Notes: a model not told the origin generated them from the sequence alone. A stretch of 26,692 nt of DNA from Promethearchaeota archaeon (GCA_048939625.1 JBHLPH010000024.1:1-26692), one strand, 5' to 3'; counted from the stretch's first letter, positions 1-26,692 are shown. Numbers and translations are program-made.

Positions 1-67
1 TCTTTTATTCAGTTCAAAGATTATTTATGTTCTGATTTTAGCGAAACGCTAATATTACTCACAAAAT

Positions 68-1030
68 GTGAGTAAATTACGTATGCCAATTCCCACACAC
101 CCCTTTCAAGAAGAACTAATTCAAGCCGTAAACCACGTTACACCAAGTGTTGTCAGCGTAAGCACAGTTGCGTTAATGCGAAATTATTATCGTGTTCACC
201 CCGTTGGCGGTATGGGTTCAGGCGTTGTTTTAGATGACCAAGGGCACATCATTACAAATCGCCACGTAATTGACAAAGCACAACGAATCTCAGTAGCTGA
301 CGTCAAGGGTGGCCGCCATGATGCCACGTTACTTGGTGGGGATCAGCTCATTGATATTGCCGTACTCCAGGTTGATGATGGCATCCTTGAACCAGCCACG
401 TTAGGTGATTCTGATGAACTCCAAGTTGGCCAACTTGCAATCGCTGTAGGCAATCCATATGGGTTCATCTTGGGGGGTCCTACAGTGACAACTGGAGTGA
501 TTAGTGCGGTTAAGCGTCAAATTCAAGCAAGGAATATTGTGTTGGAGAAGCTAATTCAAACGGACGCCGCCATCAATCCAGGAAATAGTGGAGGTCCATT
601 GTGTGATATTACCGGGTGTGTTGTAGGGATTAATACGGCGATGTTGCCATATGCTCAGGGGATTGGGTTTGCGATTCCAATCAATACCGTGAAAGAAATC
701 GCAAAAGAAATCATTGAGTTCGGTCATGTGCGACGCTCTTACATAGGTTTCTTTGGTGTAGGAGTGAACCCTCAGATTGCTCAGACTTACAAGCTAGCAG
801 TCACTGAAGGAGTGCTCGTAGCCCAGGTTGTGGATTCTAGTCCGGCGTCCCGTTCTGGTCTCAGAGAAGGGGACATTATCGTTGCGTTTGATGAGGAGAA
901 AATTACGTCGATGGGGGAAATCCAAGAACGATTACGGAAACGACCAGTTGGCTCCATGGTTGATATCACGGTCGTTCGGAAAGGATCTCAGAGCATACTT
1001 CGACTTACTCTTGGGGAGGTTCCAGGGTAA
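68..1030 (+). CDS. htrA: HtrA/DegP-family trypsin-like serine protease with one C-terminal PDZ domain
   Basis: Motifs GSGVV, ITNRHV (His), DIAVL (Asp), IQTDAAINPGNSGGPL (Ser), then PDZ (SPA..SGLREGDII). No signal peptide. Start may be ATG 83. Confidence 0.93.
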   Translation: MSKLRMPIPTHPFQEELIQAVNHVTPSVVSVSTVALMRNYYRVHPVGGMGSGVVLDDQGHIITNRHVIDKAQRISVADVKGGRHDATLLGGDQLIDIAVLQVDDGILEPATLGDSDELQVGQLAIAVGNPYGFILGGPTVTTGVISAVKRQIQARNIVLEKLIQTDAAINPGNSGGPLCDITGCVVGINTAMLPYAQGIGFAIPINTVKEIAKEIIEFGHVRRSYIGFFGVGVNPQIAQTYKLAVTEGVLVAQVVDSSPASRSGLREGDIIVAFDEEKITSMGEIQERLRKRPVGSMVDITVVRKGSQSILRLTLGEVPG

Positions 1031-2174
1031 CATCTTCAGCCTCATCAGAGAGAGGGGTTTGTAGTGGTTTTACTTCAAATGATGACTCATACCGAGTAAT
1101 CGACACAATGTAAAGCAAGATGAAGAAATAGACCACATAGAAGGCGATAAGGATTGTATAGATTAGGAAACCATTGGGAGAGAACGCATACGCGACTCCC
1201 ATTTCGACTAATACCTGAATAGAGACGAGGCTTAAGGCAACAATGAGATAACCGATAAGCCCAGGGATGATATTGATACGGGATTTGACTTTTAGGGTAA
1301 GCACCCAGCGCTGTGGGGGATCTCGGAAGTAGAAAAATAGGGCAAGGGCGCCTACGATGATGCCGATAAATAAGAGAATTAGCAGGATAGCTGAGTAGAT
1401 TAACAGGAGATTAAGGTCATTGATGCTGATTAGAATGAGTTCTGTAAAAGCGACGGCATTGATGAAACCGTGAATGATCATTGGGTAGATGACATTTTGG
1501 GTGAAGACATAGACAAGCCCGAGCATCAGTCCAATGGTAAAGGTTGTGATAAAATGGGTTACGACATAGCCAGGGCTTCCGTTGATTAGATCGTTGGGTA
1601 CATGTATTAATGCAAAGCCTAGACTTGATGTAATGACTGCTGCTGTTGGAGCCATCCCACGTTGTTGTAATGATGGTATAAGCATGCGTCGAAAAATGAG
1701 TTCTTCAAACACGGCGGCACCAACGGTGGCTGTGGCAAAGAACAAGGCAATGTTCCAGGGATTTGACAGATGTTGAGGTCCCAGAATAATATCGCCGTAG
1801 GAGTGTTCAATGGGGATTCCTAAGGCGGCGGTAACCAAAAATAATACTAAGGCTAGGCCCATAGCGACGGTTAGAGCAAAACAGGCTACCCCTAGCACTT
1901 TGAGTGTGCGAAATACTGTCGGGGTTCGAGTGGCTACTTTTTGGAGTTTAAAATATGGGATAAGGAAAAACAAGGTCAAGATAATTCCGATGATCTGGCC
2001 AACAAGGTTCATTTGAATCGAGGCCATGATGGGGTCTGGAATAATGACTGGTACAAAGAAATGAAACATAATCAGTGATAGAGCACCGATTGAGAGGACA
2101 AGAAGCCCAATTATGATGATAATGGCGGGACTTAAGAAGTTGAGAAGGCCTTCATCGCGTTCCTGAATTTGCAT
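1005..2174 (-). CDS. CPBP/Abi (CAAX protease, Rce1-like) intramembrane glutamic endopeptidase
   Basis: Multi-TM protein with EELIFR, FALIH and HGFIN motifs. ATG 2174 chosen because an AGGTG RBS precedes it; the ORF extends to 2213. Confidence 0.88.
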   Translation of the reverse strand: MQIQERDEGLLNFLSPAIIIIIGLLVLSIGALSLIMFHFFVPVIIPDPIMASIQMNLVGQIIGIILTLFFLIPYFKLQKVATRTPTVFRTLKVLGVACFALTVAMGLALVLFLVTAALGIPIEHSYGDIILGPQHLSNPWNIALFFATATVGAAVFEELIFRRMLIPSLQQRGMAPTAAVITSSLGFALIHVPNDLINGSPGYVVTHFITTFTIGLMLGLVYVFTQNVIYPMIIHGFINAVAFTELILISINDLNLLLIYSAILLILLFIGIIVGALALFFYFRDPPQRWVLTLKVKSRINIIPGLIGYLIVALSLVSIQVLVEMGVAYAFSPNGFLIYTILIAFYVVYFFILLYIVSITRYESSFEVKPLQTPLSDEAEDVTLEPPQE

Positions 2175-2243
2175 TTGATTGCACCTGTACTGATTCCAGG
2201 GTTGTCTCGGCATAAAAAGGGGTTACTCGTTTAATTCGTTCGA

Positions 2244-3077
2244 TTACGGCAGCATATTTGCTGTTATGGTAAGTTTGGGTTTGACTTTGACCTGAATGGT
2301 ATTTTCAGGTTTGGTTGAGGGGACGCCCAAGTAGGGGTTGCCATCAGCGTGATCGACGCGTCCATCATAGGTTTTTTGGACGAATTCTGGGTCCTTCCGA
2401 TGAGATGGTTTCACATCAAAGTGTGTTTCGAAGACGAGACTTAATTCGATGGGGAATTCGTCTCTTACCTGGTAAGGCGTTGTGAAATTATTCATCCACT
2501 TGTCGAAGAATGTTCGCATATGAAACGTGAACTGGGTTGTACTTTTTCCTTTGATTGCTACCGAGGCTTCAGGAAAACTTCCCATGTTCGGTCCCTCATA
2601 GATATGCCCTAGGAGTTGGCTGAACCCCACCGAAGCAGAAGCGGGTGTTAAGGCTGGATCATAAGCTACATCAATTATCACATCGCCATTAGAGCCGTTG
2701 TGCACCTTGGCAGTCCATTGGGTGAGATCGCGACTAATATTGAGTTGGTCAAACCATTTTCCAGGATGGAACCAATGAAAGGTAATCGCATCCAACCCAC
2801 AATCTTTGGGGAGTGATTGGTGGCCTAATTCGATATCGAGTAGGCTTTCATGGTAGTCTTGTGGGAATTCAAGTTTCCCTGTTTTATCGAGGAGATAATC
2901 ATAGTATTCGTCTCCACCTTCCACCATACTCCGAGCGACATAGACCCGGACGCGTTGATTTGCTAGGGGGCAGCTGTTGGCTGTGAAGGCAAGCGACAGA
3001 TTGAGGAAACGAGGTTGATGGATGAGATGAATTGCTTTGTCATAGTCTTCTTGGTCCCAGTAGGCTAGCCGTGGCAT
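2244..3077 (-). CDS. Hypothetical soluble protein (277 aa)
   Basis: Long ATG-initiated ORF filling the gap between neighbours. No motif recognised. Confidence 0.7.
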   Translation of the reverse strand: MPRLAYWDQEDYDKAIHLIHQPRFLNLSLAFTANSCPLANQRVRVYVARSMVEGGDEYYDYLLDKTGKLEFPQDYHESLLDIELGHQSLPKDCGLDAITFHWFHPGKWFDQLNISRDLTQWTAKVHNGSNGDVIIDVAYDPALTPASASVGFSQLLGHIYEGPNMGSFPEASVAIKGKSTTQFTFHMRTFFDKWMNNFTTPYQVRDEFPIELSLVFETHFDVKPSHRKDPEFVQKTYDGRVDHADGNPYLGVPSTKPENTIQVKVKPKLTITANMLP

Positions 3078-3225
3078 AGTAAGCTCACTTTACTCCGTCC
3101 GTTGGTTTCACCGTATGCTCCCAAGCAGGTGAATGCCTTGACAAAGCTCTGGTTCTCTTGAAAAACCTTAACCTTCAAAGTAAAATCAGTGGAATTCTTC
3201 CTGAAAACCTCAATCACAAGGACAT

Positions 3226-3774
3226 TCATTCATCTATATTGTCCAGGATTAATGGAGCTAACAACAAGAAGGGTTTCACTGTATTCATACCTGTCTTGGC
3301 ACTTGTTTCAATATATGAGAGATGGTATCCAGCTGCAAAGTCCTGGATTTGCTCGGCTGTAACCACTGGTCGTAAATCAGCCTTGTTACCCACGAACACA
3401 ATGGGAATATCCCCACAGGCTTGTTTTACTTCTTTCACCCAGAAATCCAATCGATCAAAGCTTTCAGACCTTGCTAGATCAAAAACGACCACCGCACCAC
3501 GGGCACCTTTGTAATATTTCTGTCGTACAGGACCGAAGCGTTCTTGCCCTGCAGTATCCCAGATTTGCAATCGGAGCGTGTTATCACCAATATTGATATC
3601 TTGAACAAAGAAGTTAACGCCTAATGTGATGATATAACTCGGATTGAAGATCCCTTTCACATAACGTACAATGAGACTAGTTTTGCCGACTGCAGCATCC
3701 CCTACTACTACGACTTTAGCGCGGTGTGTATATGTGGGTTTATCGGATTGATATCCTGTCGGAGGTGTGCTCAT
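3226..3774 (-). CDS. Rab-like small GTPase
   Basis: G1 GDAAVGKT, G2 T-LGVNF, G3 WDTAGQERF, G4 NKAD, G5 ETSAK, plus RabF-like RLQIW and YYKGA. No C-terminal Cys. Confidence 0.95.
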   Translation of the reverse strand: MSTPPTGYQSDKPTYTHRAKVVVVGDAAVGKTSLIVRYVKGIFNPSYIITLGVNFFVQDINIGDNTLRLQIWDTAGQERFGPVRQKYYKGARGAVVVFDLARSESFDRLDFWVKEVKQACGDIPIVFVGNKADLRPVVTAEQIQDFAAGYHLSYIETSAKTGMNTVKPFLLLAPLILDNIDE

Positions 3775-4589
3775 AAGAGTTCCATCACAAGTTTTTTCTG
3801 TAATTCATATTCTTCGATGCGTGCTTGTTCGGATTTAATAAGGGGAGCGAAATACTCAAAGAAAAGGGTTTCGTAGCTTTGTCGTCGACGAGTTCTTCGA
3901 GCTATGGCGATGAACTCCTTCAGAATTATGCTTAGAATATCTACAAGGCCTCTCAGCTTTACACGTTCAGGGTCAACTTCATCAAAGGAGATGATTCCAT
4001 ACTTATCAACGCTGACCGGTCTAAGGGCAGGATCTGCATTAAGATGGATAGACAGAATTCGTTGAATATCGGTGAAATACATTTCACGGGTACGGTCGGT
4101 GATGATTTTTTGTAAGGTGATATTGTAAAATTGAGTAAAGATATCAAAGAGGTCCATCACTTTAGCTGTGCGGAGAGTAGCTTCGCCGGTTTCCCAGTGA
4201 GAAATGAGGCTGTCGACTAATTCATCAAAGACTTTCGCCCGTCGGGGATCATGTTGTGTGACCGGAATATGTGAGGAGGCGTCAGAAAAGTTCTCAAGGA
4301 ATCGATTGTGAAGCATGTCTAAGTAGTCGCTGAAGCGGGTAGGATCATCGGCTAAATCGGTGATGAAAACGAGGAGTAATCCGTTTTCTTCATCGACTTT
4401 GAAGAAGAAGCGGGAATCCCTCATGGTTACCATGTCGACATTTTGGGAGGTGATTTTCAGGGCTAATAGCTCAACGCTAGCGAGAAGTCCTGAAAGCAGG
4501 GTAGGATTGTCAGAGACCTCAACCCATGTTCGACTATACAGCGGTTGTCCGGAGTCCCAGGCAATGACGTAGAAACTGTGAATAGCCAT
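3771..4589 (-). CDS. Longin-like domain protein with C-terminal helical extension
   Basis: N-terminal pattern IHSFYVI..SGQPLYSR....LLSGLLASV..LA, followed by beta strands and a helix (L..LH.RF...F), is typical of longin folds. Its stop overlaps the GTPase start (ATGA). Confidence 0.7.
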   Translation of the reverse strand: MAIHSFYVIAWDSGQPLYSRTWVEVSDNPTLLSGLLASVELLALKITSQNVDMVTMRDSRFFFKVDEENGLLLVFITDLADDPTRFSDYLDMLHNRFLENFSDASSHIPVTQHDPRRAKVFDELVDSLISHWETGEATLRTAKVMDLFDIFTQFYNITLQKIITDRTREMYFTDIQRILSIHLNADPALRPVSVDKYGIISFDEVDPERVKLRGLVDILSIILKEFIAIARRTRRRQSYETLFFEYFAPLIKSEQARIEEYELQKKLVMELL

Positions 4590-4665
4590 ATCACTCTACC
4601 CGAATTAGTGGAATCCGTTGTCCAAATCAAGAAAACGTAGCACCTGTTCTCCTAAATAAACTGTA

Positions 4666-4683
4666 CCTAATTTACTAATTAGG
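4666..4683. promoter_or_regulatory. Palindrome CCTAATT-tact-AATTAGG in the divergent longin/GNAT promoter region
   Basis: Perfect 7-bp arms seen directly, just upstream of a minus-strand TTTATTTA box (about 4653-4660). Confidence 0.35.
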
Positions 4684-4893
4684 CGGCTCTGATTTTTTGA
4701 GAATCGTAATCAAATTGCAGAGGGAATTCAATTGTAATCTCATTGAAATTAATGAATTTAATGGGTTCTTTCGGTTTTTAAGACCGACAAAAAACAGAAA
4801 ATCGCGTATGACCAATAAAGTCGCAATTTACTAGATAATAGCACAACAATAAAAAATGTGACCAGCTATCGCTTCCTCTCACAGGTGTTTCAT

Positions 4894-5649
4894 TTGTCAG
4901 ACCAAAATACAATTGCAACTATTGAACAGACAGCAGCGCGTGCTTGGCCTGCTCAACATACAAGCCAATATGGCGGATGGCTCCTCAGGGCAACAGAAGG
5001 CGTAACACGACGTGCAAACAGCGTGTTACCTCTTGGCACGCCAGGCGATCAACACCTCGATATCGCCTTGGAAAATGTCCAAAACTTCTATCAGCAACAT
5101 AACTTACCCCCACGGTTTCAAATGACGGCAGCTAGTCAACCCTCCGAATTGGATACTTTCCTCGAATCTGCGGGATTCAATATCGACATGCGGGTAAAAG
5201 TGTTGACTGTCCCTGTGGCTAGTATCCTGCTTGTAGAGCCTGAAGTCGGGATTGTAGTCTTTGGATCCCCGTGGAATGACTGGTTTAATGCATATCAGAA
5301 AGCAGCAGGCTTTGACAAGAAACAAATGCGAGTACGACAGGGAATCATTGAACGTGTTCCGACCGAGAAAGCGTTTGCCGCAGCTATCATGGATGAACAT
5401 GTCGTGGGAGTTGGTCTCGGAGTCTTAGAAGATCAATGGCTGGGTTTGTTTTCACTCGTGACGGAGTCTAACTATCGACGGCAGCATGTGGCCTCTTCTA
5501 TTACACAGAGTCTAATTGGATGGGGACTCAGCCGCGGGGCAGAGCAGAGTTACCTACAGGTTGAGACTGAAAATGAACCTGCGCTGAAATTATATCTGGG
5601 GCTCGGATTTGTAGAAGCTTACTCGTATTGGTATCGTGTTAGCCCGTAA
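4894..5649 (+). CDS. GNAT-family N-acetyltransferase
   Basis: N-terminal AWPA...GWLLR...GVTRRANSV and C-terminal acetyl-CoA motifs (YRRQHVA, YLQV...NEPALKLY..LGF). TTG 4894 follows AGGTG; the ORF is open from 4858. Confidence 0.9.
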   Translation: MSDQNTIATIEQTAARAWPAQHTSQYGGWLLRATEGVTRRANSVLPLGTPGDQHLDIALENVQNFYQQHNLPPRFQMTAASQPSELDTFLESAGFNIDMRVKVLTVPVASILLVEPEVGIVVFGSPWNDWFNAYQKAAGFDKKQMRVRQGIIERVPTEKAFAAAIMDEHVVGVGLGVLEDQWLGLFSLVTESNYRRQHVASSITQSLIGWGLSRGAEQSYLQVETENEPALKLYLGLGFVEAYSYWYRVSP

Positions 5650-5857
5650 TCGTCGTTTGATAAACTAGTGCCAATTGTACCAGGTTATTTGTTTCACATT
5701 GTTGTAGTGATTTTCGAAAAATCAGGTTTAGGGATATTACTGTCAAATGGGTTACATTTTCTCGAGTTATAGGGTATCTATAGCTAGACCTGGCTGCCAA
5801 AATCGAAACACTCAAAGCACACCACTAGACAAAGCTTACTCGTTGGAGGTTTTAGTT

Positions 5858-6262
5858 GTGAATGTTGAGCAACGTATTGAGGCACTCATCAAAGAACTCA
5901 GTAAACCAGGTCGTGAAGCCCTCCAAGCCAGTACCGCGTTATCCGAAATCGGTGCACTTGCTGTGATTCAACTAGTAAGGACCATCAAAGAGGAAGATGA
6001 TGATTACACTCGAAAGCTTGCGGCACTCTCTTTAGGCCGCATTGGTAAACCAGCGATTGATCCCCTCTTAGAGACCCTACAAAGTCAGGATGCCGACGAT
6101 CGACGCTACGCTGTAGAAGCATTGAGTCACATCCGATCTGAACCCCGTGTTCTCGGTGCCATATTTCAAGCACGGAAAGACCCAGCCGAACAGGTTCGAC
6201 AAGCTGCCTGGCGTGCCCTTGAAAGACTACCTGCACGCCATATGGAAAAGCGCATGGCGTAA
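5858..6262 (+). CDS. HEAT/PBS-lyase repeat protein
   Basis: Repeats of R..AA.SLGRIG.PAIDPLLE.L...D...R..AVEAL. GTG 5858 follows GGAGG. Confidence 0.85.
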   Translation: MNVEQRIEALIKELSKPGREALQASTALSEIGALAVIQLVRTIKEEDDDYTRKLAALSLGRIGKPAIDPLLETLQSQDADDRRYAVEALSHIRSEPRVLGAIFQARKDPAEQVRQAAWRALERLPARHMEKRMA

Positions 6263-6619
6263 ACGAATTATCCACTACGCTTTGAACTAGGGCAATTATT
6301 GAGTCGGAGCCATTTTTTCGAAATATAGTGAATATTCTGCTTTAGGCTAAGATTTTGGATGTTTACAGAGTGCACTTGCACACGTTTTTGTGATGTGAAA
6401 CCCCTGTATTTTCGATGGGTCGAAAACTGAGAGATGGCTACATTATGTTAATTAATTAACTAAACATATAAAGAGTAGTAAGCATATTAAATATTTATAA
6501 TGGTTATACAAATATAATAAATATACAAAAAATAAAAAGACAAATAACCAACAAATATTTTCGATATACCGAACACAACACACGAACAGGAAGCAATGTA
6601 ACGATCAAAACACTCTAGA

Positions 6620-6644
6620 AAGCCAACCAAACCACCCCAAACAC
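6620..6644 (+). repeat. Left arm of an imperfect inverted repeat flanking the HNH gene
   Basis: AAGCCAACCAAACCACCCCAAACAC compared with the reverse complement of 7377-7402 (AAGCCACTAAAACCCCACCCCAACAC). Low complexity. Confidence 0.35.
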
Positions 6645-6650
6645 ACAAAA

Positions 6651-6686
6651 TTCTATGATGTGAAATGTCTGTTTCAATTCATAGAA
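6651..6686 (-). terminator. Hairpin immediately downstream of the HNH gene
   Basis: TTCTATGA...TCATAGAA outer stem with TGAAA/TTTCA inner stem, followed on the minus strand by TTTTG. Confidence 0.4.
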
Positions 6687-6693
6687 CTGGAAA

Positions 6694-7275
6694 TTAAGTT
6701 TCGTCGAGGGCTGTTTGCTGTATTTTTCTTATGTATAGGCCAAGTTCTTTCATTTCTTGGCTTGAAAACCAGAGACCTTTGATTGAATTACAGACATAAC
6801 AGATTCTTTGAATATTATCTATGTCATACCCCTTTTGATTATCAATGCGATCTATTGCGAAACCACAAAGTTTCTTCTTACCTCGTATTCTTTGGAATTC
6901 CTTTGACTCCCTTTCTGTCAACCCGCAATAGGGACAGATTCTCGAGTCAGCTTTACCGCATTTTTCATCCCATTTTCTGAACTCTTCGAATGTGATGTGA
7001 AATGGAGTCCCAGACCGGGTAGATCTTCTTTCAACGGCCTGATACTGAATTTTCAATCGACGAATACCCTTGTATGCTCTTTTATGACGAATAGAAGAAC
7101 AAGATTTACATTCATTGGTAAACCCCCCATATCGGTTTCTACTCTTATGGAACTCACTTTCAGGAAGTAATTTCTTACACAGATAACACTGTTTAATACC
7201 ATCCAGCCCATATGTAAAATGCCTTTGAAGCCCTTCAGAAGTATCCGATTTTGCGTCGGAGTTCATGTTATTCAA
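6694..7275 (-). CDS. HNH/His-Me finger endonuclease with N-terminal Zn finger (phage-like)
   Basis: CYLC...EFHK...CKSC zinc finger, then CPYCG...IDRIDNQKGYDIDNIQRICYVCNSIKG (DR variant of the HNH core). Confidence 0.82.
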   Translation of the reverse strand: MNNMNSDAKSDTSEGLQRHFTYGLDGIKQCYLCKKLLPESEFHKSRNRYGGFTNECKSCSSIRHKRAYKGIRRLKIQYQAVERRSTRSGTPFHITFEEFRKWDEKCGKADSRICPYCGLTERESKEFQRIRGKKKLCGFAIDRIDNQKGYDIDNIQRICYVCNSIKGLWFSSQEMKELGLYIRKIQQTALDET

Positions 7276-7376
7276 TATTTATTCGGATTAGAAGTTATTA
7301 ACCCCAAAAAGTAGTAAGAGCACTGAACTAGTGATGATTCCAGGCAATATCTATGTGCAAGTTGCCTTTGAGAGCG

Positions 7377-7402
7377 GTGTTGGGGTGGGGTTTTAGTGGC
7401 TT
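7377..7402 (-). repeat. Right arm of an imperfect inverted repeat flanking the HNH gene
   Basis: Shares AAGCCA, CCACCCCAA and CAC blocks with 6620-6644 in inverted orientation. Confidence 0.35.
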
Positions 7403-7871
7403 ATCGGGGGATCCATTTGCGTACGCGTTTTTTGTAGGTGAGGTATTCGTCGCCGAATTTGGTTTCCAGGAGTTCTTCTTCGCGTGAGGCGAGGTAGTTG
7501 TAGGCGATGATGACGGCAAGGAGAGGGATGAGGGTGAGGAGTGAGAGGGTGGTGATCCAGAAGGCGGCGTAGAGGAGAATGGAGCCGAGGTACATGGGGT
7601 GGCGGAGGTGGGCGTAGACGCCGTGGTCAACAACGTGGGGCTCAGAACCTTCGAAGACGATGTGGGACTTGGACATCAGGTACGCGGCTACGATGAAAAC
7701 GGGAATGGCCGTTGGGATATTGAGGAAGAAGGGAAAGTAATAGACATAGGCTGTGAAACGGAAAATGAAGGAATCCAGGATCCAGACGATAATGAAAAAG
7801 AGGCAGAGGCCGAGTTGAATGGTGTGGCTGCGTCGAGCTTCGCCAGCGGAGTGAGTGTGTTCATGGGGCAT
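7401..7871 (-). CDS. Isoprenylcysteine carboxylmethyltransferase (ICMT/PEMT) family membrane methyltransferase
   Basis: GVYAHLRHPMYLG and EEELL...FGDEY..YKKRV.KWIP motifs with TM helices. Confidence 0.9.
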   Translation of the reverse strand: MPHEHTHSAGEARRSHTIQLGLCLFFIIVWILDSFIFRFTAYVYYFPFFLNIPTAIPVFIVAAYLMSKSHIVFEGSEPHVVDHGVYAHLRHPMYLGSILLYAAFWITTLSLLTLIPLLAVIIAYNYLASREEELLETKFGDEYLTYKKRVRKWIPR

Positions 7872-7966
7872 GATGATCACTTCAACATTTAGGCACACCT
7901 AAACCAGCTATATAAGGTTTTACCATCAGCCGCTCGCCTCCGAACCACATGAGAGTCGGCACGAGG

Positions 7967-8248
7967 CTAAAAACTTGCGGAAGGGCTGGTCGAGTAAAGT
8001 AAAAGGATACCCAGGATAAAACCGAGTATAAAGAGCACAATTGAGATGATGCTCCCATAGGCAGAAAAGAAGGCGACAAGCCCAAGCATCATGACCATCA
8101 TAAATTCAGGCAACAATTGGTAGTTTGCGACAATGAAGAAGGGAATGGACCAAAAGGCGATCCCAAAACAGATTCCAAGGATAATGGCAGTGATGGGGCG
8201 GGTGATTCGTCGGGCAATCATTCCAAGGGCATCATTAATGGCTTGCAT
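7967..8248 (-). CDS. Small hypothetical membrane protein (93 aa)
   Basis: About three hydrophobic segments. ATG preceded by GTGA. Confidence 0.65.
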   Translation of the reverse strand: MQAINDALGMIARRITRPITAIILGICFGIAFWSIPFFIVANYQLLPEFMMVMMLGLVAFFSAYGSIISIVLFILGFILGILLLYSTSPSASF

Positions 8249-8415
8249 TGGGTATCACGTCTGACAATGCTTTGTTGTAAGGGATTATTTAACTGTTCAT
8301 CCTATGGCACTTGTGCGTGTGCAAAGTCGCCTTGAAAACATACTTCAGTCCTAGTCCAGAGTTCGTAAGAGACCTTACTTGCACACAGTAAAACAGGGTT
8401 TTAGTTGTTACTCCA

Positions 8416-8598
8416 TTATGTAGTATCTTCTTCAGGAATATCGGTTGTCTCTTTGCAGAAGAAGGAGAATAGGAAACAGACGCCAATCATAAGTGGAAGC
8501 CAGAGCCAATATCCGAAGGTGATACTTAGAATGACCCCCAGAATTGCACCTATAAGGATTGCAATGAGTACATTGCGATGACTGGTCAATTGTACCAA
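8416..8598 (-). CDS. Small two-TM hypothetical protein (60 aa)
   Basis: Hydrophobic hairpin with acidic tail. AGGAGG upstream of the TTG start. Confidence 0.6.
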   Translation of the reverse strand: MVQLTSHRNVLIAILIGAILGVILSITFGYWLWLPLMIGVCFLFSFFCKETTDIPEEDTT

Positions 8599-8693
8599 TG
8601 AAGTTTTGCCTCCTTGAAGGGACTTTTGAATACTCTCATCTTTTATAATATTATTTCAAATGATAGAATTGCAGGATTTTGTGGTGGGATTGA

Positions 8694-9386
8694 ATGGAAT
8701 CACGATATAATACGACTAATCTTCGAGTGAAGCTGCGTGAATGGGGGGCTTCAATCGTGGGCTTTGCTTCGCTTGCGGGGCTGGTTCCGTATCCGTTGGA
8801 TGAATTGGTGTATGGGGTGAGTATTGGTGCTAGGCTTTCTGAGAGTATTGTAGATGAGCTTGTCATTGGTCCAACTAAAACTTATGCCTATCATTACCAT
8901 GCGATGAACAGGTACCTCGACAATTTAGCGATGCGCGCTATGAGTTGGCTTCAAGCGGCAGGCTATCGAGCGTTTCCTATTCCAACCTCACAAACAATCA
9001 ATATCAAAGATCAGGAAGGGCTTTTATCGCATAAAATGGTGGCCACCCGGGCAGGGTTGGGCTGGATTGGCAAGAATGCATTGCTGGTTACCCCGAAGTT
9101 TGGTCCACGACTTCGATTAACCTCAGTGTTAACTGATGCACCGTTCAAGACGGGAAAACCAGTTGAAGAGAGTTCGTGTGGTGATTGTCAGGCGTGTGTG
9201 AAAGCGTGTCCTGTGGCAGCGATTCGTGGTCCAAATTGGTCGGTGGAATGTAATCGAGATTATCTGCTTGATGTTGATAAATGTGCAGAGAAGATTGATC
9301 AAGGAAAAGAGGAGTTGGGCGCTCCAGTCTGCGGGGTATGTATACAGGCGTGTCCAAAGGGACTTGATCGCGCTGAGGTGCAGTAG
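8694..9386 (+). CDS. Epoxyqueuosine reductase (QueG)/reductive dehalogenase-like double 4Fe-4S protein
   Basis: SHKMVATRAGLGWIGKNALLVTPKFGPRLRL motif, CGDCQACVKACP and CGVCIQACP. Confidence 0.85.
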   Translation: MESRYNTTNLRVKLREWGASIVGFASLAGLVPYPLDELVYGVSIGARLSESIVDELVIGPTKTYAYHYHAMNRYLDNLAMRAMSWLQAAGYRAFPIPTSQTINIKDQEGLLSHKMVATRAGLGWIGKNALLVTPKFGPRLRLTSVLTDAPFKTGKPVEESSCGDCQACVKACPVAAIRGPNWSVECNRDYLLDVDKCAEKIDQGKEELGAPVCGVCIQACPKGLDRAEVQ

Positions 9387-9610
9387 ACTGACTTTGTGGG
9401 CTGATGAGTTAAAGAATGTGAAAAAGCGACAATGGAGTCCCCAATCCCAAGGGGTCACCGTTGGTTTCACATAGATTGTGGCTTTTTCGTAACGGGAGTT
9501 CGAACATTAATTACTCAGGCTTTGGGTTTTATCATTTGTGGGCCTTTGCAATTATTCTCTTCATTGTTGAGGTCTTTCTGTTGATGGTTGAATGCTTTTT
9601 GTGATACGCG

Positions 9611-9808
9611 CTAATTACTAGTAAGGAGTAGCGCTTCCAGGGTCAAGAGGTAAAGGAAGCAGATTACAAGAACCCAAGCGATTTCGGGAAGAGTAACGGC
9701 ACAGACTACACAACTGGTACCCAAGATGATGAGGACTATGAGGAGGAGCCGCGAGATGGCTCTATTTTCAACAGGCTTATACAATTGGTCTTTTCCCGAA
9801 GTTTTCAT
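9611..9808 (-). CDS. Small two-TM hypothetical protein (65 aa)
   Basis: Two hydrophobic segments. GAGGGATGTGA upstream of ATG. Confidence 0.55.
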   Translation of the reverse strand: MKTSGKDQLYKPVENRAISRLLLIVLIILGTSCVVCAVTLPEIAWVLVICFLYLLTLEALLLTSN

Positions 9809-9866
9809 TTTTTCACATCCCTCAAGGATATCTAGAAAATGCGGGATTATAAAATTACTGAAAACG

Positions 9867-9900
9867 ACGCGTAGGATGCGTCTAGGGAGGTCCTATGCGT
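9867..9900 (-). terminator. Hairpin downstream of the 58-aa ORF
   Basis: ACGCGTAGGA ... TCCTATGCGT (9/10 inverted match), followed on the minus strand by CGTTTT. Confidence 0.35.
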
Positions 9901-9912
9901 ATCCTGTTGAGT

Positions 9913-10089
9913 TCACTTTTTTTGCTCAGCACTATTTATGGAGGCGCTGAGCTTCACTTTACCGTCTTTTTCGTCGAGTTCGACGATGATCTGGGCTTCA
10001 ACCTTTTTGGTTTGACCGGTTTGGATGGGTAGGAGCATAAGCTCGGCGATGCCGTCCAATAGTGCATTATCATCTGCTTCGGCACTCAT
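9913..10089 (-). CDS. Small hypothetical protein (58 aa) divergent from xerA, not in the ORF track
   Basis: Hand translation: MSAEADDNALLDGIAELMLLPIQTGQTKKVEAQIIVELDEKDGKVKLSASINSAEQKK. GGGGTGATGTG RBS directly before ATG. Confidence 0.7.
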   Translation of the reverse strand: MSAEADDNALLDGIAELMLLPIQTGQTKKVEAQIIVELDEKDGKVKLSASINSAEQKK

Positions 10090-10424
10090 CACATCACCCC
10101 GCTGGCGACGTTGTTACTCTTTTTGTTTTTACCGATTTTTCCCTAAGAAGTCTGGTATTACACCGTATTTAAACCTGAAAGCGTTGCGAAACTCGAAATG
10201 AAGACATGTCAGTAGCCAGAAGCCGGTTCGCTAAGTTATGAGGGGATTTCCATGATTCTGTCACGATTTTACGTCATTGAAGCGTAAACGCCCCGCTAAG
10301 AGCTTGAAATAGCAAGTGGGATACGGAAAACGTTCAACCCTCACATGCATTTTGGTATTACCAGCGATTAAATTTCAGGCACAAGTGAGGATGTTTGTCA
10401 ATTGATACCTAGGTGAACTTGATC

Positions 10425-11360
10425 ATGGGTGCTGAAGGTCTGGCCTTTCAATCTCCTCCGAATCCAATTCGAATGCTTGTTAATGAAGCGATTGATCGCT
10501 TCACAGAATATGTTGCTATTGAACGCGGTGGAAGTCACAAAACTTCCCGGGTATACCGTTATGATTTAGAGATGTTTTTCAAGTACATTGGGGTACCTCC
10601 CCAACAAGTACAGTCGCATCATGTCCGGATGTTTTTAGGGCATCTAAAAACAGATAAAGGTTATTCGAATGCGTCGCTGCGACGAAAGCTTGCTTGCTTG
10701 CGGTCCTTTTTCCGATTCCTCTATAATGAAGAAATCGTGTTAGCAGATCCGACTAGAGGTATTGCCACACCCAAACTAGGTCAACGACTTCCCCGCACAA
10801 TTACGCCTGAAGAAATCAATCGGTTGCTTTGGGCATCCCGAAACTCGGAAAAGAACGCAATCCGGACTCACACCATTTTCCAAGTGCTTTATAGCACAGG
10901 AGCCCGTGTTTCAGAACTTTGTGGCATCAACGTTGAAGATATTGACTTTGCTGAAGGAACCATCCGTGTCCGTGGGAAAGGCAATAAGGAACGAATCGTG
11001 CTGTTGACAGTTCCTGCCATGAATGCGATTATTGAATACTTGCAGTTCCGTCCTGCTGAGGGACCGCTCTTCTTGAACCGGCGGGGTCAGCGGCTTTCAC
11101 CGTTAACAGTACAGCGGACGGTAAGAGAGGTTGCGAATCGCGCGGGGATCACTTCGAAGGTAACTCCACACGCTCTACGACATTCCTTTGCCACCCACAT
11201 GCTAGAACGAGGAGCTGACGTACGGGTTTTACAGGAACTCCTTGGACATTCGAACCTAGCGACCACGCAGATTTACACCCACGTCACTTTAGCCCATGAA
11301 CGGGCGGTGTTTCACCGTACCCACCCATTTGCCGAAACTGATCCGGAAGGAGCCTATTAA
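10425..11360 (+). CDS. xerA: XerA/XerC-D family tyrosine recombinase
   Basis: SAM-like N-terminal domain and complete catalytic set: TGARVSEL (R), GKGNK (K), HALRH, LLGH, TTQIY (Y). No IntI insertion. ATG 10425 follows AGGTGA. Confidence 0.92.
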   Translation: MGAEGLAFQSPPNPIRMLVNEAIDRFTEYVAIERGGSHKTSRVYRYDLEMFFKYIGVPPQQVQSHHVRMFLGHLKTDKGYSNASLRRKLACLRSFFRFLYNEEIVLADPTRGIATPKLGQRLPRTITPEEINRLLWASRNSEKNAIRTHTIFQVLYSTGARVSELCGINVEDIDFAEGTIRVRGKGNKERIVLLTVPAMNAIIEYLQFRPAEGPLFLNRRGQRLSPLTVQRTVREVANRAGITSKVTPHALRHSFATHMLERGADVRVLQELLGHSNLATTQIYTHVTLAHERAVFHRTHPFAETDPEGAY

Positions 11361-11374
11361 CCCATTTGTACCGC

Positions 11375-11421
11375 GGAGAGCTAGAGTAGTTGTGGACTCT
11401 AGCTCTCCAACATACTTTTTT
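11375..11421 (+). terminator. Perfect 13-bp stem-loop plus T-tract after xerA
   Basis: GGAGAGCTAGAGT-agttgtgg-ACTCTAGCTCTCC followed by AACATACTTTTTT. Confidence 0.7.
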
Positions 11422-11694
11422 CGATTCCTGTGTAAATTGGAGAATATGAGCTGCTAGGCTGTTATATGTGAAAAATAAGTATATTCGAGTGTCGATAATT
11501 TGCACTATATTGTTAAAGTATTCGATGGGAGGAAAATAAGTGACGTGCCCCTTATGTTATGTTTAGTTGCTAAATTATTAATCATTAATTTAAGCTAATT
11601 ATCAACATAAATATTAAATGATAATAATCATAAACATCGAGTTGATATATGCGACTCATAGAAAATAAGTGAGATTGTTGAGATTAGGTTAGTA

Positions 11695-11721
11695 TTTTGA
11701 TATAACATATTTATGTTAATC
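11695..11721 (+). other. Candidate dif-like Xer site
   Basis: TTTTGATATAA-catat-TTATGTTAATC. The arms resemble archaeal dif left arms and the bacterial XerD arm TTATGTTAAAT, but the spacer is 5 bp rather than 6. Confidence 0.35.
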
Positions 11722-11856
11722 TAATGCAATAATAGTATAGATAATAATTTGAAATTTTATATTGATTTAATCTTATTTTGCTTAACTTTCAATAAAATCT
11801 TAGCTTTTAAGAGGATGCGACTCCCAACTACTATCAGAATCACCTTCGTGACCGAC

Positions 11857-12441
11857 ATGTCGGAAATCCTTACCATTGATCAGCTCATTCGTACTATGAG
11901 ACGAAGTTCCGACTCGATGGAACGCGCCCAAGCAGCTCGTGGGATTGGACATCTTAAGGACCCTGAAGCCGTGGATGCCCTCCTAGAGACACTTGGAGAC
12001 TCTGACTATGAGGTCCGCCAAGCAGCGATTTGGGCGTTAGAACAAATCCGAGATGAACATATGGTTGAGGAGTTAATTGAGGACTTGAATCATTTAGACC
12101 CAGATGTCCGTCGCGGAGTGGCCTATGTTCTTGGAGAAATTGGTGATCGGCAGGCGGTCATTCCCCTATGCAATGCTTTGAAAGATGAGAACTTGTATGT
12201 ACGAAAAACGGCGATCGAGTCCCTGGCAGCCATTGGTGATTGGAAAGCCATCGACCCCATTATAAGCCGGCTAAAGGATGATGATTTGTACGTGCGCCAG
12301 GCTGCTGCTGTTGCCTTGGGAGAAATGGGAGAGATGCGTGCAGAAGAACCGCTTCAACAACTCCTCCAGACTGAAAAAGAATTCATTGTTAGACATGCCA
12401 TTAAGGTTGCTTTAGCCCGTCTTGCTGGTGGAGATACCTGA
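11857..12441 (+). CDS. HEAT/PBS-lyase repeat protein
   Basis: About six repeats of L.D.D..VR..AA.ALGEIGD..AV.PL. ATG 11857 preferred over the AT-rich upstream extension. Confidence 0.9.
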   Translation: MSEILTIDQLIRTMRRSSDSMERAQAARGIGHLKDPEAVDALLETLGDSDYEVRQAAIWALEQIRDEHMVEELIEDLNHLDPDVRRGVAYVLGEIGDRQAVIPLCNALKDENLYVRKTAIESLAAIGDWKAIDPIISRLKDDDLYVRQAAAVALGEMGEMRAEEPLQQLLQTEKEFIVRHAIKVALARLAGGDT

Positions 12442-13045
12442 TTTCAGTTGTAAACCGCATTGGAGTTTTTTACTTCAACGGATTCTATAAATCACCCTGA
12501 TTAATTGTAGGAAGCTTAGCATAAAAATTTTGTTTATCTCTAGTTAATTTATCAGGCTTAGAATTATTAGTAAAATATCATAATTGAATATACCATTATT
12601 ATTTATAATTATATCATTATTTTTATTATATACGTCTTTTGTATAAATTTTTCTTTATACCGAAAGTGAGTGATATTTATTTTGTTCAGATTATAGCTTG
12701 AAAAATTAATGCAGGTTTTAATTAAAATTACGTTTTAAATATTCGTTTCAGAGAAAACAACTGAGCCAAAATAATAGTGTTGCAATTTTACTATTTTTTT
12801 AATAATATCGTATAAAATTACAAAGAATGATTAATTAAAAATGCTTTTGACCTATTATAGGACATGCTTTGCTTATTTCTAAAACGTGCCAAATCACTCT
12901 AACACTCCATCATTCCCAGTGGATCAAAGCTCAATTGCTATAGTAGCTGAATGTTTTACATTGACAAAGATAAAAACAATACTCAGAGAGATAAAGTCCC
13001 CCTGAGCGTTGGATAATAAGAGGAGAGGGAGGTCGTAATCTCGTG

Positions 13046-14902
13046 TTACATTATCTTGGTCCCACAGGCGGGACAGAAACTGACGCCAGGTGGAACCAGT
13101 GCACCACAGTTAAAACATGTTGTTTCAGGGTAATCTTTGGCGGGAGCATCGTATTCATCAGGGGGTGGAGGAAGCTCTTCGGGAGGCGGTTCGGCTTTAG
13201 GTGGAGGTGCAGGTGATGGTTGTGAGGGGCTAGGACCACCACGTGGGAAAATACCAAGAACTCCTTTGATGAGCCAAATCAGAGCATAAATTGCGATGAT
13301 AAGGATGATCAAAATTACTGGAATTGACCAGGGAATATCTCGCATAATGGTGAGAATAAAGTCGATGAGGCTGCCATAGAGTACCGTCAGGAGTGCTTCA
13401 TTACTTGATTTATACCAAACTCGGCTTAAAGCATCTTCGAAGGATACATTCGTTCTCAGAGCAATATAGCTGCCTTCTCCGAATACGCGGATTTGGTAAG
13501 TATGGTTGACACTGTTACCAGGAGTGATTGAGCTCCAGTTCGCTGTAAGACTCCCAGTAACAGACACTTCACCATAGGTGTAGCCTTGGTATAGAATCCA
13601 GCTTTGAGAATCATCCAGATTCACATTATAGACAGTTTGAGTTGGATCGATGTTTTCTAAGGTGATTGTGACTTCAGCAGTACCACCCGCAATAATGGGT
13701 GTTGTTATTGATTTAGTAACGCTGAGTCCAGGTGGAAAGTCACCTTCAAAATTAACGATGATATTCGAAACACTTGAATCATTCAACCAGTGTCCTGTGG
13801 ATCGAATGACCATGGGACCTTCTGGGCCCGTTGTGTTTACCATGTCAGTTGGAGTGTAAGAAGTGATGTTAACCCCCGCAGGAAAGAGCATCGTGAATTC
13901 AAAGGCTTCGAGTGTGGTTCCTAATTCGATGTTTCCTGTGTGTCCTGTGAACGCATTCACATCAAAGGTTTGCTCGGTTGTCCCGAAGAATTTGTCTCGG
14001 TGTTGGCTGCCCCAAGCAGCGAAGGTTATCGCTTCGGGTATTTGCATGACCGATTTCATCGGTAGTGGTGAAGGACTGCTGCCCATGACCGCAAGGTTGA
14101 TGAATCCAGATAATCCGATTCCACCGATGGAATCTTCAGCCAAAGTGCTGGTGACGAGTTCAGTTCCACCATTTCGAGATTCCCCGAGATTTTCCATATA
14201 CGATTGAAATTGGTTTCTTCCCTGGATGGCGACGGGATCCTCACTGGGCACCCCATAGAACCCATAAGCTTCTAACCCAAGTGTCATATTGGAAATAGGG
14301 AGTGAAAGACCAAAGATTCGTTCAAATGGTGTAGCTAAAGTTGTCTCGAATTCCAGGTGAATGGCATGCCCCCAGTTTTGAATCTCTGTGGGACTCCCAC
14401 CCATAAAGACCATGAGGATGGCATTGGGAGGAAGCATGTCAAGAATTTCGTAGAGCATATCGATTTCTGCGCCACCACCACTTCCGCTGTCATTTGTAAT
14501 GATACTTAGAAGCCCATCAAGTACTGTTTGATATTCACCCCATCGGAAAATGGAGAGAGCTAACAGGCATTCTTGGTAAGGTGGAGCAGAAGTCGTATAA
14601 TCACCAACATCACCAACAGCCATGATGGTGCTGGTCATGGAGCCATCGGGATTGACAACAAATGCGGTGAGGTCTGCTTCACCTTCCAGAGTGAAATTCT
14701 GGGCGCGCATAGGAGCGTGATAAGGCGCAGTCTGGAAAACCATGGATTCCGAATATGTGGTTGTACGCAAGCCTACAGGATGATATGCAGTGAGAGGTAA
14801 GACAAATCCACTCATTATGAAAAGGAAAGAGAGAGTGGTTGCAAGCAGCGTATACTGTATTTTTCGGTTGAATGTGATTTGATGAGTTTGTATTCGTTTC
14901 AT
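13046..14902 (-). CDS. Membrane-anchored surface protein with TRAP-beta/BatD-like Ig domain, TM, Pro-rich linker and C-terminal Zn ribbon
   Basis: N-terminal signal/TM, many N-x-S/T sequons, LSVTKS...VTGSLTANWSSITPGNSVNHTY domain, TM, PPPEELPPPPDE, CFNCG...FCPACG. Confidence 0.75.
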   Translation of the reverse strand: MKRIQTHQITFNRKIQYTLLATTLSFLFIMSGFVLPLTAYHPVGLRTTTYSESMVFQTAPYHAPMRAQNFTLEGEADLTAFVVNPDGSMTSTIMAVGDVGDYTTSAPPYQECLLALSIFRWGEYQTVLDGLLSIITNDSGSGGGAEIDMLYEILDMLPPNAILMVFMGGSPTEIQNWGHAIHLEFETTLATPFERIFGLSLPISNMTLGLEAYGFYGVPSEDPVAIQGRNQFQSYMENLGESRNGGTELVTSTLAEDSIGGIGLSGFINLAVMGSSPSPLPMKSVMQIPEAITFAAWGSQHRDKFFGTTEQTFDVNAFTGHTGNIELGTTLEAFEFTMLFPAGVNITSYTPTDMVNTTGPEGPMVIRSTGHWLNDSSVSNIIVNFEGDFPPGLSVTKSITTPIIAGGTAEVTITLENIDPTQTVYNVNLDDSQSWILYQGYTYGEVSVTGSLTANWSSITPGNSVNHTYQIRVFGEGSYIALRTNVSFEDALSRVWYKSSNEALLTVLYGSLIDFILTIMRDIPWSIPVILIILIIAIYALIWLIKGVLGIFPRGGPSPSQPSPAPPPKAEPPPEELPPPPDEYDAPAKDYPETTCFNCGALVPPGVSFCPACGTKIM

Positions 14903-14922
14903 AATGGTAATCTCCAGTTTAG

Positions 14923-15558
14923 CTACCTGTCGACGGGTATCAGTAACCGTCCGATGAAACCTCCAATCATCATTGTTATGAGTAAGATGATGAAATTTAG
15001 AACCGCAGGCAGAACAATCGTGTTCAAAAGAAATGATTGAAGAAGGGACAATAATGCATTGGGATCAGGAGCCCCTCCACCAAGAAGATCTCCAATACCG
15101 CCTGTAAGGGTGTTGATAAGTGGACCAATTACGGGGGCGTCGAGAATATCAAAGAGAGAAACATTTGGTGGAATATTCGACAACATGGCTAACGGATCAA
15201 TTCCTCCACCTCCAGACAGCAATAATGGAACAACCATTGCTACAATACCGACGATGAGCATGAGGAAGGTTAGCCCGAAAACGAAGATTGCAACGGGTAT
15301 GGCTCCCCAGATGCTTCGGATAAATAATCCAGAAACAATTCCAATTACGGCCCAAATGGCAATGTTCGTTGTGAAGGTGAGAGGATGCGCGAAGATGAGG
15401 AACATGTACATAAGAAAGAACCGGAGCCAAGGACCAAAGTAAGGCGCGAGCCATAAGATGATATTATTGTACTCAACAGGAATCATGAAAAACGCGATTG
15501 TAATCGTAAGAAGAAAGCCTACTGATAGTCCGATAAGTTTTCGTCCCATAAGTCTCAT
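14923..15558 (-). CDS. Hypothetical polytopic membrane protein (211 aa)
   Basis: About five TM helices. Lies 20 nt upstream of the 618-aa gene, probably in the same operon. Confidence 0.75.
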   Translation of the reverse strand: MRLMGRKLIGLSVGFLLTITIAFFMIPVEYNNIILWLAPYFGPWLRFFLMYMFLIFAHPLTFTTNIAIWAVIGIVSGLFIRSIWGAIPVAIFVFGLTFLMLIVGIVAMVVPLLLSGGGGIDPLAMLSNIPPNVSLFDILDAPVIGPLINTLTGGIGDLLGGGAPDPNALLSLLQSFLLNTIVLPAVLNFIILLITMMIGGFIGRLLIPVDR

Positions 15559-15681
15559 TCCTACCTAGCGAGTAGCTACATTTGTCTCTCCAAAACCACA
15601 CCTTTAAGGTTTCTTGCCGATAAAAAGCCCCCAGACATCCTATACGGTTATCTCAATTAAAACGTCCAAAAAATCGCTAAA

Positions 15682-15753
15682 CTATTTCCTTTGTTTCCGA
15701 CGGCGCCGTCGCCGTATTTTCCGGGCACGTTTCTTCTTCCATTTCTTTCGCAT
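15682..15753 (-). CDS. rpl41e: Ribosomal protein eL41 (eS32), not in the ORF track
   Basis: Hand translation MRKKWKKKRARKIRRRRRRKQRK matches the eL41 pattern MRxKWxKKRxRR/KxxRxRRK and size. Confidence 0.88.
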   Translation of the reverse strand: MRKKWKKKRARKIRRRRRRKQRK

Positions 15754-15829
15754 TCTCTGCCCGTCCAGGTTATGTAAATTGGAGAGTTAATTTGGTTATA
15801 CTTTCATAAAAATGATATTAGGCACTGGT

Positions 15830-16426
15830 TTATTTTTCCTTAAGAGATGGTTCTGTGATTGATTTGAGAGGTCCCCACAGAGTACCAAGGGGAAAGATAA
15901 TTTGAAAAATATAGAGAAAAATGAATTGCGAAAGAAACATAACTGTCAGGCGAATTGCTAAAAGTCCAAAGCCGCCGAAGAGAAGTACTATGAGTAGTTC
16001 AATTTGTCCAATGGTTTCAGCAAAGAATTTGGCGGCTGTGAAACCAACGAGATTGACCAAAAACAGTCCAAAACTTAAAATGAATATTAGAAGCATTTGG
16101 ATGCTTCGTCGGAATGCTTTTTCCGCACGACGTTGAAGACCACGGATTTGTTCATCAGAGTTTTGATCAAGACCTTGTGATAGATCCTTGTTAGCTATAT
16201 AATGGCTTACTTCGTAGTCAATCATGAAAATGATGAAGCTAAGACCTACAGAATAGCAAATCACCAGATACATGGTCATTGCTGGACCCCATATAGTGAA
16301 TATTTCGGAAGGGAATTCAAGGAGATAGATAACGACCACAAATAGAAAACCAAGGAGCACACTTACTACTGTGAGCATTGCTTCAAGGTTGATATCAGGT
16401 CGTTGAAGCTTGGTTAGTTGTGTCAT
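15830..16426 (-). CDS. Hypothetical 4-5 TM membrane protein
   Basis: Hydrophobic helices with a charged cytoplasmic loop. ATG 24 nt after the TPR-nitrilase stop, preceded by GGAGAG. Confidence 0.75.
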   Translation of the reverse strand: MTQLTKLQRPDINLEAMLTVVSVLLGFLFVVVIYLLEFPSEIFTIWGPAMTMYLVICYSVGLSFIIFMIDYEVSHYIANKDLSQGLDQNSDEQIRGLQRRAEKAFRRSIQMLLIFILSFGLFLVNLVGFTAAKFFAETIGQIELLIVLLFGGFGLLAIRLTVMFLSQFIFLYIFQIIFPLGTLWGPLKSITEPSLKEK

Positions 16427-16450
16427 GGTTCGTCTCTCCAGATTTTCTTT

Positions 16451-19135
16451 TCAACGAGTGCTTTGAATGAAGGATTTCGATTTATGTTGTTCTTGCTCCC
16501 ATTTCTTTCTCGCTGTACGTAGTTTAAAGAGATCAATGTCCTTGTAGATGACTGCTTCTTTGCCTTTGGGGATGGTTCGTTCTTCACGGTCTTTTTCGGG
16601 GCTATAAATGAGTGAATCACCGAATTCAGCCACGTTAACGAAGAAACTATACGCGTAGATAGAGCGCCTAGCATCAAAGTGTGTCGCTTTAAAATCAGCC
16701 GTAACGGGTGTAAATGCAGGATTGATGATGATGTCAATTGGTGGTTCGAAGTTTTTCAATTCAACTCGGAGATCCATATCTAAGAAATCTCTACAGATTA
16801 TCACTGCAATACGTCCAAATTCGGTATTCGCAATGGTAATTGTGGTCGGCGTGTCACCAGTGTTTATGCCTTCGGTGATTCGCTTTTTCTGAAAGTGAAT
16901 AATTGCTGGGATATGTTTGGATTGTTCCCATTGGAGACCTTGAGGGGATATGATGCTACTGATGTTTTGCTGTGTCTCAACCTTGTGATATGAACCGGGA
17001 ATTAGGTACATGTCATATTTCTTTGCAAGACTGTAAACCTCCTCACGAAGTATCGAGTCGTTCAAGTCGATTGTTAGTTCTGGGAACGCTAGAATTCGGA
17101 CAGCGTTGGCTGCAGCCTCTTTGACCAAGGCTTGGAGTGTTTTTCGAATCGAGTTGATTTTTTCTTTTCGAATTGTAAATAAGCCGGGTGCTTGTTCCTC
17201 ATAGTACTCCTTGAGAATATCCCCATTATGTGACAAGCCAATTTGGGCGATACCCACCCGAAAAACGCTCTGGGCATGTTGTTGTCCATCTGCAAGGAAG
17301 TCAAGATATTCGAGTTGGTACTTCTTTTTCTGGCGTGTTGCGGTTAGTCCTTGTTCATCTATCATTTCGGTGACGGTTTCTTGAATCATGCGTTCGAGCA
17401 GGTCATCCAGCTTCGTGAGTTCAATCAATTCTTGTTTCGTAGGATTCTCCTTGATGATTCGATCCCATTTTTCTATCTGGGAATCGAGAAGCTTTCTTTC
17501 CTTCAAGAGTGTCTGAGCGAGCCGATCTAAACCTGTTTCATCAGCAATAGCCTGGGCTTGGGTGAGGAGTTTATTCGCACGACCCATATCCATTTCGATT
17601 AACGCTAGCTTTGATTGGAGAAGATAGGTTTCCGCTAGGAGGGATTGGGAGGACTGCTCCTTGGCAATTCGAAGTAGTTGGTTTGAGAGATGGCCAATGT
17701 CAGAGATTAGTTCTACTTCACCTGTTAGTTTGAGTTCAGAAAGAAGTACTTCAGTAAGGTGAATCATAGCTGTGACTGTAAGGGAATGATCATAGACCTC
17801 TTCTTTGACAACTGTTTCCAGAATCTCTGCAGCCTTGATTTTCTGGCGTGTGCGCTTACTCGATTTGAGAATGAGGGCTTGTGCGACGTTGAAACGCTGA
17901 GTAATAACAGGGTTCTTGGCTCGAGAATGAATTGCCTTTAGCTGAATCATTGTACTTTCAACGAGATTGGAATCTTGTTTCTCAAGAGCAATCCAAACAA
18001 GTTCAAAAAGGACCATGGCTGTCAAGAAATCGTTACCGAGATCTTCATAGAGCTTTAAACTTCGTTGATAGTAATCTTGAGACTTGCTGTACTCACCTTT
18101 TTTCCGATATACACCTCCAATGTTAGCTAGCAGTAGGGCTATAGATTCTGTGATTTGTAACTCTTCATAAATTCGAAGACTTCTTTGAAAGTGTTCAAGA
18201 GCTTGGTCCAAATCCCCTTTCAAGTCGAAAATATTACCCAGATTGTTGATAGCAAGGGCAATGTCCGATCGGCGACCAGTTTTTTCACTGAATTCCAGAC
18301 TTTTTTCATAATGGCTTTGTGCTTGTTTTAAATCACCTTTGAATTGAAATACGACTCCTAAATTCAAAAGTGAGCGGGCAATATCATGCGGATTTCCGAT
18401 TTCTTCGGTGAGAACTAAACTTCTTTGTTGATATGTCAGGGCTTTCTCAAGGGCACCGAGTCTTGTATAGCAGTTTCCTAAGTTGGATAGGGTAACTGCG
18501 ATATTCCTCTTGATGCCCAGTTGTTCAAAAACCTCCAAAGCTTGGTTATAGAATTCGATCGCCTGATCGAGTTCTCCTTTAGACCAATGAACGAGTCCAA
18601 GGTTATTTAGCGACGAAGCAATTCCTGGTTTGTCATGCAGGGTTTCTCTGATTTCTAGACTTTGCCTATGATAATCTGACGCAGTATCGAAGTCCCCTTT
18701 ATACCAATATAATATACCACCTTGGTGGAGTAACTCCGATTTCCTGATTTTGATTTCTTCGTCTCTTCGTGGTGTCATCACCTCGACTTCTCGTAAAGCT
18801 TTAGTTACGAGCTCAAGGGCCTTATCCATCTGTTCTCTGAGACGAAGCAGTTCCACCTGAAGTGTTATGACATCTATAAATATCAACGAAGATTTTTCTT
18901 CCCGAGATGATTCTTTGACTTCGTTTAGAATGGATTCGGCCTGGTTTAAATCTCCTAAGTCTATCAACAAGCGAACCTGAAGTACTTTGTAAGTCAGCTG
19001 GTCTTCTTTTGGCAATTGGTCGAAGTGTAGAGCTGCCAACTGCGCCATGGCCGAATTATATTCACCTTGCTCTCTGAGCTGGCGAATATGCATCAATTGC
19101 TTCTGAACTTTCGAAGACAATTCTGGTTCTTCCAA
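16451..19135 (-). CDS. TPR-repeat protein fused to a C-terminal carbon-nitrogen hydrolase (nitrilase-fold) domain
   Basis: Tandem 40-aa TPRs (IA.SLNNLG.V....GELDQA..FY.QAL). C-terminal RVGIAQ, LAFPEL (Glu), QSKHIP (Lys), FGRIAVIICRDF (Cys), IIINPAF. Confidence 0.85.
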   Translation of the reverse strand: MEEPELSSKVQKQLMHIRQLREQGEYNSAMAQLAALHFDQLPKEDQLTYKVLQVRLLIDLGDLNQAESILNEVKESSREEKSSLIFIDVITLQVELLRLREQMDKALELVTKALREVEVMTPRRDEEIKIRKSELLHQGGILYWYKGDFDTASDYHRQSLEIRETLHDKPGIASSLNNLGLVHWSKGELDQAIEFYNQALEVFEQLGIKRNIAVTLSNLGNCYTRLGALEKALTYQQRSLVLTEEIGNPHDIARSLLNLGVVFQFKGDLKQAQSHYEKSLEFSEKTGRRSDIALAINNLGNIFDLKGDLDQALEHFQRSLRIYEELQITESIALLLANIGGVYRKKGEYSKSQDYYQRSLKLYEDLGNDFLTAMVLFELVWIALEKQDSNLVESTMIQLKAIHSRAKNPVITQRFNVAQALILKSSKRTRQKIKAAEILETVVKEEVYDHSLTVTAMIHLTEVLLSELKLTGEVELISDIGHLSNQLLRIAKEQSSQSLLAETYLLQSKLALIEMDMGRANKLLTQAQAIADETGLDRLAQTLLKERKLLDSQIEKWDRIIKENPTKQELIELTKLDDLLERMIQETVTEMIDEQGLTATRQKKKYQLEYLDFLADGQQHAQSVFRVGIAQIGLSHNGDILKEYYEEQAPGLFTIRKEKINSIRKTLQALVKEAAANAVRILAFPELTIDLNDSILREEVYSLAKKYDMYLIPGSYHKVETQQNISSIISPQGLQWEQSKHIPAIIHFQKKRITEGINTGDTPTTITIANTEFGRIAVIICRDFLDMDLRVELKNFEPPIDIIINPAFTPVTADFKATHFDARRSIYAYSFFVNVAEFGDSLIYSPEKDREERTIPKGKEAVIYKDIDLFKLRTARKKWEQEQHKSKSFIQSTR

Positions 19136-19213
19136 GGAATAGTCGTTAGTTTATTCAAGGGGCATCTTATATTTCTTTGAATTGGAAGCATTTCAAATCA
19201 GTATTTTCTGAGA

Positions 19214-19393
19214 ATGTTAATTGCCTTGAGTGCAGATATTACAGTATTCCTAGTTTACATCCCCTTGGCAAAGGGATTCTTCCAAATTGAAACAAGTCAA
19301 ACTTTTATGATTGCTATTATCGGTGCGATTGTCACGATACTAATAATCTTTGTTGGATATTTCATAATCCTCATTTTTGCTCCATATATCTAA
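19214..19393 (+). CDS. Small membrane protein or gene remnant (59 aa), not in the ORF track
   Basis: Hand translation MLIALSADITVFLVYIPLAKGFFQIETSQTFMIAIIGAIVTILIIFVGYFIILIFAPYI, with a clear TM helix in the second half. Confidence 0.4.
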   Translation: MLIALSADITVFLVYIPLAKGFFQIETSQTFMIAIIGAIVTILIIFVGYFIILIFAPYI

Positions 19394-19616
19394 GGCCTTC
19401 ATTTCAATTAGCCTTGGTATAGGGAGGAGTGCAGAGGTAGAGGTCATAGGGATATATCAGAGATAGGCACCAACTGAGGTTTAGCGTATCTCCTAAAATG
19501 TTCTGCATTAAATGTCGGGTTTTGTGTTGGGTCGAAAAACTCCTTTTTCTAGGGGAGATATCCTTTTTAGCAGGTCTTTTGTTAGAAAGCCTTGTCCGCG
19601 TTTGAGGGATTAGTGG

Positions 19617-20177
19617 ATGAGAAAGAAATACGTCCTCTTAGCAGTGCTTTTAATCTGTACTGTGACACCCTACTTGGTCACCCTTTGGAACTATAATACT
19701 GTTATAGTGACTTCGAATAAAACTCTGCAGGGAAATTTAGAATTTTCCGCACCGATTGTGAATAATCCTCTCCTTGAGTGGAGTTACTGGGTGTACGCGG
19801 AATATGCCGACTTTCGGACTGGACCACCGTGGGATGATGATATCCGGATCACCATTGAAGTGCGAAATAGCACTGGTCAGATTGTGACAAGCGTAGAATT
19901 AGACCTTAATGTCGTATCTCAAAACTTCCTGTTGGGCACATTCCGGCAGTTCGGTAGTCTCATCCTTCCAGTACCCGCACCCGACATCTACGCTATTAAC
20001 ATGACTACTGAATTCGACCAGCCCCTCCAGGTTGCCGTCGTGCATCGGTGGCAGCCCCTGATGGACATTTTGTTTATTATCGCCATCATTGGAGGACTCA
20101 CGTTCGTCGCTAATATTTGCAGTCTTTTGATTCGTAAACGCAGAACAACCTCCCAAAAGCTTTTACAAAGCTTTTAA
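19617..20177 (+). CDS. Hypothetical protein with N-terminal signal/TM, beta-rich ectodomain and C-terminal TM
   Basis: MRKK plus hydrophobic N-terminus, and a C-terminal TM followed by RKRR. Confidence 0.75.
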   Translation: MRKKYVLLAVLLICTVTPYLVTLWNYNTVIVTSNKTLQGNLEFSAPIVNNPLLEWSYWVYAEYADFRTGPPWDDDIRITIEVRNSTGQIVTSVELDLNVVSQNFLLGTFRQFGSLILPVPAPDIYAINMTTEFDQPLQVAVVHRWQPLMDILFIIAIIGGLTFVANICSLLIRKRRTTSQKLLQSF

Positions 20178-20194
20178 CAGATTTCTCCACAATC

Positions 20195-20998
20195 ATGGAA
20201 TCCGTTGCTTTGGTAAATGCGTCCCCTGATTTTAAGCAGACAATCTCCCAAGGACTCAACCTAATCGGTGGTTTCGGGCTTTTAAAATCTCCAATTATCA
20301 TCAAGCCAAACATATGTACAATCTCAGATAATACTGGCTACTCAGTTACCCATCCATTTGTGGTCGAAACGCTTTGTTCCTTAATCTACCAACAGGATTC
20401 CGCTCTTTCGGTTCGTATTGTTGAATCTGATAGTCAGAGTAAATGGGCGAATCAGGCTTTCACAAAATTCGGTTATTCTGATCTCGTTTCACAGTTCCAG
20501 GCTGAAGGCTATGACTTGAGCATAGTTAACCTCAGTGAGTGCCCCTTGAAAGTTGTGCCGTTTGAAGGAGAATATTTCTCTAATCCCGAACTCCCAAATG
20601 AACTCTTAAATCACAGTTATGTGATTTCCGTGGCTCAAGCTAAAACTCACTATTTAACCTCGATAACTGGTGTGCTGAAAAACTTGTTCGGATTTCTCCC
20701 TCGAAAGAAAATGGGCTATTATCATCCAAATATTAATGAAGTCATTGTCGATTTGAACCGTCTTTTTCCCATCAATCTGGCGATTGTAGATGCCCGTGTG
20801 GGAGTAAAAGGATGGAATGGACCAGAAACATTCCCATTAGGAAAATTCATCTTTGGTCACAAACCCGTGTCAGTTGATGCAACACTAGCCCGATTGATGG
20901 AAGTAGATCCTGAAACAATACAGCATTTAATACAATGCCATAAATACGGACTTGGCACATTATCCCCAACAATCCTCAATGATATTGGAAGTGTTTAG
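20195..20998 (+). CDS. DUF362 domain protein
   Basis: IIIKPN, THP, KTH...TGVLKNLFG and PVSVDA motifs. Confidence 0.88.
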   Translation: MESVALVNASPDFKQTISQGLNLIGGFGLLKSPIIIKPNICTISDNTGYSVTHPFVVETLCSLIYQQDSALSVRIVESDSQSKWANQAFTKFGYSDLVSQFQAEGYDLSIVNLSECPLKVVPFEGEYFSNPELPNELLNHSYVISVAQAKTHYLTSITGVLKNLFGFLPRKKMGYYHPNINEVIVDLNRLFPINLAIVDARVGVKGWNGPETFPLGKFIFGHKPVSVDATLARLMEVDPETIQHLIQCHKYGLGTLSPTILNDIGSV

Positions 20999-21491
20999 GC
21001 TGCCAGAAACTAAACCGGAACATGTCTTTACCGAACTAGCTTTCTATCTTTGGAGAGTTCGATTTGAACCGGATCAGGAATGGTTACCCGAACTGATGTT
21101 TAATGGCTCAGAGAAAGCCTTAGCCACGATCCGTGATGCCATTCAGACAATGCGTGAAGAATTCAAAACGCAAGGACAAAGTACTCGAAAGTTTCTCTGT
21201 AATCCACCTGAGGACGTTGATGTTCTTCGATTTGCCCGAGAAAATAAGGCTGAAATCGAATGGCAAATATGGCTAGTCCTTCGAATGGAACAACATGTGT
21301 CAGAGGGTACAACATATGAGGTGAAAAATAAAGCCGTAACAGTCCGATTGAATGATCAGATGGCAGCTGAGTTCACCAGAGTGTTAGATGACTACTTGAA
21401 ACCGGGAGCGATTCACATGAATGGTCTTCCTGTCCCCGGAAATCTATTCCTTGCTTTAGACTGGTTGGGTATTGAAGTGTGGTCAGAATAA
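20991..21491 (+). CDS. Hypothetical protein
   Basis: ORF open from 20952. In-frame GTG 20991 overlaps the DUF362 3' end. No motif recognised. Confidence 0.7.
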   Translation: MFRLPETKPEHVFTELAFYLWRVRFEPDQEWLPELMFNGSEKALATIRDAIQTMREEFKTQGQSTRKFLCNPPEDVDVLRFARENKAEIEWQIWLVLRMEQHVSEGTTYEVKNKAVTVRLNDQMAAEFTRVLDDYLKPGAIHMNGLPVPGNLFLALDWLGIEVWSE

Positions 21492-21528
21492 TGATCTTTT
21501 GATAGTTTTTCCATAGTTCAAAAGTTGT

Positions 21529-21550
21529 AAAAAAAGAGAAAGGGTGAGAA
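21529..21550 (-). terminator. Pyrimidine/poly-T terminator after the acidic micro-ORF
   Basis: Minus strand reads TTCTCACCCTTTCTCTTTTTTT right after TAA. Confidence 0.5.
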
Positions 21551-21555
21551 GGCTG

Positions 21556-21633
21556 TTACCAGTCCTCCTCATCCTCGTCTTCCCATTCTTCTTCTTCTTC
21601 GTCGTCTTCAGGGCCGTATTCGTATGGATTCAT
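21556..21633 (-). CDS. Acidic micro-protein (25 aa), not in the ORF track
   Basis: MNPYEYGPEDDEEEEEWEDEDEEDW. AAGGTGA RBS upstream, mixed GAA/GAG/GAC/GAT codons, poly-T downstream. Confidence 0.7.
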   Translation of the reverse strand: MNPYEYGPEDDEEEEEWEDEDEEDW

Positions 21634-21775
21634 TCTCTTCACCTTCTTTGATTCATCATGACGTTGTTCAACAGGCAACCATCCGACATCTATCCATCCA
21701 GCAGGGCTAATGGACCACTCCTGCTCTTTGAATAGAGGTCGTGGTCTACGAGGGTCCGTCCGACTCGAAAATGGG

Positions 21776-21847
21776 TTATTTCTTACCCTTCTTTTCGGTA
21801 GTGGTCTTTCCCTTACTCTTTTTCTTTCCTGACTTTTTCTTAGCCAT
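21776..21847 (-). CDS. Lysine-rich micro-protein (23 aa), not in the ORF track
   Basis: MAKKKSGKKKSKGKTTTEKKGKK. GGTCGTGA upstream of ATG, mixed AAA/AAG codons. Confidence 0.65.
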   Translation of the reverse strand: MAKKKSGKKKSKGKTTTEKKGKK

Positions 21848-22042
21848 GAGAATCACGACCAGCGTACCCAAACTGTCGGTTCTAAATCAAAATATTTGTA
21901 CAAAAAATGAGGTTTATTTTCGGTGAAAATCAAAAAATACCGCTTGTTAATCCTTTTTTACAAAGAATGAAACGTAATTATTTTTCGTTAATGATTTTTG
22001 ACTCAAAATCAGTTTAAGATTGAAAAAGAAGGCTATTTCGAT

Positions 22043-22963
22043 TTACTTTGATGCGTCACACAAATTCAATCTATGATGCACTCTTGTAATTGCCGATGCG
22101 ACTCGGTTAACAAGATTGGAAAGATCGATTCCAAATTCATTATGGAAAAATTGTACCTGTTTCCGAAATAAGCGCATCTGTGATCGTAATCGACGAAACT
22201 GGTTGGAGAATTGTTTTGTCTGTCCGTTTTCCTTTTGGACTGTACTCAGTCTCATAAATAAGCTCCGGCAAGCCTTAACAATCCGTTGAGCGCGGTTTGT
22301 TAGGTTTGACTGAATTACTTCGACTATTATGCGATCACCAGAAGAATGGACTAGCTCTAATCGTGGAGCATACAACACCTCTGCTCCAAGCTCTAGAAGA
22401 CGGGAAATAAATTCACTGGGGCGAAGTAGAGATGGTGAATATAATCGAACACGACGAGTTCGGATTTGAGGTAATAACACGATACCTGGCCTCAAACGAA
22501 TAAGTGGTGTCCGGTGAAATATTCGCGATAAGGCTTTTCGCTGAAACTCAGTCTGTAACGGATTGAATAGAACCATCAGATAACGTCGCGAATTTCCTTG
22601 CGAAGTGGTTTGGGTTCTTGCTAATATTGTATTATCACGTCTTGGAATAAAGGTTAGACAATCGGTGTTTTCTAAGGTTAGCCTAAATGGAGTAATTGTC
22701 GGTTGTCGCTTTATTCCATATAATCCATGTCGAATTTGAATCAAGCTAGGATTATCGGTTAAGGCATTTTGATGAATGCTTTTAGCTATGAAGAACCGGG
22801 AAAAGCCCTTGAGTTTCATTGCAGAGCCAATAGTGGGCTCCGCTAGACGCTCAGAACTGGAGGAAAGTACACCATCCTTTGGGATTGATGTCATCTTGTT
22901 AAAAGGGGCTCGATTACTATTTTTGCCTGAATATACCTCGTATTTTACCTTTTCTGTATGCAA
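22043..22963 (-). CDS. Basic hypothetical protein, probable PaaX/ChrB_N-like nucleic-acid-binding regulator
   Basis: LIQIRHGLY (winged-helix wing-like), YLMVLF...RKALSR....LIRLRPGIVLLP...ELGAEV pattern and C-terminal coiled helices. Start uncertain. Confidence 0.5.
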   Translation of the reverse strand: MHTEKVKYEVYSGKNSNRAPFNKMTSIPKDGVLSSSSERLAEPTIGSAMKLKGFSRFFIAKSIHQNALTDNPSLIQIRHGLYGIKRQPTITPFRLTLENTDCLTFIPRRDNTILARTQTTSQGNSRRYLMVLFNPLQTEFQRKALSRIFHRTPLIRLRPGIVLLPQIRTRRVRLYSPSLLRPSEFISRLLELGAEVLYAPRLELVHSSGDRIIVEVIQSNLTNRAQRIVKACRSLFMRLSTVQKENGQTKQFSNQFRRLRSQMRLFRKQVQFFHNEFGIDLSNLVNRVASAITRVHHRLNLCDASK

Positions 22964-22998
22964 TGATTTATGAATTTAAATTTGAATATTACAGCTGG

Positions 22999-25926
22999 CT
23001 AGCTAGAGCGAACGGTGAGGTAGAAGTATTCAGTCTCCGTATGCACCCCGTCGACAAGTATCCGTAGTTCTATGATGAAGGTTGTTAGTAGTATCCCGGG
23101 ATCAAGATTCTTCGCTTGGATGGTAATGGTTCCACCCATCAAATCCATGGGGAACATTGTGGACATCCCAACGTTGTAGAGGAAAATCCCACTGGAATAG
23201 GTAGGAGTTACATTTGCACTATGATAGATAATGTCAAAGTTCGGACCATAAGTAGCTAGCTGAATGACAACATCATTTGCCGTTGAATTCCCATTCTTTA
23301 CAAGATAGCTGAGAGAAGCATCCTCTCCCACCTCAATGTCGAAGGGATCTAAGCTGGTTTCTACGAAGTTCACGCCAGTGACAGTCTGGTTGTATCCGAA
23401 GAAGAACTGGGCATACGCTTCTGCTGCGGTTTCGCCATAAGCGACCCGGTTTATGTCTTCTGCGTCTACTAACCCAACGAAAACGAGGGTTTCAACTAAT
23501 GACTCTCCTTGCGCTTGCTCTGCGAAAACAGGGAAGAGATATACCAGATTTCCACTAAGGGTCGTTAGAATTCGGTTTCCAATCCGATATGGTTGGATTA
23601 ACACAAGATCTGAACGAGCCTGTTGTTCAAAGCTTTCTACCGCAGCGTCCACTCCGAAAACTGGACTTGTGGGCACTTGGGTTGATGGATCGAGCGTACC
23701 TGCTCGGGCAAATACTCCGGTTCCAACTTCAGGTCCATTCTTGAATAGATAGAATCCTGCCATTTTCTGTGCTTCGTGGCGGATATAGCGGACTGCCTGG
23801 TAGCCTACCCAGTGTAAGCTTCCATTGAATGGAAAGAGTACGTAGTGGATGTCGGGTTGGCTTTGGGGTTTTTCAAAGAAGTCAGAATAATTTCGCCAGA
23901 CCCAAGGATCGGTTACATGATAATAGAAATTAACTGCTAGTTGGTAGTCTATGAGATCTTCTGGATAGCGAAGTTGGTCTTCAAGCCAGGTGGGAACATC
24001 CACCCAGGGGTACCAGTTTTCGTATAGTGATTCAATGAAGAATTCTGCTGGATTGGCATTGGGATTCCGGACCCAGGTGATATCCCCATTAGCACAATTA
24101 ATCACGGCGAAACCCAAGAGGCGAAGATAGGCCGATTGTGCATATTGGAGTTGCATGGGGTACCCACTAAACACGGGAACACAGTAGTAGGCTTGCCGAT
24201 CCAGTCGATTGAATACCAGATAAGGATCCTGGTCACTATACATGAAGGGTAAAAGGATAGCTCGGACCCGGTCTTGAATATCCCGATGCATCAATAGATT
24301 AGCTGATGGTTCACTAAAAGCCAACCATGTAAAACTAAAATCCTCAATGCTCCAGATGAGTTTTTTCAAAGCAAGTTCAGCACCCGTTAACACATAATCA
24401 GGGGTTCCTTCAAAACTATAGACTCCAGTTTCAGGTGCAATATTAGTATCCACCAGGACGAAACCTTCAAACCCATCAATGAATCCGCTAGGTGGACTCT
24501 CACCATAGTAAATCGGAAAATTGGCATTCACACCGAAGATGCTAAGAAACTGACCGGCAGTCAGGAATTCACCCGTGGCACTATTAGCATCGAGGGCAGA
24601 TGCACCTTCTGCGTGAGTGTAGAGGATGTATTCTTTATGGAAGTCATCACGACTTGGCGGAGTAAGAGAATAGGGGGTGATCCAATACTCGCGTCCACCA
24701 GCAGACACAATATCACTATCGGATAACGACATCCAATTGGCAATAGTTTGGCTTCGCATCCTATTTCGGCTGGCTTCGAAGTCCCAGAGTCTACTATGAC
24801 CTAAGATTTCTCCATCAGAAACGCCAGAATTATTCGTCAACGTTTCATATGGAACCTCGGTGACATCTAGTCCACCAGCCCAGTTGGTGAATTGAATTTC
24901 TTTAGTAACAAGTGGTTCCCAGTGCCAAGGTTCCCACATTTGTCCCTGAATAGGTCCAGCAACAAGGTATCCTGTATAGAGTGCAGGACCAACGATTAAG
25001 GCTACTGTGATGACACCCAGTCCTGTGTAGAGTCTTCGATTCATTCGTGGGACTTCACCTGCGCGACCAAATCGCCCGAATACAGTGAGCCCGAAGGAGA
25101 TGGCACAGACTGTGGTGAAGAAGACAAAGAGGATGAGAATTTGGATGACAAAGAACTGGGTACCTACATCAACTTCAATGTACGGGACACCAAGAAGAAT
25201 CCAGAAAAGGATGAGGACAACGATAAATGAGATTGAAGCTAATACACGGATTTCTGGGTATTCAGTTGAGCGACCAATCCGTCCGAAGTAGTGAATGAGG
25301 TCGAAAACAACCCGGACCCCCATTACTATGAGTAGGAGTGTCATGAAAGTGAAGAAGATTGTATATTGAACCTCAATGGTTGAGGTCAGACTGGCAACAA
25401 CACTCGCGGGGACCATGGGATTGAAGATAAGTTGAAACACCCCGGCAACCTGGCTCCAATCACCAACGCCTGAAGCTGAGCTTTGAAAAAGTAAAGCAAC
25501 GTAGCGCATGTTTTCAGTGAAAATGAAGGTCAACAGCAGATATGAACCTAAAAAGAGTAAGGCTTTCCATCCTACCACAAGGTACCAAGGTGGAACTCGC
25601 CGATCTGTGATGCGGTCACTCATGAAAACGAGGTTCAATGTTTTCGATTCCCAGGGCAATCCAACAAAGGTGATAATGAGCGCCATAGGAATACCAACAA
25701 AGAACAGCAGCCCATTCAACGAATAGGTAGCCCACCAGGAGACACCCGCTTTCGTGATATACATCACGTCCAACATTTTCCAATCTAAGAAGAGATTTTG
25801 AATACCAACAACAGCAGCTGCAATTATTCCTATTACAATGACCAGAACGATGATTACTCCAAATATTTTCCGTCGTGATCCACCGAGCGCTATCACACGT
25901 CGTGATTCATAACCCAAATCCAACAC
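22999..25926 (-). CDS. UPF0182 (COG1615) family membrane protein
   Basis: Multi-TM N-terminus, then RLWD, YTHxxG, IYYGE, RDIQDRV, DQDPYLV, RYPEDL and YHVTDP motifs. Confidence 0.85.
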   Translation of the reverse strand: MLDLGYESRRVIALGGSRRKIFGVIIVLVIVIGIIAAAVVGIQNLFLDWKMLDVMYITKAGVSWWATYSLNGLLFFVGIPMALIITFVGLPWESKTLNLVFMSDRITDRRVPPWYLVVGWKALLFLGSYLLLTFIFTENMRYVALLFQSSASGVGDWSQVAGVFQLIFNPMVPASVVASLTSTIEVQYTIFFTFMTLLLIVMGVRVVFDLIHYFGRIGRSTEYPEIRVLASISFIVVLILFWILLGVPYIEVDVGTQFFVIQILILFVFFTTVCAISFGLTVFGRFGRAGEVPRMNRRLYTGLGVITVALIVGPALYTGYLVAGPIQGQMWEPWHWEPLVTKEIQFTNWAGGLDVTEVPYETLTNNSGVSDGEILGHSRLWDFEASRNRMRSQTIANWMSLSDSDIVSAGGREYWITPYSLTPPSRDDFHKEYILYTHAEGASALDANSATGEFLTAGQFLSIFGVNANFPIYYGESPPSGFIDGFEGFVLVDTNIAPETGVYSFEGTPDYVLTGAELALKKLIWSIEDFSFTWLAFSEPSANLLMHRDIQDRVRAILLPFMYSDQDPYLVFNRLDRQAYYCVPVFSGYPMQLQYAQSAYLRLLGFAVINCANGDITWVRNPNANPAEFFIESLYENWYPWVDVPTWLEDQLRYPEDLIDYQLAVNFYYHVTDPWVWRNYSDFFEKPQSQPDIHYVLFPFNGSLHWVGYQAVRYIRHEAQKMAGFYLFKNGPEVGTGVFARAGTLDPSTQVPTSPVFGVDAAVESFEQQARSDLVLIQPYRIGNRILTTLSGNLVYLFPVFAEQAQGESLVETLVFVGLVDAEDINRVAYGETAAEAYAQFFFGYNQTVTGVNFVETSLDPFDIEVGEDASLSYLVKNGNSTANDVVIQLATYGPNFDIIYHSANVTPTYSSGIFLYNVGMSTMFPMDLMGGTITIQAKNLDPGILLTTFIIELRILVDGVHTETEYFYLTVRSS

Positions 25927-26078
25927 CTTTCATCAAATTAGTCAGGGAACAGTTACTTTAAGGGTACCATAGAATTTCAGGTTTAAGACTTTTGAGTTGA
26001 CACTAGAATGAGGCTAACGCGTGCAAAAGGGTTAAGTTCTGTGATTTTAAACGAGCTAATAGAACGGAAGAGATTGCT

Positions 26079-26692
26079 ATGAGACAGAAACTTGTCGTCT
26101 CGGTTTCCGGAAAAGGCGGTACTGGTAAAACCACAATTACCACCTTGCTTCTCCGAACCTTACTTCATCATACTAAGCATCAGCTTCTTGTCGTTGATGC
26201 AGATCCAGTGATGAACCTACCAGCAATGCTGAATTTATTTGTTGAAACATCTGTGGGTGAAGCCGCGACGCAACTCCGAGAGGATATCGATGCAGGATCT
26301 GTTCCTGCAGCAACTTCAAAACAAGATCGTTTAGAAGGAGAAGTCTATGAAGCTCTTGTGGAAGGAGACCAATTCGATTTCCTTGCCATGGGACGTACTG
26401 AGGGCGAAGGCTGTTACTGCTTTGTTAACCGGGTTCTCACGCAAATTCTGGACACAATAACGACGAATTATGATGTGACGCTCCTCGATATGGATGCAGG
26501 GTTGGAGCACTTGAGCCGTCGTACTGATCGAAATGTCGATGTCCTAATTATCATCATTGATCCATCAAAAATGTCCTTTGATGCTGCTGTCCGGATCAAG
26601 GAACTGGCAAAGGAGGTACATATTGATTTTAAACGCATCTGGGTGATTGCAAACCGATTTCCTTCCTCTATGATTAATGAGACCTCAGACAG
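26079..26692 (+). CDS. cooC: CooC/AcsF nickel-insertion ATPase (CODH/ACS maturation), truncated by the window end
   Basis: Hand translation: SGKGGTGKTT, VDADP, MGRTEGEGCYCFVN, DMDAGLEHLSR. Confidence 0.9.
   Translation, partial: MRQKLVVSVSGKGGTGKTTITTLLLRTLLHHTKHQLLVVDADPVMNLPAMLNLFVETSVGEAATQLREDIDAGSVPAATSKQDRLEGEVYEALVEGDQFDFLAMGRTEGEGCYCFVNRVLTQILDTITTNYDVTLLDMDAGLEHLSRRTDRNVDVLIIIIDPSKMSFDAAVRIKELAKEVHIDFKRIWVIANRFPSSMINETSD

Follow-up and report, generated by a model that had tools for sequence, protein, structure and literature searches.

Linker histone H1 and prothymosin-α form a disordered polycation/polyanion complex, and DSS1/Sem1, a disordered acidic protein of small size, uses Trp anchors, attaches to basic surfaces of larger partners and can act as a nucleic-acid mimic. 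Acidic runs interrupted by Trp look similar to DSS1/Sem1 and also to the acidic A regions that bind Arp2/3. PaaX and ChrB are transcription factors. In the PaaX/ChrB superfamily (PF20803, PF20229; PDB 8a39, 3kfw), a Cas2-like ferredoxin-type domain is followed by a helical domain. LysW and ArgW (PDB 3vpb_E, 5k2m_E, 3wwl; PF21344, NF041070) carry an acidic, Trp-containing, disordered C-terminal tail; the LysW tail contacts basic partner proteins. In LysW it is the C-terminal Glu, E53 in the T. kodakarensis protein, that bears the substrate (PMC12998189).

Here we analyse a locus in a 26,692-nt stretch of DNA (the window) from a Promethearchaeota archaeon (GCA_048939625.1 JBHLPH010000024.1:1-26692; genome 2.31 Mb), in which a gene for a very basic protein stands beside a Lys-rich and an acidic, Trp-containing micro-ORF. 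Like H1 and prothymosin-α, the two micro-proteins are oppositely charged, probably disordered and encoded together; unlike them, they are 5–10 times shorter and have no chromatin context, no sequence relationship links the two systems, and the acidic peptide tracks the folded basic protein, not the Lys peptide. It shares with DSS1/Sem1 (PF05160) its small size, acidity, predicted disorder and putative Trp anchors, but is about three times shorter, is unmatched by the model of that family and has different, unrelated partners. With the LysW/ArgW tail it has in common that it is acidic, Trp-containing and probably disordered; however, its last residue is Trp where LysW has the substrate-bearing Glu, a zinc ribbon is missing, and its genomic linkage is with a Cas2/PaaX-fold protein and a Lys micro-gene rather than with LysX/Z/Y/J/K. 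Going by weak fold matches, the basic protein may share with the PaaX/ChrB superfamily a Cas2-like ferredoxin-type domain placed before a helical domain; it differs from that superfamily in having no detectable N-terminal winged helix, an apparently duplicated Cas2-like unit and an extreme positive charge. In full-text literature searches we found no paper that describes a module of these three parts.

Two micro-ORFs and their flanking signals

The original prediction, made from the window sequence alone, had placed two co-oriented minus-strand micro-ORFs in an apparent intergenic gap, and their coordinates, peptides and charges all proved correct (Table 1). The acidic micro-protein opens with a non-acidic head of 9 residues and ends in EDEEDW. 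Both ORFs are unannotated; as had been foreseen, they are invisible to normal gene callers, which overlook them because 78 and 72 nt are too short. We searched all six frames of the 2.31-Mb genome with a criterion for acidic-Trp ORFs (18–60 aa; Asp/Glu making up 60% or more of the final 20 residues, which also had to contain Trp and another aromatic) and one for Lys-rich ORFs (at least 35% Lys, at most 35 aa), and each returned a single match, these two micro-ORFs. The Lys peptide had no Pfam or NCBIfam match, and no Rfam family was found in the micro-gene region, where permissive thresholds gave chance-level matches only.

Table 1 Features of the locus, listed in the direction of transcription of the micro-ORFs.
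Feature	Position (nt)	Strand	Details
Very basic protein gene	22043..22894	minus	283 aa; net +28, pI 11.6
A/T-rich box, consensus AATTTTGATTTRGAAC	21879..21896	minus	conserved columns in a 12-genome alignment
SD-like GTGAT	21852..21856	minus	5 nt 5' of Lys ORF ATG
Lys-rich micro-gene	21776..21847	minus	23 aa + stop; 12 Lys; net +11
Spacer, non-coding	21634..21775	minus	~140 nt; length nearly constant between micro-genes
GTYGAACA block	21665..21672	minus	~35 nt 5' of acidic ORF start
SD AGGTGA	21639..21644	minus	5 nt 5' of acidic ORF ATG
Acidic-Trp micro-gene	21556..21633	minus	25 aa + stop; 16 Asp/Glu; 2 Trp; net -16
Hairpin	21542..21574	minus	last five acidic codons, stop codon, 14 nt of 3' UTR
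T7 run	21529..21535	minus	3' of hairpin
Convergent gene	20952..21491	plus	beyond T-run

A DNA search located the two segments in 13 of 14 congeners, their order unchanged and their distance ~245 nt. The acidic frame is retained in every one of the 13 assembled congeneric loci, always with a C-terminal Trp, and the Lys frame in 11 of them; in two loci (L007/L008) the alignment shows that the start ATG and SD of the Lys ORF are both deleted and that the acidic ORF persists. Start codons and SDs align across the congeneric loci, length differences are all multiples of three, and the frames survive in congeneric genomes where the flanking 283-aa protein is down to 37–41% identity. Pairwise differences at codon positions 1/2/3 numbered 353/351/822 for the acidic ORF (pooled pN/pS 0.33) and 225/269/585 for the Lys ORF (pooled pN/pS 0.23), a 2.3-fold excess of third-position changes, as against 1181/1077/1148 and no coding periodicity in the spacer, our control; with short, compositionally biased and phylogenetically non-independent sequences, these figures are indicative, not exact. 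The non-Lys positions (Ser/Gly/Thr) of the Lys peptide are also conserved within the genus.

The ribosome-binding motifs that had been proposed for each ORF are likewise kept in congeners. In the alignment, that of the Lys ORF is GTGAT or GTGGT in all congeneric loci retaining this ORF, and that of the acidic ORF is GGAG or GGTGA in all congeneric loci. Conservation of frames and motifs in relatives, on which the original prediction had staked its case, is therefore genus-wide. Given the SDs and the coding-type substitution patterns, translation is the only reasonable reading, and the two micro-ORFs are very probably real genes within a conserved module.

The signals around the ORFs point to a single transcript. 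The A/T-rich box, ~35 nt 5' of the Lys ORF start, is likely to be a promoter element of the micro-gene unit. GTYGAACA, the one short conserved block of the spacer, is kept in nearly all congeners, the remaining spacer having diverged; it might act as an internal promoter element or be bound by a protein. We found no consensus RNA structure for the spacer in the orthologue alignment. A poly-T stretch had been noted after the second ORF, and a T-rich tract is indeed present there in all orthologues; in the window the T7 run is the likely transcription stop of the unit. It follows a conserved hairpin of 13 pairs (-12.4 kcal/mol), three of which have compensatory changes (RNAalifold, 12 orthologues). 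The hairpin, which spans the stop codon, explains why the acidic ORF ends in frozen synonymous positions: the last five acidic codons and ~13 nt past the stop are nearly invariant in the alignment, synonymous sites included. We read hairpin and T-run as the putative 3' end of the unit, either a terminator or a stabilising structure. From this layout we infer one small transcription unit made up of box, SD, Lys ORF, spacer, SD, acidic ORF, hairpin and T-run.

Some other readings of the region were dropped. A C/D-box-like ATGATGA ... CTGA arrangement (~21655–21610), considered as a sign of a non-coding RNA, is not conserved among the orthologues. In L001, L002, L005 and L007 the acidic frame spans the whole spacer, as a frameshift or fusion would have it, but it is broken in L003 and others, and the missing coding periodicity of the spacer also counters this reading. 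A DNA match within the same genome, on contig C53 (L034:1454-2641), proved to be merely the acidic tail of a 395-aa protein with low-complexity similarity; that tail closes with three Phe. One congener has, ~700 nt 3' of the acidic ORF, an unannotated, eL41-like, Arg/Lys-rich ORF of 22 codons (L010:2511-2579, plus strand).

The basic partner protein and the reach of the module

The start of the very basic protein, ATG 22894, is conserved in all orthologues of the family alignment. A mechanically called ORF would begin at TTG 22963 and encode 306 aa; its first 23 codons (22895-22963, minus strand) are probably untranslated. The relatives that we checked have net charges of +22 to +37 and pI values of 9.9–11.6, and in the family alignment seven Arg are invariant, whereas residues of a catalytic type are not conserved across the family. 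The window's 283-aa protein is unmatched in Pfam and NCBIfam, and the family profile had no match among PDB sequences. Its AF2 model (pLDDT 81) comprises a beta-rich N-terminal region, a ferredoxin/Cas2-like domain and a three-helix bundle, with residues 24–84 forming mainly strands and a single helix. Foldseek matches were weak (3kfw (Rv0674), E 0.015; 8a39 (PaaX), E 0.14; several Cas2 chains, E ~0.25), as were those to ChrB_N/PaaX_M clusters in a structure atlas (TM 0.47–0.49), but they agreed with one another; VIA-align returned mostly generic three-helix bundles. A distant family relative, P0032, scored 26.3 bits with PaaX_M (cutoff 24), to which the window's own protein is unmatched. From the model, the protein appears to consist of tandem Cas2/PaaX_M-like domains and a three-helix bundle. 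A winged helix was not detected, the Pfam search up to E 10 giving nothing but a spurious DUF2721 match. The description of this gene as a PaaX-like neighbour thus stands at the level of the fold only; the gene, which had been proposed as a synteny marker, belongs to the system itself. A complex prediction for the basic protein and the acidic peptide (in a 40-aa TTG-start form), run without controls, scored 0.01 against a mark of 0.32 and is evidence neither way.

Across the genus the gene order is UPF0182, 283-aa gene, Lys ORF and acidic ORF, then the convergent gene and DUF362, so that the suggested synteny beside the PaaX-like and UPF0182 genes is kept. Three congeners also carry a paralogue of the basic protein (33% identity) in a different neighbourhood, again with both micro-ORFs; as the triad has been duplicated whole into other surroundings in these three genomes, the three genes move as a unit. 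Orthologues of the basic protein also occur in a second genus, and the acidic ORFs after the paralogues and the second-genus orthologues all end in Trp. An exhaustive profile search gave 66 representatives of the basic-protein family, with source labels that include Promethearchaeota, Thorarchaeota, Lokiarchaeota and Bathyarchaeia; of 400 Asgard genomes, 81 have the family.

Table 2 Gene orders and retention of the micro-ORFs.
Lineage or locus	Gene order	Acidic ORF	Lys ORF
Hermodarchaeial genus, main locus	basic, Lys, acidic	13/13	11/13
Hermodarchaeial genus, paralogous locus	basic, Lys, acidic	3/3	3/3
Second genus of the family	basic, Lys, acidic	2/2	1/2
Thorarchaeota-type loci	acidic divergent, 200-500 nt upstream of basic gene	13/13	2/13, after acidic
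Asgard family f15	basic, acidic, acidic, Lys	2/2	2/2
Asgard family f12	acidic divergent	1/1	none
Bathyarchaeia/Methanomethylicia/Culexarchaeia	acidic (60-94 aa), oligo-Lys, basic	8/8	7/8

Linkage of the two ORFs elsewhere was the other point on which the original prediction had made itself vulnerable, and it is found at the paralogous locus, in the second genus, in other Asgard families and in Thermoproteota (Table 2). At least five gene orders, in Asgard archaea and Thermoproteota, place the Lys and acidic ORFs side by side; in the latter the acidic-tail gene and the oligo-Lys ORF stand directly 5' of the basic-protein gene. The one Thermoproteota locus beyond the seven counted with a Lys ORF, L078, has a Lys-rich frame without a canonical start codon. 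The C-termini of the acidic relatives vary (Trp, Phe, Leu or Asp/Glu).

This comparison did not support the supposed self-contained cognate pair. In the loci examined the acidic gene never occurs without an adjacent basic-protein gene, and each homologue of the basic protein examined has an acidic relative beside it, but the acidic gene is kept without the Lys ORF at 11 of the 13 Thorarchaeota-type loci, at L028 and in two congeners (G001/G007). Since the Lys ORF has been lost repeatedly, it is not essential to the core function of the module. Judged by gene content and order, the acidic and Lys micro-genes and the basic-protein gene form a conserved three-part module of Asgard archaea and Thermoproteota. 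It is conserved over two archaeal phyla, among whose members are the nearest relatives of eukaryotes so far known, and it shows how much conserved biology resides in the smallest ORFs.

At both f15 loci a second, longer acidic-Trp ORF (L080:1728-1892 and L081:1732-1899, minus strand) separates the basic-protein gene from the usual acidic ORF; it encodes 54-55 aa and has a short, basic head. Apparently the micro-protein family has expanded locally here.

Relationship of the acidic members to LysW

In Thermoproteota the product of the acidic gene is a zinc ribbon (CPxC...CxxC) whose polyacidic tail ends in Trp, Phe or Leu. A profile of these zinc-ribbon relatives had LysW chains as its three best PDB matches (E 1.3e-5, 2.6e-5 and 0.01), and the six best Foldseek matches of a zinc-ribbon model were all LysW chains (prob 1.00, TM 0.62–0.88), with a clear gap to the next. 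The LysW models of Pfam and NCBIfam also rank first for these relatives, below their curated cutoffs (19–24 bits, cutoff 27; 21–29 bits, cutoff 75). The Thermoproteota zinc ribbon is a LysW homologue. In the modelled relative the acidic tail has a pLDDT below 50, and the tails in Methanomethylicia and Culexarchaeum have Glu runs with Trp within and at the end, as in the Asgard micro-protein.

From synteny and composition, acidic low-complexity sequence not being reliably alignable, we infer that the Asgard acidic peptide is the tail left of a LysW-type protein after loss of the zinc ribbon. The window's peptide lacks Cys, is too short for a zinc-ribbon domain and gave no Pfam or NCBIfam match up to E 10, LysW models included, and no zinc-ribbon protein with an acidic tail was found anywhere in the genome. 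A LysW-fold carrier-type protein would thus apparently have been cut to its disordered tail with its genomic partner retained. We class the acidic members of the module with the LysW-like acidic-tail small proteins, here with new partners.

Public records name P0105 and its relatives 'sulfonate ABC transporter', 'ribosomal protein S27E', 'FYDLN acid domain-containing protein' or 'hypothetical'. For LysW-fold acidic-tail proteins these names look like mis-annotations, and the family needs proper annotation.

Proposed mechanism, alternatives and lineage-specific neighbours

Our best overall explanation, tentative and in our estimate a little short of probable, combines the micro-genes and the basic protein in one module that works through docking of the acidic peptide. 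The docking mechanism itself is drawn by analogy and is a possibility that we hold more loosely still. The disordered polyanionic peptide would dock on the Arg-rich basic protein, much as the LysW tail does on basic partner enzymes, with its Trp residues serving as anchors, and once docked would mask or tune the binding of the basic protein to its real ligand, probably a nucleic acid. The high positive charge of all family members complements that of the acidic peptide. The Lys peptide, an optional third component with positive charge, would titrate the acidic one. The acidic member is a LysW-fold zinc ribbon with a long polyacidic tail in Thermoproteota and would be the tail alone, a free micro-protein, in Asgard archaea. 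A broader version is a long shot: an ancient archaeal polyelectrolyte switch in which a LysW-derived polyanion and an oligo-Lys peptide jointly control a basic Cas2/PaaX-fold nucleic-acid binder and in which, as part of the same doubtful proposal, the Asgard acidic partner has been reduced to a free disordered tail of 25-37 residues; such a switch would be a prokaryotic forerunner of eukaryotic acidic disordered adaptors like DSS1 or prothymosin-α. Three small, expressible proteins offer a concrete system for the study of polyelectrolyte-peptide regulation in archaea.

Gene adjacency would also be accounted for if the basic Cas2/PaaX-fold protein were a transcription factor that controls the micro-genes without any physical complex. 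The 13 Thorarchaeota-type loci have the divergent layout around a shared intergenic region that regulators and their targets typically show, and the remote PaaX_M/ChrB_N relationships of the protein and the conserved promoter-proximal box 5' of the Lys ORF agree with such a role. However, Pfam searches detected no winged-helix DNA-binding domain and the N-terminus of the model is beta-rich; order shifts between lineages while adjacency stays, a better fit to products that function together, and some loci are tight co-directional operons with a stop codon abutting the next start. We give regulation of this kind a small share of the probability. Somewhat less credible is the pair as first proposed, with the Lys peptide as a free polycation of the histone-tail or nucleoid type, for which the acidic peptide would be the dedicated chaperone or a DNA mimic. 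The opposite charges of +11 and -16 invite this reading, as do the recurrent adjacency of the ORFs and their translational abutment in Bathyarchaeia, but the acidic gene persists where the Lys ORF is missing (see above), and the Lys peptides of Thermoproteota are mixed Glu/Lys and weakly cationic. The chromatin role fared no better: no histone or chromatin genes lie in the neighbourhoods examined, and neither peptide shows any tie to histones or the nucleoid. The Lys ORF might instead be a regulatory upstream ORF, in which ribosome progress over the Lys codons tunes the next gene of the module, here the acidic ORF and in Thermoproteota the basic-protein gene. It always stands 5' of another module gene in Hermodarchaeia and Thermoproteota, conserves only its composition between lineages, and survives as a Lys-rich frame without a canonical start in L078. 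Yet in L061, L065 and family f15 it is last in the unit with nothing downstream, its Ser/Gly/Thr positions and pN/pS within the genus speak for a conserved peptide, and the spacer has no conserved structure that could relay ribosome occupancy to the SD of the acidic ORF; we regard this role as decidedly unlikely.

The Asgard host and the Trp-punctuated acidic runs also bring to mind eukaryote-type short linear motifs, either an Arp2/3-binding A region or a DSS1/Sem1-like adaptor. This reading is barely credible: the DSS1_SEM1 model matched neither the peptide (E to 10) nor the six-frame genome (E to 1), a peptide of 25 aa is too short to include WH2 and connector elements, ARPC4 was not found in the genome (a search for which control genomes were uninformative), and in Bathyarchaeia, Methanomethylicia and Culexarchaeia, too, this gene family adjoins the same basic protein. 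Carrier chemistry, in which the C-terminus of the acidic peptide would be loaded covalently, as in LysW/ArgW, and the peptide would ferry an intermediate from one enzyme to another, has in its favour that the zinc-ribbon relatives are LysW homologues and that the genome encodes two RimK/LysX-type ATP-grasp enzymes. These genes, however, lie on other contigs in unrelated contexts; neither the window nor the related loci contain a LysX-type ATP-grasp gene, lysine/arginine pathway genes or other linked biosynthetic genes, and the constant basic neighbour has no family-wide conserved catalytic-type residues. With a terminal Trp in place of the substrate-bearing Glu of LysW (PMC12998189), we consider such a role very unlikely.

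The loci with the module differ in their further neighbours. At ten Thorarchaeota-type loci (L035, L054-L056, L058-L060, L063, L064 and L066) a 265-aa CN_hydrolase gene directly follows the basic gene (gap ~36 nt), and this nitrilase-superfamily protein may there extend the module by a fourth component specific to the lineage. A TPR-nitrilase of the window (16451-19135) was considered as its counterpart and discarded (E 0.06; the best match in the same genome is on contig C9). A translation-related neighbourhood was also rejected, ribosomal-protein and aIF5B neighbours being present in L036, L067 and L068 and not elsewhere; ABCE1 was at none of the loci examined. Several Thorarchaeota-type loci (L056, L058, L063, L065 and L066) share a TGTGTCAC(C) box in the intergenic region, 40-80 nt 5' of the basic gene, which may be an operator or a promoter element. 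In Thermoproteota, a P-type cation ATPase gene is co-directional with and downstream of the module in L070, L073 and L075 (~3320 onward), and a Na+/H+ exchanger gene adjoins it in L072, L076 and L078. By analogy with ChrB-type regulators, these cation-transporter neighbours may hint at a link to ion homeostasis.
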